Part shown: in pieces, positions 1-64,000 of the stretch
Layout of the letters: every line of letters starts with the position of its first letter
Numbering within the stretch: the first letter of the stretch is position 1
Origin: Acidobacteriota bacterium
GTDB lineage: Bacteria > Acidobacteriota > UBA6911
NCBI GenBank assembly: GCA_963664705.1
Contig: OY761556.1
Span: 6,048,001-6,112,000 of the forward strand
Length of the DNA: 64,000 nucleotides
Direction: 5' to 3'
Notes under the pieces: model-generated
Database searches by the model: none
What the model was told of the DNA's origin: nothing
Seen by the model: the letters and a program-made list of their open reading frames with translations, nothing else
Made by a program: the position numbers and the translations under genes

Positions 1-1125
1 CAATCCATCTTTTCCGTTGTCGGCGTCTTCAACAGTGCGCAGTTGCTGATGAAAGCCATTCCACGGATCCGGACGAAAACCTCCGCAAGATTGGAAACAT
101 ATACGCCATATCCCATCGAAGGGATCGATAAGCTGCTGGGACTTCGAAAATCTCCGATCGGAGGAATGGTCCTCGTTATGGGGATCATCGGCGCAATTTC
201 GACCCTGGCTTTTGAGCTGTGGACGAGTGGGATCGATTATCCGCAGATGACGGCAGGCAAGCCGTACTTTTCATGGGAAGCCCTTGTCCCGATCATGTTC
301 GAAGTTACGGTTCTGTTTGCGACCTTTACTTCCGGGCTCGGGATGTTGCTGCTGCTGAACCGTCTTCCTTTTTTCCGGCATCCCATGCTGCATTCCAAAT
401 CCCTGCGACTGGTTACGAGGGATAGGTTTGCGCTGGCCGTTGAATCTGCCGGATCCGACATTGATGCGGATGCCATTTCGAAAGAACTGCAGCAAGCCGG
501 GGCTGAGTCGGTTGAGATACTGGAGCAGCCGGCCCCGCTCGGAGTGATGTCGGCGAACTTTTTTGCAGCAGTAATCGGGGCTATCGCGGTTTCCTGCCTG
601 CTCGCGGGCTTTTTGACTTATTGGGCAACGAAGCTCTTCCCGATATCCATTCCGGTGGTGCATATGCTGGATCAGCCGCGACTGGATCCGCAGCGGGCGA
701 GCAGCTTTTTTAAGGATGGCTTTGGAATGCGGATGCCGGTTCCCGAGACGGTTTCCCACGATTCAATGCCGTATACCATTAAAAAACAGGAGAATGCCGG
801 AGATCTGGTCAACCCGCTGCCCCGGTCTGCCGCGGTACTGAATCGAGGACGGCAGGTTTATACCAACACTTGTTCTGTCTGTCATGGGGTCCTCGGGAAT
901 GGGATGACATCGCTGACGGCTGCCTATGGAGCCAAGCCGGCAAACCTGGTATCTCAGCAGATCATTGAATTGCCCGATGGGAAAATTTATCACGTAATTG
1001 TGAATGGCAAGAATTCGATGCCTTCGTACATGGCGGACTTGCCCGAAAATGATCGATGGGCTGCAATTCATTATGTCCGGGTACTGCAGAGAGCGATGAA
1101 TGCCAAGGACGAGGATGTAAAGTAA
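1..1125 (+). CDS. Alternative complex III ActD (DUF3341)-ActE (monoheme cytochrome c) fusion, 5'-truncated by the window
   Basis: Frame 1 is open from base 1 (QSIFSVVGVFNSAQLLMKA...). DUF3341-like motifs YTPYPIEG and GKPYFSW..PIMFEVTVLF, then MLDQP and CSVCH...MPSY cytochrome c; directly upstream of actF. Confidence 0.85.
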   Translation, partial: QSIFSVVGVFNSAQLLMKAIPRIRTKTSARLETYTPYPIEGIDKLLGLRKSPIGGMVLVMGIIGAISTLAFELWTSGIDYPQMTAGKPYFSWEALVPIMFEVTVLFATFTSGLGMLLLLNRLPFFRHPMLHSKSLRLVTRDRFALAVESAGSDIDADAISKELQQAGAESVEILEQPAPLGVMSANFFAAVIGAIAVSCLLAGFLTYWATKLFPISIPVVHMLDQPRLDPQRASSFFKDGFGMRMPVPETVSHDSMPYTIKKQENAGDLVNPLPRSAAVLNRGRQVYTNTCSVCHGVLGNGMTSLTAAYGAKPANLVSQQIIELPDGKIYHVIVNGKNSMPSYMADLPENDRWAAIHYVRVLQRAMNAKDEDVK

Positions 1126-1193
1126 TTTACGATTTACGATTGGAAACAACCGCATGCCTTTTTGCTGCAGATGCAATCGTAAATCGTCAATCG
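1125..1193. repeat. Heptamer-based palindrome (ACGATTG/CAATCGT family)
   Basis: ATTTACGATTTACGATTG at 1125-1142 versus CAATCGTAAATCGTCAATCG at 1174-1193. Confidence 0.75.
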
Positions 1194-1206
1194 GTACAGG
1201 AGATAT

Positions 1207-2352
1207 GTGGTGAATTCGGAGACCAATACCAAACTGACAATTGCCGCGTTCCTCGGCCTGGTTGGGGTTGTTGCCGCATCTTTCTATGCCGGTTGGGAAC
1301 GGTTCTGGGCAAACTGGATCCTCTGGTTTCTTTTTCTGCTCACAATCGGTCTCGGCTCACTTTTCCTCGTGGCATTGGAGCATGTGGTGGGCGCGAAGTG
1401 GAGTATTCCGCTTCGACGCGTTCCGGAGCGTCTCTCCAGCCTTGTTCTCCTGATGGCTCCGGCTGCGTTGCTCGCATTGTTTTCCCTGCGATACCTTTAT
1501 CCATGGACGAGACCGGAGGCAGCGCAGAATCCCCTTGTCGCCGGGAAAGCCGCCTGGCTGAATGTCCCGTTTTTTTCGCTTCGAGTCGTGCTTTGCGCGG
1601 GCCTGTGGTTCCTGGCATACCGGATTATGGTATCCGGGTCTCTAAGGCAGGATGTTGATCGCGATCCCCGATTCAATCTGCGAGCGCGACGCTTCTCGCC
1701 GTTCTTCATGTTTGTTTTTGGAATTACCATCACGGTGGTAGCCTTCGACTGGATCTCGAGCCTCGAGCCTGCATGGTACAGCGATATCTTCGGGGTCTAT
1801 GTTTTTGCCGGGACTTTCCTTGCGGGGCTTGCTGCGACTACGCTGGCGCTGCTGTATCTGAAAAGCCGTGGAAGACTGCAGGAAGTGGGTCCGGACCACA
1901 TGTATAACCTGGGCGGTTTTCTTTTTGCCTTCACGGTTTTCTGGTCCTATATCGGGTTTGCCCAGTATATGCTCATGTGGTATGCCAATCTGCCGGAAGA
2001 GGTTTACTGGTACAGCGAGCGACTTGAAGGGGCCTGGGGGCTCATACTTCTCGCATTGGCTGTATTTCATTTCCTCGTCCCCTTTTTCATCCTGATCCCC
2101 CGGGACGCCAAGGGCAGTCCGAAGTTTCTTTTTTACACCGCCGCCATCATGCTTGTTTCTCACTGGCTGGACCTGTACTGGATGATTTTTCCGGTTTTGA
2201 AAAAGGGTTTGCTCCTGGGATGGCCTGAGTTGGCCTTTGGCCTGCTCTTCATTTGTGGTGGTCTCTTCTGGCTTCGACGTTTGATGAATCGAGGATCCGA
2301 TATGCCGGTAGGGGATCCTTTCCTGAGCCAGGGATTGGAGTTCCACCTATGA
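1207..2352 (+). CDS. actF: Alternative complex III subunit ActF (polytopic membrane protein)
   Basis: About 10 TM segments with WS..LRR..E, KAAWLN.PFF, AFDW..SLEP.WYS, FW.Y..F.QY.L.WYANLPEE motifs; ACIII context. Confidence 0.85.
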   Translation: MVNSETNTKLTIAAFLGLVGVVAASFYAGWERFWANWILWFLFLLTIGLGSLFLVALEHVVGAKWSIPLRRVPERLSSLVLLMAPAALLALFSLRYLYPWTRPEAAQNPLVAGKAAWLNVPFFSLRVVLCAGLWFLAYRIMVSGSLRQDVDRDPRFNLRARRFSPFFMFVFGITITVVAFDWISSLEPAWYSDIFGVYVFAGTFLAGLAATTLALLYLKSRGRLQEVGPDHMYNLGGFLFAFTVFWSYIGFAQYMLMWYANLPEEVYWYSERLEGAWGLILLALAVFHFLVPFFILIPRDAKGSPKFLFYTAAIMLVSHWLDLYWMIFPVLKKGLLLGWPELAFGLLFICGGLFWLRRLMNRGSDMPVGDPFLSQGLEFHL

Positions 2353-3266
2353 TCGAGAAATATGTGGATTCGGCGGAACTCAAGCGGCTTCTGTCCACAC
2401 TGGTGGTAATTCTGGGCTGCCTGCTCGTGGCGGGATTGTTTGCAAGCATCGTTGTGCCGGGACTGAGAAATGCCAACCAGCCTCCTAGCCCCACAGCCGT
2501 TGTCCCCGTTATCGGAGAATCCGGCTGGCTGGATCCTACGGAGTTTCCGCCGCAAAAGGGGCAGGAGATTCCCCCGGTGGATCCCAAGACTCTGATGAGT
2601 GCCACGCCGGAGTTGATTGCCCGCGGGAAGAGTCTGTTTGAGAGCAACTGTACGAGTTGCCACGGGGCTTTGGGACACGGCGATGGGCCCGCTGCATCCA
2701 CCATGAAGCCGCCTCCCCGTAATTTTTCGAGCCCCAACGGATGGGTGAATGGATATCACGCGCCGGGTATCTATAAAACACTGAGCGAAGGTATTGGCGG
2801 CACCTCCATGGCTTCCTTTGATTACTTGCGGAAAAAGGATCGAATGGCGCTGATGCATTATGTTCAGGCACTCGGCACTTTCCCGCATAATACGGCGCCT
2901 CCGAAATTGATGGAAAGCCTGGCCCAGACGCTGGCCTCCGCAGGCGAGAGAACGCCGAACAAGATTCCGGTCAGTATGGCCATGAATAAGCTCCGCGAGG
3001 AATTCCCGGCGGCTCCCAAACTGGTCATTGATGAAAATGACCAGAGTCCAGGCGGCGTGTTGCTTCGGAAAGCGGTGCTTGACCCTGTCCGCGCGTCCCA
3101 GTTTCTTGCGCAGTCATCAACCTGGCGCGCGACGTATCGGGATTTTGCCGCATCTGTACTTCTGGATATTCCGGAAAACGGCTTTTCAACAGCATTGGTT
3201 TCGCTGAAACCGGCAGAATGGCAATTATTGCATTCGGAGCTTGTTGCTAAAATCAAATCGAAATAG
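2349..3266 (+). CDS. Membrane-anchored monoheme c-type cytochrome with C-terminal extension
   Basis: ATGA overlap with the actF stop; N-terminal TM helix; CTSCHG..GHGDGPAA..KPPPRNF; GTSM distal Met. Confidence 0.8.
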   Translation: MIEKYVDSAELKRLLSTLVVILGCLLVAGLFASIVVPGLRNANQPPSPTAVVPVIGESGWLDPTEFPPQKGQEIPPVDPKTLMSATPELIARGKSLFESNCTSCHGALGHGDGPAASTMKPPPRNFSSPNGWVNGYHAPGIYKTLSEGIGGTSMASFDYLRKKDRMALMHYVQALGTFPHNTAPPKLMESLAQTLASAGERTPNKIPVSMAMNKLREEFPAAPKLVIDENDQSPGGVLLRKAVLDPVRASQFLAQSSTWRATYRDFAASVLLDIPENGFSTALVSLKPAEWQLLHSELVAKIKSK

Positions 3267-3278
3267 GGGAGAACGACA

Positions 3279-4046
3279 ATGGCCCGGAAGATTGCAGCAT
3301 TCATTCTATTGCTGCTTTTTGCTTCAGCCGGCAATGCTCAGATGCGGGCGCCTTCGGATATCGGGATTGATGAAAAACTCGGAGCCCGGGTTGCGTTGGA
3401 TATTCCTCTCAAGGATGAAGATGGGAACCAGGTCACGCTGCGCCAGTACGTCGACAAGCCGACTATCCTGATGTTCAATTATTTGCGCTGCCCCGGGGTT
3501 TGCCCGGTGCTTATCAACAGTGCGGTCGATGCAGTCAATCGGATGAATCTGGAACCGGGGAAGGACTACCGGCTTGTTGCCGTAAGCTTCGATCACACCG
3601 ACACTCCTCAACTGGCGCGAGAGAAAAAAGCAAATTACCTCAACCAGATGAGACGGCCCTTTTCGCCCGACAACTGGCACTTTCTGACCGGGACCCTTGA
3701 AAACATCAAGGCGGTGGCCGATTCCGCAGGCTTTCGCTATCAGCAGCAGGGGGACATGTTTGTGCATCCCGGGGCGATTATTCTCCTGACGCCGAAAGGG
3801 ATCGTCAGCCGGTACCTGTATGGATCCACCTTCCTGCCGGCGGATATCGAGATGGCGGTGAAAGAGGCAGCGGGCGGCGAAGTGCTTCCTTCAATTTCCA
3901 GGGTGCTGTCGTTCTGTTATGTTACCGATCCGAAGGGACGGGGACGGGTCTTCAGCATCACCCGGTTTGCCGGTGCCGCAACGCTGGTTGTTGCCGGAAT
4001 TTTTATAATTTTTGTTCTCCGGCCAAAAAAGTCTTCAAGTATTTGA
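3279..4046 (+). CDS. SCO1/SenC family copper chaperone
   Basis: Signal peptide, CPGVC (CxxxC), conserved HP, C-terminal TM; precedes oxidase subunit I. Confidence 0.85.
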   Translation: MARKIAAFILLLLFASAGNAQMRAPSDIGIDEKLGARVALDIPLKDEDGNQVTLRQYVDKPTILMFNYLRCPGVCPVLINSAVDAVNRMNLEPGKDYRLVAVSFDHTDTPQLAREKKANYLNQMRRPFSPDNWHFLTGTLENIKAVADSAGFRYQQQGDMFVHPGAIILLTPKGIVSRYLYGSTFLPADIEMAVKEAAGGEVLPSISRVLSFCYVTDPKGRGRVFSITRFAGAATLVVAGIFIIFVLRPKKSSSI

Positions 4047-4062
4047 GGTTAACGATACACCT

Positions 4063-5652
4063 ATGAGCTACCTGATCGAAGGCGGGAAAGGGATCCGGAG
4101 TTGGATCTTTTCTACGGATCACAAGAGGATTGGAGTGCTTTACCTGGTATCCATGGTTTCTCTCTTCTTTGTGGCCGTGACACTCGGCGTCCTGATGAGG
4201 ATCGAACAGCTCACGGTTCAAACGCCCATGTTTTCACCGCAAATATACAACGCGTTTTTTACGGTGCATGGCGTTGTCATGATCTTTATGTTCGTGCTTC
4301 CGGGCCTCCCTGCGGTTTTCGGAAATTTTTTCCTTCCGATTATGCTGGGTGCAAAGGATGTGTCGTTTCCCAGGCTGAACCTGATGTCCTGGTATTTCTT
4401 CATAGTGGGTGCCGGGCTTGTGGTTGCCTCCCTGTTTACAGGTAACGGGCCGCCGGATACCGGATGGACCTTTTATGCTCCTTTCAGCATCAAAACCGGA
4501 ACGAATATCACCCTGGGTGTTTTCGGTGCATTTGTTTTAGGCTTTTCTTCAATCTTGACCGGCCTCAACTTTATTACAACGATTCACAGACTTCGGGCCC
4601 CCGGGATGACCTGGCACCGCATGCCCTTGTTTGCGTGGGCCGTGTATGGAACCGCCTGGATTCAGCTCCTTGCGACACCGATTGTCGGGATCACGCTGCT
4701 CCTGGTGATAGCAGAGCGTCTGTTTGGGATCGGCGTTTTCGATCCCGCAAAAGGCGGGGATCCACTGCTGTATCAGCATCTATTCTGGATTTATTCGCAT
4801 CCCGCGGTCTACATCATGATTCTTCCTGCCATGGGTGCAATCACCGAAATCATCCCGACTTTTGCGCACAAATCGGTCTTTGGCTATAAGGCAATAGCCT
4901 ATTCTTCCCTGGCAATCGCCTTCCTGGGCTCCCTGGTTTGGGGACACCACATGTTTACCAGTGGTATGTCAGAGACCGCCAATCTGATTTTTTCCCTGCT
5001 CACGTTCATGGTGGCCGTCCCCAGTGCCATCAAGGTCTTCAACTGGACTGCGACGCTGTACAAGGGGGCCATTGAAATCAAACCTCCGATGGTTTTTGCC
5101 CTTACCTTCCTTTTCCTGTTCTGCATTGGTGGTTTGACCGGGCTCATGCAAGGTGCGCTTGCCGTCAATGTCCACATTCACGATACCTATTTCATCGTGG
5201 GGCACTTCCACTACGTGATGTTTGGCGGAACAGGGATGGGCTTCTTTGCAGCGCTGCTTTACTGGTTCCCGAAGATGTTCGGCAAGACCTATAACCACAA
5301 AATCGCCGTTCTTTCCTGGGTCCCGATTTTTATCGGATTCAATATGCTTTATTTCGGCATGCTGGTCCTCGGATATATGGGCATGCCGCGGCGCTATTTT
5401 ACCCATTTGCCGCAATTTCACACCGGGCACATTATCGCATCCGTGGGGAGTTTCATCCTGGCCATTGGCCTGGTTCTGTTCTTTGGAAACCTGGTAGTTG
5501 CGCTGTTTAAAGGGAAAAAGGCGGAACAGAATCCCTGGGGCGGGGTCACGCTTGAATGGCAGATTTCAACACCGCCGCCTCAGGAAAACTTTGCCGAGGT
5601 TCCGACAATTCGGGAACGTCCGTACGTCTTCAATCCGGAGGTCTCACGATGA
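4063..5652 (+). CDS. ctaD: Heme-copper oxidase subunit I, type A2
   Basis: STDHKRIG, HG..MIF, GWTFY.P, YSHPAVY (A2 signature), WGHH, HFHY, GMPRRY; GAGGT RBS before ATG 4063. Confidence 0.95.
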   Translation: MSYLIEGGKGIRSWIFSTDHKRIGVLYLVSMVSLFFVAVTLGVLMRIEQLTVQTPMFSPQIYNAFFTVHGVVMIFMFVLPGLPAVFGNFFLPIMLGAKDVSFPRLNLMSWYFFIVGAGLVVASLFTGNGPPDTGWTFYAPFSIKTGTNITLGVFGAFVLGFSSILTGLNFITTIHRLRAPGMTWHRMPLFAWAVYGTAWIQLLATPIVGITLLLVIAERLFGIGVFDPAKGGDPLLYQHLFWIYSHPAVYIMILPAMGAITEIIPTFAHKSVFGYKAIAYSSLAIAFLGSLVWGHHMFTSGMSETANLIFSLLTFMVAVPSAIKVFNWTATLYKGAIEIKPPMVFALTFLFLFCIGGLTGLMQGALAVNVHIHDTYFIVGHFHYVMFGGTGMGFFAALLYWFPKMFGKTYNHKIAVLSWVPIFIGFNMLYFGMLVLGYMGMPRRYFTHLPQFHTGHIIASVGSFILAIGLVLFFGNLVVALFKGKKAEQNPWGGVTLEWQISTPPPQENFAEVPTIRERPYVFNPEVSR

Positions 5653-6260
5653 GCAGCCCCGCCGCCACTCCGCACAAGGATTACGAAGGTGCCAAGCTGG
5701 GCATGTGGCTGTTTCTGTTTACCGAAATCCTGCTCTTTGGCGGGCTGTTCATCCTGTACTCGGCTTACCGCGCCCGCTACCCGATGGAGTTTCATGAAGG
5801 CGGACAACACCTGAATGTCGTGATCGGAGTGGCTAACACGATTATTCTGCTGACCAGCAGCCTGACGGTTGCAATGTCGATTGTGGCGATTCAGAAGGGG
5901 AATCGAAAGCTTTCCATCTCGTGCCTGATCGCAACCATCATCATGGGCGCCGCGTTCCTGGTAAATAAATACATCGAGTGGAGCGGAGAGATCAGCCACG
6001 GGTTGTATCCGAATTCTCCTGTTCTGGCGCAGCGTCCCAAGGGGGACCAGATATTTTTCGGGCTCTATTACAGCATGACGGGATTGCATGGGCTGCATGT
6101 CATTGCCGGAATCATCGTCCTGTCTGTGATGCTTTTATTTGTGATTCGCGGGAAAATCACCAGCACCGATTTTAACAAACTCGAGAATGGCGGCCTGTAC
6201 TGGCACCTGGTGGATGTGATCTGGATCTTTCTCCTGCCGCTTTTCTATTTGGCGGCATGA
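5649..6260 (+). CDS. ctaE: Cytochrome c oxidase subunit III
   Basis: GMWLFLFTE.LLF.GLF, NT..LL.SS, TGLHG.HV..G, LYWHLVD.IW; ATGA overlap. Confidence 0.93.
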   Translation: MSSPAATPHKDYEGAKLGMWLFLFTEILLFGGLFILYSAYRARYPMEFHEGGQHLNVVIGVANTIILLTSSLTVAMSIVAIQKGNRKLSISCLIATIIMGAAFLVNKYIEWSGEISHGLYPNSPVLAQRPKGDQIFFGLYYSMTGLHGLHVIAGIIVLSVMLLFVIRGKITSTDFNKLENGGLYWHLVDVIWIFLLPLFYLAA

Positions 6261-6266
6261 GGTCGT

Positions 6267-6569
6267 ATGGAAGGTGAGATGGAACACGCTGAACAGCACG
6301 CGCATGTCGTTCCCTACCGGACATTTGTCCGGGTCTGGCTGCTGCTGATATTTCTTACGGCAGCGCTTGTCGCAACCAGCAAGCTCTGGCACGAAGCCTT
6401 ATCGGTTTGGGCTATGCTGATCATTACCCCGGTCAAGGCGGGCCTTGTCCTGTTCTTCTTTATGCACCTCAAGTACGAAAAGCCCTACTTGCGCGCCCTG
6501 GTGTTTTTGACAATAGGATTGCTGACGTTGGTAATCGGTATACTTTTCTTCGATATTCTATATAGGTGA
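6267..6569 (+). CDS. ctaF: Cytochrome c oxidase subunit IV family protein (start may be 6279)
   Basis: Three TM helices, KA.LV.FFFMHLKYE motif. Confidence 0.85.
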   Translation: MEGEMEHAEQHAHVVPYRTFVRVWLLLIFLTAALVATSKLWHEALSVWAMLIITPVKAGLVLFFFMHLKYEKPYLRALVFLTIGLLTLVIGILFFDILYR

Positions 6570-6573
6570 TACC

Positions 6574-7542
6574 ATGCCGATCATACCCCAGGCTTCGAGT
6601 GCTGCAGGAAGGGTAGACTCGGTCTTCCTGTTCATCTTTATTCTCTGCGTCGTATTTCTCGTGTGCATCACTGCCGCGCTGATTTATTTCCTGATCAAGT
6701 ACAACCGGAAACGACATCCGCAGGCTGTGGACATCGAGGGAAACGTCGTTCTCGAGACGGTCTGGACCACCGTGCCCATTGTGCTTTTCCTCGTCATGTT
6801 CTTCTATGGCTGGACCGATTATCGCTATATGCGCGAGGCGCCCCGCGAGGCCATGGTGATCGAAGCTACCGGCCGCCAGTGGGCCTGGTCGTTCAAGTAT
6901 CCCAACGGGAAGCGGACCTCAGAACTGATCCTGGCAGCGGATAAGCCGGTAAAGATGGACCTTCGATCGCTGGACGTAATCCACGGCTTCTTTATCCCTG
7001 CATTCCGCATCAAGGAAGATGTGGTTCCCGGGAAAGAAAATTTCACATGGTTTGTGCCAACGCAGCTTGGCTCCTTCGATATCGAATGCACGGTCATTTG
7101 CGGCGTGAGTCACGCGAACATGCTGGCAAAAGTGGTGGTTGTGCCCACTTCTGATTTTGAGGAATGGTATTTTGGCGGCGAGGATGCCCCGCTGCCAAAG
7201 GCAACCCGGAAACCGGCGCCGCATCCGGTGGTCGCAAAGGTCGGAGATGCGGACATTCCAGCGCTGAAAATCATGAATCAGCGATTCTGCCCGACATGCC
7301 ACTCCATTGACGGAAGCGCCCTGGTGGGTCCTACATTCAAAGGACTGTACGGCAGCAAACAAATCCTGGTGGATGCCGAAGGCAAAGAGCATCCGGTTAC
7401 AGCCGATGATATGTATTTGGCGCGCGCCATCAACAACCCCGGCATGGAAACCGTAAAGGGCTATCCACCGGCAATGCCCAAAAACCCTCTGCCTGAGCCT
7501 GAGCTCAAACTGGTTATTGAATATATCAAGACGCTGAAATAG
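6574..7542 (+). CDS. ctaC: Cytochrome c oxidase subunit II with fused C-terminal cytochrome c (caa3-type)
   Basis: LETVWT..P, QW.W.F.Y, DVIH, CuA motif CTVICGVSHANM, then CPTCH..DG...VGP...MP. Confidence 0.92.
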   Translation: MPIIPQASSAAGRVDSVFLFIFILCVVFLVCITAALIYFLIKYNRKRHPQAVDIEGNVVLETVWTTVPIVLFLVMFFYGWTDYRYMREAPREAMVIEATGRQWAWSFKYPNGKRTSELILAADKPVKMDLRSLDVIHGFFIPAFRIKEDVVPGKENFTWFVPTQLGSFDIECTVICGVSHANMLAKVVVVPTSDFEEWYFGGEDAPLPKATRKPAPHPVVAKVGDADIPALKIMNQRFCPTCHSIDGSALVGPTFKGLYGSKQILVDAEGKEHPVTADDMYLARAINNPGMETVKGYPPAMPKNPLPEPELKLVIEYIKTLK

Positions 7543-7543
7543 C

Positions 7544-7650
7544 AGGATTCCAGATTCCAGATTTCAGATTTCAGACCAAGACCGGGGAGTACTCACTGGG
7601 AGTGCCGCCGTCCCGGCTAAGGCCGCATATTATTTGCTCTAATCCCTGGC
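7544..7650 (+). repeat. Dispersed ~110-150 bp repeat, copy 1 (heptamer tract plus TGGGAG unit)
   Basis: (GATTCCA/GATTTCA)x4-GACC..GGGAGTACTCACTGGGAGTGCCGCCGTCCCGGCTAAGGCCGCATATTATTTGCTCTAATCCCTGG; homologous to 47161-47298 and 60833-60980. Confidence 0.85.
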
Positions 7651-7723
7651 CTGGAATGAGGCTGGGGCCCATTGGGAAAGCTGGCGTCTTGCCCAATGAA
7701 GCCGGAAGCACGATGCTTCCCAG

Positions 7724-7922
7724 CCCCAGCGGGGGCGGCCAGAACGTAGCCGGGGGTGAGCGCTTTTTGCGAACCCCCGGATTGAATTAGTCATGTAACA
7801 AGCCCTGACGGGGCGGCAGAATGCTGATCTTTCGCCCCTGGCCGGGGCTCTCTCTCCCCCTTATCGCTACCGGGGGTTCGCTGCGCTTCACCCCCGGCTA
7901 CGATCTCTCGGCCCTCCGGGCC
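7724..7922. repeat. Inverted doublet of GTAG-family REP elements with small accessory hairpins
   Basis: GTAGCCGGGGGTGAGCG..GCGAACCCCCGG at 7746-7780 (+) and GTAGCCGGGGGTGAAGCGCAGCGAACCCCCGG at 7901-7870 (-); GC hairpins such as GGCCCTCCGGGCC at 7910-7922. Confidence 0.85.
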
Positions 7923-8013
7923 CTGGACTTTGGACATTTGCGTATGTTAAGTTGTTATTTGCTATACATACATACGCAGTTGTGGCATTATCTCTGCAAC
8001 GGAGGTTAATGCC

Positions 8014-8367
8014 ATGAAGAAACTAGATCCGCTAGAACTACAAGATCCGATCCAACTCGCTGTGCTTAATGCCTTCGAGGTGGCACTCGATGCCCAGCTA
8101 CGTGCAATTCGAAAGTTAAAGAATCCCGATTCCGTGAAAGAGCAGCGTACGGCAGGGAGTATGTCACAGATCGATATGGTATACGACATACTTCAACGGG
8201 CAGGCAAGCCGCTACATATTACGGAAATCCTGGAACGTATTGAGAAGGTCTTTGGTAAACAACTGGATAGAGAGTCCGTGGTCTCATCCTTAGTGAAAAA
8301 GGTACGTCGCCACGATCGCTTTCTGCGAACGGACAAGAACGTCTTTGCTCTGAAGCAAGGAGAGTGA
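8014..8367 (+). CDS. IS accessory protein: N-terminal helix/coiled coil plus winged helix (HARE-HTH-like)
   Basis: GGAGG RBS; MSQIDMVYDILQRAGKPLHITEILERI...SSL.KK...F.R...NVFAL pattern resembles HARE-HTH/RNAP-delta N-terminal wHTH; lies inside the TIRs. Confidence 0.7.
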   Translation: MKKLDPLELQDPIQLAVLNAFEVALDAQLRAIRKLKNPDSVKEQRTAGSMSQIDMVYDILQRAGKPLHITEILERIEKVFGKQLDRESVVSSLVKKVRRHDRFLRTDKNVFALKQGE

Positions 8368-9743
8368 TCATGCTGCTGCCCTTCTACCGTTCCTTGTTGG
8401 AGCAGAGTTGGAAGGATGTTTTTAAGCAAGCACGGACACTGAAGCGAGGAATTGACCACGCTTTGACGTGGCCTTCGGCCTTGGGTCGAAGGACGATCTC
8501 GCAGATGATCTGTGTGCAAGGGCGGAATCAGGAAGACTGGAGCGCAGATTACAAGTTTTACTCGCGTAGTCATTGGGACGAGCAGGCATTGTTTGACAGG
8601 ATCTCTGAAGAATATCTGAATCGATATCCGAACAAGCCTGTGGTTCTAGCAGTAGATGACACTCGGATAGTAAAGAGCGGAAAAAAAATCCCAGGGGCCA
8701 GCTGGCAAAGAGATCCTTTGTCGCCTCCGTTTCAAGTAAACATGATTTGGGGGCTTCGGTTTCTGCAAGGATCCTTGCTGTTTCCGCACCATTGCGAGGG
8801 TGAATTCTCTGCGCGGGGTTATCCAGTGGCCTTTAGACACGTACCCGTCGTAAAGAAACCCGGGATCCGTGCCAGTGACCAGCAGCGAGAAGAATACAGG
8901 CGATTGAAAAATGCTAATAATCTTTCCACACAATCGTTGGAATGGATTCAAAACTACCGGAACCAGTTAGACAAGATGAAGGCAACAAATCGCACATTGC
9001 GAATCGTCGCAGATGCGAGCTTCTGTAACCGCTGTTTTTATAAAAACCCTCTCGACCGGACAGAGTTGCTGACACGATGTCGGAAGGACGCCCGCCTGTG
9101 TTTCCCTGCACCCGAGGGCAGTGGCCGGCGATATAGTATCGACATCTTCTCTCCTAAGGATGTCCTCGATTCCCAGCGCGCTGTTTTTAAATGGTGCAAA
9201 ATCTGGATGGGCCAAAGAAGACGCCGTATTCGTTACAAGATAGTGGAAGCCGTTCTTTGGCGACGTGGGGCAGGCACTCGGCAATTGCGATTAATTGTTA
9301 TTGCACCCATACCATATAAGCTCTCGCCCAATGCCTCCCGAAATTTTCGTCAGCCAGGTTATTTGCTGTCGACCGACACCTACAGCCCCGTCCGAGACTT
9401 GATCCAAAGCTACTTTGATCGTTGGCAAATCGAAGTCAATCATAGAGACGAAAAAACTGTGCTTAGCGTCGGACAGGCTCAGGTCTGGTCGATGTCGTCC
9501 GTATCGAAACAGCCGGCCTTGACAGTAGCTTCGTATTCCATGCTTTTGCTGGCAGGGTTGCATTGTTTCGGGCCCGGTCGCGATTTTTGTCGCATCCCTC
9601 TTCCGAAATGGCGATCGAACAGTTCACGCGTTTCTTTGCTCGATTTACTGACCTTGCTACGCACAGAAATCATTGAAACGTCTGTCAAGGAGCCCATTTA
9701 TGCGAAAATGGCCCAAAATCTAACCATTTTCGCTAAAACATGA
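8364..9743 (+). CDS. DDE transposase, IS701-like (start GTG 8364 or ATG 8370)
   Basis: LAVDDT..KSGKK, IVADASF, Y..RWQIE..HRD.K motifs; abuts the upstream ORF stop (GTGA). Confidence 0.88.
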   Translation: MIMLLPFYRSLLEQSWKDVFKQARTLKRGIDHALTWPSALGRRTISQMICVQGRNQEDWSADYKFYSRSHWDEQALFDRISEEYLNRYPNKPVVLAVDDTRIVKSGKKIPGASWQRDPLSPPFQVNMIWGLRFLQGSLLFPHHCEGEFSARGYPVAFRHVPVVKKPGIRASDQQREEYRRLKNANNLSTQSLEWIQNYRNQLDKMKATNRTLRIVADASFCNRCFYKNPLDRTELLTRCRKDARLCFPAPEGSGRRYSIDIFSPKDVLDSQRAVFKWCKIWMGQRRRRIRYKIVEAVLWRRGAGTRQLRLIVIAPIPYKLSPNASRNFRQPGYLLSTDTYSPVRDLIQSYFDRWQIEVNHRDEKTVLSVGQAQVWSMSSVSKQPALTVASYSMLLLAGLHCFGPGRDFCRIPLPKWRSNSSRVSLLDLLTLLRTEIIETSVKEPIYAKMAQNLTIFAKT

Positions 9744-9792
9744 TTTGTTTTTGTCCAAAGTCCAGGGCCCTCCGGGCCTAGCGCAAATAGAA

Positions 9793-11434
9793 CCTGACTT
9801 GACCGGTTTGCGTGAAAAACCAGGGTTCCAAATTTCAAAAGGCTTATAAATAGCGGGTCCAATCAGGGTAGCCACCTCAAAATGTGGTTACTAACGACGG
9901 CTAATAATGCGGCTTTCCGGCTTATACTCGGTGCATGACAAGCTTCATCCGGAAAGTGCGTACTAAAAGCGGAGCTACCGCAGTCCAGATTGTCTACAAA
10001 CGCGGGCGTGTGGTCGTAGGCGTTAAACATATCGGTTCCGCGCATAACAAAACTGAATTGGATATTCTCCTTGTCCGTGCGGAGGAAGTGAAGTCTGCCG
10101 GACAACTCAAGCTGGACCTATTTGGCGACATAGAGCCAGAACTATATCTGGAACGCTCTTATTCAGGCCTTCTGTGGGACGTTCTTGGTCGTGAATACCA
10201 GCGTATCGGATTGGACTGCATCAAAGACGATATTTTCAAACAGCTGGTTCTGGCCCGCATCATAGAACCCACATCAAAGCTCGATACAATAAGGGTTCTG
10301 GAAGAACTCGGACTTAATGCCCCATCAAATTCAGCGATTCACCGCTGTTTAAGACGCATAAACGATAACGGCTATCGAGACAATATTTCCAGCAAGTGTT
10401 TTGAACATGTGAAGCCTTCGGCCCTCACGCTTGTTTTGTATGATGTAACCACGCTTTACTTTGAAATACAGCGAGAGGACGCATACAGAAAGCCAAGGTT
10501 ATCCAAAGAACGCCGTCTGGAGCCGCAGATAACGATAGGGCTATTCGTTGATAAGAGCGGCTTTCCATTGGAGGTGACGAGCTTTCAGGGAAACAAAGCC
10601 GAAGTCAAAACCATCGTGCCGGTACTTCAGGCATTCAAGACACGTCACAGCTTAAAAGAGATAGCAGTTACCGCTGATGCCGCCATGCTTTCTTCTGGAA
10701 ACCTCGATTTTTTGGAGAAGTTGGAATACACATACATCGTCGGCTCACGAATATCAAAATGTCCTTATGAAATCGAAGAATACATAAAATTGCCGGGATC
10801 CACGCTAAAAGACGGCCAGGTCTTCGAGTCCAAAATAAAAGTGACCATAGCCGGAAAGCGGACATGCCGGCGTGCAATCTACCAATTTCGTTCCAGACGC
10901 GCGAGGATAGACCTGGCCAATATTGATAAGCTTCTTGCCAAGGCCCAGAGAATGGTCGATGGTAAGAGCGAAGTGAAACGCAACCGCTTTCTGCAAATCA
11001 TTGGCGAACGGAAGGCGATCAACACCGCTTTAGTAAACAAGGCGAGAATGCGGGCGGGAATCAAAGGCTACATAACGAATCTCAATCTTCCTGCACAACA
11101 GGTTATCGATTATTACCATCAGCTCTTTCAAGTTGAGAAGTCTTTCCGAATAGCAAAATCTGATTTGAAGGCTAGGCCGATCTTCCACCACAAACGCGAC
11201 TCCATTGATGCCCATCTAACGGTCGTATTTGCCGCCCTCGCCATCTCACGTCAAGTTGAGGGTGCAACCAAACTGAGCATCAGGAGATTCGTTCAGAAGC
11301 TAAAGCCACTTCGTACGGGTATTTTATCGATTAACGGCGCAAAACAACTCCTAAAACCACGGGTACCGCAAGAGATTTCCGATATTATCGCTTTTCTCGC
11401 CTCATGATGTGGTTACTAATTCGGTCAAGTCAGG
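9793..11434 (+). mobile_element. IS1634-family insertion sequence, ~1642 bp
   Basis: TIRs CCTGACTTGACCG (9793-9805) and CGGTCAAGTCAGG (11422-11434); internal direct repeat ATGTGGTTACTAA at 9882-9894 and 11407-11419; no adjacent target duplication. Confidence 0.88.
9935..11407 (+). CDS. IS1634-family transposase
   Basis: IRKVRT.SGATAVQIV, RIIEPTSKLD, LYDVTTLYFE, SKERRLEPQI, ADA.MLS..N, G.KGY.TN, L.QVEKSFR..KSDL.ARPIFH. Confidence 0.92.
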   Translation: MTSFIRKVRTKSGATAVQIVYKRGRVVVGVKHIGSAHNKTELDILLVRAEEVKSAGQLKLDLFGDIEPELYLERSYSGLLWDVLGREYQRIGLDCIKDDIFKQLVLARIIEPTSKLDTIRVLEELGLNAPSNSAIHRCLRRINDNGYRDNISSKCFEHVKPSALTLVLYDVTTLYFEIQREDAYRKPRLSKERRLEPQITIGLFVDKSGFPLEVTSFQGNKAEVKTIVPVLQAFKTRHSLKEIAVTADAAMLSSGNLDFLEKLEYTYIVGSRISKCPYEIEEYIKLPGSTLKDGQVFESKIKVTIAGKRTCRRAIYQFRSRRARIDLANIDKLLAKAQRMVDGKSEVKRNRFLQIIGERKAINTALVNKARMRAGIKGYITNLNLPAQQVIDYYHQLFQVEKSFRIAKSDLKARPIFHHKRDSIDAHLTVVFAALAISRQVEGATKLSIRRFVQKLKPLRTGILSINGAKQLLKPRVPQEISDIIAFLAS

Positions 11435-11483
11435 TATTATTTGCTCTAATCCCTGGGACGCGAGTGCTGGCGGAGGATAGTTC

Positions 11484-11512
11484 AAAGCCCCGGTTAGGAA
11501 ACCGGGGCTTTT
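11484..11512. terminator. GC hairpin with A/T tails (terminator-like or REP-like)
   Basis: AAAGCCCCGGTT-AGGA-AACCGGGGCTTTT. Confidence 0.55.
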
Positions 11513-11891
11513 ATGTTCGCAGCAGATTTTGGTGGCGGGAACGATCCCACTGGGATGAGATCGTCGGAAAAGATGAGTGTTTTGCTCGCGCTTCGCTAAA
11601 ATCCTGAAAGGGGGCGGCGATGTTTATACCGCACGCTCTGTTTGCCCCGCTATCCATGGCCTTTGAAGTCTGCCTCGTCAGTACACCTGGTATTCCATGT
11701 ATTCACGACGCAAGCTTCCGAGATAACCATTAGACTCCAGACGATTTAAAATGTTCAATTCGTGGAAACACTCAAAGAGCCCTACGTAGAAATACCCACG
11801 GCGGCGGATTGCGCCCAATTGTGAAACGCCAATCGTAAATCCCCCATAACCTGTGCTATGCTCCACAATTCGCATCCTTGGAGGACAGCTA

Positions 11892-13202
11892 ATGACCGAC
11901 ACCAAAATCACTCTGCCGGAATCCGAGATTCCAACCCACTATTACAACATTCAAGCGGATCTGCCGACGCCTTTGCCGCCGCCGCTGCATCCGGGAACCA
12001 AAGAGCCGATTGGTCCTGAGGCTCTTGCCCCGATATTCCCGATGGAAATCATCCGGCAGGAGGTAAGCCAGGAACGCATGATAGAAATCCCGGATGAGGT
12101 CCGCGATATCTATCGCCTGTATCGACCCAGCCCGGTTTTTCGAGCTCGAGCTCTTGAGGAAGCGCTCGATACGCCTGCCCGCATTTACTATAAATCCGAG
12201 CATGTCAGCCCGGTTGGCAGCCACAAGCTCAATACGGCGCTGATGCAGGCTTATATTAACAAGAAGGAAGGTGTCAAACGCCTGGCAACCGAAACCGGAG
12301 CCGGCCAGTGGGGAAGCGCTTTAGCCTGTGCCTGCAAGTTGATGGGGCTTGAATGCATGGTTTACATGGTTCGGGTCAGCTATGATCAGAAGCCTTACCG
12401 GCGCATTATGATGAAAACCTACGGGGCCGATGTGATCGCCAGCCCTTCGAAGCTTACTGAGGCCGGGCGGGCCGCTCTGGCAGAAGATCCGAATTGCCCT
12501 GGAAGTCTTGGGCTTGCCATTTCCGAAGCTGTGGAAGATACGGTCAAACGGGACGATACACGCTATGCGCTTGGAAGCGTGCTCAATCATGTACTCCTTC
12601 ACCAGACGATTATCGGCCAGGAAGCCCTTCGACAGATGGAACTGGCGGGCGAATTCCCTGACATCGTCATCGGCTGCCATGGAGGCGGGAGCAATTTCGG
12701 CGGGCTGGCCTTCCCGTTCCTGAGAGAGAAAATCAACGGAAAGCAGAAGAACCTGAGGGCTATTGCCATTGAACCGAGTTCCTGTGCGTCTCTGACCACT
12801 GGAAACCGCGAATATGATTTCGGAGACGTTGCCGGAAACACTCCGCTCCTGATGATGCATACCCTGGGTCATAAGTTTATCCCCCCGCCGGTCCATGCCG
12901 GTGGATTGCGATACCACGGATCCGCCCCGCTGGTCAGCCATGTGCTGGCTTCGAAGCTGATGGAGGCGGAAGCTTATCCGCAGGGAGATGTGTTTGCGAG
13001 CGCCCTGAAATTTGCTCAATGCGAGGGCACGATTCCGGCTCCGGAAAGCGCGCATGCCATTCACAGCACAATCCAGCATGCCTTGAAGGCTCGGGAGTCC
13101 GGAGAAAAGAAGGTCATCCTGTTCTGCCTCTCCGGGCACGGCCATTTTGACCTGGGGGCTTACGAGTCGTATCTGGATGGCACAATGGATCTTAAGGCTT
13201 AG
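11892..13202 (+). CDS. trpB2: Stand-alone tryptophan synthase beta chain, type 2
   Basis: [21 protein letters not shown] (PLP Lys), [32 protein letters not shown]; GGAGG RBS. Confidence 0.93.
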
Positions 13203-13231
13203 CTTATTTCATAACAAAGCGAAGTAATCAA

Positions 13232-13301
13232 ACGCCACGAATTGTGCAAATGTGGACGACGGTTCTGACAGGGATCGCGACGTTTGTGCAATGCGTGGCG
13301 T
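13232..13301. repeat. Palindrome of the CCACGAAT family
   Basis: ACGCCACGAATTGTGCAAATGT...ACGTTTGTGCAATGCGTGGCGT; related to 19859-19914 and 45899-45937. Confidence 0.7.
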
Positions 13302-13311
13302 CTTTTTCTAT

Positions 13312-15093
13312 ATGTTGAATTGGATTTCTCTCTTTATCGTATCCGTGATGCTGGCGAGTGTTCCTCTGGCCCCAGCCCAGCGGCCTCCCGCGGAAGAGGT
13401 CGTTGTAACCGCGAATGCTTACCCTATTCCCTTCGAGAATCTCTCCAGGTCTGTGACGGTTTTGAATCGCGACGATATCGAGAGTCTGCCCGTGCATTCG
13501 GTTGCGGATGTTCTTGTTCTGGCGGCCTCGATCGACATGCGGGCTCGCGCTCCCTTCGGACTGCAGGCGGATATCTCCGCGCGCGGCGCCTCCTTTGCCC
13601 AGACCCTGGTTCTTGTGGACGGCGTCCGGATCAACGATTCGCAGACCGGACACCACAATTCCGATTTCCCGGTTCAATTGCAGGATGTGGAGAGGATCGA
13701 GGTTCTGCTTGGCCCGGGATCCTCCATTTACGGGGCGGATGCTTTTGGTGGAACGGTCAACATCATCACGCGGCAAAATGCCGGGAGACTCCGGGGTTCG
13801 ATCTCAGGCGGGCAAAACGGATTCTGGGAAGGCTCGTTCGCAACGGGCTTCAAAAAGGGTGCCATTCGGCAGTCGATCAGCGTTACGGGCAATCGTTCCG
13901 CGGGCTTTGAATATGATCGGGATTTCCGGAATGTCAGCGTCAGTGCCCGGACCGGCGTTGGATCCCATTCCACGGTTTTCGTTTCGCATGTCAACAAGGA
14001 GTTCGGCGCCAATGGTTTTTATGGGCCTTCCCCTTCAAGAGAATGGACGAACCAGACATTTGTCGCTTTTGACCGCAGTTTCGAGCGGAAGTCGGGGAGC
14101 AAGGCGGATCTCCAGGGATACTATCGAACTCACGGAGACCAGTTTTTATACGATACACGGACTCCGGATCTATTCAGGAGCAGCCATCGCACTCATTCCG
14201 CCGGGTTGCTTGCAAAGACGCACTATGCCTTCGCGGACGCAGCCTCGGTTACATTCGGCGGGGAGTTGGGCGGCGACTGGATCGTCTCCAGCAATCTCGG
14301 CGACCATTCCTATTCAAGAACCAGTCTCTTTTCGGAGGTGCAATGGACTTTCGCCAAGAAGGCGGCTCTCTATCCCGGGCTGCGGTTTGATTATTATTCG
14401 AATTTTGGCACAGCAGTAAGTCCCTCACTTTCGGGAAGCTGGTGGGTTGTGCCGCGTATCCGGATCCGGTCATCTATTGGGCGAGCTTTCAGGATTCCAA
14501 CCTTTACCGAGCTGTATTATCACGATCCCAATAACCAGGCTAATGCCGATCTGAAGCCTGAGACTGCCTGGTCTGCTGAGATCGGGTCCGACTTTATTCC
14601 AGCCAGGAGCTGGATGGCTTCCTGGACGCTTTTTGGCCGAAGAGAGAAGAACGTCATTGACTGGGTTCGCACTTCCACATTGGAGAAGTGGCGCACTGCC
14701 AATATGCGGAATCTGCAGACCAGCGGCATCGAGCTTGGTGTTGATCATTCCCTTGGGTCCAGCGCAGGGATTTCCGTTCACTACACGCGGCTATATATCG
14801 ATCCGGGCCCGATTGCGTATATTTCAAAGTATGTGCTCGATTATGCCCGGGATTCCTGGACGGCTTCCGGTTTCCTGCCGCTACCCCTGAAATGGACTTA
14901 TCGGCAAAGCCTGAACTATAAAAGGCGTTCCAACGGCCGCAGTTACTGGCTGCTGGACGGCGGCTTTGAGCGCCGTTTCAGCGGGTTCACTGCGGCGCTC
15001 GATTTCTCCAACCTCCTTAACACGAGCTACCAGGAGGTGGCCGGTGTGAATATGCCCGGCCGCTGGTTCATCCTGACTCTCCGCCGGCAATAG
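13312..15093 (+). CDS. TonB-dependent outer membrane receptor (BtuB/CirA-like); start uncertain
   Basis: Signal peptide, TonB box EVVVTA, plug LVLVDGVRIND and VERIEVLLGPGSSIYGADAFGG.VNIIT, barrel ending NLLN..Y..V....PGR. Confidence 0.9.
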   Translation: MLNWISLFIVSVMLASVPLAPAQRPPAEEVVVTANAYPIPFENLSRSVTVLNRDDIESLPVHSVADVLVLAASIDMRARAPFGLQADISARGASFAQTLVLVDGVRINDSQTGHHNSDFPVQLQDVERIEVLLGPGSSIYGADAFGGTVNIITRQNAGRLRGSISGGQNGFWEGSFATGFKKGAIRQSISVTGNRSAGFEYDRDFRNVSVSARTGVGSHSTVFVSHVNKEFGANGFYGPSPSREWTNQTFVAFDRSFERKSGSKADLQGYYRTHGDQFLYDTRTPDLFRSSHRTHSAGLLAKTHYAFADAASVTFGGELGGDWIVSSNLGDHSYSRTSLFSEVQWTFAKKAALYPGLRFDYYSNFGTAVSPSLSGSWWVVPRIRIRSSIGRAFRIPTFTELYYHDPNNQANADLKPETAWSAEIGSDFIPARSWMASWTLFGRREKNVIDWVRTSTLEKWRTANMRNLQTSGIELGVDHSLGSSAGISVHYTRLYIDPGPIAYISKYVLDYARDSWTASGFLPLPLKWTYRQSLNYKRRSNGRSYWLLDGGFERRFSGFTAALDFSNLLNTSYQEVAGVNMPGRWFILTLRRQ

Positions 15094-15138
15094 CGGGATG
15101 CATCACGTTTGCCATATTCGTGAAATTCCCGCCAGATA

Positions 15139-16029
15139 CTAGCTTTCGGCCAGCTTGACTCCGGCCAGAGCCTCGATAACGCCGATGACGGCGGCATTGT
15201 CCAATTCCGACATGCCCATCTGGAGCATGGCTTCAAAAAGCTGTGTGTTTGCGGCCGCCGACGGCATCGGGACGCCGTATTCCCGGGCGGTTTCAAGAAC
15301 GATATTCAAATCTTTTGCCTGCATGTAGGCTTTGAAACCCGGCTGGCGATTTCCGGAAAAGAGCCTCGGCGGCTTCACATCAAGCGTCCAGCATTGCGCC
15401 GCACCCCCCTTGATGGCGCTGATTACCTTTTGCGGATCGACTCCGGCCTTTTGCGAGAAGATAAGCAATTCAGCCATCGCCGTCATCTGTGCCGCGACCA
15501 TAATCTGATTGGCCGCCTTTGCGACCTGGCCGGCGCCGGCGTCGCCCACATGGGTAATAGTCTTTCCCATCGCCTTCAGAATCGGCCGGACAGTCTCCAG
15601 GGCCGCTTCACTTCCTCCCACCATGATGGTAAGGGTAGCATCGCGTGCTCCAATGTCACCGCCGCTGACAGGAGCATCCAGCGCCTGCACCCCTTTTTCG
15701 GCCAGCCGGGATGCGATCAGGCGGGCAACTGCCGGCTTGATGGTCGAGTTGTCGACGAAAACCAGGCCGCTCCGCGCCTGTTCAATAACGCCTTCGGGTC
15801 CCAGCGCGACCTTCTCCACGTCCGGGGAATCGGGCAGATTGGTGAAAACAACATCTGACCGGGCTGCCACTTCGGCAGCAGAGAAAGCCTCGGCGGCGCC
15901 CTCTGCAACGAGCTCTTTAACAGAAGCTCTGCTTCTGTTGTGCACAACAAGCGGGAATCCGCCCTTCAGGATGTTCCGTGCGATGGATTTCCCCATGATT
16001 CCCAGCCCAATATATCCGACTCTCAACAT
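15139..16029 (-). CDS. NAD(P)-dependent beta-hydroxyacid dehydrogenase (2-hydroxy-3-oxopropionate reductase-like)
   Basis: VGYIGLGIMG, LDAPVSGG..GA, G.GQ.AKAANQ, KDL; GAGGAG RBS. Confidence 0.88.
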   Translation of the reverse strand: MLRVGYIGLGIMGKSIARNILKGGFPLVVHNRSRASVKELVAEGAAEAFSAAEVAARSDVVFTNLPDSPDVEKVALGPEGVIEQARSGLVFVDNSTIKPAVARLIASRLAEKGVQALDAPVSGGDIGARDATLTIMVGGSEAALETVRPILKAMGKTITHVGDAGAGQVAKAANQIMVAAQMTAMAELLIFSQKAGVDPQKVISAIKGGAAQCWTLDVKPPRLFSGNRQPGFKAYMQAKDLNIVLETAREYGVPMPSAAANTQLFEAMLQMGMSELDNAAVIGVIEALAGVKLAES

Positions 16030-16154
16030 AATCATCTCCTCGTTAAGCTGCTTTCCCGGCCTGCGATGCAAACGGGAGCGCACGCACATTCTCCAATTTT
16101 GACTCGATTGTCTGATACAATCAAAGCGCAGGAAAGCAGAAAAGGGGTTTTGTA

Positions 16155-17228
16155 ATGGATCGCAGCGAAATTTTGGGTTGGCTTCGTGAGACGGCGGAAA
16201 CCCGCCTGCAGGAGTTGTGGAGCAAAGCGGATTCAATGCGGCGTGCAATGGTTGGAGATGAGGTCCACTTGCGCGGGCTTATTGAGATCAGCAACCACTG
16301 TGTGCGCCAGTGCCGCTATTGCGGGATCAATGCCTGCGCCGCCGGTATCACACGGTACCGGATGTCTCACGGTGAGATTATTGCCTGCGCGCTCGAAGCC
16401 TCTCGTCTCGGCTACGGTTCCGTTGTCATGCAGGCTGGTGAGGATCCGGGCCTTACCAGGGATTTCGTATCGGGGCTCATCCGGGAAATCAAGCTGTCCA
16501 CGGGATTGGCCATAACGCTTTCTCTGGGTGAAAGAAGCGACGAGGATCTGCTGGCATGGAAGGATGCCGGTGCCAATCGATACCTTTTGCGGTTTGAAAC
16601 TTCGGACCCGTTCCTCTATGACCGCATCCACCCCTCCCTTCCCGGAAGAGTGTCAGACCGGTTTGCTCAGCTCGAGCGCATGCGGGACATGGGATATGAA
16701 ATCGGAACGGGCGTCATGGTTGGAATTCCCGGCCAGTCCTGGGAAACGTTGGCCCAGGATATCGATACCTTTCGCGGCTACGATATGGACATGATTGGAG
16801 TCGGTCCTTTTCTCCCCTCTCCGCACACTCCGCTGGGTGGATCTGAGGCGTCCGGCTTTTATCTGGAGCCTGATCGACAGGTCCCTAATGACGAACTGAC
16901 TACACTCAAAGTGGTGGCGCTGACGCGCCTTGTGTGTCCCGAGGCGAATATCCCTTCCACAACGGCCCTGGCAACCATTGACCCGGAATCCGGTCGCGAA
17001 CTGGGGCTCACACGAGGAGCCAACGTGGTGATGCCCAATGTGACTCCTCCGCAATACCGCGTTCTGTATGAAATCTACCCCGGGAAGGCTTGCGTTCATG
17101 AGACGGCAGCGGTTTGCTATAGCTGCATGGACCGGCGCATCCGCTCCATCGGACGGATTTTCGGGAAAGGACCCGGAGGAAGAAAAGACAGAGGGTTGGT
17201 AACGCTGACTGCTGGTCCCGCCAACTAA
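16155..17228 (+). CDS. hydE: [FeFe]-hydrogenase H-cluster radical SAM maturase HydE
   Basis: VHLRGLIEISNHC...C.YC, LSLGER, RYLLRFET, DM.GVGPF.P.P.TPL, GANVVMPN.TP..YR..YEIYPGK.C. Confidence 0.85.
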   Translation: MDRSEILGWLRETAETRLQELWSKADSMRRAMVGDEVHLRGLIEISNHCVRQCRYCGINACAAGITRYRMSHGEIIACALEASRLGYGSVVMQAGEDPGLTRDFVSGLIREIKLSTGLAITLSLGERSDEDLLAWKDAGANRYLLRFETSDPFLYDRIHPSLPGRVSDRFAQLERMRDMGYEIGTGVMVGIPGQSWETLAQDIDTFRGYDMDMIGVGPFLPSPHTPLGGSEASGFYLEPDRQVPNDELTTLKVVALTRLVCPEANIPSTTALATIDPESGRELGLTRGANVVMPNVTPPQYRVLYEIYPGKACVHETAAVCYSCMDRRIRSIGRIFGKGPGGRKDRGLVTLTAGPAN

Positions 17229-17411
17229 AAACTAAGTTTCCGGTGAAAGTAAAGACTGCTGATAACTTGTGGTTGCGCGTGGATTTCTCATGCCTTCCGC
17301 GGATGCTTAGCATTCCTTAATAATGTTGAACTCCCTCGCCTCTCTGCATATACTTTTTTTGCACTTGTTTATTAAATCAAAAATCAAAACCAGGTATGAG
17401 GGGAGATCTCC

Positions 17412-19793
17412 ATGTACCAGATCGTCAAAAGAGAGCAGTTTGGTCCCGTTACGTTCCTATGGGAAGTTGTTGCGCCGGAGGTGGCGAAGGCATGCCAGCC
17501 CGGACATTTCGTCATGGTTCGCATGGACGAAACGGGCGAACGTATACCCTTGACGGTTGCGGACTTTGATCGCCGGAAGGGGACGGTGACCGTTGTCGTC
17601 CAGGCGGTGGGAAAGACGACACATCAAATGATGGCGCTGCCGGAGGGGGCTTCTGTGCTGGATTTTATCGGGCCTCTGGGGGTTGCTTCTCACCTGGAAA
17701 ATAGAAACAAGGTCGTGCTGGTGGGTGGTGGTTTGGGCGTTGCCCCGGTTTTTCCTCAATTGCGGCTGCATAAAGAACTCGGATCCTACACGATCTCCAT
17801 TATCGGATTCCGCAACAAGGATTTGATGTTCTGGGACGACAAGTTTTCCAAATACTCGGATGAATTCCGTGTCGCCACCGATGATGGCTCTTTTGGCACC
17901 AAGGGCTTTGTGACAGTTGTTCTCGCCGAGGTTTTGAAGGAGCACAAGGAAATTGGCGAGGTTATCGCGATCGGCCCGCTGCCGATGATGAAAGCATGCG
18001 CTGAATTGACGCGCCCGTATGGTATTCGCACCATGGTCAGCCTCAATTCCATTATGGTGGATGGAACGGGCATGTGCGGTTCGTGCCGTGTCACGATTGG
18101 CGACAAGATGAAATTTGCCTGCGTGGATGGGCCGGACTTTGATGGGCATCTGGTGAATTTTGATGAATTGATGCTGCGGCAAAAGCGTTTTGAGTGCGAG
18201 GAAAAAGGATGCTTGCAGCGTTTTGAGGATGAGCGCAAACGGCTGGCCGCGCTGGGTCAGGGTGGCTCCAATCCTGCCGTCCCGGTGGCGCGCAAGCGGC
18301 CCTCTTTAGAGGATCTGTCCACGGTTCCGGATGTACTTCCCTCTTCGACGGAACGGCTGGTGAAAAATATCCGGACAATTGCACCAACGCGAACCTCAAT
18401 GCCGGAGCAGGATGCGGAGGCGCGAGCGAAAAATTTCGAAGAGGTAGCGCTGGGATACACCTTGGAAATGGCGCTGGCTGAAGCGGACCGGTGCCTGCAG
18501 TGCAAGAAGCCAAAATGCGTGGCCGGCTGTCCGGTGGGAATCGATATCCCCGGGTTCATCACCGCATTGTCGCGCAGAGATCTCAAGGAATCATACCGCG
18601 TTCTCAAGAACTCCAATGCATTGCCGGCGGTCTGCGGCCGCGTATGCCCGCAGGAGGTACAGTGCGAGGCAACGTGCGTGGTCGGAAACAAACTCGAGCC
18701 GGTTGCCATTGGAAGACTGGAGCGGTTTGTCGCCGATTTTGCCGTGGGGCGCGGCTGGGATAAGGCGCTGGACAAGAACGCATCGGGCAAGAGAGCGGCC
18801 GTCATCGGATCGGGTCCTGCTAGCCTCGCATGCGCGGGTGATCTGGTCAAAGCCGGCGTAGATGTTACCGTGTATGAAGCGCTGCACGTTGCCGGCGGAG
18901 TTCTCAAATATGGAATCCCCGAATTCCGTCTCCCGAACGATATCATCGATGTGGAGATCGAGGCTCTTGCCAAGCTGGGAGTAAAGTTTGAGCTGGACTG
19001 CATCATCGGGAAGCTGTTTACGATTCCGCAACTGTTGAACGAAATGGGCTACGATGCGGTGTTTATCGCAACTGGAGCCGGGAGTCCCAAGTTTATGGGA
19101 ATTCCGGGCGAAGCCTATAATGGCGTTGTTTCAGCCAACGAGCTGTTGACGCGCATCAACTTGATGCAGGGATTCCGGCAGCCTCTTTATGATACTCCCG
19201 TGGGGATGGGCAAGAAGGTTGCGGTCATCGGTGCCGGAAATACGGCCATGGATGCTCTGCGCGTTTCCATGCGCATGGGAGCAGAGAAAGTTTATCTGGT
19301 TTACCGCAGGAGCATTAAGGAGTCCCCGGCGAGAGCGGAGGAATTGCATCACGCCATCGAGGAGGGAATCATCGCTAAATGGCTCACAAATCCTGTCCGC
19401 ATTCTCGGGAGTGAGGATGGATGGGTAACGGGGATGGAAGTGATCGAGATGGAACTTGGCGAGCCCGACGCGTCCGGACGCCGAAGCCCGGTGCCTAAAA
19501 AAGGATCTGAATATGTTTTGGATGTAGATATGGTTGTATATGCCTTGGGTACGTCGGCAAATCCGATCATTGCGCAGAGCACGCCTGGTTTGAAGACCAA
19601 TCGATGGGGTTATATTGAAATAGACGAGAAGACCGGGATGTCCTCTGTTCCCGGCGTTTTTGCAGGCGGCGATATTGTGACCGGATCGGCTACGGTGATC
19701 CTGGCCATGGGTGCCGGCCGCAGGGCTGCCCGCGGGATGCTGCAATATATGGGTTTGTTGCCGGCCGGCGATGTAGTCCTTTCGGAGGGATAA
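17412..19793 (+). CDS. Fused NfnA-NfnB (SudB-SudA) electron-bifurcating transhydrogenase-like protein
   Basis: N-terminal GERIPLT, GGG.G.AP, MVDGTGMCGSCR and CVDGP.F (PyrK-like); C-terminal EA.RCLQC...C..GCP, CGRVCPQE.QCE, GVLKYGIPEFRLP, FAGGD (GltD-like). Confidence 0.88.
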   Translation: MYQIVKREQFGPVTFLWEVVAPEVAKACQPGHFVMVRMDETGERIPLTVADFDRRKGTVTVVVQAVGKTTHQMMALPEGASVLDFIGPLGVASHLENRNKVVLVGGGLGVAPVFPQLRLHKELGSYTISIIGFRNKDLMFWDDKFSKYSDEFRVATDDGSFGTKGFVTVVLAEVLKEHKEIGEVIAIGPLPMMKACAELTRPYGIRTMVSLNSIMVDGTGMCGSCRVTIGDKMKFACVDGPDFDGHLVNFDELMLRQKRFECEEKGCLQRFEDERKRLAALGQGGSNPAVPVARKRPSLEDLSTVPDVLPSSTERLVKNIRTIAPTRTSMPEQDAEARAKNFEEVALGYTLEMALAEADRCLQCKKPKCVAGCPVGIDIPGFITALSRRDLKESYRVLKNSNALPAVCGRVCPQEVQCEATCVVGNKLEPVAIGRLERFVADFAVGRGWDKALDKNASGKRAAVIGSGPASLACAGDLVKAGVDVTVYEALHVAGGVLKYGIPEFRLPNDIIDVEIEALAKLGVKFELDCIIGKLFTIPQLLNEMGYDAVFIATGAGSPKFMGIPGEAYNGVVSANELLTRINLMQGFRQPLYDTPVGMGKKVAVIGAGNTAMDALRVSMRMGAEKVYLVYRRSIKESPARAEELHHAIEEGIIAKWLTNPVRILGSEDGWVTGMEVIEMELGEPDASGRRSPVPKKGSEYVLDVDMVVYALGTSANPIIAQSTPGLKTNRWGYIEIDEKTGMSSVPGVFAGGDIVTGSATVILAMGAGRRAARGMLQYMGLLPAGDVVLSEG

Positions 19794-19858
19794 CCTCAGA
19801 ATGTCGTTGCTGCTCCGGTCAGCTCAGGAGGTATTAAAAGCAATCCAGCCGAAAAATA

Positions 19859-19914
19859 AAACGCCACGAATTACGCAAAGTTCGCGAAGCGTATTCGTGT
19901 AATTCGTGGCGTTT
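19859..19914. repeat. Palindrome of the CCACGAAT family
   Basis: Perfect 16-bp inverted repeat AAACGCCACGAATTAC / GTAATTCGTGGCGTTT. Confidence 0.75.
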
Positions 19915-20171
19915 GCTCCACTGTTTTTCCTCAAAACAACGATAACCAATCCTTATCACCCACCAGTGACTCATTAGTTTTTCTTGAATGCATCCGATCA
20001 GGAGAGTATCGTGTTTATGTCCGTATAGCGCGGATGCATAGCATTGCTGAGATGTTGAGCCCGTTTCCAGCCGCCATGGGAGCTGCTTTTCGCAAACATC
20101 TCGGAGATGGGCACACGGATGAGAAGCCGGGAATGTCGGCTCTTCATGTTCATAATCAGAAGGAGGGAATA

Positions 20172-21560
20172 ATGGCCATCAAATCAGAGGATCCTACCTC
20201 ACAACCGGAATCATCAAAGTCAAAGAAGGTCACGAAGGAGGAGTTGCTTGCCAAGGCATATAAACCTGCCGAAGATGCAATGAAACTGCATCCGTTCTAC
20301 AAGGGCAAGCTGGAAACTTCTCCAAAGTGCTGCATTCGCGACTTTGATGACTTCGCTATCTGGTATACCCCGGGTGTCGCCGAGGTCTGCAAAGACATCT
20401 ACAATCACCCCGAGAAGGTGTACGAGCACACCAACAAAGGGAATACGGTTGCCGTTGTCACGGACGGCACACGCATCCTGGGCCTGGGAGATATCGGTCC
20501 GGAAGCCGGCATGCCTGTTATGGAAGGGAAGGGCATTCTGTACAAGTACCTTGGTGGCGTGGATGCATTCCCGATCTGTCTCGACACCAAGGACCCGGAA
20601 GAAATCATCCGAACGGTGGAGTTGCTGCAACCCTCCTTTGGCGGAATCAATCTGGAAGACATTGCCCAGCCGAAATGCTTCTACATTCTGGCGGAGCTGC
20701 GGCGCCGCTGCAAAATCCCTGTATGGCATGATGATCAGCAGGGGACGGCAACGGTTTGCCTGGCCGGTCTTATCAATGCGCTGAAAGTGGTGGGAAAGCG
20801 GATTGAGGATGTCAAGATCACGCTGGTAGGTTCTGGCGCGGCAAATATCCGAATCGGTTCTTTGTATATGGCCTATGGCGCGAAGCCCGGCAACCTGATC
20901 TTTGTCGACAGCAAAGGGACGCTGCACAAGGGGCGCACGGAACTGCAAAAGACGCACAAAGAAAAATGGATGATGTGCCAGGAGACGAATAAGAACCAGT
21001 TGGTGGGAGGCATCGAGGAGGCCATGCGTGGAGCCGATATTGTGTCGGCCGCCTCAACGCCGGGCCCGGATACGCTGAAAAAAGAATGGGTCGCACAAAT
21101 GGCGAAGGATCCGATTGTATTCACTACGGCCAATCCGATTCCTGAAATGTGGCCATGGGATGCGCACGAAGCGGGTGCGGTGGTTGTGGGAACGGGACGA
21201 TCGGATTTTCCCAACCAGATCAACAACTCCCTTGGATTTCCCGGGATCTTCAGGGGAGCATTGGACGTGGCGGCTACGACGATAACGGATCAAATGTGCA
21301 TCGCCGCGGCGGTAGAACTCGCGAAATGTGCCGAGGACAAGGGGCTGCGTCCGGACTACATCATTCCCAAAATGGATGAGCCGGATGTTTTTGTCCGAGA
21401 AGCCGTGGCCGTAGGGTTGAAGGCCATTGAACAGGGTGTTGCCCGCAAAACCCTGACGCGGGATCAGTTGTATCGCCTGGCAGAGATGATGATTTATCGC
21501 GCCCGGAGCGAGACTCAGGTCAAGATGAAAGAAAAGGTTATTCCTGAGGCTCCGGAGTAA
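20172..21560 (+). CDS. NAD(P)-dependent malic enzyme
   Basis: YTPGVA, VTDGT.ILGLG.IGP, PVMEGK, GGINLEDI..P.CF, HDDQ.GTA, ANP.PE, TGRSD.PNQ.NN.L.FPG; AGGAGG RBS. Confidence 0.93.
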   Translation: MAIKSEDPTSQPESSKSKKVTKEELLAKAYKPAEDAMKLHPFYKGKLETSPKCCIRDFDDFAIWYTPGVAEVCKDIYNHPEKVYEHTNKGNTVAVVTDGTRILGLGDIGPEAGMPVMEGKGILYKYLGGVDAFPICLDTKDPEEIIRTVELLQPSFGGINLEDIAQPKCFYILAELRRRCKIPVWHDDQQGTATVCLAGLINALKVVGKRIEDVKITLVGSGAANIRIGSLYMAYGAKPGNLIFVDSKGTLHKGRTELQKTHKEKWMMCQETNKNQLVGGIEEAMRGADIVSAASTPGPDTLKKEWVAQMAKDPIVFTTANPIPEMWPWDAHEAGAVVVGTGRSDFPNQINNSLGFPGIFRGALDVAATTITDQMCIAAAVELAKCAEDKGLRPDYIIPKMDEPDVFVREAVAVGLKAIEQGVARKTLTRDQLYRLAEMMIYRARSETQVKMKEKVIPEAPE

Positions 21561-21661
21561 GGCTCCAGTTTCTGTCGCAGGGTATTGCAATCCTACCGGC
21601 GACCGTGTGATTTCATTGGGAGTGCCAGGCACTCCGGTGTATGATCAAAGCATAATAAAGG

Positions 21662-21701
21662 AAAGGGGACGTTTCACCCATGTGAAGCGTCCCCTTTTTT
21701 T
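21662..21701 (+). terminator. Rho-independent terminator
   Basis: AAAGGGGACGTTTCAC-CCAT-GTGAAGCGTCCCC followed by T7. Confidence 0.75.
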
Positions 21702-21714
21702 AAATGGAGCTATC

Positions 21715-23268
21715 ATGTTTTTTGAAGATCCGATTCGCACGATCGATGTGGAGCTGCCGGCCGGCTGGAGTTACAACGTTTTTGAGTCAACCTTGACCGA
21801 CTTTTATTTCACTCGCTGGGATTGCCCCAGCGAAATCGTCGGCGTCCATGTCAGACCGGCTTCCGTGCCGCAGGACGAGCCGAATGAGAGCTGGATTCAA
21901 CAGATTCAGTCTCATGTCGGCGAAAAAGTTGTTTTGACTCCGGGTGAACTGGAGACCGGCTGCATCCTGGTTGCCAATTTCGGATCCGATCAAGGACCTG
22001 CCCAGCGCGTTGCCTTTATTCGCGGGCCGAAGGTTGAGTTGGTGGTCGAACAGCGGTCGCTCGAACGGCAACCCGATCGGTGGGCTCCTCTGGAACTCGC
22101 TGCCCGGACAGTCGTTTCCGCGGTGAACTTTGGCAAATTCAAAGGTTCCGGCGTTGAGGAATTCAACCAGTGCATGGATAACGCCAATCAGGCGCTGGGC
22201 AAACAGGACTTTCCCGCGGTAATCACTGCGCTCCAGCAGGCAATCGATATTGGAACGTTCGCCTGGTTGTATAGCCTGGCCCCGCCGGTCAATTCACCGG
22301 ATCTGAATGCGGCGGTGCGCGTGGCCCAGGCGATGATGCATGCCGCCGGCATTACCGGCGATTCGTTGATGCAGCGGAATTCCGAATGTGTCCTGCGCAG
22401 AAGTTTGTGCACCCTGGAGCGGATGGAGTCTTCGGATGAAGTCGAAAGAATGAAGAAGGATCTGACCCAGGCGCTGGATCTCATGATTGCCGAGCTGCTC
22501 GATAGGACGGAGGAAAAGGCTTCGGGTGCCGTTTCGCCGGTACTTGCGATGCGCGAGCGGGCTTTCCGCTCCATCCGGTTTGCAGAAGATGCATTGAGTG
22601 GACCGGATTTTGAGAATGCTTATAATCTTTCGGGCCTGGCGGCGGATGATCTGATTGCGCTTCTTTCGCTATTTCGCAGGCCTCAGGCTCAGCCGGAGGA
22701 GATTCCAGAGGAGATTGCGGCTCATCTGGTCGGCCAGGGCATCACCGATCCCGCCGCGCAAAGAGAAACATTGCGCAAAGCGCGGGAATCCTTTCTTTTA
22801 CCACCGCTCGTTTCGGCTCTCCAGCTTCGCTTCTGCTGCGCCCTCCAGCTGGGGACCTTTGGCTTCACCGATGCCGCTGAAACCCTGCTTCCCATCGCGC
22901 GGCTGTTGCACAGCGAAAATCCGGACGATTCGGGAATTGCAATGAACCTGGCTTTGTCATGGACGCTTTGTGCCGGTGCGGCAATTCTCCAATCCGGAGA
23001 TCAATCCATAAAGAATACGGAGCAGTATCTCGGCAATGCCGAACAGGTGCTCGGTTCGATTGTGGATGCAAGTGGGGCCGATACTGGGTGGATTCGATTC
23101 CAGGATCGCCATTTTGAGGGGATATTGCAGGCTCTTCAGAGACGATTGGCCCGCTTGGAGGAGGAGGAACACTCTGACGAGAGAAAAGTATTGGCCGGCA
23201 TCTGCTCCCGGTTTGAGAAACTCTCGGCAGAATTCCGGCACAGAGCAGGTGCTGCCCCGGCCAAGTAG
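21715..23268 (+). CDS. Hypothetical protein (possible PsbP/DcrB-like N-terminus, helical C-terminus)
   Basis: 517-codon ORF with GGAG RBS; no family recognised with confidence. Confidence 0.65.
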   Translation: MFFEDPIRTIDVELPAGWSYNVFESTLTDFYFTRWDCPSEIVGVHVRPASVPQDEPNESWIQQIQSHVGEKVVLTPGELETGCILVANFGSDQGPAQRVAFIRGPKVELVVEQRSLERQPDRWAPLELAARTVVSAVNFGKFKGSGVEEFNQCMDNANQALGKQDFPAVITALQQAIDIGTFAWLYSLAPPVNSPDLNAAVRVAQAMMHAAGITGDSLMQRNSECVLRRSLCTLERMESSDEVERMKKDLTQALDLMIAELLDRTEEKASGAVSPVLAMRERAFRSIRFAEDALSGPDFENAYNLSGLAADDLIALLSLFRRPQAQPEEIPEEIAAHLVGQGITDPAAQRETLRKARESFLLPPLVSALQLRFCCALQLGTFGFTDAAETLLPIARLLHSENPDDSGIAMNLALSWTLCAGAAILQSGDQSIKNTEQYLGNAEQVLGSIVDASGADTGWIRFQDRHFEGILQALQRRLARLEEEEHSDERKVLAGICSRFEKLSAEFRHRAGAAPAK

Positions 23269-23346
23269 CGTAACCGGTTGCCTCTTTCCACATGCAGCAA
23301 CCTGTTCGCCTGTTCGTGGGCGTGATTCTGTTCTCGGAGGTTGCAC

Positions 23347-24312
23347 ATGAACCCAGACGTCGTCCGAGCCATTCCCGAAATGGTTGAGTCCGGGATTTTG
23401 GAGGATGAAAAAGCCTTAACGCTGCTCCGTATTGCACGCGGCGAACTGTTGTCCGTTCACGCAGAAATTCGATTTCTGTTTTACCTGGGTGTCCTGGCCT
23501 GCACCGCGGGCGCCGGGTTCCTGATCAGTGACAACTATAGGCAGATCGGTCCGCTTGCCGTCGCCCTTTTTATTGGCGCGGCTGCCGCGTCCAGTTTCGG
23601 ACTGGCGGTCCGGAAAGCGCCTCCTTTTTCCTGGGGCGAAGTCCCGTCTCCGTCGATCGCCTTTGATTACCTGCTTTTGTTGGGCGTGCTCCTTGGAGCC
23701 GCAGATCTTGCCTTCATCGAAGTTCAATGCACGAACCTGGGCGCGCATTGGCCCTGGCATTTGCTGATCACTGCCATCCTTATGGCTGGCATCGCAATCC
23801 GTTATGATTCACGCACGGTCTTTTCGCTGGCTCTTTCCACTTTTGCCGCCTGGCGCGGAGTGTCGGTATCTCTGATTGAGGTGTCTCTCTGGCGTTTTTC
23901 CAGCGAGCCTTTGCGGTCAAATGCAATTGCCTGCGGCATCCTTTTTATTGCCCTGGGCCACTACTTGCTGCGGACGCATCGGAAGCCGCATTTCGAGCCC
24001 GCGGCTGCCTACCTCGGATGGCTGCTTGTCCTGAGCGCATTTGTCTATGGCGGATCGGTGAGAGGAGTGGAGGGAGCTGTCTATATTTTTCTGCTTCTTG
24101 CAACCAGCAGCGTGTTGGCCTGGCATTCCTTCAGGCAGAGGAGGTTTCCGCTGTTCACGGTTGGCGTCGTAGCCGCTTTTATTGCGCTCCTGGAGATCGT
24201 GTCGAAATGCCGGCTCGGATTTGAATTGGCCGCTCTTGCAACCTGTGCCATTGCGGTTGTGATGATCATCTTTCTCTGGAAAACGCATCGCACCATGAGG
24301 GGGTCCTTATGA
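23347..24312 (+). CDS. DUF2157-like polytopic membrane protein
   Basis: LLSV..E.R.L.Y.GV, .DY.LLLG, Y....V.SLAL...AAW.G; about 9 TM segments. Confidence 0.7.
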   Translation: MNPDVVRAIPEMVESGILEDEKALTLLRIARGELLSVHAEIRFLFYLGVLACTAGAGFLISDNYRQIGPLAVALFIGAAAASSFGLAVRKAPPFSWGEVPSPSIAFDYLLLLGVLLGAADLAFIEVQCTNLGAHWPWHLLITAILMAGIAIRYDSRTVFSLALSTFAAWRGVSVSLIEVSLWRFSSEPLRSNAIACGILFIALGHYLLRTHRKPHFEPAAAYLGWLLVLSAFVYGGSVRGVEGAVYIFLLLATSSVLAWHSFRQRRFPLFTVGVVAAFIALLEIVSKCRLGFELAALATCAIAVVMIIFLWKTHRTMRGSL

Positions 24313-25463
24313 GGCGGGCGGCAATCCTGGCGGATCGAAGGCAGGCGGTAAGAGATGCAGCAAGAGATTGGGTTAAGTCCGGCTGGATGGATGAAAACGC
24401 CTTTGCCAAAGTGGAGCAGCTTTATCCCGATGACCGCGTGCGCACCGGCCCTGCGTTCCGCATTCTTTTCTTTGTTTTGACCTTAGCCGCAATTGCCGCC
24501 TTCCTCGGAGCATTTTACAGCCAGATTAACCATGCTGAGACGGCGGCCTTGTTTGCCCTGGTTGTTGGGGGGATCTGTGTTGTTGCGACTGAATATCTGG
24601 TTAATGAATCCAGGCGCCGGCAGGGTGGAATAGAAGCGGCCGTTTCGGTTGCAGCTACAGCCAACCTGATGGTTGGCGCAACAGTGCTTGTTCTGGAGTC
24701 CTGGAGAACCGGCCGTGTTGTCGAGGTCCTGCTGTTTCTTCTCTGTGGATTGCTCTTGGGCGCGGCAGCCTGGATCTGGGGATACTGGCCCTACGCAGCG
24801 CTTGCATCCGCATCCATTTTCGGCGCGGCAATCAGTATGTCGGACGGGAAATTTGTATATCTGGTTGTTGCTGCTGCAGCCTGCGGCGGGATGATTCCCC
24901 TGGGTAATTCGGCAAAGCTGCCTCCTTCTTTAAGAAGGTCCTTTATTGCCTTCTCCGCTGTTGCGATAGCGGCACTATATGCGGGAGTAAGTGTTTTCCT
25001 GTTCGACAAGCATTTTTTTATATCGTATCCGTATGTGGATCCCTTTCCCCGATGGCTGTCGATTGTGTTGACCGGCTTGGTGCCGTGCGCTGTTTTTCTG
25101 ATCGGGCTGCTCAGAAAACAGAGGTTGCTCATAGTTTTGGGGTTTGGGCTCGGGCTTTTGTCTTTGGTCACCCTGAGAGCCTATGTGCACGTGGCGCCTG
25201 TCTGGGTTGTTCTTTCCGCATCCGGAATTGCGTTAATGGCCGGTGCGGCAGCTTTGCGCCACTACCTTGATTCCGGGCCGGGTTCGGAACGCAATGGATA
25301 TACCGCACGCCCGCTGACCGGGCAGCCGGAAAGACTGCGCGCGGCCGAAATCATCACAACTTTGGGAATGGCGACCCCGCAGACAACTGCCCCGGCGGAG
25401 CATTCGGAGTTCCACGGGAAAGGCGGTGAGTTTGGCGGCGGCGGTGCGTCCGGCAAATTTTAA
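24309..25463 (+). CDS. Polytopic membrane protein with GGEFGGGGASGKF tail
   Basis: ATGA-coupled to the previous gene; about 11 TM segments; Gly-rich C-terminus. Confidence 0.7.
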   Translation: MRRAAILADRRQAVRDAARDWVKSGWMDENAFAKVEQLYPDDRVRTGPAFRILFFVLTLAAIAAFLGAFYSQINHAETAALFALVVGGICVVATEYLVNESRRRQGGIEAAVSVAATANLMVGATVLVLESWRTGRVVEVLLFLLCGLLLGAAAWIWGYWPYAALASASIFGAAISMSDGKFVYLVVAAAACGGMIPLGNSAKLPPSLRRSFIAFSAVAIAALYAGVSVFLFDKHFFISYPYVDPFPRWLSIVLTGLVPCAVFLIGLLRKQRLLIVLGFGLGLLSLVTLRAYVHVAPVWVVLSASGIALMAGAAALRHYLDSGPGSERNGYTARPLTGQPERLRAAEIITTLGMATPQTTAPAEHSEFHGKGGEFGGGGASGKF

Positions 25464-25533
25464 GTCCTCTCGAAAGCCGGCCAGTTTCGAGAATGGATAC
25501 CGCTGGATCGAGCAGACAATATAAAAGAGCTTT

Positions 25534-25676
25534 CGATAACCGCGATAACCGCGAAGACCGCAAAGAAAATATTTTGGTAGGCTTTGCGCTTATCGGTCTC
25601 GCCAGATCATTCATTACACTATGTAATTGCCCGGCAGCAAAAAGATCCTTGCGGTCTTCGCGGTCTTTGCGGTTCG
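25534..25676. repeat. Nonamer-based inverted repeat between convergent genes
   Basis: CGATAACCG-CGATAACCG-CGAAGACCG-CAAAG versus CTTGCGGTCTTCGCGGTCTTTGCGGTTCG. Confidence 0.7.
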
Positions 25677-25689
25677 CATAAGTCCGGTT

Positions 25690-26910
25690 CTATTCATAAC
25701 GAAGGGCTTCGATCGGGTCGAGCTTTGATGCCTTCAGCGCTGGATACCATCCGGCCGCGATCCCGATGCCGGCCGCAAAGGAAAAGGCTACGCCGATCGC
25801 AGTTGTTGAAATCAATGTTGGCCAGCCGAGCGAATCCGAGATCAGTTTGGACGCAACCGATCCAAGGATGATCCCCAGTACTCCTCCGAATATGGCCAGC
25901 ACGACCGCTTCCGCCAGGAACTGGAATTGGACATCTCCGCCGGTTGCGCCGACCGCCATCCGGATGCCGATTTCCCGCGTGCGTTCGGTGACTGAGACCA
26001 GCATGATGTTCATTACACCTATTCCGCCCACGATCAGGCTGACCAGCGCAATACTTGCCAACAGGAGTGTCATTACCTGGTTTGAGTTGTTGGCCAGCTC
26101 CGCCATGTCCGCAAGGTTGCGAACCTGAAAATCATCCTCCTCGCTGCGCGCTATGCGGTGCCGCTGTCGCAGAAGATCTGAGATCTCAGCCTGGGCTGTT
26201 GAGGAAGCTTCCTCGGTCACGGCAGACACCATGATGCTGTTGACGAATGTGATCCCCAGCATTTTTTTCTGTACGGTTGTATACGGCGCAATAATAGTGT
26301 CGTCCTGGTCCTGGCCCATTCCGCTCTGGCCTTTTGGTTTGAGTACTCCGACGATTCGCCATGGCATGTTGCGCATGCGGATCTCCTGGCCGATGGGATC
26401 TGATCCGGCGAAGAGATTATCCGCCACGGTTTTTCCCAAAACACAGACTCGCTGTGCCGTCAAAACATCCTGCGTGGTGAAGAAGGATCCCTTTTCAACC
26501 TCCCACAAGCGGATTTCGGGAAAATGCGTGTCATAGCCTTGAATATTTGTAAACCAGTTCTGGTTTCCATATACGACGGATGCGCTTGTGCGGACGAGCG
26601 GCGACGCGTACTTTACAGCCGGACACTCGCGCTCAATAGACTGGGCATCGTCAACCGTCAGGTGACTTGTTGTACCCAGTCCCATGCGAACTCCACCGGA
26701 GTTGAGCGCGCCCGGCGTGACAAACAGCATGTTGCTTCCGGTGCCTGCAATCTGCTGCGCGATGGTTCGCTGTGCGCCCTGCCCGACACTGACCATGGCG
26801 ATGACGGCTCCAACGCCAATAATGATGCCCAGCATGGTCAGCACGGAGCGCATTTTATTTCTGCTTAATGCCTTTACCGAGACGCGGAATATGGTGAGCA
26901 AGAGTATCAT
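25690..26910 (-). CDS. MacB/FtsX-family ABC transporter permease
   Basis: [58 protein letters not shown]. Confidence 0.93.
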
Positions 26911-27713
26911 AGCTCCTCCGCCGGCGGCAGACTGGCCAGAACGGCCGCCGCATTGCGTCGGGTCTGGACAATCTGGTCGCGTTTGACGCGCCCGTCGCGA
27001 AAATAGATCACGCGCCGGGCGAATTCAGCTATATCGGGTTCGTGCGTCACCAGGACAATGGTCAGGCTCTCCTTTTCGTTGAGCTGCTGGAAGATATCCA
27101 TGATCTCGATGCTGGTGCGGCTGTCGAGGTTTCCCGTTGGTTCATCCGCCAGAAGTATTGACGGGTGATTGACAAGGGCGCGGGCTATCGCCACGCGTTG
27201 CTGCTGTCCGCCCGAAAGCTGAGATGGAATATGGTCCACGCGATTCCCTAATCCGACCTTTTCCAGTGCGGCGCGTGAGAGCCTGTGCCGGTCGGCGGCT
27301 CGCATGGAGGCATAGATCAGAGGCAGTTCAACATTTTCCAGAGCGGAAGTGCGACTCAGCAGATTGAATCCCTGGAAAACAAATCCCACATGTCTGTTGC
27401 GGATGTGTGCCAGATCCACTCGCGAAAGCAGGGCGACGTCAGTACTTTCCAGCAGGTAGGTTCCTTCCGTCGGTTTGTCGAGGCACCCCAATAGATTCAT
27501 GAAGGTCGATTTTCCGGAACCGGAAGCGCCCATGATGGCGACAAACTCTCCCCGGCAGATCTCGAGGGAAACGCCGCGCAGTGCATGAACCTTCATATCC
27601 CCCATTTCATAGGTCTTGTGAAGATTTTCTACCCTGATTACGGTTTCGAGATTCCTGTCGGTCGCATCCTGCGCTTCTTCGTCAAGGAGCTGCCGTGCAT
27701 ATTGTGTGCTCAT
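26907..27713 (-). CDS. MacB/LolD-family ABC ATP-binding protein
   Basis: [34 protein letters not shown]. Confidence 0.95.
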
Positions 27714-27735
27714 AGATCCTCCCTCTGAGAATGGC

Positions 27736-29235
27736 CTACCGCATGGGCCGGCCCATCGGCATTCCCCCCACGCCGCCCATTCCAGGCATACGCGTGGTCA
27801 TGGAGGTGTTTGAGCGGTTTCCCGCTAACTCAGTGCTCAGGATAACCTTGTCTCCTGCGTTCAGCTTTCCATCCGTGATTTCGGTCTGTACGCCATCCGT
27901 CAGGCCGGTTTTCACTACAACAGGGCGGATAAGATTGTCCGGGCCGACAACCCAGATCGGTATTCGCCTGCCTCGGCCCGAAGGCCCGTTTGCGGACTGT
28001 CCGGTCCGATTCACCATGTTTCCGCCGGAAGCACGATTGGCCGAAGAAAAGCCCATGGCATTGCTTCCTGCCGCCCGCTCTGAATTCGGAGCTCCTCCTT
28101 GTGCACGGTTTTGATAAAAGCCGTAAAATGTTTCCTCGCCCGCTCTTTTGAATGCATTGGCCATTTCGGTGTCCGATAGAGTCGGGCGGAAGCGAAGCGC
28201 CGCATTTGGGATTCGGAGCACACTGTCGACCTTTTCAATGACGATCTTCACGTTGGCCGTCATCCCCGGCTTGAGGCGCAGATCTGGATTGGAGACGTCT
28301 ATTACCGCGTTATAGGTAACGACATTCTGAACAGTGGTGGCAGCCAGCCGAACCTGCCGGATGGTGCCGTGGAATGTCTCGCCCGGATATGCGTCCACTG
28401 TGAAGCTGGCCTCCATCCCAGGTTTGAGTTTGCCGACATCCGCCTCATCGGTATTGGTGACAACCTGCATCTTGGTCAGGTCTTCCCCTATCGTGAACAT
28501 GGTTGGAGTAGAGAAGCTTGCGGCCACCGTTTGACCGCGATCGACATTGCGGGAAATGACCGTTCCGGAAATCGGACTTGTAATGATCGTGTGCTCCAGA
28601 TTTACCTGGGCATTCTTCAGATTGGCGTGCGCCTGGTCTAAACGCGCCTGGTCGGCTTTCATTGCAGATTGAGTTGCATCCTGCTGGGCTTGCGTCGCAG
28701 TCAGCCCGGCTTTCGAGGCGTCCATGGAAGCCTGGGCTGAATCAAGATCATCCCTTGTTTCCAGGCCCTCGTCAAACAACTGCTTCGTCATGTTGTATTT
28801 TCGGGTGGTGTTGAGCAGGTCGACCTTTGCTTTTTCAATGTTGGCTTTTGCCGTGGCGGTTGCCGCAACATCGTTGTTGATAATGGCTTCATCGGTCTTC
28901 ACGTTAGCCTCTGCCTGATCCAACTGCGTTTGAAATAACGCCGGATCCAGTTTTGCGAGCACCTGGCCCTTTTTTACCTCGGAGTTAAAGTCGGCGTATA
29001 GTTCTGAAACGGTGCCGGATACCTGCGTCCCCACCGCCACCGTTGTTACTGCCGCCAGAGTCCCGGTCATCTCCACCTGGGTGATGACGCTTCCGCGATC
29101 GACGGTTCCGAAGATGTAGGCGATCTTTTCTGTTTTCGCGGTGAGAAATTCCCAGGCGCCAAATCCGCTGGACCCTATGACAAGGATCAGGCCCAGCCAA
29201 AGATATCGTTTTGCGTACCAACGGCGTGCAGACAT
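27736..29235 (-). CDS. MacA-like periplasmic adaptor (membrane fusion protein)
   Basis: N-terminal TM, V.VGTQVSG, VKKGQ.LA.LD, coiled coil, SPI.G.V..R.VD.GQTV, L.PGMTA. Confidence 0.92.
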
Positions 29236-29630
29236 ATGCGTCCCCTTTCTTGCATTCGGGGCCGTTCTTCCTGGGCCCTTGGGAAGGACCCCCGAGCTTA
29301 CTGATAGTAGATACGGAAAAGAGGTATACTTATTTCAGGATTTTGCAGCGCTATGGCGTGAGAAATCTCTAATGAATACAGGCTAATAATAGGATATTGG
29401 AAATTGCATATTGAGATGGGTATTACTACGTAGGGTCGCTGAGAGCAAGGGAGAATCGGAGGGACACGGGGCTTTTTTGCGGCATGCCCAGGCGGCTTCC
29501 GTGTTCTCCGATTTTTTCCCCTGACTTGACCAAACCAGGCCACAGTTTTCGGATTATGCTGCAACTGGATCAGCGATTTATCAGCATTCCTGAAATTTGC
29601 GCCTTGGTTCTCTCCTAAACCGGGCGGCGT

Positions 29631-30449
29631 TTATGCGAAGACGATTTTGGGCATCTTCCTGTCAGGAAGTCTGTAGTACCTCGCGTCAGGATAGCCAATC
29701 ATCAGTGGGTAGTGATGCGGATAGGATTCAGGTATTCCCACCGCCTGTTTGACTGCCGGTGAATTGACCATGGCTCCCTGAAGCAATCCGGCCCAGCAGG
29801 TTCCCAATCCCATGGCAGGCGCAAGCAAGTCGAGGTAAGAGAGCGACAGCGTCAAGTCCACCATCCCGTTCATTGCTTCCCTGGGTGCGATGGCGATGAC
29901 AACGGCGGGTGCATCTCTGAGGACGGTATCCGATCCCGAATCCCAGCCGGCAACGACTCTTGGCAGATACGGGCTGGCGGCGACTATCTTCGGATCCTTT
30001 ACCAGTTCCCGAACCCAGGAGACGGCCTGGGCGGAGACCTCTCTAATTTTTTTGGAGTCGGTAAGGATGAGCCACTCGACCATTTGGCTGTTTCCACCGG
30101 TTGGGGCATAACGCGCGCCTTCAACAATCAGTTTTCGGATCTGAGCATCTTCCACAGGTTTTTTCAGAAAATGTCGGATGGAGCGGCGATTGCGGAGGAA
30201 CTGCAAGGCCTGCTGTTCGCTGATTCGAAGATCCTCCCGGATCAGAGGCGATGTTTCGATTGGGATTTTTTCATGGCTCAAAGCGCCGTGGGGACATGCT
30301 GCAACACAGTGGCCGCATTCCAGGCAGGTGGATCCGGGAATGATCTCCGGGTAGCCATCTTCCGGCAGCTGTATGATAACCGCGGGGCATTCCCGAACGC
30401 AGAAAGCATCGCGAGAGCATTTTGTTGCATCAATTTTAAGCAGTCCCAT
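29631..30449 (-). CDS. Nitroreductase with N-terminal 4Fe-4S ferredoxin domain
   Basis: C......C...CP and C..C..C...CP motifs, RRSIRHF, APTG.N.Q, GLGTCWAG. Confidence 0.9.
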   Translation of the reverse strand: MGLLKIDATKCSRDAFCVRECPAVIIQLPEDGYPEIIPGSTCLECGHCVAACPHGALSHEKIPIETSPLIREDLRISEQQALQFLRNRRSIRHFLKKPVEDAQIRKLIVEGARYAPTGGNSQMVEWLILTDSKKIREVSAQAVSWVRELVKDPKIVAASPYLPRVVAGWDSGSDTVLRDAPAVVIAIAPREAMNGMVDLTLSLSYLDLLAPAMGLGTCWAGLLQGAMVNSPAVKQAVGIPESYPHHYPLMIGYPDARYYRLPDRKMPKIVFA

Positions 30450-30615
30450 AGTGTCTAGTGCCTCCAAGTCTCAGAAAAACCTGAGTGATATGCCGAAATT
30501 TATCGGTGAGGCAGAGCATAGTGAGGTCTGGCGCTATTGTCAAATCGTTACAAGGGTATTCATTTGCGAGGTTTTCTGCTAAGGTATCTGCTCACCATGA
30601 CCGATTGAACGAGAC

Positions 30616-30906
30616 ATGAATAGGCGAAATAGAACTCGATTTAAGACTGATCTAACGGTAACGGTTCGTTGTTCGGAGCTTCCGGGCGGCAGTGCCAAAG
30701 CCAGACTGGCGGATCTCTCCGTTCATGGACTAAGCCTTATTTTGCAGGATGAGCTGCCATCTTCCGCAGTGGTTCATGTAGAGTGGGGAACAGTGAAATT
30801 CACGGGCGAGGTGGTGTATAGCCGACCGCACAACCATGAGTTTCTTGTTGGGCTGAAGGTTGAAGACTCCGTTTACGAGACTGCAAGAAAGCACGCCAAC
30901 CAGTAA
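30616..30906 (+). CDS. Stand-alone PilZ-domain protein
   Basis: RRNRTR (RxxxR) and DLSVHG (DxSxxG) c-di-GMP motifs. Confidence 0.8.
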   Translation: MNRRNRTRFKTDLTVTVRCSELPGGSAKARLADLSVHGLSLILQDELPSSAVVHVEWGTVKFTGEVVYSRPHNHEFLVGLKVEDSVYETARKHANQ

Positions 30907-31219
30907 TACCCATCCGAGCACCGCCATCCTGGTCATTGGGGCTGAACGGACTTTTTGCAGGTCATGTCTGTTGCCCGTGCTTCAGGCTCTTCCCAATTAC
31001 GGGTTTACGGCAATCTCTCCCTGGTGGCGTTTCTCTCCTTGAGCGGATGCTCAAGGACAGGTTCGGATTGAAACAACGTCACGAATCCATCGTATTTAGG
31101 AGCGCCCCATTGCGCGCGGATTTGGCTATGAAACTCCTAATCTCAATTTGCCGTTATCCTGCTGTTTCGGTGTACAATCGCCCTGTTCCAAGCGTAATCC
31201 ACGGCCCCAGGAGGTCCAG

Positions 31220-33118
31220 ATGAGAAAGCATCCCTACCGATCAGCCCTTCTTGTTGTGCTCTGTCTTTATGGGCTGATCCCTCAGGCACTCGTAACCGCT
31301 CAGACGAAAGAAGGCGCGTCGGCGCAAGCAGTTGATTCCAAAAGCAATACTCCCGGCTTTTTTCATGTATTCAATATTTTCCATGAAAAATCGGCTCCGC
31401 GATTGGTGCTTGAGAACTCTCCCCGAATCGAAAGCCTGATTCAGAACGGCAAACTTACTTTGACGCTTTCAGATGCCTTGGCTTTAGCGCTGGAAAACAA
31501 TTTGGACATAGCCGTTCAGCGCTACATCCCTGAGTTTTCGCAGACGGATCTCCTCCGAACCAAAGCGGGGCAGTCTCCCCGAGGGTTCACGGGAGGCTCG
31601 ACTCCGGGCGGGCTGACCGCGGGAGCTTTGGGCGCCGGCATTAGCGGGTCTGGCGCCGGATCGGGGGTCGGAAGTGCCGGCGGTATCACAGGGGGCGGCG
31701 GTGCGGTTCAGGTCGGGTCTTCGGGAAACTTTGATCCTACCTTGAACGTGAATTTCAGTTATGACCGCGTGACATCCCCACTGAACAGCAGCGTTGTGTC
31801 CGGTATCTATAATGTTTTTGGGCAGACCACGGCTTTTACGACGAGCTATGCCCAGCTTTTTGCTCCCGGCACAAGCTACTCCTTAACCCTGAATGGACAG
31901 CATTCGAGCTCGACTCAGCAAAACCTCCTTTACAATCCCACTTCCGTGACGCGATTTGCACTGGGCGTGAATCAACCGCTGCTCAATGGCTACGGTCGGC
32001 TTTTCAACGAGCGCTATATTCTGGTGGCCAAAAACAACATGCAGGTAGCGGACGAGGTTTTCAGGCTTCAGCTGATCAACACTGTTGTTGCGGTTGAAAA
32101 CGCTTATTGGGATTTGGCGGCTCTTCAAGAAAGTGTCCGTGTGGCAGAACAAGCACTGGCCGTTGCAGAGCAGCTTTATAAGGACAACAAGATAAAGCTT
32201 GAAGTTGGAACGATGTCTCCGCTGGATGTGACGTCGGCCGAGTCTGAAGTTGCCTCCAGAACACGCGATCTGACTGTGGCTGCCACGAATGTGCAGTTCC
32301 AGGAGGCCACTCTGAAAAACATGTTGGTAAAGAAAGTCGGAACCCAGTTGGATGCCGCGCGAATTATCCTGGCGGATCCAATGCCGGAACCTGCCGGTGG
32401 ACATATTCCGGAGTTGCAGGCCGCTCTTGCCAATGCACTGGAAGCGAGACCGGAATTGCGACAAGCCAACGTCAATCTGCGGAATCAGGATATTTCCGTG
32501 CGGTTTACCGAAAAAGCCCTTATGCCTGGGCTTTCGGTCTTTGGCTTTTATGCCGGATCCGGTCTGCAAGGTACCAGTAAAACGGCGAATTCAGGGTTGT
32601 TGGATGCCATGGGGCAGAGCTTCACCAATACATACCCGGAGTATGCAACCGGGTTCAGCATGAGCATTCCTTTGCGCAACCGGACGGCACAGGCAGACAA
32701 CCTGCGATCGCAGCTCGAGCGGAATCAACTGCTGATTACGCAACAGCGCACACGAAACACCGTAGCCATGGAAGTCCGCAAGGCCATTATAGGGTTGATG
32801 CAGGGAAAGGCGCAGGTGGAAGCCTCACACAAAGCTTCATCGCTGGCCCGCGAAATGTGGGAGGGTGAAAAGAGCAAGCTGGAAGCGGGTGCGTCGACCT
32901 CCTATCAGGTAATTTTGCGCGAGCGCGACCTGACATCGGCGCGGCAGGCGGAAGTGGCCGCCATGGTTACCTATGCAAAGGCGATCGTGGAAATGGACCG
33001 GTCCCGCGGCATTACACTGGATCGAAACGGAATTGATTACGGAGACGGATTGCGAGGAACTATTTCCAAGGCTCCGGTTACTCCGTTCACTCTGAGTGGA
33101 TCACGGGAGGGCAAGTAA
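31220..33118 (+). CDS. TolC-family outer membrane protein with Gly-rich insert
   Basis: L.L.DA.ALALENNLDI, V.NAYWDL, G.....DV..A.SEVA, R.EL.QA; GGAGG RBS. Confidence 0.85.
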   Translation: MRKHPYRSALLVVLCLYGLIPQALVTAQTKEGASAQAVDSKSNTPGFFHVFNIFHEKSAPRLVLENSPRIESLIQNGKLTLTLSDALALALENNLDIAVQRYIPEFSQTDLLRTKAGQSPRGFTGGSTPGGLTAGALGAGISGSGAGSGVGSAGGITGGGGAVQVGSSGNFDPTLNVNFSYDRVTSPLNSSVVSGIYNVFGQTTAFTTSYAQLFAPGTSYSLTLNGQHSSSTQQNLLYNPTSVTRFALGVNQPLLNGYGRLFNERYILVAKNNMQVADEVFRLQLINTVVAVENAYWDLAALQESVRVAEQALAVAEQLYKDNKIKLEVGTMSPLDVTSAESEVASRTRDLTVAATNVQFQEATLKNMLVKKVGTQLDAARIILADPMPEPAGGHIPELQAALANALEARPELRQANVNLRNQDISVRFTEKALMPGLSVFGFYAGSGLQGTSKTANSGLLDAMGQSFTNTYPEYATGFSMSIPLRNRTAQADNLRSQLERNQLLITQQRTRNTVAMEVRKAIIGLMQGKAQVEASHKASSLAREMWEGEKSKLEAGASTSYQVILRERDLTSARQAEVAAMVTYAKAIVEMDRSRGITLDRNGIDYGDGLRGTISKAPVTPFTLSGSREGK

Positions 33119-34962
33119 TGCGCGCTCCTGTCCGCAGTCGGAAAATAATTGCAGGCGGGATGAGGCTGAGCCGGGCGGCGATTCTTCTATTGAGTTTTGC
33201 CTCCGGTGCTTCCGCTCAGGGCTTTAAGGCAATGCCCGATCTCGGCCAGAATCCCGAGTGGTTCCCTCGGGTTTACAAGCCCTATGTATCCCAGAAGATC
33301 CCCAAGATGGATTTGGCCAATTCGCCAAGCCTGATGGATATGGTTCGTGATGGCAAGATCCGGATATCGTTGGCGCAATTGAGGACTTCGGTCAACGAGA
33401 ACAACCTGGACATTCTTTCCTCGCGAAACAGTTCATACTATGCCCAGACAGATATGCTGCGGGTCAATGGCGGCGGAGCCCCTCGTGGCGGCGCCGGCGT
33501 TACGATTCCGAGCAGCCTTTTTGCGGGCGCCATCGGTGCAGGTGTCGGCGGCGCCGGTGGGCTGGGAAGTTTCAGCGGTGTCGGCGGTATTACTGGCGGA
33601 GCAAGGCAGGTTTTTGGTGTTTCGCGCGGCAGCTATGATCCCTCTTTTGCGCTCGGTTTCAGCTATGATCGGACCAATAGCCCATTGAACTCGATCATTG
33701 TCTCGGGCCTGCCTGAAGTAACAACATCGTCCATGGCTTTGCAGACTCGATATTCTCAGGCATTCCCCATGGGGTCCAGCTTTAGTGTCGGCTTCAACAA
33801 CATGCGCCAGAAGACGAATCAATCGTTTCTTCGATACAATCCACTCGCCGTTTCACAGCTGACGGTCAGCCTGACCCAAAACCTGTTGAACGGGTTTGGA
33901 AACGCCATCGGCCGCCGCTTCATCACGGTTGGAAAAAACGAAGAGCGCATCATGAAGGAAATTGTTCGGCTGCAGGTGAACACGACGTTGGCCCAGGCTC
34001 AAAACACCTACTGGGATCTGGTCGCCGCCCGTGACAACGTTCGCGTCGCCACCCAGTCGCTCGCGGTCGCAAAGCAACTGCTCGAGAACAATAGAAAGAA
34101 AGAAGAGATCGGGACCGCCTCCGGCCTTGACGTGACCACCGCGGCGTCGGAAGTTGCCGCGCGCGAACGCGATCTGGTGACGGCACAGGCCGCGATGCAA
34201 ATGCGCGAAGTCGACCTGAAAAATGTAATCTCCAAAAACACCAGTGATTTGCTCGGATCAGTCCAGATTGAGCCCTCCGATGCCCTTCCCGATCCCAAGG
34301 ATAGTGATATCCCCAAAGTGACCGATGCACTCGACACTGCGATGCGAAACCGCTCTGAAATTACGCAGGCGGAAGTCAATCTGGAAACGCAGGATATCGC
34401 CATCAAGTATGAAAAGGATCTCCTCAAGCCCACGCTGCTTCTTTTTGCCAATTTCAACAGCTCCGGTCTCTATGGAGACCGGACCATCACGGATGCAAGC
34501 GGTGCCAGAGTGGTGCTTCCCGGGGGTGTTTGGGGCGCAATGGGCATGGTCAGGCGATGGACCTATCCAGAATATGCGGTAGGGTTCTCCTTTTCGCTGA
34601 ATATCAGAAATCGGGCGGCCGAGGCCGATATCTACCGGGCAAAACTGGAAAGGCAGCAGACTGTGATCAGCCTGCAGCGCACGCGCAACAGCATTGCCCT
34701 GGAAGTTCGAAAGGCGCTAATCGGATTGGTTCAGACCAAGGCCCAGGTGGAAGCCGCGCAGAAGGCGACAAAATTGACGGGCGAAATTCTCGCTGCGGAA
34801 GAGGCAAAGCTGCTGGAAGGTTCCTCGATCCCTTATGAGGTTATCCGGCGTCAGCGAGATTATCAGACCGCCCAGTTTGCCGAGGTTCAGACTCGTGCCA
34901 ACTATGCCAAAGCGCTTGTCGAAAGAGACCGGGCGCTGGGTGTGTTGGAGCCGAAGAAGTAG
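33118..34962 (+). CDS. Second TolC-family outer membrane protein (paralog)
   Basis: ENNLDI, Gly-rich insert, NTYWDL, DV..A.SEVA, YPEY..GFS; TAATG coupling. Confidence 0.85.
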   Translation: MRAPVRSRKIIAGGMRLSRAAILLLSFASGASAQGFKAMPDLGQNPEWFPRVYKPYVSQKIPKMDLANSPSLMDMVRDGKIRISLAQLRTSVNENNLDILSSRNSSYYAQTDMLRVNGGGAPRGGAGVTIPSSLFAGAIGAGVGGAGGLGSFSGVGGITGGARQVFGVSRGSYDPSFALGFSYDRTNSPLNSIIVSGLPEVTTSSMALQTRYSQAFPMGSSFSVGFNNMRQKTNQSFLRYNPLAVSQLTVSLTQNLLNGFGNAIGRRFITVGKNEERIMKEIVRLQVNTTLAQAQNTYWDLVAARDNVRVATQSLAVAKQLLENNRKKEEIGTASGLDVTTAASEVAARERDLVTAQAAMQMREVDLKNVISKNTSDLLGSVQIEPSDALPDPKDSDIPKVTDALDTAMRNRSEITQAEVNLETQDIAIKYEKDLLKPTLLLFANFNSSGLYGDRTITDASGARVVLPGGVWGAMGMVRRWTYPEYAVGFSFSLNIRNRAAEADIYRAKLERQQTVISLQRTRNSIALEVRKALIGLVQTKAQVEAAQKATKLTGEILAAEEAKLLEGSSIPYEVIRRQRDYQTAQFAEVQTRANYAKALVERDRALGVLEPKK

Positions 34963-34975
34963 CGGAAGAAATCGC

Positions 34976-35012
34976 CTGACGATTGGAACCGCCGCTTCGT
35001 TCCAATCGTCAG
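34976..35012. repeat. Palindrome of the ACGATTG family between convergent genes
   Basis: Perfect 14-bp inverted repeat CTGACGATTGGAAC / GTTCCAATCGTCAG. Confidence 0.75.
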
Positions 35013-35022
35013 ACGTCAATCA

Positions 35023-36588
35023 TCAGTTGGGTATGGTTTTCAAAAGCTTGTAGCGTATGCCATCCGCCAGCGCCAGGTAGCTTGCCTCCAGGATGTTTTC
35101 CGATACCCCCACCGTGGTCCAGCTTTCCTCTCCATCGCTTTGCTGAATGTGCACGCGCACTTTGGAGGCAGTCCCTCCTTCACCTTCCAGCACGCGCACT
35201 TTATAGTCGGTGAGATGCACGCCGCGCAGCGGTTCAAAGAATTGGTTCAGGGCGAGGCGCAGCGCCTTGTCCAGTGCATGGACCGGCCCGTCTCCTTCCG
35301 CAACCGTATGAACCGACCGGTCTCCTACGCGTATCTTGACTGTAGCTTCAGAGGTGACCTCGCCGGTTCGGTGCATGTCGGTGACGACGCGGAAATTGTC
35401 TATTTTGAAAAACTCCTTTTCGCCGTTCAGCGCGGTTTCCATCAGTACGCGGATGGAAGCTTCCGCCGCTTCAAACTCGTAGCCTTGGTTTTCCAGCTTT
35501 TTGATTCTGTTCAATGCCGGCCGGAGCTTTTCCTCCTGCTCGGCTATATCCATGCTCATTTCGGTGGCTTTGTAGAGGAGATTGCTTTTCCCGGATAATT
35601 CGGAAACCAGCACGCGCCGGGCATTGCCTACCAATTCAGGATCCATGTGTTCATAGGTCGCTGCATCGCGGATCACAGCGCTTACGTGGACGCCGCCCTT
35701 GTGTGCGAAGGCGCTTTCACCCACAAACGCGAGATTTTTGCGATGGGGCAGGTTTGCGATCTGGCTGACGAATCTCGATGTGCTGGTCAGGAATTTCAGA
35801 TGGTCCGCACCGACGGTGGTGTATCCCATTTTTGTTTCGAGATTCGGAATAATCGAGCAGAGGTTGGCATTGCCGCATCGCTCGCCATAGCCATTCATTG
35901 TCCCCTGCACTTGAACGATTCCGCATTCCACGGCGGCCAGTGAATTGGCAACCGCCAGTTCGGAATCGTTGTGGCAGTGGATCCCGAGCGGAAGCTGAAT
36001 TCCTTCCTGGACCCTGCGAATTGCGGCTTGAATCTGTGACGGCAGTCTTCCTCCATTTGTATCGCACAATGCGATGAGATCCGCTCCGCCCTCCGCCGCC
36101 GCGCGCAGAGTCTGCAGCGCGTACTCCGGATTCGCCGCAAACCCGTCAAAAAAATGCTCTGCGTCGTAGATTACTTCCCTGCCTTTGGATTTGAGGTAGG
36201 CAACCGAGCTTCTGATCAGATCGCAATTTTTCTGGAGGGGAATTCGCAAAGCGGTGTGTACGTGGAAATCCCACGATTTGCCGAAGATGGTCACCACCGG
36301 GCTTTCTGCGCGAAGAAGCGCTTGCAGATTCGAATCCTCTTCCGGGAGATTTTTGGCAAGCGCAGTGCTGCCGAAGGCCGAAATTTTTGCATGCCGCCAG
36401 TTCTGAGAAGCAGCGCGACGGAAAAATTCCGCATCCTTCTCATTTGATCCCGGCCATCCTCCCTCGATGTAGTCCACGCCGAACTCATCCAGTTTTTGGG
36501 CAACCCGGAGCTTATCGTGTACCGAAAAGGCGACGCTTTCTCCCTGCGTTCCATCCCGCAGTGTAGTGTCATATATCTGTATCTTCAT
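35023..36588 (-). CDS. cimA: Citramalate synthase
   Basis: YDTTLRDGTQGE, YIEGGWPGSN.KD, GKSWD.HV, DAEHFFDG, GERCGNANL, FAHKGG.HVSAV, L.DYKVR, W.TVGVS.N. Confidence 0.92.
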   Translation of the reverse strand: MKIQIYDTTLRDGTQGESVAFSVHDKLRVAQKLDEFGVDYIEGGWPGSNEKDAEFFRRAASQNWRHAKISAFGSTALAKNLPEEDSNLQALLRAESPVVTIFGKSWDFHVHTALRIPLQKNCDLIRSSVAYLKSKGREVIYDAEHFFDGFAANPEYALQTLRAAAEGGADLIALCDTNGGRLPSQIQAAIRRVQEGIQLPLGIHCHNDSELAVANSLAAVECGIVQVQGTMNGYGERCGNANLCSIIPNLETKMGYTTVGADHLKFLTSTSRFVSQIANLPHRKNLAFVGESAFAHKGGVHVSAVIRDAATYEHMDPELVGNARRVLVSELSGKSNLLYKATEMSMDIAEQEEKLRPALNRIKKLENQGYEFEAAEASIRVLMETALNGEKEFFKIDNFRVVTDMHRTGEVTSEATVKIRVGDRSVHTVAEGDGPVHALDKALRLALNQFFEPLRGVHLTDYKVRVLEGEGGTASKVRVHIQQSDGEESWTTVGVSENILEASYLALADGIRYKLLKTIPN

Positions 36589-36610
36589 AATCCCTTTCAG
36601 CTCCCATAAC

Positions 36611-36645
36611 AAAAAAGCCCTCACCCGTTTTGCGGATGAGGGCTT
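36611..36645 (-). terminator. Attenuator terminator upstream of cimA
   Basis: Minus strand AAGCCCTCATCCG-CAAAA-CGGGTGAGGGC-TTTTTT, ending 22 nt before the cimA ATG. Confidence 0.85.
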
Positions 36646-36670
36646 GGTGCATGCACCTTTTTGCAGGCCT

Positions 36671-36745
36671 CTATCCGCCGGGCGATATCCCGGTAATCAT
36701 AATAATGGCGATGCTGATGATGTTGGCACTAGTGCGCTGAATCAT
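36671..36745 (-). CDS. Ile-rich attenuator leader peptide, 24 aa (MIQRTSANIISIAIIMITGISPGG)
   Basis: 8 Ile codons; GAGGA upstream; sequence around the stop (GGATAGAGGC) can pair with the terminator 5' arm (GCCCTCATCC). Confidence 0.85.
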   Translation of the reverse strand: MIQRTSANIISIAIIMITGISPGG

Positions 36746-36803
36746 AAATCCTCAGGTCGGTACATTGCCACATCCCCCTGGTAATGTAAACAGGAAAGAA
36801 GGA

Positions 36804-36932
36804 AGGAGACAGGAGTCAGGAGACAGGAGACAGGAGACAGAATGAAGCTCATCTGTCCGGATGCATTATCGGCTGGCTTCATTTTCGACTTCCAATATCT
36901 TCCTGTCTCCTGACTTCTGTCTCCTGTCTCCT
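36804..36932. repeat. Inverted heptamer arrays (AGGAGAC)n / (GTCTCCT)n
   Basis: About 5 units at 36804-36840 and about 4 complementary units at 36901-36932, in the divergent intergenic region. Confidence 0.85.
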
Positions 36933-37070
36933 TCTTCCTTTTCTCTTGACAAATCCGGCACATTCCAGAAACTGGAGCCATCGGCCCGCGTTCTCCCGGC
37001 CGAGCGATCTTATCTTTAAAAAATTTGTTCTGCGATGTCGCCCATCACCTCGGGTGAGGAGGGATAGAAT

Positions 37071-39536
37071 ATGGCAGATGCCCAACCGTTCCAACCCTGG
37101 ACCTGGAGAGTTCCGGAGGGTGATGCGGACGTGCGCCGCAACATGCCCCGGCAGGATGCATACGAAAGAGTCAGCGGAGAAGCCATCTATACGAGGGACG
37201 TGCATTTGCCCGGGATGCTTTGCGCGAAAGCGCTGACGTCTCCTTTCGCTCACGCAAAAATTAGGAACATGGATATCCGAAATGCCGAGGCCATGAACGG
37301 CGTCAGGGACATACTCCGGTATGATGATCCGGATATATCCATCGACAATGTCACCGGGTGTTCCAGCGGCAACAAATACAATATCCTGACGCTGCCGGGT
37401 GTGGCTGATTTTTATCAGCACCCGATGGGCGCGGCGGTGGTGGCCGATTCGGAGGAGGTGTGCGATCGAGCCCTGCGTGCAATCAAGATTGAGTGGGAGG
37501 AATGCCCATTCGTGCTGGATATGGAGGAATCGCTTAAGCCGGATGCTCCGAGGATAATGCCCGAGGTCAGACGCCTGGATCCGACGGCCAGGGAACCGAA
37601 TACCGTATATACCGAATCCGCGGAAATCGGCGATGTGGAAAAAGGATTTGCAGAGGCCGACCGCGTTATCGAGTATAGGTTCAAGCGGGCCATCAATTCT
37701 CCTGCCGGTGTTGAGCCGATGGTCTGTATCGCTCAATGGCGTGGCGATTTCCTGGATCTCTACCTGCATCATCAGCATGACATGACGGAAACCATTGGTT
37801 CCGAGAGCACCCCCTCCATTGCATGGGACCTTCTTGGTCGTGATGAGGCCTCCAGGCCAAAAGTAGATCCCAACTACCGACCCACTCGTCGGGAGGAGCC
37901 GCATCCGATGCTGGCTCACTGGACCAAAATCACACTGGTCTATCCATTTCAGGGATCGGTGTTTGGCGGGTTGTCGTGGCTTGCCTATTCCTACAGTTTT
38001 ATACGGCTGGCGGTGAAATTGGCCAAAAGGGCTGGTGGGCGCCCCGTGAAGCTTCTGTATGATGAGAGCAGTTTTTATTGCGGGGGAGACGAATCCGGGA
38101 CGTACACCTGCAAGGTCGGGGCAAAAAAGGACGGCACCATTACAGCGTATCACTGGAATATGGTTGGCGTACGGAATCCCGCAAAGGACAAAACTCCGGA
38201 ATGCACCACCATTCGCAATGTGAAGGGTTCGCAGCAATGGGCTTTTACCAACCGGGGATTTGTTGAGAGCTTCCGGCATGGTGCTCCGGCTTGTGTGCCG
38301 CACAACATCATGTTCGACCGTGTGGCTGCCGAATTCGGACTCGATCCGACAGAGGTGGCCTTGAAAAATGACGGCTGCGACGGACATCCGTGGGATTGGG
38401 TCACTCAATATCAGAAGGCGAATGGATTTCCGCAGAGGCATAGTCTCAAAGAAGTCATTGATCGCGGCAAAGCAGCTATTGGCTGGGATCAGAAATGGCA
38501 TCTTCCAGGCAAAAAGAGGCTTTCCAATAACAGGATGCACGGGCTCGGTTTTATGTCTATTAACGAGTGGGGTGCCGGGCTTCGTGGAATTCTGGCCGCC
38601 GGGTATTCCTGCGTCATGCTGCGCAATGGAAAGGCCGCGATCATCGGGATGCGCTGCGATCCGGGAGTTGATACCGAATCCGGGTTTCGTCGTTGTGTTG
38701 CTTCGGAATTGGGCCTTCGGTTTGAAGACACGGTGATACAGGAGCGTCGTTCCGACAATAACGTATTTCACTTTGCCGAGCCTGGAGGATCGTACGGAAC
38801 CATCAGCACTACGCCGCAGCTGATTTTTGCGGCAAGGCAATTGAAAAAGAAAATACTGCTGCAGGCGGTAACCTCCAGGGAAAGAGAAGCTCCGTTCTTT
38901 CCAGGGAAGAGGCCGGAGGATCTGGAAGTCAGAGATAGCAAAGTTTTTGAAAAGGCTAATCCAAAGAACAGCAGAGATATTGGCGAGATTGCCAACGCAT
39001 TCTGGGAAGACGATCCCGCAATAGCGCACCCGGCAATTCCCAGCCTCGCCGGATTAACGTCCGATGGGAAACCCGATTCCCGAGTGTACATGATGTCGCG
39101 GCAGGCGCACTTTATCGAAATTGAAATCGACCCTGAAACCGGTGAGATCGAATTCGATAACATCGTTTGCGTCAATGATGTGGGGCACGTCTTTAATGCG
39201 CGTGGAGCCGAAGGTCAGCAATATGGCGGCGCATATATGGCCCTGGGTCGAAATAAGAGCGAGGAAAAAATCTGCTGTCCGAGGACCGGCGTTGGCCTCA
39301 ATTATGATCACATTGGCTATCAGCTTGGAACCATGAATGACTATCCCGTCATCCAGTGTCTCCTGAATGAGAGCCATCTTGGATACTCCGCTTACGGTGC
39401 GTGCGGCATTGGAGAGAATATCGGCGCTGCAATGTCTGCAATTCTTGGTGGCGCAGTCTACAATGCGATAGGAAAGTGGATATATGATTTCCCGATTACG
39501 CCGGATAAAGTTCTCAAGACGCTGGGCGTGATCTGA
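37071..39536 (+). CDS. Xanthine dehydrogenase-family molybdopterin-binding subunit (divergent)
   Basis: PR.DA.E.VSG.A.YT.D..LPGML, SP.AHA.I, GDVEKGFAEAD, E.EIDPETG, DVG..N....EGQ, GIGE, AVYNAIG, PITPDKVL. Confidence 0.88.
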   Translation: MADAQPFQPWTWRVPEGDADVRRNMPRQDAYERVSGEAIYTRDVHLPGMLCAKALTSPFAHAKIRNMDIRNAEAMNGVRDILRYDDPDISIDNVTGCSSGNKYNILTLPGVADFYQHPMGAAVVADSEEVCDRALRAIKIEWEECPFVLDMEESLKPDAPRIMPEVRRLDPTAREPNTVYTESAEIGDVEKGFAEADRVIEYRFKRAINSPAGVEPMVCIAQWRGDFLDLYLHHQHDMTETIGSESTPSIAWDLLGRDEASRPKVDPNYRPTRREEPHPMLAHWTKITLVYPFQGSVFGGLSWLAYSYSFIRLAVKLAKRAGGRPVKLLYDESSFYCGGDESGTYTCKVGAKKDGTITAYHWNMVGVRNPAKDKTPECTTIRNVKGSQQWAFTNRGFVESFRHGAPACVPHNIMFDRVAAEFGLDPTEVALKNDGCDGHPWDWVTQYQKANGFPQRHSLKEVIDRGKAAIGWDQKWHLPGKKRLSNNRMHGLGFMSINEWGAGLRGILAAGYSCVMLRNGKAAIIGMRCDPGVDTESGFRRCVASELGLRFEDTVIQERRSDNNVFHFAEPGGSYGTISTTPQLIFAARQLKKKILLQAVTSREREAPFFPGKRPEDLEVRDSKVFEKANPKNSRDIGEIANAFWEDDPAIAHPAIPSLAGLTSDGKPDSRVYMMSRQAHFIEIEIDPETGEIEFDNIVCVNDVGHVFNARGAEGQQYGGAYMALGRNKSEEKICCPRTGVGLNYDHIGYQLGTMNDYPVIQCLLNESHLGYSAYGACGIGENIGAAMSAILGGAVYNAIGKWIYDFPITPDKVLKTLGVI

Positions 39537-39618
39537 TTCTCTATAGCAGGCAAGGCAGTTTTTCAAAGCCATCAATGCGGCGGCGAACTGCCGCGATCCA
39601 ATGAGATGGAGGAATCGA

Positions 39619-40860
39619 ATGGCGCAAATGTCGGCGGAGCAGACGGCTTCAAAGGAAGCTGCGCGAGAATGGTTGCTTCCATTCCTCGCCACGATCCTTG
39701 CCATGATGGCACTGCAGATGTCCAACCTGGGATCTTCTCCCCTGCTTAAGGAAGCTCAGAAGGAATTCAGGATGAGCGCTTCCCTTTACGGTACTTTCAC
39801 GGGGATGTATGGAATATCTGCCCTGCTCCTGAGTATTCCCGGGGGGATGCTGGCAAAGCGGTTTGGAGAAAGAAGGGTTTTGGCCGGCAGCCTGTTGATC
39901 GTCACCCTGGGTCTGCTTGTTCTAAGCCAGGTCTGGAATATCCCTTCGGCTTTTGGCGGGCGCGGACTATGGCTCCTGGGGTACCGGCCGGCATTTGTAT
40001 GCGTCATGACCGCGATGGCTCTGACTGCCCCTCCGGCTCTTCGCAGCCGATCCATGGGGCTCATCGGGGCTATGACGGCGGCGGGCAGCGCCATCGGCGC
40101 CTCTTTGGGCGGCGCCGTGGGGGCGCGATTCGGCTGGCGAAATGGAATTCTTGCCTTTGCATGCGTGGCATTCCTGGGGGCTGTTGTTTTCTACTGGCTG
40201 TACCGCACCGGCACGAAGCCCGCGATTCCTGTAAAAAAGGTCGAAGTGCCCAAAGAACCCAGAGCGGGCAAAAAGGGAAGTGTGTTCACCAATCCGGTGG
40301 TTTATGCGCTGGCGGTTCTGGAGGGAATCGTCGGCGTAGGATATTTCAGTTCCAACTGGTTTGTCCCGGGTGCCGTGGAAATGGTTTTCGGCAAGAGTGC
40401 GATGACGGCGGCAGCTCAAATCTTGAGCACGGGCTTCATCGTCGCAATCTGCGCCAATATCTTTTTTGGATACCTAGCAGACCGTTACAACAAATGGAAT
40501 GTCATGCTTCTGATGATGGCGATACTGATTCCCGCCTCGCTGTGCATGAATTCCAGAAGCCTGCCGGTTTTCTGGATTGCCACCGCGCTTGTGCTGTCGG
40601 TAGGTCTTTCAGCCGCGCAGCAATGTTTTGCTTTGGCTGCCGAGCTTGTTTCTGGGCGCGAGATGGGGAATGTAATGGGGATCGTCTCTCTGGGTCCCGG
40701 TATATTCGGTTTTCTTGGCCCGCAAATGATTGGCTGGCTGCGGGACTGGACCGGCAGTTTTACCGCCGGGTGGTATTTCCTGGCAAGTGTAGCGGTCATT
40801 TCACTCATGCTTATTCTGTATATCAAGACATACATCAAAAGAAGAGGGAAGGTTTCGTGA
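39619..40860 (+). CDS. MFS transporter
   Basis: 12 TM segments, G.LA.RFG.RR and GYLADRY motifs; GGAGG RBS. Confidence 0.9.
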   Translation: MAQMSAEQTASKEAAREWLLPFLATILAMMALQMSNLGSSPLLKEAQKEFRMSASLYGTFTGMYGISALLLSIPGGMLAKRFGERRVLAGSLLIVTLGLLVLSQVWNIPSAFGGRGLWLLGYRPAFVCVMTAMALTAPPALRSRSMGLIGAMTAAGSAIGASLGGAVGARFGWRNGILAFACVAFLGAVVFYWLYRTGTKPAIPVKKVEVPKEPRAGKKGSVFTNPVVYALAVLEGIVGVGYFSSNWFVPGAVEMVFGKSAMTAAAQILSTGFIVAICANIFFGYLADRYNKWNVMLLMMAILIPASLCMNSRSLPVFWIATALVLSVGLSAAQQCFALAAELVSGREMGNVMGIVSLGPGIFGFLGPQMIGWLRDWTGSFTAGWYFLASVAVISLMLILYIKTYIKRRGKVS

Positions 40861-40910
40861 ATGATGCAGTTTGCCGGGAGCATCGGGGTTCCCGGCGAGT
40901 GGAGGCTTGA

Positions 40911-41636
40911 ATGAAAAGCAAGATTCTATCGGGATTTCGGGAAGCGGTCGCGGATATTCCCGATGGCGCCACGGTGATGATCGGTGGGTTCGGGCATGCT
41001 GCGGACAAGCCGCAAAATCTTATTCAAGCTCTGGCCGAACATGGCGCCAGGGGACTCACGATGATTGTGAACGGTGCCGGTGTGTCCGGCTCGCTCGGGA
41101 TTGGGGCCCTCGGCGGCAAGCCGTTTATCGATGAAGAAGTATTGCTCAAAAACCGTCAGATCAAAAAAGCGATTTGCAGTGTTCCGGCATCTTTGGTGAT
41201 GTCAAAGCCCGGCGTTTTTGAGAAGCAGTTTCTTTCAGGCGAAGCGGAACTTGAATACGTTCCTCAAGGAACTCTGGCGGAGCGTATACGCGCCGGCGGA
41301 GCCGGGATTGGGGCCTTTTATACTCCAACCGGGGTAGGAACCCTGGTGGCGTCGGGAAAAGAAAAAAGGATGATTGACGGCAGGGAGATGTTGCTCGAAT
41401 TTGGCTTGCGAGCGGACTACGCCCTGATCCGTGGTTACCGGGCGGATACCGCGGGTAATCTCATATATCGGGGCATCATGCGTTCGTTCAATGCCGTAAT
41501 GGCAAAGGCCGCCAAGGTCACCATTGCGGAGGTGGATGATGTTTTGGAGGCCGGTGCCCTCGATCCGGAAATTGTAATTACCCAGGGAATCTTTGTTGAT
41601 CGCATTGTCCAGATTCCCAAGGAGGTGCAGCCATGA
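40911..41636 (+). CDS. 3-oxoacid CoA-transferase subunit A
   Basis: AVADIPDGAT.MIGGFG, PQGTLAERIRAGGAGI.AFYTPTGVGT, AD..GNL.Y, FN..MA.AA. Confidence 0.92.
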   Translation: MKSKILSGFREAVADIPDGATVMIGGFGHAADKPQNLIQALAEHGARGLTMIVNGAGVSGSLGIGALGGKPFIDEEVLLKNRQIKKAICSVPASLVMSKPGVFEKQFLSGEAELEYVPQGTLAERIRAGGAGIGAFYTPTGVGTLVASGKEKRMIDGREMLLEFGLRADYALIRGYRADTAGNLIYRGIMRSFNAVMAKAAKVTIAEVDDVLEAGALDPEIVITQGIFVDRIVQIPKEVQP

Positions 41637-42298
41637 AACCACGGCTTGACAGACAAACAATTGCGCTGCGCGTTGCAAAAGAGTTCGAGGACGGTGCGGT
41701 GGTAAACCTGGGAGGTGGAATCCCTACTCTTGCGGCGAACTTTGTGCCTGAAGGAAGGACCGTCATCTTCCATGCTGAAAATGGAGCGCTTGGTTTTGGC
41801 GGCGTTCCGCCGGATCCGGAAGACCACAAGGCGTACATGCTGGGAGCGAACGGCCTGCCGTTTTCGGGTTTGCCCGGTATGAGCTTTTTTGATCATGCCG
41901 AGTCCTTTGCCATGATCAGAGGGGGACATATTGACCTCTCCGTATTGGGCGCGCTGCAGGTTTCGGAGAAAGGCGATCTGGCGAACTGGACCTTTCCCGA
42001 ACGAGGCATTGGAAATATCGGGGGGGCGATGGATCTCGCCGCAGGATGCAACCAGATCATCGTGGCCATGGAACATATCACTCCCAAAGGACAGGTCAAA
42101 ATCGTCAGGGAATGCAGCTATCCGTTAACGGCGGAGCGTTGCGTGAAGCTCATCGTGACAGACATCGCGGTCATTCAAATTACTCCGGAAGGATTGGTAC
42201 TCAAGGAGACCGCGCCCGGGTGGACCGCGGAGGATATACAGGCTTGTACAGAGCCAAAGCTGAAGATTGCGCCGGACTTGAAGGAAATTGAATTGTAA
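41633..42298 (+). CDS. 3-oxoacid CoA-transferase subunit B
   Basis: VNLG.GIP, AENG (catalytic Glu), SF.MIRGGHID..VLGALQV...GDLANW, GGAMDL. Confidence 0.92.
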   Translation: MKPRLDRQTIALRVAKEFEDGAVVNLGGGIPTLAANFVPEGRTVIFHAENGALGFGGVPPDPEDHKAYMLGANGLPFSGLPGMSFFDHAESFAMIRGGHIDLSVLGALQVSEKGDLANWTFPERGIGNIGGAMDLAAGCNQIIVAMEHITPKGQVKIVRECSYPLTAERCVKLIVTDIAVIQITPEGLVLKETAPGWTAEDIQACTEPKLKIAPDLKEIEL

Positions 42299-42392
42299 GT
42301 CTGTCGTTACGCACAGCCTTTGGGCATCGCCTTCGTCAAAAGTATGCAGCGCAAATTTAGGACAGCCTCACTTGAGTGGTGGAGGGTTCATA

Positions 42393-43814
42393 ATGACGGG
42401 AATCACTTCGATTGGAGTTTACATTCCAAAATACAGGCTAAATCTGGATGAGGTCGCCAAATTCTGGCGGGTCAAAGGCACTGGCGGGGAAAAGGCCGTC
42501 GCCGGCTATGATGAAGACAGCATTACGATGGCTGTCGCTGCTGCCCGCTATGCCTGCGGTGATGGAGGGGAAGTGGATGGGTTGTATTTCGGCACCACAA
42601 CCAATCCATACAGGGAAAAACAGGGCGCGGCTATCATTGCGAGCGCCATAGATTTAAAGTCCGGAGTCAGAGCTGCGGATTTTGCCAATTCGCTGAGATC
42701 GGGATCGCTGGCAATGCGGTCGGCAATGGATGCGGTAAACAGCGGTTCAGCCCGGAGCATTCTTGTCGTAGCCTCCGATTCCCGCCTGGGAGCGCCGCAG
42801 GGAAGGAATGAACAGCTGCTTGGGGATGGAGCCGCCGCTCTGGTAATAGGCAATGAACAGCCGCTTGCCGAAATAGAAGACTGCTATTCGGTTTCTAATG
42901 ACTTTACCGATGTCTGGCGAGTCTCATCCGATGAATTTGTTCAGTCTGCCGAAGCACGCTTTATTGATGTGGTCGGATTTGGGCCAACAATGCAGGAAGC
43001 CATTGCCGGATTGATGAAAAAGTGCGGGGCCTCTCCCAAGGATTTCTTCCGGGCTGTTTTCCCCGCCTCCGGACTTCGTGAGCATGCGGATTTGGCTAAA
43101 CGCCTCGGATTTGAGAAGGGACAAGCCCAGGATCCTCTATTGAGTTCCATCGGGCACACCGGCGTTGCCGCTCCCTTTGTGGCGCTCGCAGCGGCCATGG
43201 AGCAGGCGGCGCCAGGCGATCGCATACTTTTTGCCTGCTACGGAGATGGATGCGATGTCTTTTCGCTCCGTATGACGGGCAGTATTGCAAAAATGCGGCA
43301 GCGATCTTCGGTCAATGAAGCGCTCACCAGGAAAAGAGTGATCGATTATGGGAAATATCTGAACTGGAAGAACCTCGTTCCCCTGGAAGCGTCCAGTCTC
43401 CCTGCGCGCTCGGAGCCTTCGCTCATTACGCGATGGCGAGACAGAAAACGGGTTGCAGCACTGTATGGGGTTCGATGCAAAGCATGCGGAACGCCACAGC
43501 TTCATCCCATCGGCCAGGCCATTCGGGTCTGCGTCTCGTGCCAGGTCAAAGACAACTTCGAGGAATATCGGTTCTCTGACAAAAAAGGAAAGTTGTTCAG
43601 CTATGCCATCGATCAACTCCAACCGACAAAGAATCCTCCTGGTCTGAATGGCGTGGTTGATTTTGACGAAGGCGGCAGGCTCATCTGTGAATTGACCGAC
43701 TACGATCTTGATACGGTTAAGACCGGCATGCCAGTGGAAATGACATTCCGGAAAATGTCTCAGGGGCAGGGGCTCATCAACTATTTCTGGAAGGCAAAAC
43801 CCATAACAGAGTAG
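42393..43814 (+). CDS. HMG-CoA synthase-like/DUF35 (Zn-ribbon plus OB-fold) fusion, PhlA-PhlB-like
   Basis: GVYIP.YRL, EKAVA..DEDS.TMA, GDGAAA, IG.TG.A, YG.G; C-terminal CKAC..CVSC, GG.L..ELTD, G.PVE.TFRK, NYFWK. Confidence 0.85.
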   Translation: MTGITSIGVYIPKYRLNLDEVAKFWRVKGTGGEKAVAGYDEDSITMAVAAARYACGDGGEVDGLYFGTTTNPYREKQGAAIIASAIDLKSGVRAADFANSLRSGSLAMRSAMDAVNSGSARSILVVASDSRLGAPQGRNEQLLGDGAAALVIGNEQPLAEIEDCYSVSNDFTDVWRVSSDEFVQSAEARFIDVVGFGPTMQEAIAGLMKKCGASPKDFFRAVFPASGLREHADLAKRLGFEKGQAQDPLLSSIGHTGVAAPFVALAAAMEQAAPGDRILFACYGDGCDVFSLRMTGSIAKMRQRSSVNEALTRKRVIDYGKYLNWKNLVPLEASSLPARSEPSLITRWRDRKRVAALYGVRCKACGTPQLHPIGQAIRVCVSCQVKDNFEEYRFSDKKGKLFSYAIDQLQPTKNPPGLNGVVDFDEGGRLICELTDYDLDTVKTGMPVEMTFRKMSQGQGLINYFWKAKPITE

Positions 43815-43867
43815 ATCGGCTGCTCAGGAGCGTCCAAGGACGGCTCCAGATGATGGGGAGGATAGGA

Positions 43868-45061
43868 ATGGAAAATCTGAAGGACAAAATAGCTATCGTG
43901 GGTATGGGTTGCTCGAAGTTCGGAGAGCGCTGGGATGCGGGAGTGGAAGATCTTCTCGTGGAGGCTGCCTTTGAAGCATTTCAGGATGCCGGGATGGGAC
44001 CCACGGAAATTCAGGCTGCCTGGATAGGAACCGTGTTTTCGGGATTGAGTGCCATTACGCTCTCTCCGCTCAATCTGCAGTATATCCCGATTACGAGGGT
44101 GGAGAATATGTGCGCCACCGGTTCGGAAGCGCTTCGGGCGGCGACTTATGCGATCCTTGCGGGAGCCTGCGATATTGCACTGGCAATCGGAGTTGAGAAG
44201 CTGAAGGATGCGGGAACAACAGGTGTCAAAGGCCCCAGTATTGTCGGCGACAATCCGGACGGGACAGCCGGCATTGGCCCGGGCTACAGCGCTCCCGCGT
44301 CGTTTGCCTACATGGCGACCCGCTATTTCAGCCATTACGGTCTGAATCCGGAGGAAGGGAAGAGGTATCTTGCGGAGATTGCGGTGAAGAATCATCACAA
44401 CGGCAGCCTGAATCCTAAAGCCCATTTTAAAAACGAACTCACGGTGGATCAGGTGGTCAAGGCTCCGATCATTGCCTGGCCACTGGGCCTGTTCGACTGT
44501 TGCGGCGTCAGCGATGGGGCTGCTGCTGCAATCCTTACTCGCGCAGACCTTGCCAAGAATTTCCGACCGGATCCGATATATGTGAAAGCCTTAAATATTT
44601 GCGTGGGGGCACGTCAGGGGGCGATGCGTCAGGATTATGATTTCGTTCATATTGAGGAGAACGTGCGCGCTTCCAGAAAATCCTACCAGGAAGCAGGCAT
44701 CAAAGATCCGCGCAAGGAGATCAGCATTGCTGAAGTACACGACTGTTTTACCATTCATGAGATGATCGTTTACGAGGATCTGGGCTTTAGCGCCCGTGGA
44801 CGCGCGGGGGAAGACATCCAAAACGGAATGTTTACTTTGAAAGGAGATCTTCCTGTAAACACGGACGGCGGTCTGAAGTGTTTCGGTCACCCTCTGGGAG
44901 CATCCGGATTGCGAATGATGTATGAGGTCTATAAACAGTTGCAGCAGAAGGCAGGGCCTCGCCAGGTTCGCAACCCCAGGCTTGGGATGACGCATAACCT
45001 CGGAGGGAATGCGGGGACCGGAATCGGCAGCATTTGCATTGTAGGGAATGAAAAGGGATAA
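43868..45061 (+). CDS. SCP-x/PhlC-type thiolase (acetyl-CoA acetyltransferase)
   Basis: TRVENMCATG (Cys), KNH.NG.LNP.AH, DCC..SDGAAA, EVHDCF, N.DGGL...GHP.GASG. Confidence 0.9.
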   Translation: MENLKDKIAIVGMGCSKFGERWDAGVEDLLVEAAFEAFQDAGMGPTEIQAAWIGTVFSGLSAITLSPLNLQYIPITRVENMCATGSEALRAATYAILAGACDIALAIGVEKLKDAGTTGVKGPSIVGDNPDGTAGIGPGYSAPASFAYMATRYFSHYGLNPEEGKRYLAEIAVKNHHNGSLNPKAHFKNELTVDQVVKAPIIAWPLGLFDCCGVSDGAAAAILTRADLAKNFRPDPIYVKALNICVGARQGAMRQDYDFVHIEENVRASRKSYQEAGIKDPRKEISIAEVHDCFTIHEMIVYEDLGFSARGRAGEDIQNGMFTLKGDLPVNTDGGLKCFGHPLGASGLRMMYEVYKQLQQKAGPRQVRNPRLGMTHNLGGNAGTGIGSICIVGNEKG

Positions 45062-45072
45062 ACGGAGGGACT

Positions 45073-45474
45073 ATGCTGAAGAAGCTGCGGCACATCGGAG
45101 TTATGGTCGAAGATTTCGAAGGAACGATTGAAAAATTCAAGGGGTTCGGTCTCGCCTGCTCCGAGATCAAAGAGGATAAACCGATGGATTTGCAGATAGG
45201 GTTCATGTCTATCGGGGAAACTGCCATAGAAGTGCTGCACCATACAGCGCCGGATAAAGGGAACGTTCCGATGAACCGTATAGTCCGCGGGCAGAAAGGG
45301 GCAATCAACCACCTGTGTTTTGAGGTAGATGATCTCGATGCTTCCATTCGCGATTTCGAAAAGAATGGCGCCCGGCTGATTGAAGGCTGCCCAAGGCCGG
45401 GAGCCCATGGACGAATCGCCTTTTTTTATCCTGAAACCACGGGCGGAGTTCTGATCGAACTCTGCCAGCTGTAG
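45073..45474 (+). CDS. VOC-family protein (methylmalonyl-CoA epimerase-like)
   Basis: HIG..V, IE.L, HLCFEVDD, PR.GAHG..AF.YP..T.GVLIEL. Confidence 0.85.
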   Translation: MLKKLRHIGVMVEDFEGTIEKFKGFGLACSEIKEDKPMDLQIGFMSIGETAIEVLHHTAPDKGNVPMNRIVRGQKGAINHLCFEVDDLDASIRDFEKNGARLIEGCPRPGAHGRIAFFYPETTGGVLIELCQL

Positions 45475-45488
45475 CCGGCGAGGAGACT

Positions 45489-45884
45489 ATGATTAGGAAA
45501 TTAGATCATGTTGGGCTGGTAGTTAAAAATTCCGCCGAAAGCCTGGAGCTTTTTTCCAGGCTGTTCGGATTCGAAGTGACCGAATGCCGCGAAGAGGCTG
45601 CGGCCGGCTTTAAGTCAACGCTGGTTGCCAAAGGAGAAGTGGTGCTGGAGTTGATCGAGCCTGTCGGGCCTCAGGGGATGATCCAGCGCTACATGGAAAA
45701 GCGCGGCGAGGGGATGCATCACATTTCCATCCAGGTCGAAGATCTGGATGCTGAAATGAAGCGCATGAAAGCGCTGGGTGTGCAATTCTCCAGCGCAGAG
45801 CCGGCGGTAGTGGATGGAACCAGGGTCATATTCGTCCATCCACGGTCGACCAACGGTCTGCTGATTGAGTTGATTCAAAGGTAA
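45489..45884 (+). CDS. Second VOC-family protein (methylmalonyl-CoA epimerase-like)
   Basis: DHVG.VV, LELIEP, GEGMHHI..QV.D, FVHPRS.NG.LIEL. Confidence 0.85.
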   Translation: MIRKLDHVGLVVKNSAESLELFSRLFGFEVTECREEAAAGFKSTLVAKGEVVLELIEPVGPQGMIQRYMEKRGEGMHHISIQVEDLDAEMKRMKALGVQFSSAEPAVVDGTRVIFVHPRSTNGLLIELIQR

Positions 45885-45898
45885 TAGGGCATGCATGC

Positions 45899-45937
45899 CA
45901 CGAATCGCACAACAAATTGATCCTTGTGCGATTCGTG
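45899..45937. repeat. Palindrome of the CCACGAAT family between convergent genes
   Basis: Perfect 14-bp inverted repeat CACGAATCGCACAA / TTGTGCGATTCGTG. Confidence 0.75.
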
Positions 45938-45945
45938 ATGCGCTC

Positions 45946-47091
45946 TTAGATGAAAGAATCCATCAGGTCGGAAATGACCTTTTCAAACTGCCCGGGCCTT
46001 TCCCGTTCAATTCGCTGCCGAATCTGATCCACGTGAGCCCTCAATCCGCTGTTGTCTAGGTCGTCCAACGAATGGTAGAAGCTGCCGCGACGACCCAGAC
46101 GGAAGTTTTCCCGCTCGGATTGATCCAGCGCCAGGTAACGATCGATGGCGGCGAGCATTCCCGGCTTTGCTTCAGGGAAGACGCCATCCAGTTCCTCCAG
46201 AAGATTTAGGATGTGGTCGCTTGCGAAGTGGCTATGTATGCCTTCAAGGCTTTCTATGAGCAGGCGCTCTTCGAGGATGATCTCGTCATCGGTCATCAGT
46301 TCCAGCTCGCCGCTCAGCACTTTCTGATAAAGCGGCATGATTTGAAGCACCTTTAAGGTTCGGACCCGGATGAAGTCCGGATCGATCTGGTTGAGAACCT
46401 TTGCTGTTTCCAGCGCGTGCTCCCGCCACATCGTCCTTCCGCCCAGTCCGGGCATGATGTACTCCGATAGAGAAATGCCCGCTTCCTTGACTTTTCTTCC
46501 GGCATCCACAAGCTCGCCTGCGGTCACTCCCTTTTTTACGAGTGCAAGCAGTCTGTCATAGCCCGACTCAAGCCCTGTATGGATGCGCGAAAGGCCCGCA
46601 TCGCGAAGCTCTTTCATTTCCTCAAGGGTTTTGCGGGCAACGGTCCTGGCGCGCGTATAGGTGGTGATCCGCTCGATCGATGGAAATGTCCTTTTGAGGT
46701 AGGACAGCATTTCCACCAGGTCTTTGGTTTTTAGCGCCAGGTTGTTTGCATCCTGCAGGAAGACGTTTTTTGCCCCTCTGTGCAACCAGAGGATTACGCT
46801 TCGGTACCCTTCGGGAAGAATGTGAGGACGGTGCAGGAGCGAGCTGACCAGCGAGGAATTGACTTCTCCGCCAAATCCTTTATCCCAGGATATCGCCCGT
46901 ATCTCGGACGCCATAGCCTGAATGGTATCAATGTCCTTTTTGACTTCTTCAACGGTACGGGCGCTGAAGCGTTCTCCCTTGTAGATGTGGCAAAACTCAC
47001 AGTTATTCCAGGAGCAGTTTCTTGTAACTCTCAAAAGCAGGCTTTGAGCCTCGCTTGGTGGACGAATTGGGCCTTGTTCAATTTCATTCAT
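45946..47091 (-). CDS. Radical SAM protein (uncharacterised PIRPPSEA type)
   Basis: EQGPIRPPSEA.SLLLR.TRNCSWNNCEFC, FLQDAN, GLESG, PDFIR.RTL, SDH..NLL. Confidence 0.88.
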   Translation of the reverse strand: MNEIEQGPIRPPSEAQSLLLRVTRNCSWNNCEFCHIYKGERFSARTVEEVKKDIDTIQAMASEIRAISWDKGFGGEVNSSLVSSLLHRPHILPEGYRSVILWLHRGAKNVFLQDANNLALKTKDLVEMLSYLKRTFPSIERITTYTRARTVARKTLEEMKELRDAGLSRIHTGLESGYDRLLALVKKGVTAGELVDAGRKVKEAGISLSEYIMPGLGGRTMWREHALETAKVLNQIDPDFIRVRTLKVLQIMPLYQKVLSGELELMTDDEIILEERLLIESLEGIHSHFASDHILNLLEELDGVFPEAKPGMLAAIDRYLALDQSERENFRLGRRGSFYHSLDDLDNSGLRAHVDQIRQRIERERPGQFEKVISDLMDSFI

Positions 47092-47160
47092 AGTCTTGAA
47101 TTCTAGCAATGATTGGCCGTACTCGAAAAACTCATTTTGAGTAAACGCGTTGCATGCACT

Positions 47161-47298
47161 TCCTGGGAGGGCCGCCATTCGGGCCAAGCTGCAGGGTATT
47201 TGCAGAATTCCAGATTTCAGATTCCAAATTCCAGACCAGGACCAGGGAGTACTCACTGGGAGGGTCGCCGTCCCGGCTACCGCCGCATAACAATTGTT
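47161..47298 (+). repeat. Dispersed repeat, copy 2
   Basis: TGGGAGGGCCGCC.. unit, heptamer tract, then GGGAGTACTCACTGGGAGGGTCGCCGTCCCGGCTA..GCCGCATA. Confidence 0.8.
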
Positions 47299-47451
47299 CA
47301 CGCCCTGCCGACGCGAGTGAGGCGCCAGGTCCGGAGGGCCGAAAGCAAGTAGACATAATGGAGTGATCGGTCTCTAGCATGTAATATCGTGGGTTACAGC
47401 TGAAGTCGTGGTGACGAAGCTGCAGAGCCATAAAACATGAGGAGACCGATC

Positions 47452-48546
47452 ATGGCAGATTGTATCACTTGGGTAGGGATGGATGATTCAGCAAAAAAGA
47501 TAAACGTCGCAATTTTTCGCGGGCAGGAAAGTAACCCTCGAGAAGAACTTGTTGTATCAAACGACAGTACGGGGCTGGGTCGGTTAGCGAAAAAGCTAAG
47601 GGCATTTGAAGATGATGTACGGTGCGTCTACGAAGCGGGCGTTAATGGATACTATTTGCAGCGCTATTTGGCCAAACATGGGATTTCTTGTGAGGTTGCG
47701 GCCCCTTCGTTGACTCCGAGACGAGCGGGAAAAAAAGTAAAAACGGATAAGCTGGATGCGAAAGCCTTGGGCAAATTGTACCGAGCGGGAGAACTAACAT
47801 GTATTGTGATCCCGCAAAAAGAACAGGAAAGTCTGCGAGATCTGGTGCGTGCGCGAGAAGACGCATTGGAAGACCAGCAGCGAGCACGGCATCGATTAGC
47901 ACGGTTTCTGATGCGACGTGGATTGAAATATCCGCAGGGCAAGAACTGGTCGCTTGGGCACCTAAAGTGGATTAAGAGCCTTGTGTTTGAGGATGATGGG
48001 GATCAAACAGTACTGGAGGAATATCGACAGGCGCTTGAGCAACAGACGGAGCGGTTGAAAACATTCCAGGGAAAAATCGAGGAAGTTGCAAAACAGCCGA
48101 ACTATCAAAAGCGAGTCAGCTATTTGATGGCGCTAAAAGGCGTTCAGGTTCTGACGGCGATGACGATTATCGCAGAAGCGCTCGATTTAAGACGGTTCGT
48201 TGATGCGCCTTCGTTTATGGCCGCTATTGGGGTGGTGCCTTCGGAAAGCAGCTCAGGTGAACTTGAAAGACGGGGAAGGATAACCAAAACGGGAAACAGC
48301 CACCTACGTAGGGTGCTGATCGAAAGCGCCTGGCACTACCGTCATTCTTCAGTAGCTGGCAAAACTCTCAAGAAACGACGAGAGTGTTTGCCGGCAGAAG
48401 TTATCGAGATTGCACAACGTTGCGATAAGCGATTGAATCAAAAATTCCGACGCATGCTCAACCGAGGGAAAGAAAGACAAAAGATCGCGGTTGCGGTAAG
48501 TCGAGAATTGGCAGGATTTATCTGGGCTATCGGTCGTGTTGCATGA
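47452..48546 (+). CDS. IS110-family DEDD recombinase/transposase
   Basis: VGMD, YEAG, KTD..DA (DEDD); G.VPSE.SSG and G.ITK.GN..LR..L.ESAW; GAGGAG RBS. Confidence 0.95.
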   Translation: MADCITWVGMDDSAKKINVAIFRGQESNPREELVVSNDSTGLGRLAKKLRAFEDDVRCVYEAGVNGYYLQRYLAKHGISCEVAAPSLTPRRAGKKVKTDKLDAKALGKLYRAGELTCIVIPQKEQESLRDLVRAREDALEDQQRARHRLARFLMRRGLKYPQGKNWSLGHLKWIKSLVFEDDGDQTVLEEYRQALEQQTERLKTFQGKIEEVAKQPNYQKRVSYLMALKGVQVLTAMTIIAEALDLRRFVDAPSFMAAIGVVPSESSSGELERRGRITKTGNSHLRRVLIESAWHYRHSSVAGKTLKKRRECLPAEVIEIAQRCDKRLNQKFRRMLNRGKERQKIAVAVSRELAGFIWAIGRVA

Positions 48547-48618
48547 CATAAGGCACCAGCTCTTGCAGCTATTTTGTTCTTCAATGGATTAATAACGGAA
48601 ACATTCGGTTAGTGAACG

Positions 48619-48801
48619 GAACAGGAGATCGAGTTCCAGGCTTCGAAAGGAGAAACCTCGACCTGGCTATGTTGGTATGGGAAACCAGAATCCACGGAAG
48701 TAGAGTGAGGCCGCTCCCGATGAATCAGTTGTCATGCGTGCTTATCGACCCGCGAATATCAGATTGATTATCGTCGCTGTTGCCAACTCGATCCCCTGTT
48801 C
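48619..48801 (+). ncRNA. Predicted bridge/seekRNA of the IS1111-group element
   Basis: Closing stem 48619-48635/48785-48801 (16/17 paired) around two stem-loops with internal loops containing CCTGGCTA, AAGTAG and ATATCAG, which match the target and the element end. Confidence 0.8.
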
Positions 48802-49131
48802 TTTTTACTGGCTGATTTATTTATGAACCGAAGAAAACCAAAATGAACGAACAAGGAACGGATTGATTGTACTTGACCGATCACTCCATATCAGCCAGGG
48901 GTGAAGCGCAGCGAACCCCTGGATTGGATTAGACCAGTAACAAGCCCCAGAGGGGCGGCAGAAGGCGCCGATCCTTCACCCCTCCGGGACCTTCCGGGGC
49001 TGAGATGCATCCTATTCCCAGATCCCTCGGGCAAATGATATCCAGCATTAGGTGCCCTGCCGGCAAGGGGGCTAGCTGCTTCCGCAATGCTGATGCCGCC
49101 GGGACGCCGGAACTCCCCGTGGATAGCCGAC

Positions 49132-50295
49132 TTATTCAAAATGAATTCGAAGCTGAACGATTTCAGGACGGTTGCCGAGGCGCACGGGAGGACCCCATGT
49201 CCCGACTCCGCAGGAAACGTAGTACTGTGTATTCCCTCTTCTTTTGTATCCCCACGCCAGTTCGTATATGCGATTGACAATATAATTGATGGGCCACAGC
49301 TGGCCGTAATGGGTATGTCCCGAAATCTGCAGGTCGATCTTTGAATTCTCTGCCTCGGACAGCCCGAAGGGTTGGTGGTCCATCAGGATTACCGGGTAGT
49401 TTTTATCGACCGACTCCATCAGCTCGGCGAGATGTTTCCTCGGATTGCCTCCAAACGTTACGCTGGAACGATCCTCCCGACCAACGAGGAAAATGGAATC
49501 CGCGACCTGAACACTTCGATCCCTCAGCATGGTAATGCCATGCTCAGTAAGATACTCACAGGCTCGCTCGGCGCCGCCGATGTGTTCGTGATTTCCGGTT
49601 GCTCCAAAGACCCCGTATCGGGATCGGATGTTTCTCAAGGACTCTCCAAGATTCTGTCTTATTACGGGAGCGATGTCTTCGTCGACGATATCGCCGGGCA
49701 TCAGAACCACATCCGGGTTCAATTGGTTGATCTGTTCCACAATTTTGTCAAAGCGGGATCTGTCGACAATCGTGCCCAGGTGTACATCCGAAACGGCCAC
49801 AATGTTCAGATGGTCGAGGCGTGATGCCTTCCTCGGCATTGATAAATCCATGGCGACAATGCGCGGGAAAATGGCATTGATGTGTCCGATCAGCAGAAGG
49901 ATGCCGACGGCTCCGGTGACGCAGAGCATGGTGACGAGCTTTGCCTTCTGATAATGATCGGTGATGACCGCGGGATAGAAATGGAAAAAATGGTTGCCGA
50001 GGCGGACCAGGTCCAGCGCGACGACTGCCAGCAGAAAGTAGATGGTTGCCGCAATCCAGAATGATCCGATCCACAACAGAAGATCCGAGAGAAAAGCAGG
50101 AACGCGGTTTTCCAGGATGCGTCCGCCAATGTACGAAAACGCGACAATCCAGAAAGCAAGGATGTATGGGGTCCTGAGGCCGGAATCGGGAGGGATGGAC
50201 TGCAGTCCGCGGTTAAAAAAGTAATAGCTGATGAGTCCGGTGATGAGGGAAAAGACGGCAAAGAAAACTATCACGCGCATTGCGATTGTCTCCAT
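49132..50295 (-). CDS. Membrane-anchored metallophosphoesterase (YkuE-like)
   Basis: Four TM segments then SD.H.G, GD.VD, GNHE, HQP, SGHTH.GQ, G.G.WGPP.R. Confidence 0.92.
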   Translation of the reverse strand: METIAMRVIVFFAVFSLITGLISYYFFNRGLQSIPPDSGLRTPYILAFWIVAFSYIGGRILENRVPAFLSDLLLWIGSFWIAATIYFLLAVVALDLVRLGNHFFHFYPAVITDHYQKAKLVTMLCVTGAVGILLLIGHINAIFPRIVAMDLSMPRKASRLDHLNIVAVSDVHLGTIVDRSRFDKIVEQINQLNPDVVLMPGDIVDEDIAPVIRQNLGESLRNIRSRYGVFGATGNHEHIGGAERACEYLTEHGITMLRDRSVQVADSIFLVGREDRSSVTFGGNPRKHLAELMESVDKNYPVILMDHQPFGLSEAENSKIDLQISGHTHYGQLWPINYIVNRIYELAWGYKRRGNTQYYVSCGVGTWGPPVRLGNRPEIVQLRIHFE

Positions 50296-50398
50296 ACGCT
50301 CTGCATCGATGAAAGAAAAGTCTGAGAATCGACGCTGGCGTCAGCATCAATCTATATTAAAATTCCTCCCCGTGGGCCAATGATTTTAGGGATTGTAT

Positions 50399-51370
50399 AT
50401 GACGAAACCGGTTTGTATTGCTTCTGTACCGCTTTTTGTTCTGTTTCTGGCTCTGGTTTCCATGGCCTCTGCCGCTTTCAGTGAAACCCGACCCAATGAA
50501 CTGGGAAAGATCCCGATCCTGGAATATCACCTGATTCAGCCCCAGCCCAGCATTTGGGCTCGAACGGCAGGGGATTTTCGCCGTGATCTGGAAATGCTTT
50601 ATGCCGCCGGATACAGGGCGCTGGGATTGAGCGATTACCTGACGGGCAAGATCGATGTTCCGGCGGGAACGCACCCGATTATTTTCACCTTCGATGATTC
50701 CTCTCCCGGCCAGTTCCGCTATATATCCCGGAATGGAAAGAGGGAAATCGATCCTGATTGCGCCGTAGGCATCTTTCTCGATTTCCGGAAGCGGCATCCG
50801 GATTTTGGTATGAAGGCAAGCTTCTTCGTTCTGCCTGGAGCGGCCGAACCGCACAGGCTTTTTGGTCAGCCTGAATTTGAAAAAGATAAGCTTAAGCAGC
50901 TTGTGGAGCTTGGATTCGAAATCGGGAACCACACCCTCTGGCATGCCAATCTGAAAAAATACGATTCCCCGACGGTTCGTAAACAGCTTGCAAAGGCAGT
51001 TGAAGCAATCCAGGCTGCGGTTCCCGGATACAATGTTCATACGCTGTCCCTGCCCTTCGGGGTTTATCCGAGAGATCCGTCCCTGGCGTTATCCGGCAGT
51101 TTCGGGAATACGTCCTATCATAACGACGGAGTACTGGAGGTCTCCGGCGGTTCGGCCGCCTCACCATTCAGCATAAAAATGGACCCTCTGCATCTGACCC
51201 GGACCCAGGTTACCGGGAAGGCCTTGGAACGGCTTATCCGCTATTTTGAAAAACACCCGGATGAGATATTTGTCAGCGATGGAAAGGCGGATACCGTAAC
51301 CTTTCCATCGAACCTCAGATCCGGATTCAGGTCGAACAGATTTAAAAATCTGAAGGTGAATGTGGATTAG
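50399..51370 (+). CDS. Secreted polysaccharide deacetylase family protein
   Basis: Signal peptide, IPILEYH, TFDD, EIGNHT..H, LPFG. Confidence 0.85.
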   Translation: MTKPVCIASVPLFVLFLALVSMASAAFSETRPNELGKIPILEYHLIQPQPSIWARTAGDFRRDLEMLYAAGYRALGLSDYLTGKIDVPAGTHPIIFTFDDSSPGQFRYISRNGKREIDPDCAVGIFLDFRKRHPDFGMKASFFVLPGAAEPHRLFGQPEFEKDKLKQLVELGFEIGNHTLWHANLKKYDSPTVRKQLAKAVEAIQAAVPGYNVHTLSLPFGVYPRDPSLALSGSFGNTSYHNDGVLEVSGGSAASPFSIKMDPLHLTRTQVTGKALERLIRYFEKHPDEIFVSDGKADTVTFPSNLRSGFRSNRFKNLKVNVD

Positions 51371-51426
51371 CGAAGGGTACGGAAGGGCTTTGCGCATTTC
51401 TGCCCTTTTTCGTACCCTCCGTCGCA
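51371..51426. terminator. Hairpin between convergent genes
   Basis: GAAGGGTACGGAAGGGC...GCCCTTTTTCGTACCCTCC. Confidence 0.55.
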
Positions 51427-51438
51427 GGTGATTGCCGT

Positions 51439-52437
51439 CTATATCTGTATGCAGATTTTCCCGAAGTGACTGCCCGACTCCATCCACTTAAAGGCTTCCT
51501 GAACTGCATCAAAGGAAAAAGTTCGATCAATGACAGGATGTATCCGGTGCAATGCAATGGCTGCGTTCATGGCCGAAAACATTTCGCGCGAGCCGACAAA
51601 AATACCCTGAACCCGGATTGCATTCATCAGGATAGGAAGGATATTGACGTCGGAGGCTGTTGTCAGTGCGCCGATTAGAGCAATTGTTCCGCCGCGCCGA
51701 ACCGCGGCCACCGATTTGTTGAATGTGCCGGGACCGCCAACCTCCACCACCAAATCGACGCCGCGTCCGCCAGTAATCTGACGAACATGCTTCCCCCATT
51801 CAGGGACTTCTTTATAATTGATTGTTTCGTCAGCCCCCAATGCCCGGGCCTTTTCCAGCTTGTCGTTGCTGCCGGATGTGGCAATGACTCGGGCTCCGTT
51901 GAGACGAGCCAGCTGGAGCGCAAAGATGGAGACGCCGCCGGTTCCCAAGGTAAGCACGGTATCGCCCGCCTTGCAATTTCCTGCGAGCGCGTTCCAGGCA
52001 GTCAGGCCCGCGCATGGCAGTGTTGCTGCTTCGGCATCGCTCAAATACTCGGGTATCTTGATAATACCGTCCTGGTGCAACGCAACATACTCGGCCAGCA
52101 CACCATCCCGTCCTGCTCCCAGTGCCGTCCGTGCCTGTTCGTCCGTAGGGATTCCCGAAGGCCATCTCTCAAAAAAGGTATTGGCGACGCGATCGCCCGG
52201 CCTCAAGCCTTCCACCGCAGATCCGATGGCGACAATTTCGCCGACTCCGTCGGAAAGCGGTATTTGGGGGAGTTTTAAGCGCGGATTATAGCGGCCGGTT
52301 GCAGTCATCCAGTCCCTGTAATTCAGGGACCATGCATGCATCTTCACCAGAACCTGGTTTGCATTCGGTTCCGGCATGGGGCGATCCACCATGACGAGTC
52401 CATCCAGGCCAAACTTTTGAATTTCGTATGCTTTCAT
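51439..52437 (-). CDS. MDR-family NAD(P)-dependent oxidoreductase (zinc-type ADH-like)
   Basis: SLNYRD, IPLSDG.G, EAATLPCA.LTAWNAL, GTGGVS.FALQ, HFGKI. Confidence 0.9.
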   Translation of the reverse strand: MKAYEIQKFGLDGLVMVDRPMPEPNANQVLVKMHAWSLNYRDWMTATGRYNPRLKLPQIPLSDGVGEIVAIGSAVEGLRPGDRVANTFFERWPSGIPTDEQARTALGAGRDGVLAEYVALHQDGIIKIPEYLSDAEAATLPCAGLTAWNALAGNCKAGDTVLTLGTGGVSIFALQLARLNGARVIATSGSNDKLEKARALGADETINYKEVPEWGKHVRQITGGRGVDLVVEVGGPGTFNKSVAAVRRGGTIALIGALTTASDVNILPILMNAIRVQGIFVGSREMFSAMNAAIALHRIHPVIDRTFSFDAVQEAFKWMESGSHFGKICIQI

Positions 52438-52874
52438 CGATAGTCTCTTTTCATTAAGCCAAATGAGTGATGCCAATCACGGAAAATAATCACGCTTAAT
52501 TTTAGAATGAAATGGTTGGCAAAGAAATGGCTCGACGATTTGATTTGTCGAAGTCCCGTAATCTGACAACCATTCGGGAGAATAGGCGCTCTCGATGGGT
52601 TCCAACCTCTCTGTAACCGTGTTTGCGTCCCGCAATTCATGAACAGAATTGCGGGACCGGCATGCTCCTGCAATCCAGGCCAAAATTCAGAGTTGAAAAG
52701 AGAAATAGCCGCAGAATTCCCGCAAATGGATGCCTTTTTGAGGCAATGCATGTCCCGCCGTTGCTGTTTTGATCTTGAACCTTGAGTGTGAATGCCTTAT
52801 AAGTTTGTTCCCACATCTATTTATGGGATCGGAACTCAGCAGAGCCGCTGATCATCAAAAGGAGGATGGCTAAA

Positions 52875-53975
52875 ATGGCGCTCATCAATTTTGGAGGTGT
52901 TAAAGAAGATGTTGTGACTCGCAAAGAGTTTTCCATGGCAAAGGCACGAAAGGTGCTCAAAGGGGAAACGATTGCGGTCATAGGCTACGGTGTGCAGGGG
53001 CCTGCTCAGGCTCTGAACATGAAAGACAATGGATTCAATGTAATTGTCGGCCAGTCAAAGCAGTACCCGCAAGACTGGGACCGTGCCAAGAAAGATGGAT
53101 GGGTGCCCGGAAAAACCCTGTTTTCGATTGAAGAAGCCTGCGAACGGGGCACGGTTATTGAGATGCTGGTTTCGGATGCCGCGCAGAGAGCGGTTTGGCC
53201 TGTTGTAAAGCAGCGCCTTACGGCGGGCAAGGCCCTGTATTTCTCTCACGGATTCTCGATTGTATATAGCCAACAGACCAAAGTTATTCCTCCCAAAGAT
53301 GTGGATGTGATTATGGTGGCACCCAAAGGATCCGGGACGTCTTTGCGGCGCAATTTCCTGTCAGGGGCCGGAATCAACTCCAGTTTCGCTGTTGAACAGG
53401 ATGCCACCGGCAACGCCCGTGAACGTTGCCTCGCTTTGGGTATCGCGGTCGGTTCCGGGTATCTATTCCCCACCACTTTTAAAAATGAAGTGTTCAGCGA
53501 TCTGACCGGGGAACGCGGTGTGCTTATGGGTGCAATCGCCGGTGTGTTCGAAGCCCAGTACGAGGTGCTCCGAAAACATGGTCACAGCCCGAGCGAAGCT
53601 TTCAACGAAACGGTCGAAGAGTTTACGGAAAGTTTGATCCGGCTCGTTGCGGAGAATGGCATGGATTGGATGTATGCCAATTGTTCCGCAACAGCGCAGC
53701 GTGGCGCTCTGGACTGGAGACCCAAGTTCAAAAAAGCCGTGCAGCCTGTTTTTAACGATCTGTACAAACGGGTGGCTTCCGGGGCCGAAACTGAAAGAGT
53801 GCTGCGTACCTGCGGTCGCCCCGATTATAAAGAACAATTGACCAAGGAACTCACCCAGATGGCGAATTCCGAAATGTGGCAGGCTGGGAAAGCCACGCGC
53901 GCTCTGCGTCCGAAAGAGTCGGCCAAGAAATTTTCCTCGGCTCCAAAAGGCGTAGCCGGCCGATCCTCTAATTGA
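52875..53975 (+). CDS. ilvC: Ketol-acid reductoisomerase (start may be 52866)
   Basis: IGYG.QG, FSHGF, VAPKG.G, E..SDL.GE.G.L.G, EAFNE..EE, CS.TAQ.GA; N-terminus resembles the Bacteroidota/fungal type. Confidence 0.95.
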   Translation: MALINFGGVKEDVVTRKEFSMAKARKVLKGETIAVIGYGVQGPAQALNMKDNGFNVIVGQSKQYPQDWDRAKKDGWVPGKTLFSIEEACERGTVIEMLVSDAAQRAVWPVVKQRLTAGKALYFSHGFSIVYSQQTKVIPPKDVDVIMVAPKGSGTSLRRNFLSGAGINSSFAVEQDATGNARERCLALGIAVGSGYLFPTTFKNEVFSDLTGERGVLMGAIAGVFEAQYEVLRKHGHSPSEAFNETVEEFTESLIRLVAENGMDWMYANCSATAQRGALDWRPKFKKAVQPVFNDLYKRVASGAETERVLRTCGRPDYKEQLTKELTQMANSEMWQAGKATRALRPKESAKKFSSAPKGVAGRSSN

Positions 53976-54091
53976 CCTTGTTGTTTTGAGGAATACAATT
54001 ACCTGATTATGGTAGTTGTATTCCTCAATTTTTTTTGCAGCCAGGGAAGACCCTTCCGACGACGGAATACACTAAAATTGAAATGATCGAT

Positions 54092-54451
54092 ATGGCCGAT
54101 TTGAAAGTGAACGGTTCATCGACAGTCATCCTGATCAACAATGATGGAATGGGATCGGCCGATGAACCATTAAGGCATAAACTCCTGAAAGTCTATCTGA
54201 CGATGCTCCACGAGAACGGTTTGTACCCGGGAGCCATCTGCTTCTATGCCGATGGAGTTCGAATGGTGGTCGAGGGATCCCCGGTGCTCGATCTTCTTCG
54301 GGACTTTGAGCAGCAAGGGGTGCGGATTATCATCTGCATCACCTGCCTGGATTATTACCAGCTTCGGGATAAAGTTGCCGTTGGGATCATCGGGGGCATG
54401 AATGACATCGTGCTCGCTCAATGGATGGCAACCAAGGTAATCACTCTTTAA
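54092..54451 (+). CDS. DsrE/YedF C-terminal-like sulfur-relay protein (start uncertain)
   Basis: DGMG..DE.L...L, P..ICFY..GV, GV.I..C.TCL.YY.L. Confidence 0.75.
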   Translation: MADLKVNGSSTVILINNDGMGSADEPLRHKLLKVYLTMLHENGLYPGAICFYADGVRMVVEGSPVLDLLRDFEQQGVRIIICITCLDYYQLRDKVAVGIIGGMNDIVLAQWMATKVITL

Positions 54452-54496
54452 GCCTTCGAGTATTTAGCCGGTGAGGCGATAAGGCGAATTTCTTCA

Positions 54497-55444
54497 ATGA
54501 CGAACGATCTATTTCAGACACCTTGGAATTTTTTGGGATTGCCGGAAGAGGTTTCCTGTCCGTCGCGTTCCCGTGGGTGGTTGCTGCCGATTCCCTATGA
54601 ATCCACCACATCGTACGGAGCGGGAACCCGCGAGGGCCCGACTGCGATTCTTACTGCATCGCGTCAGGTGGAGTTATACGACCAGGAGTTCGATTGCGAG
54701 CCTGCAATGGAGTATGGGATTCACACGACATCTCCTTTGAACCTCGTACACAGTTCTCCTGAAGCGATGATTCGATCGATCGAGACTGCGGTTGCAGAGC
54801 TTCTTTCCGGTTCCGAAAAGCCGGAGGTTCTCGGGGCGCTGGGCGGCGAGCATTCCATATCGGCGGGGATCGCGCGTGGTTTGGCTCAGGTGCTTAACCC
54901 GAAGTCGCTCGTAGTCGTGCATGTTGACGCTCACTCAGACATGCGCGAGGAATATGAAGAGTCGCCTTACAGCCATGCCTGTGCGGCAAAGCGGATCCTC
55001 GAGGTTTGCCCGATTTTTCAGATCGGTATTCGCAATCTGTCGAGTGGAGAAGCTTCCTTCCTGCGCGGTTGCAAAAAGGTTCGGACGGTTTTTTCCGAAG
55101 AAGCCAGCGACCCGCAAGGAGGATTTCTGCGTGAACTGGCTCGGTTCGTCAAGAACAAGCAGGTTTATTTTACGGTTGATCTGGATGGACTGGATCCATC
55201 GATAATGCCGTCTGTGGGGACTCCGGAACCTGGCGGGATTTCCTGGGAGCGCATGCTTGCGGTTGCCAGGACAGTTTGTCAAAACGCGGCTCATGTGCCC
55301 GTGTTCGACGTGGTGGAACTGGCCCCGATCCCTGGATTCCGCGCCCCCGATTTTCTGGCGGCCAAGCTCGTCTACAAGCTCTTCTCCTATGCTTTAATGG
55401 GAAATGGGAAGGCAACGAACAAAAGGAGACACAGGAATGGGTGA
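54497..55444 (+). CDS. speB: Agmatinase-like ureohydrolase
   Basis: PYE.T.SYG.GT..GP, GGEHS, DAHSD, SHAC, D.DGLDPS..P..GTPEPGG, DVVEL.P. Confidence 0.88.
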   Translation: MTNDLFQTPWNFLGLPEEVSCPSRSRGWLLPIPYESTTSYGAGTREGPTAILTASRQVELYDQEFDCEPAMEYGIHTTSPLNLVHSSPEAMIRSIETAVAELLSGSEKPEVLGALGGEHSISAGIARGLAQVLNPKSLVVVHVDAHSDMREEYEESPYSHACAAKRILEVCPIFQIGIRNLSSGEASFLRGCKKVRTVFSEEASDPQGGFLRELARFVKNKQVYFTVDLDGLDPSIMPSVGTPEPGGISWERMLAVARTVCQNAAHVPVFDVVELAPIPGFRAPDFLAAKLVYKLFSYALMGNGKATNKRRHRNG

Positions 55445-56594
55445 AGTCAAGCTGCCCAAGAAATTCATCAGCAAGTATCCGCATAAGTTCTCAAAAGGCA
55501 AACAGCAGTTCCTGCGCGGGAAGCGCATTCTTCCAAAGCCGATTACCGGAAAGGAAGCGTTGCCGGATTTGATCGACAACACATTCCTCGCGTACAATGC
55601 CGGCCGGTTGCAGGAAGCTTGCCGACTGTTTACGGAGAAAATGCTTCAGCCGAATTGTACGGTGGGGATGAGTCTTTCCGGAGCCATGACTCCTGCCGGG
55701 ATCGGTTCCGCAGCCATCATACCGCTGATCAATGCCGGTTTTATCGACTGGATCGTGTCCACGGGTGCAAACCTGTATCATGATATGCATCACGCCATGA
55801 ACATGCCTTTGTTCCGTGGATCTCCCTTCTCGCCGGATCCGGAGCTTCGAAAACTGGGCGTGGTTCGCATCTATGATATCCTGCTTGACTACAATGACGT
55901 ATTGATGGCAACGGATCACGTGTTGCGGCAGGTGCTCATGCAGCCGGAGTTCCAGCATGAAATGGGCACGGCAGAGCTTCATTACCTGCTTGGCAGGTAT
56001 TGCAACGAATTCGAAAAACAGACCGGCCGCCCGAACAGTTCCGTGCTGGCCGCCGCCTACCGTGCGGGAGTTCCGTGCTACTGCCCGTCCCCGGGTGACT
56101 CGACGATCGGTATGAACATCGCCGGCCTGGAACTCAGGAATAACAAATTGAAGATCAATTCGTCCATTGATGTCAATGAAACGACTGGGATTGTTCTTTC
56201 TGCCAAGCGTGCCGGGATGAAGACCGGAACGCTCCTGATCGGCGGCGGGTCTCCCAAGAATTTCACGCTGCAGACCGAACCGCAAATCCAGGAGGTCCTG
56301 CGCGTAAAAGAAGAGGGCCATGATTACTTCATCCAGGTAACCGATGCCCGCCCGGATACCGGGGGACTTTCCGGTGCCACGCCGCACGAAGCGGTGACAT
56401 GGGGAAAAGTGGATCCAACCCAGTTGCCCGATGCGGTCGTTTGCTACATCGATACAACCGTGGCATTCCCGCTTCTTGCTCACTATGCTTTGTCCAAGCA
56501 CAAAGCCAAAAAGCTCAAACGGCTCTATGACCAGCTTCCCGCAATCATGGAGTTTGTGAACAAAGAATATTGGAAGCACAACAAGGTTCTATAA
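55437..56594 (+). CDS. Deoxyhypusine synthase-like protein (bacterial homospermidine synthase SpeY type)
   Basis: LSGAMTPAG, STGANLYHD.H, PGDS.IG, GGGSPKNF.LQTEP, DTGGLSGATP.EA.TWGK. Confidence 0.88.
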   Translation: MGEVKLPKKFISKYPHKFSKGKQQFLRGKRILPKPITGKEALPDLIDNTFLAYNAGRLQEACRLFTEKMLQPNCTVGMSLSGAMTPAGIGSAAIIPLINAGFIDWIVSTGANLYHDMHHAMNMPLFRGSPFSPDPELRKLGVVRIYDILLDYNDVLMATDHVLRQVLMQPEFQHEMGTAELHYLLGRYCNEFEKQTGRPNSSVLAAAYRAGVPCYCPSPGDSTIGMNIAGLELRNNKLKINSSIDVNETTGIVLSAKRAGMKTGTLLIGGGSPKNFTLQTEPQIQEVLRVKEEGHDYFIQVTDARPDTGGLSGATPHEAVTWGKVDPTQLPDAVVCYIDTTVAFPLLAHYALSKHKAKKLKRLYDQLPAIMEFVNKEYWKHNKVL

Positions 56595-56602
56595 ATTTTC
56601 CG

Positions 56603-56647
56603 GCGATTGACGATTGGAAATTCTGCCCGATTCCAATCGTCAATCGC
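56603..56647. repeat. Palindrome of the ACGATTG family inside the polyamine operon
   Basis: Perfect 17-bp inverted repeat GCGATTGACGATTGGAA / TTCCAATCGTCAATCGC. Confidence 0.8.
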
Positions 56648-56656
56648 AAGCTCCAT

Positions 56657-57790
56657 ATGAAGACCTCTTTGCTCAAAGAACTGGCTCACAAGCATGGCAC
56701 TCCACTTTTCATCGTGGATCACGATGAGGTTCGTGCGAACTACACTGCGTTCAGACGGCATCTGCCGCGCGTTCAGGCTTATTATGCCGTAAAGGCAAAC
56801 TCCGATCCTGCCATCCTGCGCACTTTATACAATATGGGCGCCAGCTTCGATGTTGCGTCGATCGCGGAGTTCATGCTTGTCTACGAGAATATTCGGGATT
56901 TGCCCGCGGATGTTCGCCAGGGTTTTATATGGGATAAGGTCATCTACTCTAACCCGATCAAGGATCAGCGGACCCTCGAGGAATTGGATCCCTATAAGCC
57001 GCTGGTTGCTTTCGATAACCACGAGGAAATCAAGAAGATTAAGAAGCACGCTCCCCATGCCGGGCTGACGTTGCGTATCCGTGTGCCCAACACAGGATCG
57101 ATGGTGGAGCTGTCCAGCAAATTCGGTGCATCTCCCGCAGAGGCGGTGGATCTGATTGCAAAAGCCTCTGATGCGGGATTAGCCGTAGAGGGCCTTGGGT
57201 TCCACGTCGGCAGTCAGTGCACCAATTTTGAGAATTATGTCCAGGCCCTATCAACATCCTCGGCGATCATCGAAGAAGCGGAATCGCGCGGATACTCCAT
57301 GAGGCTATTAGACATCGGCGGAGGCTTTCCGGTGCGCTATGACCGCCACGTGCGTCCATTCCGCGAGCTTGCAAAAATCCTCAGCGCCGAATTGAATCGT
57401 ATGTTTCCAAAGACCATGGAAATTCTTGCCGAACCGGGACGATTCATGGTCGGAACGGCTGCTACCGTGGTTGCCGCGGTTATTGGAAAATCCGAGCGCG
57501 ATGGGAAGCGGTGCTATTACATCAATGACGGAATCTATCATACCTACTCGGGCATTTTGTTTGATCACTGCCAATACTCCGTCAAGTCGTTCAAGAAAGG
57601 CTCCAAACGCATATCGGCTGTCTTCGGTCCGACCTGCGATGCCCTCGATACCATATCCCAGGCGGAGGCTTTGCCTGAGCTAAAGCTTGGAGACCTTGTC
57701 TACAGCGAAAATATCGGCGCATACAGCCATGCCTCGTCCACCTATTTTAACGGGTTTCCTCCCGCCAAAGTCCTGCACATCAATCGGTAG
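56657..57790 (+). CDS. Fold-type III PLP decarboxylase (ornithine/lysine/arginine)
   Basis: YAVKAN, FDVAS..E, KFG, FHVGSQ, LDIGGGF, EPGR, GPTCD..D, GAY....T.FNGF. Confidence 0.9.
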   Translation: MKTSLLKELAHKHGTPLFIVDHDEVRANYTAFRRHLPRVQAYYAVKANSDPAILRTLYNMGASFDVASIAEFMLVYENIRDLPADVRQGFIWDKVIYSNPIKDQRTLEELDPYKPLVAFDNHEEIKKIKKHAPHAGLTLRIRVPNTGSMVELSSKFGASPAEAVDLIAKASDAGLAVEGLGFHVGSQCTNFENYVQALSTSSAIIEEAESRGYSMRLLDIGGGFPVRYDRHVRPFRELAKILSAELNRMFPKTMEILAEPGRFMVGTAATVVAAVIGKSERDGKRCYYINDGIYHTYSGILFDHCQYSVKSFKKGSKRISAVFGPTCDALDTISQAEALPELKLGDLVYSENIGAYSHASSTYFNGFPPAKVLHINR

Positions 57791-57797
57791 GAAAGCA

Positions 57798-60647
57798 TCA
57801 GTTGTTCTGCTGGATTCGCAGGAGAGCTTCGGTCAATTCCTTTATTGAAAATGGCTTTTGAAGGAAATGTGCCCTGGCTTGCGACAGATTTTCGCTGGAT
57901 ATGATCTCGGATGCCCAGCCGGAAACAAACAGGCATTTGAGATTTGGATGCCGGGCCAGCAGTACCTTGGCCAGTTCCTGCCCGTTCATTTCCGGCATCA
58001 CAAGATCTGTCATCAGGATGTCGATCTTTCCCGGATGCTCGTTAGCCAGGAGGATTGCTTCTTTGGGGTTGGGCGCGGATAGGACGTTGTATTTCTGCTG
58101 TTGGAGCATGAGAGTCGCCAGTCGCAGGACGGAAGGCTCATCCTCAACCAATAAAACCGTATTTTGAGTATTCTGGATCGGTTCGACCGGTTTTGAAGAT
58201 ATCTCGATTTCCTCCCCTTTGTGGCGAGGCAGATAAATTTCAAAGCGCGTTCCTTTCCCGGGTTGGCTGTTTACATCGATGTAGCCGCTATTCTGTTTGA
58301 CTATGCCATACACCGTCGCCAATCCAAGTCCTGTACCCTTGCCGAGTTCCTTGGTCGTAAAGAACGGCTCGAAGATATACCGGAGGATTTCTTCCTCCAT
58401 GCCGACACCCGTGTCGCTGACGGCCAGAAGCACATAATCTCCCGGCAGGCAGTTGCTGTGTGCGGAGCAATAGCTTTCATCCAGCCTTGTATTGGCTGTT
58501 TCTATGGTTAGCGTGCCGATGCCGTGAATGGCATCCCTGGCGTTGACCGCGAGATTCGCCATGATCTGATCGATCTGTGAAGGATCCATTTCAACCAGCC
58601 AGAGGTCATGACCGGGATTCCACACCATTTTGATATCTTCACCAATCAGCCGTTGGAGCATCCTTGCCATGCCCGATACCGTCTGATTCAGGTCCAAGGC
58701 TCTGGGGACAACGGTTTGTTTTCGCGCAAATGCCAGCAACTGCCGAGTGAGGTCCGCAGAGCGTTGCGCCGCCTTTTGAATTTCAGTCAAATCTTCATGC
58801 AGAGGTTGGGTTGGATCGGTCTGTTCCAGTGCCAGCTCGGTATGTCCAAGGATAACTCCAAGCATATTGTTGAAATCATGTGCCACGCCTCCGGCAAGGC
58901 GCCCCACCGACTCCAGCTTCTGCGCATGCTGCAGCTGTTCTTCCAGTCTGGACCGCTCCTCTTCCGCGGTGTGTCGTTCGGTTACATCCTGCACTGTCGA
59001 AACCATCAAGTTCTGGTCATAGAGTGGGATGTTGATAGCACAGACAAATCTCTTTTCGCCACTGGCGGTTGTAATCGGTACGTCGTCCCATCGCAAACGG
59101 GATGGATCGCCGCTGGCCATGTCCGCCATGACACGCGTGCGCAACTGTTCGCGGAATACCGGATCTGAATATACTTTTTCGAAGTATTCATCCACCGTCT
59201 GGAGACTGCCGTGCGGCACGCCGTAGATTTCCTCAAATTTCGAGCCCACAAATACAGTCCGCCCGTCGTGGATGGTATTTACCGCAAAACCGATAGGGGC
59301 GTTTTCGAGAATCTTTTCAATGAAGGAGTTCCTTTCCCGCAACGCTTTGTCGGCCAGTTTGCGCTCCGTGATATTTTCGCTGAAAATAATGATGCCGGCT
59401 ACCTGGCCGGCAGAATCGTGCCAGGGGTGTACTTCCCATCGAATCCATATCACAGTGCCGTCGGCCAGCTCGATCGAATCTTCTTCCGCGCGAACAACCT
59501 CGCCGGCCAACCCCCGTTGATGTGCCTCCCGCCAGCGCTCCGGCAATTCAGGAAGCAGGTCGTAGAGCACCAGGCCGCGCAGGTCGGTCTGAAGGAATCC
59601 ATTTTCCTTGACATAACGTTTGCTGGTGCTGATAAAGCGCATCTCACGATTGAACATGGCGATGGCAACCGGCGCGTTTTCGATAAACAGGCGCAGCCAT
59701 TGCTCCCTGTCCTTCAGCATCTTCTCCGCCTTCTTCAGTGCCGTAATGTCATGCAGCGTTACGAACACTTTATAAGGCTTCGTATGACCCTCTTTGAACA
59801 TGGGGGTCGCATTAATGCTCAGCCATACGAAATCATTCAAGCGCGGATTGAAAATGCCGGCCATCTGCTCCCGTATGGGTTTACCTGTCGCCATACACTG
59901 CATGGAAGGATGCTGTTCGCCGGGGATCTCCGTGCCGTCCTCGCGAATGACCCGCCAGTCGGGGTCCATGGAATCTCTGTTCAGGAACTGATCACGTGTG
60001 ATGCCGAAGAGATTCAGAATCGACGGATTGCAGTCTTCCAGCGCGCCATCGGACCGTTGATAAAAGGCCCCCTGAGCCATGTTTTCAAAAAGGGTCCTAT
60101 ATTTTGCTTCGCTATCAATCAGAGCGTCTTCCGTGCGCTTTCGTTCGGATATGTCCCGGCAGATACTTATGACAGCGGGTTTGCCCTGCCATTGAATGGC
60201 CCTGGCATTGACCTCGACGGGAATTCGCGTTCCATCCTTGCACAGCTGCGTTGTTTCGAACAGGACAACGCCCACTTCGGCCAGTTTTGTCAGGCGGTGA
60301 AGGCTGTCAAGATGACTGTCCGGTGCGTCCACCTCGTTGAGATTCTTGGTGATCAACTCTTCTCGCGTATAGCCAAGCTGGATGCAGGCGGGCAGGTTAA
60401 CCGCAAGAAGATTGGCTTCCATGTCCGTAATGAAAATTGCATCGGCTGCATTGTCAAACAGCACCCGATATCTGTCCTCGCTTTCGCGCAATGCGCTTTC
60501 TACGGGAGTGGGTGCGGTCGCATCGGAATGAACCTTTGATGTTCGGGTCGCAGGAGAAAGCAGCGATTCCAGTTCCTGGATTCGCGCTTTCAGGCTTGCG
60601 ATTTCTTCCGCCAACGCCGCTTTGCTTCGACTTGAATTGCCGGCCAT
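57798..60647 (-). CDS. Multi-PAS hybrid sensor histidine kinase/response regulator
   Basis: Four PAS repeats, [40 protein letters not shown], receiver domain LLVED...TDLVMP. Confidence 0.95.
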
Positions 60648-60832
60648 GCGAACCCCCAGACATCGATATGGAACCGGGAAAGTGATGGCATCTTACGTAA
60701 GATTTGATTGCACTGCAACTAAATGCGTGCAAAGAAAACAGTTCGCGGAGGAGGTGGCCGCGCTCTTGCTGGTGAGATGCCGAATGCTGCAGGATATTTG
60801 CTCAAGGAGCTTGGAAGCGCAATGCATATCAG

Positions 60833-60980
60833 CCCAGGGATTAGAGCATATGATATGCAGCCTTAGCCGGGATGGCGGCACTCCCAGCGAGTCCTCCCCA
60901 GTTTAGGTCTGGAATCTGGAATTTGGAATCTGAAATTCTGCAGATAATATGCGGCATTAGGTGAGACGCCGGCGCTCCCA
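60833..60980 (-). repeat. Dispersed repeat, copy 3
   Basis: Minus strand TGGGAGCGCCGGCG..GCCGCATATTATCTGC, heptamer tract, TGGGAGTGCCGCCATCCCGGCTAAGGCTGCATATCATATGCTCTAATCCCTGGG. Confidence 0.85.
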
Positions 60981-61106
60981 ATAGCTGCATTTCCGGTCGT
61001 TAGGGATGGCGGGGAAAAAAGGACGACCACCGGTTCGCCAGCTTTTCAACCAGGCAAGGACACTGATTATAAGAAAAGCTGGTGAACGAGTGGTATGTCC
61101 CGAAAC

Positions 61107-62186
61107 TTATCCGTTCTTCTTTTCGAATTCCTTCATGAATGCAACAAGTGCGTTGACGGATTCCAGGGTGATTACATTGTAGAGGCTCGCCCGGATGCCA
61201 CCAACGGAGCGATGTCCTTTCAGGCCGATGAGCCCTTCTTTCTTGGCCTTTGAAACAAACTCCTCCTCCAGAGGCTCGCTCGGCAATCTCCACACGATAT
61301 TCATTGTGGACCGGTGCTCCTTTTTGACGGGGGAGCGCCAGAATTCGCTGGAGTCGATGGTCTGGTAGATCGCGGCGGCCTTTTGTTCATTCACTTTCTG
61401 TATCGCCGCAACGCCGCCCTGAGCTTCGAGCCAGTCGCAGGTCAGCATGGTCATGTACACTCCCCAGGTGTTCGGAGTGTTATAGAGGCTGTTTTCCTTT
61501 ATGTGTGTGGAGTAGCGCAAAATGACCGGCACCTCTGCCGGAGCACGGTCGGCCAGCTCTTTTTGCATGATAATGACGGCCATTCCTGAGGGGCCGATGT
61601 TTTTCTGCGCGCCTGCATAGATGAGCCCGAATTGACGCACGTCAATCGTGCGGGAAAGTATGTCGCTCGACATATCTACGAAGAGCGGTGTGCTTGTTTT
61701 TGGATATTCCGGCCACTGAATTCCGTTGATGGTCTCGTTGGAGCAGATGTGGACGAATTCGGCATCCGGCTTCAAATTCAATTCTCCAAAGTCCGGAATG
61801 CGTGAGTAGCTGTCCTTTTTGCCGCTCCAGGCGACGTTGACGGCGCCCAGGATCTTGGCTTCGCCGATCGCTTTCGATGCCCAGCTTCCCGTATCCACAT
61901 AGTCCGCGCTCTTTCCTGGTCTCCTGAGATTCATGGGAAGCATAGCGAACTGAAGGCTGGCGCCGCCTTGAAGAAACAGAACCGCATAATCATCCGGAAT
62001 ATTGAGCAGACGGCGCATCCCCGATTCCGCCTTGCCGATGATGTCCTCGAACTGTTTGGAACGATGGGACATCTCCATCACGGACATGCCTGTGCCGGCC
62101 ATCTCCATTAATTCCGATTTTGCTTTCTCCAGTACTGGTTCCGGAATGGCGGCCGGGCCCGCATTAAAATTATGTACACGTGCCAT
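61107..62186 (-). CDS. serC: Phosphoserine aminotransferase
   Basis: HNF.AGPA, SVMEMSHR, LQGGAS.QF, NETI.G, DMSS, YAGAQKN.GP.G, GHRSVGG.RAS.YN. Confidence 0.97.
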   Translation of the reverse strand: MARVHNFNAGPAAIPEPVLEKAKSELMEMAGTGMSVMEMSHRSKQFEDIIGKAESGMRRLLNIPDDYAVLFLQGGASLQFAMLPMNLRRPGKSADYVDTGSWASKAIGEAKILGAVNVAWSGKKDSYSRIPDFGELNLKPDAEFVHICSNETINGIQWPEYPKTSTPLFVDMSSDILSRTIDVRQFGLIYAGAQKNIGPSGMAVIIMQKELADRAPAEVPVILRYSTHIKENSLYNTPNTWGVYMTMLTCDWLEAQGGVAAIQKVNEQKAAAIYQTIDSSEFWRSPVKKEHRSTMNIVWRLPSEPLEEEFVSKAKKEGLIGLKGHRSVGGIRASLYNVITLESVNALVAFMKEFEKKNG

Positions 62187-62366
62187 AAGATGACTCCTGC
62201 TCCTTTGGATACATCGGCTTATATTACTAAAATAGTGGGAACTCTACGAGCATTGAATGGCTTTTTGCCTAAAAGACAAGCGGCCTGAGATAGTCGTCAG
62301 GATTTCGTGCCTATGCGCCATCTGTGATAAAATCCGCCCACACTGACCCCATAAACGGAGGATCGT

Positions 62367-62999
62367 ATGGCAGAAGATTCAGAAGACAAACGCCAAGGTG
62401 CGCTCTCTGGAATCAGTCGAAGAGGATTCCTGAGTTCCGTAAGCGCCGGCGCCGTAGTGGCCGCATCACTCAAAGACGCTCCAGTGGCCGAAGCCCAGGA
62501 GATTGAGGTGACGGGAAAGCCCGTCACGATCAGCCTCCTCGTCAACGGCAGTACCCGGAAGATATTGGTAGAGCCCCGCTGGTCGCTGGTATATGTGCTG
62601 CGCGAAGTTCTTGGGCTTACCGGGACCAAAATCGGCTGTGAGCGCGGCGAGTGCGGAGCCTGTACCGTGCTGATTGACGGGAAACCACGCTATTCCTGCA
62701 TGACTCTCGCGGTCGAGGCTGAAGGGCACGAGATTACGACCATTGAAGGGTTGATGACGGGCGATAGGCTGGGCCCCGTGCAGCAGGCCTTTGCGGATGA
62801 GGATGCGTTCCAATGCGGATTCTGCACGCCCGGACAGATTATGGCTGTTGAGGGAATGTTGCGCCGTAATCCGAATCCAACGATTGACGAGATACGGACC
62901 GGCGTCAGCGGGAATCTCTGCCGATGCGGTGCCTATAAGCCAATTTTCAAGGCTGCGGCCAAAGCGGCTGATTTGCGTAAACAGAAAGGAGGCGCGTAG
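62367..62999 (+). CDS. Tat-exported (2Fe-2S) subunit of a molybdenum hydroxylase (PaoA/YagT-like)
   Basis: SRRGFL Tat motif; GC..GECGAC, QCGFCTPG, GNLCRC. Confidence 0.92.
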   Translation: MAEDSEDKRQGALSGISRRGFLSSVSAGAVVAASLKDAPVAEAQEIEVTGKPVTISLLVNGSTRKILVEPRWSLVYVLREVLGLTGTKIGCERGECGACTVLIDGKPRYSCMTLAVEAEGHEITTIEGLMTGDRLGPVQQAFADEDAFQCGFCTPGQIMAVEGMLRRNPNPTIDEIRTGVSGNLCRCGAYKPIFKAAAKAADLRKQKGGA

Positions 63000-64000
63000 T
63001 GACCGAATTTTACGACAGACTCGAGGAAGATTTCCGGAACAGCTTCCAGCCTCCCGCTCCCGTGGATGAAAAAATGCCTTCCTGGGGCGAAACAAAGATT
63101 GTTGGCAAAGCATTGCCTCGCGTGGATGCTTTCGACCGGGTTTCCGGCAAGGCGGAGTTTACCTACGATGTCATCCTGCCGGATATGGTGTACGGTGCGA
63201 CTCTGCGCTGTCCGCATGCACATGCCAACGTAAAGAACATCGATACCAGCGCCGCGGAAAAGATGCCCGGGGTTGTGGCCATTATTACCGGAAAGTCTGC
63301 GGGTGCGGATATCGGTTGGTATGGAATGGGATTTGGCGGCGGCCCCTTGCAGAGCAAGCTTTTTGATCCGCACTGCCGGTATCAGGGGGACGAGGTGGCC
63401 GCGGTAGCCGCCCAAACCCCGTATCAGGCCTGGGACGCGGTCAAGGCTATCAAAGTAGAATACGAGGTACTTCCCTCCGTAGTGGATGAAGAAACAGCAA
63501 TGAAGCCGGAAGCGCCAAAACTCTTTGATGGCGGCAATTCAACCGGCAAGCCGACGCCTCAGAAACGCGGTGACGTGGACAAAGGATTTGCCGAAGCCGA
63601 TGTTGTTCTCGAAGAGACCTTCACGACCAGCGTCCAACTGCATGCTCCCATCGAGACTCACGGTTCGGTTGTGAAGTGGGAGGGGGAAAAGATAACTATC
63701 TGGGATTCCTCGCAGGGAGTCTATGACGCTGCCATGCTCTCGTTCGCCAGAACGATGAAAATGCCCTACAACAATGTGCGGGTAATTTGCCGGTATGTCG
63801 GCGGAGCATTTGGTGCAAAACTCGAGCTCGGTAAATACACCGTAATGGCGGCGCTTCTATCGAAGACGGCTTCCAAGCCGGTCAAGATGATGCTTACGCG
63901 GGAGGAAAACCTTCTCGCCATGGGTAATCGACCCGGCGCAAAAATGGCAGTGAAGGCCGGAGTGAAGAAAGACGGGACTTTGACTGCGCTGCAGCTTAAC
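62999..64000 (+). CDS. Xanthine dehydrogenase-family molybdopterin-binding subunit, 3'-truncated by the window
   Basis: GTG overlapping the previous TAG; MTEFYDRL...VGKALPRVDAFDRVSGKAEFTYD, CPHAHA, YVGGAFGAK; open to the window end, absent from the ORF track. Confidence 0.9.
   Translation, partial: MTEFYDRLEEDFRNSFQPPAPVDEKMPSWGETKIVGKALPRVDAFDRVSGKAEFTYDVILPDMVYGATLRCPHAHANVKNIDTSAAEKMPGVVAIITGKSAGADIGWYGMGFGGGPLQSKLFDPHCRYQGDEVAAVAAQTPYQAWDAVKAIKVEYEVLPSVVDEETAMKPEAPKLFDGGNSTGKPTPQKRGDVDKGFAEADVVLEETFTTSVQLHAPIETHGSVVKWEGEKITIWDSSQGVYDAAMLSFARTMKMPYNNVRVICRYVGGAFGAKLELGKYTVMAALLSKTASKPVKMMLTREENLLAMGNRPGAKMAVKAGVKKDGTLTALQLN

Follow-up and report, generated by a model that had tools for sequence, protein, structure and literature searches.

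Insertion sequences (IS) of the IS701-related group described here duplicate the whole of the hairpin into which they insert, and this whole-hairpin duplication of variable length is the general rule of the group. Its starting point is an element in a stretch of 64,000 nucleotides of bacterial DNA (hereafter the window). We propose, with a probability of roughly 0.7, that the duplication arises when the element is joined to the two 5' feet of a cruciform that has been extruded, that the gene upstream of the transposase gene is replaceable, and that the upstream protein of the window copy, ORF A, acts as an autorepressor. Thus, the transposase itself likely picks its target by DNA shape, and the winged-helix gene before it is likely a replaceable regulator.

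The window element, as delimited by sequence and repeats, is a 1,843-bp IS (7923-9765) with perfect 14-bp terminal inverted repeats (TIRs), a winged-helix (wHTH) ORF and a DDE transposase of Tn5 fold. Its left TIR (IRL, 7923-7936, + strand) reads CTGGACTTTGGACA, against a family consensus of CTGGAGTTT(GG/CT)ACA, and the right TIR (IRR, 9752-9765, - strand) is the exact complement. Immediately outside both ends stands the 13-mer GGCCCTCCGGGCC (7910-7922 on the left, 9766-9778 on the right), each copy being the complete accessory hairpin of a REP unit, with a 5-bp stem and a 3-nt loop, which IS-free REP units hold only once. Between the TIRs lie an operator-like inverted repeat, GTATG-N20-CATAC (7942-7971, + strand), which overlaps a degenerate -35 box, then ORF A (8014-8367, + strand; 117 aa, with a long N-terminal helix, a linker and a C-terminal winged HTH) and the frame of the transposase (8364-9743, + strand; IS4/Tn5 fold), whose overlap with ORF A bears out the coupling of the two genes read earlier from the sequence. 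The insertion site adjoins an inverted pair of GTAG-type REPs forming a REPIN-like unit (7746-7901, with GTAG at 7746-7749 and CTAC at 7898-7901).

The host genome, 6.89 Mb in one contig, holds four copies of the IS with 99.95-100% identity, and all four are flanked by 13-bp duplications that are hairpins of a 5-bp stem and a 3-nt loop, located 8 nt past the CTAC end of a REP. Three of the targets share one sequence and one differs, and one copy lies in the opposite orientation; because the copies differ in target sequence and orientation, the ends of the IS are fixed, and the different flanks of the four also rule out a chance repeat or an assembly artefact. Four sequencing runs were examined, and two of these, from one sample that is possibly the source, had the IS as a separate contig of 1,837 nt at about 2-5 times the depth of its flanks, with no empty-site joint among the contigs from those runs. 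The sequence-only reading had described a two-gene IS with 14-bp TIRs and an exact 13-bp hairpin duplication, identified with the accessory stem of the GTAG REP, and both statements are true of all four copies in this genome.

The surroundings of the window copy show some further features. To the right of the insertion (9779-9790), the REP unit lacks a segment of about 26 nt that follows the hairpin in IS-free units and in two other copies, which looks, from its sequence, like a deletion between two GGGCC stretches. A single-copy IS1634-family element (9793-11434) begins 14 nt past the right duplication, encoding a 490-aa transposase (9935-11407, 326 bits) between perfect 13-bp TIRs that were identified by eye; the element is flanked by inverted REP tails and lacks a direct duplication. 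Both IS occupy an intergenic gap with REPs, bounded by genes that, from their translations, look like a cytochrome c oxidase operon (2253-7542) and a TrpB-like gene (11853-13202).

The transposase passes the Pfam DDE_5 model, and its best NCBIfam model is NF049999 transpos_IS701_3, at 125 bits against a cut-off of 170. Four close relatives score 132-149 bits on the same model, two deep relatives just pass (172 and 182), and members with short duplications reach 309-336. IS4 models give 15-31 bits against cut-offs of 152-250, and no IS30 model among NCBIfam or Pfam matched to E 1. In the AlphaFold model (pLDDT 87.9), the top five structure matches are Tn5 transposase, with E values of 1e-10 to 8e-9 and a TM score of about 0.5. 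The residues D96, D215 and E355 are invariant in all 124 aligned sequences, and the full YREK pattern, Y..R...E......K, is present in 126/126 distinct clade-locus motifs matched; in alignment A1 (124 rows), the tyrosine column has 102 Y, 13 C and 9 mis-hits of the pattern. Compared with four outgroup rows of IS701_3 type, the clade carries two specific inserts, about 13 and 9 residues long, in which basic residues are conserved; in the 457-aa protein they lie at about residues 157-169 and 315-327. A GGAG stretch at 8359-8362 lies 1 nt from GTG 8364 and 7 nt from ATG 8370, and the closest homologues are mostly 457 aa long; ribosome-site spacing and homologue lengths thus favour ATG 8370 as the probable true start, so that the DDE transposase predicted earlier stands, but with 457 aa probably replacing the 459 first assigned.

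Homologues of the transposase numbered at least 5,234 among 7,999 candidates scored, and the loci studied comprised the 80 best of 239 loci in genomes, the 80 best of at least 592 loci in metagenomes and, from a phylum sample of 401 genomes, 17 matches of lower similarity, a selection that is biased by the query and includes repeated copies and related, non-independent elements. Named hosts, all listed as MAGs, belong to Acidobacteriota, Thermodesulfobacteriota, Verrucomicrobiota, Gemmatimonadota, Bacteroidota, Chloroflexota, Nitrospirota, Omnitrophota and Pseudomonadota, and among 72,556 PLSDB plasmids nothing exceeded about 25% identity to the transposase. The elements of the clade are 1.8-2.4 kb long with two genes and have conserved ends, CTG(G/C)AGTTT. 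The transposase tree is midpoint-rooted with long branches and leaves the root and the sister group unfixed.

From 314 element ends, 282 had 36 nt of flank, of which 274 were distinct, and a perfect stem of at least 6 bp starts 0-1 nt from the TIR at 221 of these. Such stems occurred in only 1-9 of 236-270 control windows shifted by 10-100 nt and in at most 4 in 100 shuffles, whereas a 5-nt shift, still within the hairpin, gave 33/271. At 40/274 ends there is no stem of even 5 bp within 0-1 nt of the TIR, and the right flank of locus L260 is also non-hairpin. Stems of 5 bp serve as targets in Verrucomicrobia too. Among 53 distinct intact insertions, the four own copies included, duplications measure 13-32 bp with a mode of 20-22 bp; they are centred on the hairpin dyad in 49, and within half a base of it in 3 more, and start at the stem's 5' foot in 18 and one base outside it in 22, which supports the earlier idea of cutting at both feet of the stem-loop (40/53). 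Duplication length follows hairpin length (r = 0.88), and in one genome (G305) a single element has duplications of 21, 21, 24 and 27 bp. As the duplication varies in length with the hairpin and is centred on its axis, DNA structure, not a fixed stagger, sets its length; a fixed stagger of 13 bp is ruled out by the range in the relatives.

The targets of the 53 insertions are mutually unrelated in sequence. A length of 13 bp and REP accessory stems, which the earlier reading had taken as characteristic, are not the rule of a family that uses many unrelated hairpins. Several other explanations of the flanks were rejected. TIRs longer than assumed, which would include hairpin bases, are contradicted by the first base outside the TIR, which varies (G 124, A 70, T 42, C 37, N 1; n = 274). 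Terminators are not the target class, since T-tracts are not enriched (6/229, against 9 in the control), and a GTAG/GTRG tag is not a family-wide requirement, as GTRG/CYAC is found at the foot in only 6/53 intact insertions; among 229 one-sided views, the CYAC tag was near in 21 and far in 10.

In DDE transposition, the distance between the two active sites normally dictates how far apart the target strands are attacked, and a duplication length that the target hairpin determines, within a 2.5-fold range, departs from this norm. In an extruded cruciform, two phosphates separated by 13-32 bp of sequence would come to lie at a fixed distance from each other across a four-way junction; the 3' ends of the element would be joined to the two 5' feet of the cruciform, and gap filling would then copy the whole hairpin. 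On an extruded cruciform, an unchanging geometry would be expected to produce staggers like those observed, which measure 13-32 bp, may be even or odd, have the dyad at their centre and end at the feet of the stem. In a more specific version, whose chances we judge to be slightly better than even, this widespread Tn5-fold family would consist of junction-reading enzymes that cut diagonally across the base of any extruded cruciform, by analogy with Holliday-junction resolvases, leaving target length free between 13 and 32 bp; the two basic inserts would be the sensor, and the upstream regulator would be a plug-in cassette (wHTH, DUF6788, DruA or AbrB-like), each kind bringing its own promoter region, that has been swapped repeatedly and is also used by other IS families. 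If this version is true, insertion maps would be a natural record of palindromes extruding in living cells.

Not all elements carry a duplication. The 140 relatives with both TIRs divide into 49 with a duplication of at least 8 bp, 63 with different flanks, 8 with inverted flanks and 20 with too little flank, so that 71 of the 120 with at least 20 nt of flank show none. Long-contig assemblies, grouped by label, account for 30 duplicated, 7 different, 4 inverted and 2 short flanks (11/41 without duplication), and metagenome contigs for 8, 44, 3 and 12, respectively; the missing duplications would fit mis-joined repeats in short-contig assemblies together with some real rearrangement. In the eight inverted cases (L006, L007, L022, L042, L070, L104, L156 and L160), the element stands between two inverted repeat copies without direct duplication, as if the spacer of a REP pair had been replaced by the element. 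These loci, four of them in long contigs, lend some weight to the main rival, in which each end separately captures a single-strand hairpin foot in locally melted DNA (a replication fork, a transcription bubble or an opened REP unit), with no true four-way junction; one hairpin present on both strands would give a duplication, and two neighbouring hairpins would cost the spacer. The use of short 5-bp stems, both here and in Verrucomicrobia, is in keeping with this rival, and so are the targets, since the four that were picked and tested are all dispersed, often paired repeats with further IS-free copies in their hosts. We nevertheless regard it as unlikely: in nearly every intact insertion the two sides have the same offset from the stem foot, which is what would be expected of a symmetric junction. 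Recombination between copies and adjacent deletion are well known for IS elements, and inverted or different flanks can also result from these. Such rearrangement is discussed for ISRm22 (PMC1525189).

Shape alone is not the whole targeting rule in this genome. REP accessory hairpins make up 103 of its 26,464 perfect hairpins and were chosen by all four copies, while none of 704 hairpins with stems of at least 8 bp was used, which indicates that context matters. A 5-bp stem is unlikely to extrude by itself; the neighbouring REP pair (7746-7901), which forms a single long, imperfect hairpin that bears small hairpins at the feet (z -6.96) and thereby places the target at a foot, might open the region. 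The same REPs, inverted, also flank a single Y1 transposase gene (154-aa frame, G000:C1:1439920-1440261), likely the RAYT of this REP family; inverted REPs around a transposase gene are the arrangement described for RAYTs (PMC2817692). A host enzyme, whether a junction resolvase or this REP tyrosine transposase, could accordingly be imagined to pre-cut the base of the hairpin, with the IS captured at the break; the REP-like nature of the tested targets and the presence of the RAYT-like gene speak for such pre-cutting. We consider it highly improbable, as the DDE triad is invariant, the pattern recurs with many unrelated families of hairpins and in no fewer than eight phyla, and IS701-type elements of the host's own phylum make ordinary duplications of 4-5 bp.

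The gene upstream of the transposase varies within the clade. All 140 loci with both TIRs carry one, and among 168 clade loci it encodes a wHTH protein in 147, an AbrB-like protein in 8, DUF6788 in 6 and DruA in 6, the one locus without it being 5'-truncated. The DruA genes (Druantia, PF14236; about 296 aa, within the TIRs of L066, L067, L069, L071, L073 and L076, from Verrucomicrobia MAGs) overlap the transposase start in 2.4-kb elements; the AbrB-like protein has no Pfam match and takes its label from an Atlas lead (17% PF04014 cluster, score 0.94). Hairpins adjoin 219/243 ends of wHTH elements, 8/8 of AbrB-like, 9/12 of DruA and 9/9 of DUF6788 elements, the last judged from ends alone, with no intact duplication among them; duplications are 13-27 bp in DruA elements and 21-27 bp in AbrB-like ones. 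In a transposase tree of 28 rows, two well-supported nodes join DUF6788 elements to wHTH elements, and monophyly of the DUF6788 elements is rejected (AU p 1e-13), which implies that the upstream slot was exchanged several times while hairpin targeting stayed the same.

These data bear on the suggestion of the sequence-only reading that the small winged-helix protein steers the transposase to REP hairpins. The constant presence of some upstream gene, the ATGA/GTGA overlap in 91/120 distinct wHTH junction regions, the location of all four copies at REP units, and the ability of winged helices to bind unusual DNA shapes (Z-alpha rows are found among the weak fold matches of ORF A) would all suit such a role. 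However, homologues lacking the small ORF had been named in that reading as evidence against it, and this is in part what is seen: DUF6788, DruA and AbrB-like elements have another gene in its place and have kept the hairpins (26/29 ends combined). Four unrelated proteins thus occupy the slot with the same targeting, and the suggestion is not supported. Components of the slot are, moreover, met elsewhere: of 18 DUF6788 loci scanned, 7 have the gene in front of a transposase resembling those of ISKra4, IS4, IS66, IS1182 or ISNCY, and a search of 401 genomes gave four non-self hits to ORF A, of which one is separated by 4 nt from an IS1634-family transposase and three have no transposase match downstream. 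At that locus (L215, G090:C391), the ORF A homologue is preceded by a palindrome over a TTGACA box. Complex prediction for the transposase and ORF A scored 0.00 in two runs and is not evidence either way. Together with the operator-like repeat discussed below, which offers ORF A another job, these findings make steering improbable.

A role of the small ORF in regulating transposition, also put forward earlier, is instead suggested by an inverted repeat that travels only with the wHTH gene. Its consensus, GT(A/C)(T/G)G-N19-22-C(A/C)(G/T)AC, overlaps the -35 box and was found in 77/91 distinct wHTH elements (1.9 expected from shuffles) against 0/10 others; the motif was picked by eye from 15 of the counted elements, so that the count is descriptive, and kin are not independent. 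The right arm directly follows a TTGA-like box in 66 elements, and the arms are exactly complementary in only 39 of the 77. In the window copy, promoter boxes assigned by eye are a degenerate -35 (7963-7968) and a putative -10 (7986-7991), a consensus scan having called no promoter on the + strand there. A repeat of this kind over the promoter points to ORF A as an autorepressor, which on the sequence data is probable: as a likely dimer through its modelled N-terminal helix, it would bind both half-sites over the -35 and damp the coupled transposase gene. The sequence of ORF A matches HARE-HTH and RNA polymerase delta weakly; the HARE-HTH-like label proposed earlier keeps this resemblance, but the ORF falls below the Pfam cut-off (E 9.8e-5, 23.1 bits against 25.9), which one of three scanned homologues passes. 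In the AlphaFold prediction (pLDDT 83), a linker connects a long helix at the N-terminus to a winged helix, and the nearest folds are RNAP delta and Rok (E 2e-3 to 2e-2), with none at E 0.001 or better.

IS701-family elements normally have a single-ORF organisation, which is also seen in L183 and L186. The window transposase scores best, below the cut-off, on an IS701 HMM, and the clade shares with IS701 an IS4-like DDE fold and related TIRs, the IS701_3 member L186 (336 bits) ending in TTCGACTTTGTCCA. Outgroup loci show clear duplications of 4-5 bp (CTAG, TTAG, CTGAG) in 6/13, L186 among them, the other seven giving no clear reading. In De Palmenaer et al. 2008 (PMC2266710), IS701 is defined by a length of 1,400-1,550 bp, a 4-bp duplication and a YREK motif mostly without Y; the present clade differs from that definition in its longer elements with an upstream gene, its 13-bp duplications in 4/4 copies and 13-32 bp in 53 insertions, and its complete motif including the tyrosine. 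The end consensus ---YACT-Y--YR is given there for one of three IS701 end clusters, and the clade's CTGGA(C/G)TTT is closer to L186 than to canonical members. The clade is thus, by its sequences, related to IS701 but lacks the published length, 4-bp duplication and missing tyrosine of that family. The complete YREK motif recalls the IS4 family as delimited by the same authors, but duplications there are 7-13 bp whereas the clade reaches 32 bp, and IS4 models score poorly.

Precedents for this behaviour are found in other families. A whole-hairpin target duplication, as in the clade, is reported for IS1630 of Mycoplasma fermentans (Calcutt, Lavrrar and Wise 1999; PMID 10601219), which is, however, a single mycoplasma element of about 1.4 kb with an IS30-type transposase, in contrast to the Tn5 fold, exchangeable upstream gene and wide range found here; the lack of an IS30 model match likewise separates the clade from the IS30 family. 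IS1272 (IS1182 family), for which Wan et al. 2017 (PMC5678879) describe stem-loop replacing transposition, targets inverted repeats by structure, with a proposed cruciform target, but deletes the hairpin by 3'-foot joining without duplication. Pathway b of their Fig. 13, hypothetical there, predicts whole-hairpin duplication by 5'-foot joining, and it is this opposite outcome, only modelled for IS1272, that the clade displays. REP-targeting IS (ISPsy8, ISRm22, ISPpu9/10, ISPa11 and IS1397; Tobes and Pareja 2006, PMC1525189) resemble the present copies in that all copies within a genome take a fixed REP position, but in that paper the break falls at a single point of the REP or on its axis and duplications measure 0-6 bp, none of these IS is described there as copying a whole hairpin, and IS701 is not mentioned. 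The open-access literature gave no account of an IS701-like hairpin-duplicating group, ISfinder and subscription journals being outside the search, in agreement with the earlier suggestion of an undescribed IS701-related group.

The 5'-foot cruciform pathway, long modelled but rarely seen, becomes directly testable in a Tn5-like fold, for which the short-duplication relatives provide controls and the basic inserts candidate sensor loops. If the proposed mechanism is true, the transposase could probe cruciforms in vivo, a disputed question, and could be used as a tool for integration that is directed by structure and avoids genes. The swappable regulators offer initial clues to the function of DUF6788 and of DruA-domain proteins found outside Druantia.

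Additional observations concern the margins of the family. Six non-coding, MITE-like elements of 125-515 bp with family TIRs (L252-L257, in G401, G403 and G404) are partly built from REP-like hairpins, and most adjoin hairpins; one of them, L254, has a 23-bp duplication with 2 mismatches, and the same three genomes hold many further solo family ends. Deeper relatives (L083, L084, L087, L089, L091, L095 and L099), with transposases of 490-560 aa and 25-37% identity, come from one bacterial family; paired TIRs are absent within 1.5 kb, some of the relatives are preceded by small HTH-like genes, their family being judged by eye, and L083 retains a right TIR that adjoins a 14-bp stem.

Follow-up and report, generated by a model that had tools for sequence, protein, structure and literature searches.

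The question raised by this locus is what the non-coding DNA behind an IS110-family recombinase gene encodes, and how it relates to the site in which the element lies. The locus belongs to a 64,000-nucleotide stretch of Acidobacteriota DNA, here called the window. A bridge RNA has been predicted in the right end of 93% of IS1111 elements (PMC11208160), and the original prediction read the region as a bispecific guide whose programmed target is a GTAG REP, with AG as the core. The answer given here draws on the anatomy of the element, the pattern of its insertions and the covariation of its guides with their targets. Very probably the region is the gene of a predicted bridge (seek) RNA, whose loops match the REP site and the joined ends of the element and which likely guides the DEDD recombinase at the AG core.

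The element and its recombinase

The element, of IS110 family and IS1111 architecture, occupies positions 47351..48892 (+) of the window and measures 1,542 bp when the AG core is counted once. Its left terminal extension, which is the left donor sequence, lies at 47353..47357 (+) and comes to 7 bp when the core is counted. It is followed by one arm of a perfect 15-bp subterminal inverted repeat (47358..47372, +). The other arm is at 48875..48889 (+), followed by a 3-bp extension and the second copy of the AG core (48890..48894, +). In the IS1111 group these repeats are usually 11–13 bp long, and extensions of 7 bp on the left and 3 bp on the right define the group (PMC11187229); the 15-bp repeat is inside the reported range of 7–17 bp. 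About 346 bp of non-coding DNA follow the stop codon and 101 bp precede the start, so that the long region is downstream of the gene. The element thus has the repeats, the extensions, the 3′ non-coding region and the order of target matches, described below, by which the architecture of IS1111 is set out in PMC11187229. A radical SAM gene (PF04055) at 45946-47301 (−) is divergent from the element, with the REP in the intergenic space.

The gene at 47452..48546 (+) begins with an ATG behind an AGGAG site, in a reading frame open from 47437, and encodes a DEDD recombinase of 364 amino acids. The protein matches PF01548 (N-terminal DEDD), PF02371 (C-terminal) and NF033542 over the cut-off. The original prediction called the recombinase intact; its catalytic residues D11, E61, D99, D102 and S268 are all present, and they are kept in each of the 11 full copies found by genome comparison, every one of 1,542 bp. 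These copies differ in 24 variable columns, just one of which falls in the 3′ non-coding region, in a single copy; the AG core and the orientation are identical in all 11. The sequences point to a recently spread and apparently intact RNA-guided recombinase. One copy, C1:4951995-4953101, has a stop at codon 175 and an unchanged guide RNA. Of a twelfth insertion a remnant is left (C1:4126129-4126250), in which some 90 bp from the left end run into the right half of a REP across a 3-base stretch common to both; it looks like a deletion product.

Over its full length the recombinase is 38% identical to that of ISSso6 and 36% identical to that of ISEc45, and in a tree of 24 rows the three form one clade with support of 100/100. 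Identity to ISKpn2, IS4321 and IS5708 is about 25% over partial alignments, and to ISEc11 31% over 138 amino acids. The protein was placed outside the core clade of these four elements; a joint clade with core IS1111 was neither supported nor rejected (p-AU 0.39) in the same 24 rows, from which IS1111 itself is absent. The similarity to the IS621/ISCro4 proteins is remote (E about 3e-6). By sequence, then, the protein belongs with ISSso6 and ISEc45 in one branch. To this branch ISCARN28 was assigned from published identities; its identity to each of ISSso6 and ISEc45 is 44%, and ISEc45 and ISCARN28 are themselves listed as IS1111 (PMC11187229 source data).

When the ends of the element are joined they create a predicted promoter consensus, TTGACC-17 bp-CATAAT. 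Its −10 box (47354-59) would be supplied by the left extension, and its −35 box (48873-78) is overlapped by the right subterminal repeat. A junction promoter of a similar kind has been described for ISEc11 (PMC11187229). A promoter scan gave 2 sites, compared with 1.6 in shuffled sequence, and none on the + strand ahead of the RNA. Joints that skip the element are present in contigs of runs X2, X3 and X5 and are read as empty REP paralogues rather than as signs of excision. The same contigs list no circle joint, the absence of which assembled contigs cannot show.

A predicted two-hairpin RNA and its target

Folding of 48600-48840 gave an outer stem with two hairpins inside (−81.4 kcal/mol, z = −3.99; none of 200 shuffles was equally stable). 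The stem had been proposed to pair 48619-35 with 48785-801, of which 16 of 17 pairs form, and the fold lengthens it to about 48605/48815. This stem (48605..48815, +) encloses both hairpins as a predicted long RNA form, with a T-run at 48799-806. Hairpin 1, the target-binding hairpin (48649..48717, +), and hairpin 2, the donor-binding hairpin (48718..48773, +), lie where the original prediction had placed them, as do all the sequences it named. The two hairpins are of the same build; in hairpin 2 many positions are invariant or nearly so.

The structure was examined further in relatives. Of 179 loci collected, 11 being the copies of this genome, 118 had both ends with the AG core pattern, and the 61 that did not were set aside; the 118 formed 46 clusters by non-coding sequence. 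A scaffold pattern, devised after a look guided by targets and then applied without them, found one match in each of 34 clusters. From these 34 RNAs a covariance model was built, which later recovered 11 of the 12 clusters that had no regular-expression scaffold. It matched 34 of 41 further loci, including, after the gene, ISSso6 with 75 bits and, weakly, ISEc45 with 25.5 bits. In all 34 elements the 5′ and 3′ flanks pair better with each other than with the median foreign partner (mean −44.8 kcal/mol for own and −25.1 for foreign flanks), which supports the outer stem. In the alignment of the 34 sequences 92.5% of cells are paired, compared with 29–45% in slid controls, and compensatory changes on both sides occur in 13 of 28 pairs. 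In the minimum-energy fold of the single sequence the hairpin-1 guides are partly paired to one another, and the open-loop form lies 2.7 kcal/mol higher; the open target loop therefore rests on the comparison with relatives.

A search of Rfam with 47000-49300 matched nothing at E values up to 5. Neither the element nor any of 15 relatives was found to have a second target loop. Some close relatives (L001, L108-L113, L100-L105) have much longer 3′ regions (480–630 bp), in which additional stable hairpins precede the guide RNA; an extra guide loop was not found in the members checked.

The left target guide, CCTGG with core CT (48662..48668, +), pairs with the top strand, AG-CCAGG. The right target guide, AAGT with core AG, pairs with the bottom strand and is followed by two predicted handshake bases, 48704-05 (48698..48705, + in all). 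The top-strand match (48662-68) lies 5′ of the bottom-strand match (48698-703), as in the IS1111 group. When the non-coding region was resampled 20,000 times with a Markov model, a single resample had the two matches in this order within a span of 70 nt.

One relative of the 34 was dropped for short flanks. In the remaining 33 the left guide agrees with its own target, counted outward, in 32, 32, 28, 29, 22, 8 and 8 relatives, and the right guide in 33, 31, 19, 17, 12, 14 and 8. Over the 5 + 4 guide positions, 243 of 297 match the own target, compared with 93.9 ± 9.1 after shuffling, and none of 20,000 shuffles was as high. With similar guides collapsed the figure is 214 of 261, and the own target wins or ties in 27 of 29. 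Ten further elements, ISSso6 among them, were held out; they had full flanks, 2 of the 12 having been dropped for short ones, and were re-anchored post hoc by at most 1 base on the core letters, blind to the target. They matched at 67 of 90 positions, compared with 33.6 ± 6.0 (none of 50,000 shuffles). One of them, L160, fits poorly, with its right flank matched at 2 of 5. The scaffold pattern was devised with sight of targets and the relatives are not independent of each other, and all these shuffle counts therefore overstate certainty.

The original prediction had proposed guides of eight bases. Both were located, CCTGGCTA at 48662-69 and GGAAGTAG at 48696-703. The parts CCTGG+CT and AAGT+AG do covary with their targets, but the outer positions proved to be scaffold or background: G48696 belongs to a helix pair that does not vary, and the base following the left core, an A in 29 of 34 sequences, is mostly scaffold. 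Matches beyond 5 positions on the left and 4 on the right are at or near background, from which the working target appears to be 11 nt long (5 + 2 + 4), shorter than the 8-mers would imply.

The target is a RAYT-associated GTAG REP, a head and palindrome present in many copies and flanking a Y1 gene. Its left half at the locus consists of AAGT and the AG core (47347..47352, +), with the GTAG head at 47349-52; its right half, the palindrome, follows directly after the core (48895..48922, +). Ten of the 11 copies of the element sit at one position of the REP, directly behind the GTAG head, with the same junction, and the eleventh (C1:2938673) is at a site without the palindrome. Insertion of other copies at unrelated sites had been named as grounds for refutation, and the prediction withstood this test. 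All 11 are at guide-matching sites, ten REP and one non-REP, with 4 or 5 of 5 positions matched by the left guide. At the non-REP site the left guide matches 5/5 and the right guide 1/4, and partial-match insertion has been reported for IS621 (10.64898/2026.08.31.748434). A 10-of-10 guide match once considered for this site was dropped, the extra positions being scaffold or background. The copy there (L088, C1:2938673-2940214) interrupts an open reading frame of about 100 codons on the opposite strand, the C-terminal half of which weakly resembles YoeB/ParE toxins (E 0.03–0.04, below the cut-off); its left flank was also found in run X5 of a second study.

The genome has 128 REP hairpins, 10 of them occupied, and 90 of the empty ones have a GTAG head; the exact 11-mer occurs in 18 empty REPs. 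CCGGG is the commoner REP variant, yet insertions prefer the guide-matching CCAGG: the ratio CCAGG:CCGGG is 9:1 in occupied and 33:56 in empty REPs (p = 0.0017). With a wider REP pattern, perfect 9/9 guide sites make up 6 of 10 occupied and 18 of 128 empty REPs (p = 0.002), REP sites not being independent draws in either comparison. The window itself contains, at about 7901 (−), a further GTAG REP that is empty and of the CCGGG variant.

In the RAYT arrangement a Y1 transposase gene is flanked by two inverted REPs (PMC2817692), and the sole PF01797 gene of this genome lies between two inverted GTAG REP copies. This gene (L180, C1:1439746-1440395), a RAYT-like Y1 transposase gene of about 148 amino acids whose flanking REPs are of the CCGGG variant, is likely the source of the target repeat family. 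Many copies of a relative in Dehalococcoidia genomes (L007-L023, L053, L055, L063) lie in near-identical repeated flanks, which suggests a multi-copy repeat or array as the target there.

Donor loop, alternatives and proposed mechanism

The donor half of the prediction fared unequally on its two sides. The right donor guide, ATATC with core AG (48756..48762, +), is present as ATATCAG and identical to 48888-94. The left donor guide (48728..48733, +) includes the predicted TGTC (48730-33), and just these 4 bp pair with the left end. Among the relatives the right guide tracks 5 of 7 variant ends exactly, and its agreement with the right end reaches 100 of 102 positions where shuffled pairings give 86.6. 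For the left guide and the left end the figure is 111 of 170 (shuffled 84.6); this guide is the weaker of the two, with position 4 matched in 13 of 34 and a poor match in several relatives. Both exceed every shuffle.

The handshake model predicts that bases in the target loop are complementary to the donor (PMC11208158). The target-loop handshake bases complement the donor at 52 of 68 positions, compared with 42.6 after shuffling, with 1 of 20,000 shuffles as high. The donor-loop handshake bases do not track the targets, agreeing at 15 of 68 positions where shuffling gives 13.8. In 23 of 34 elements the first of these bases could pair with the own donor; in IS621 such pairing at a handshake base lowered recombination (PMC11208158).

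Three other readings of these data were weighed. The matches might be incidental, pieces of a captured repeat or a terminator, with the protein alone choosing the REP. The T-run that ends the outer stem and the failure of the single-sequence fold to open the target loop would suit this reading, and yet the guides stand at fixed scaffold positions and change with unrelated targets across many lineages, and one insertion lies outside any REP with its left guide fully matched. Covariation appears to bring the incidental reading close to refutation already, and it is extremely improbable. A larger, though still small, probability attaches to a seekRNA for the target only, in which hairpin 1 alone guides, the protein reads the 15-bp repeats, and hairpin 2 is dispensable or aids excision or processing. 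A short RNA of 82 nt with the target matches was sufficient in ISEc11 (PMC11187229), and the 4-bp left donor guide and the donor-loop handshake bases that do not covary with targets are in line with this. Set against these points are a right donor guide that tracks 5 of 7 variant ends, donor guides that both beat all shuffles, and the many invariant or near-invariant positions of hairpin 2. The tracking of the ends together with the conservation of this hairpin indicates continued pairing with the ends.

The remaining reading accepts the pairing of the guides as required and adds the REP hairpin beside the core as a second gate, as reported for ISPpu10. Ten of 11 copies lie in hairpins, while the non-hairpin GTAGCCAGG sites, 27 in number and all empty, are unused; the side of the core on which the hairpin lies is the one reported for ISPpu10 (10.64898/2026.03.19.712850), and a hairpin is likewise there in 6 of the 8 relatives of at least 59% identity. 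One copy nevertheless sits at a site without a hairpin, and 23 of the 27 non-hairpin sites are inside long open reading frames, so that the pattern would follow equally well from selection against gene disruption. A hairpin is found in 5 of 30 more distant relatives, and a requirement for one in the branch as a whole was rejected on this count. For this element a structural gate is a tentative proposal, on balance doubtful.

The preferred reading, a bispecific guide, is supported by the 11 copies at guide-matching sites, by covariation of the guides with targets and donor ends and by the intact catalytic residues; the original claim of such a guide for the GTAG REP with an AG core holds on these grounds. 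By analogy with the family, which is the source here for expression of the RNA, its binding by the recombinase, the circle and the chemistry, the recombinase would begin by joining the two ends of the element at the AG core to form a circle. The joined-end promoter, a consensus seen in the sequence, would then drive one transcript across gene and RNA, from which a shorter RNA is likely cut out. As covariation suggests, hairpin 1 would pair with both strands of the 11-nt target (5 + 2 + 4) and hairpin 2 with the joined ends on either side of the circle junction. From the structures of IS621, a tetramer would use D11, E61, D99 and D102 with S268 to swap strands at the core, and the two handshake bases that follow the right target guide may pair with the donor and aid strand exchange. 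The outcome is seen in the genome: the insertions share one orientation, lack any extra duplication and mostly lie immediately after the GTAG head of a RAYT-associated REP.

Relation to known systems

Much of this is already known: the mechanism, the targeting of REPs (IS621, ISPa11, ISPpu9, ISPpu10) and, for this branch, a predicted bridge RNA, since ISCARN28 is one of six elements for which one is given (PMC11208160, Fig. 6d). The element is likely a new example of a known system of RNA-guided recombination. Within its branch, ISSso6 has the same predicted two-loop RNA after the gene, the same AG core and the same ATC extension; the element, new to this branch, differs in guide sequence and in its target, the GTAG REP, at the 36–38% identity to ISSso6 and ISEc45 noted above. 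A search of the literature, with partial coverage of subscription papers, found no bench test of this branch.

With the core IS1111 seekRNA elements ISEc11, ISKpn4, ISPst6 and ISPa11 the element shares subterminal repeats, the 7/3 extensions, an RNA after the gene, the order of the matches, top-strand 5′ of bottom-strand, and a predicted junction promoter; ISPa11 likewise targets REPs (PMC11187229). The core transposases have 330–350 amino acids compared with 364 here, and the element lies on a separate long branch. It differs from core IS1111, too, in a simple RNA of two internal loops with a covarying donor loop. IS621 and ISCro4 (IS622) have in common with it the tandem target and donor loops, a CT core (AG on the other strand), an 11-nt target, a REP target with a GTAG head, a DEDD recombinase with serine and a target-loop handshake to the donor, which in the element is predicted (PMC11208160; PMC11208158). 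Their RNA stands before the gene, whereas that of the element stands after it, and their target is read as 7+2+2 rather than 5+2+4. The element also departs from them in its long inverted repeats and in a donor-loop handshake that does not track targets.

ISPpu9 and ISPpu10 of Pseudomonas putida are IS110-family elements that target REPs as well (PMC12288879; 10.64898/2026.03.19.712850). ISPpu9 recombines at an AG dinucleotide and is of the IS110 group, without subterminal repeats (PMC12288879), and ISPpu10 has targets with an adjacent stem-loop (10.64898/2026.03.19.712850). Unlike in these systems, stand-alone RNA copies were not found here among the 150 scored of 1,029 genome candidates, and all 11 model hits lie within full elements.

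It is conceivable, though less likely than not, that the branch forms a third lineage of bridge recombinases, with IS1111-type ends, an IS621-like donor loop, a 5+2+4 reading and a one-sided handshake. In such a handshake the target loop would track the donor, and the donor loop would retain a base pairing with its own donor, an arrangement found inhibitory in IS621. Were this so, direction would be controlled differently, and a multi-copy element with the REP hairpin as a possible second gate would test the need for a donor loop in elements with IS1111-type ends. A screen of recombinases in human cells drew on the IS621-like clade (10.1101/2025.05.14.653916); the guide positions mapped here by natural variation may allow reprogramming in a tool screen without guesswork. 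The covariation of the donor loop bears on the choice between the bridge RNA model, with two loops, and the seekRNA model, with a short RNA for the target only, in elements with IS1111-type ends.
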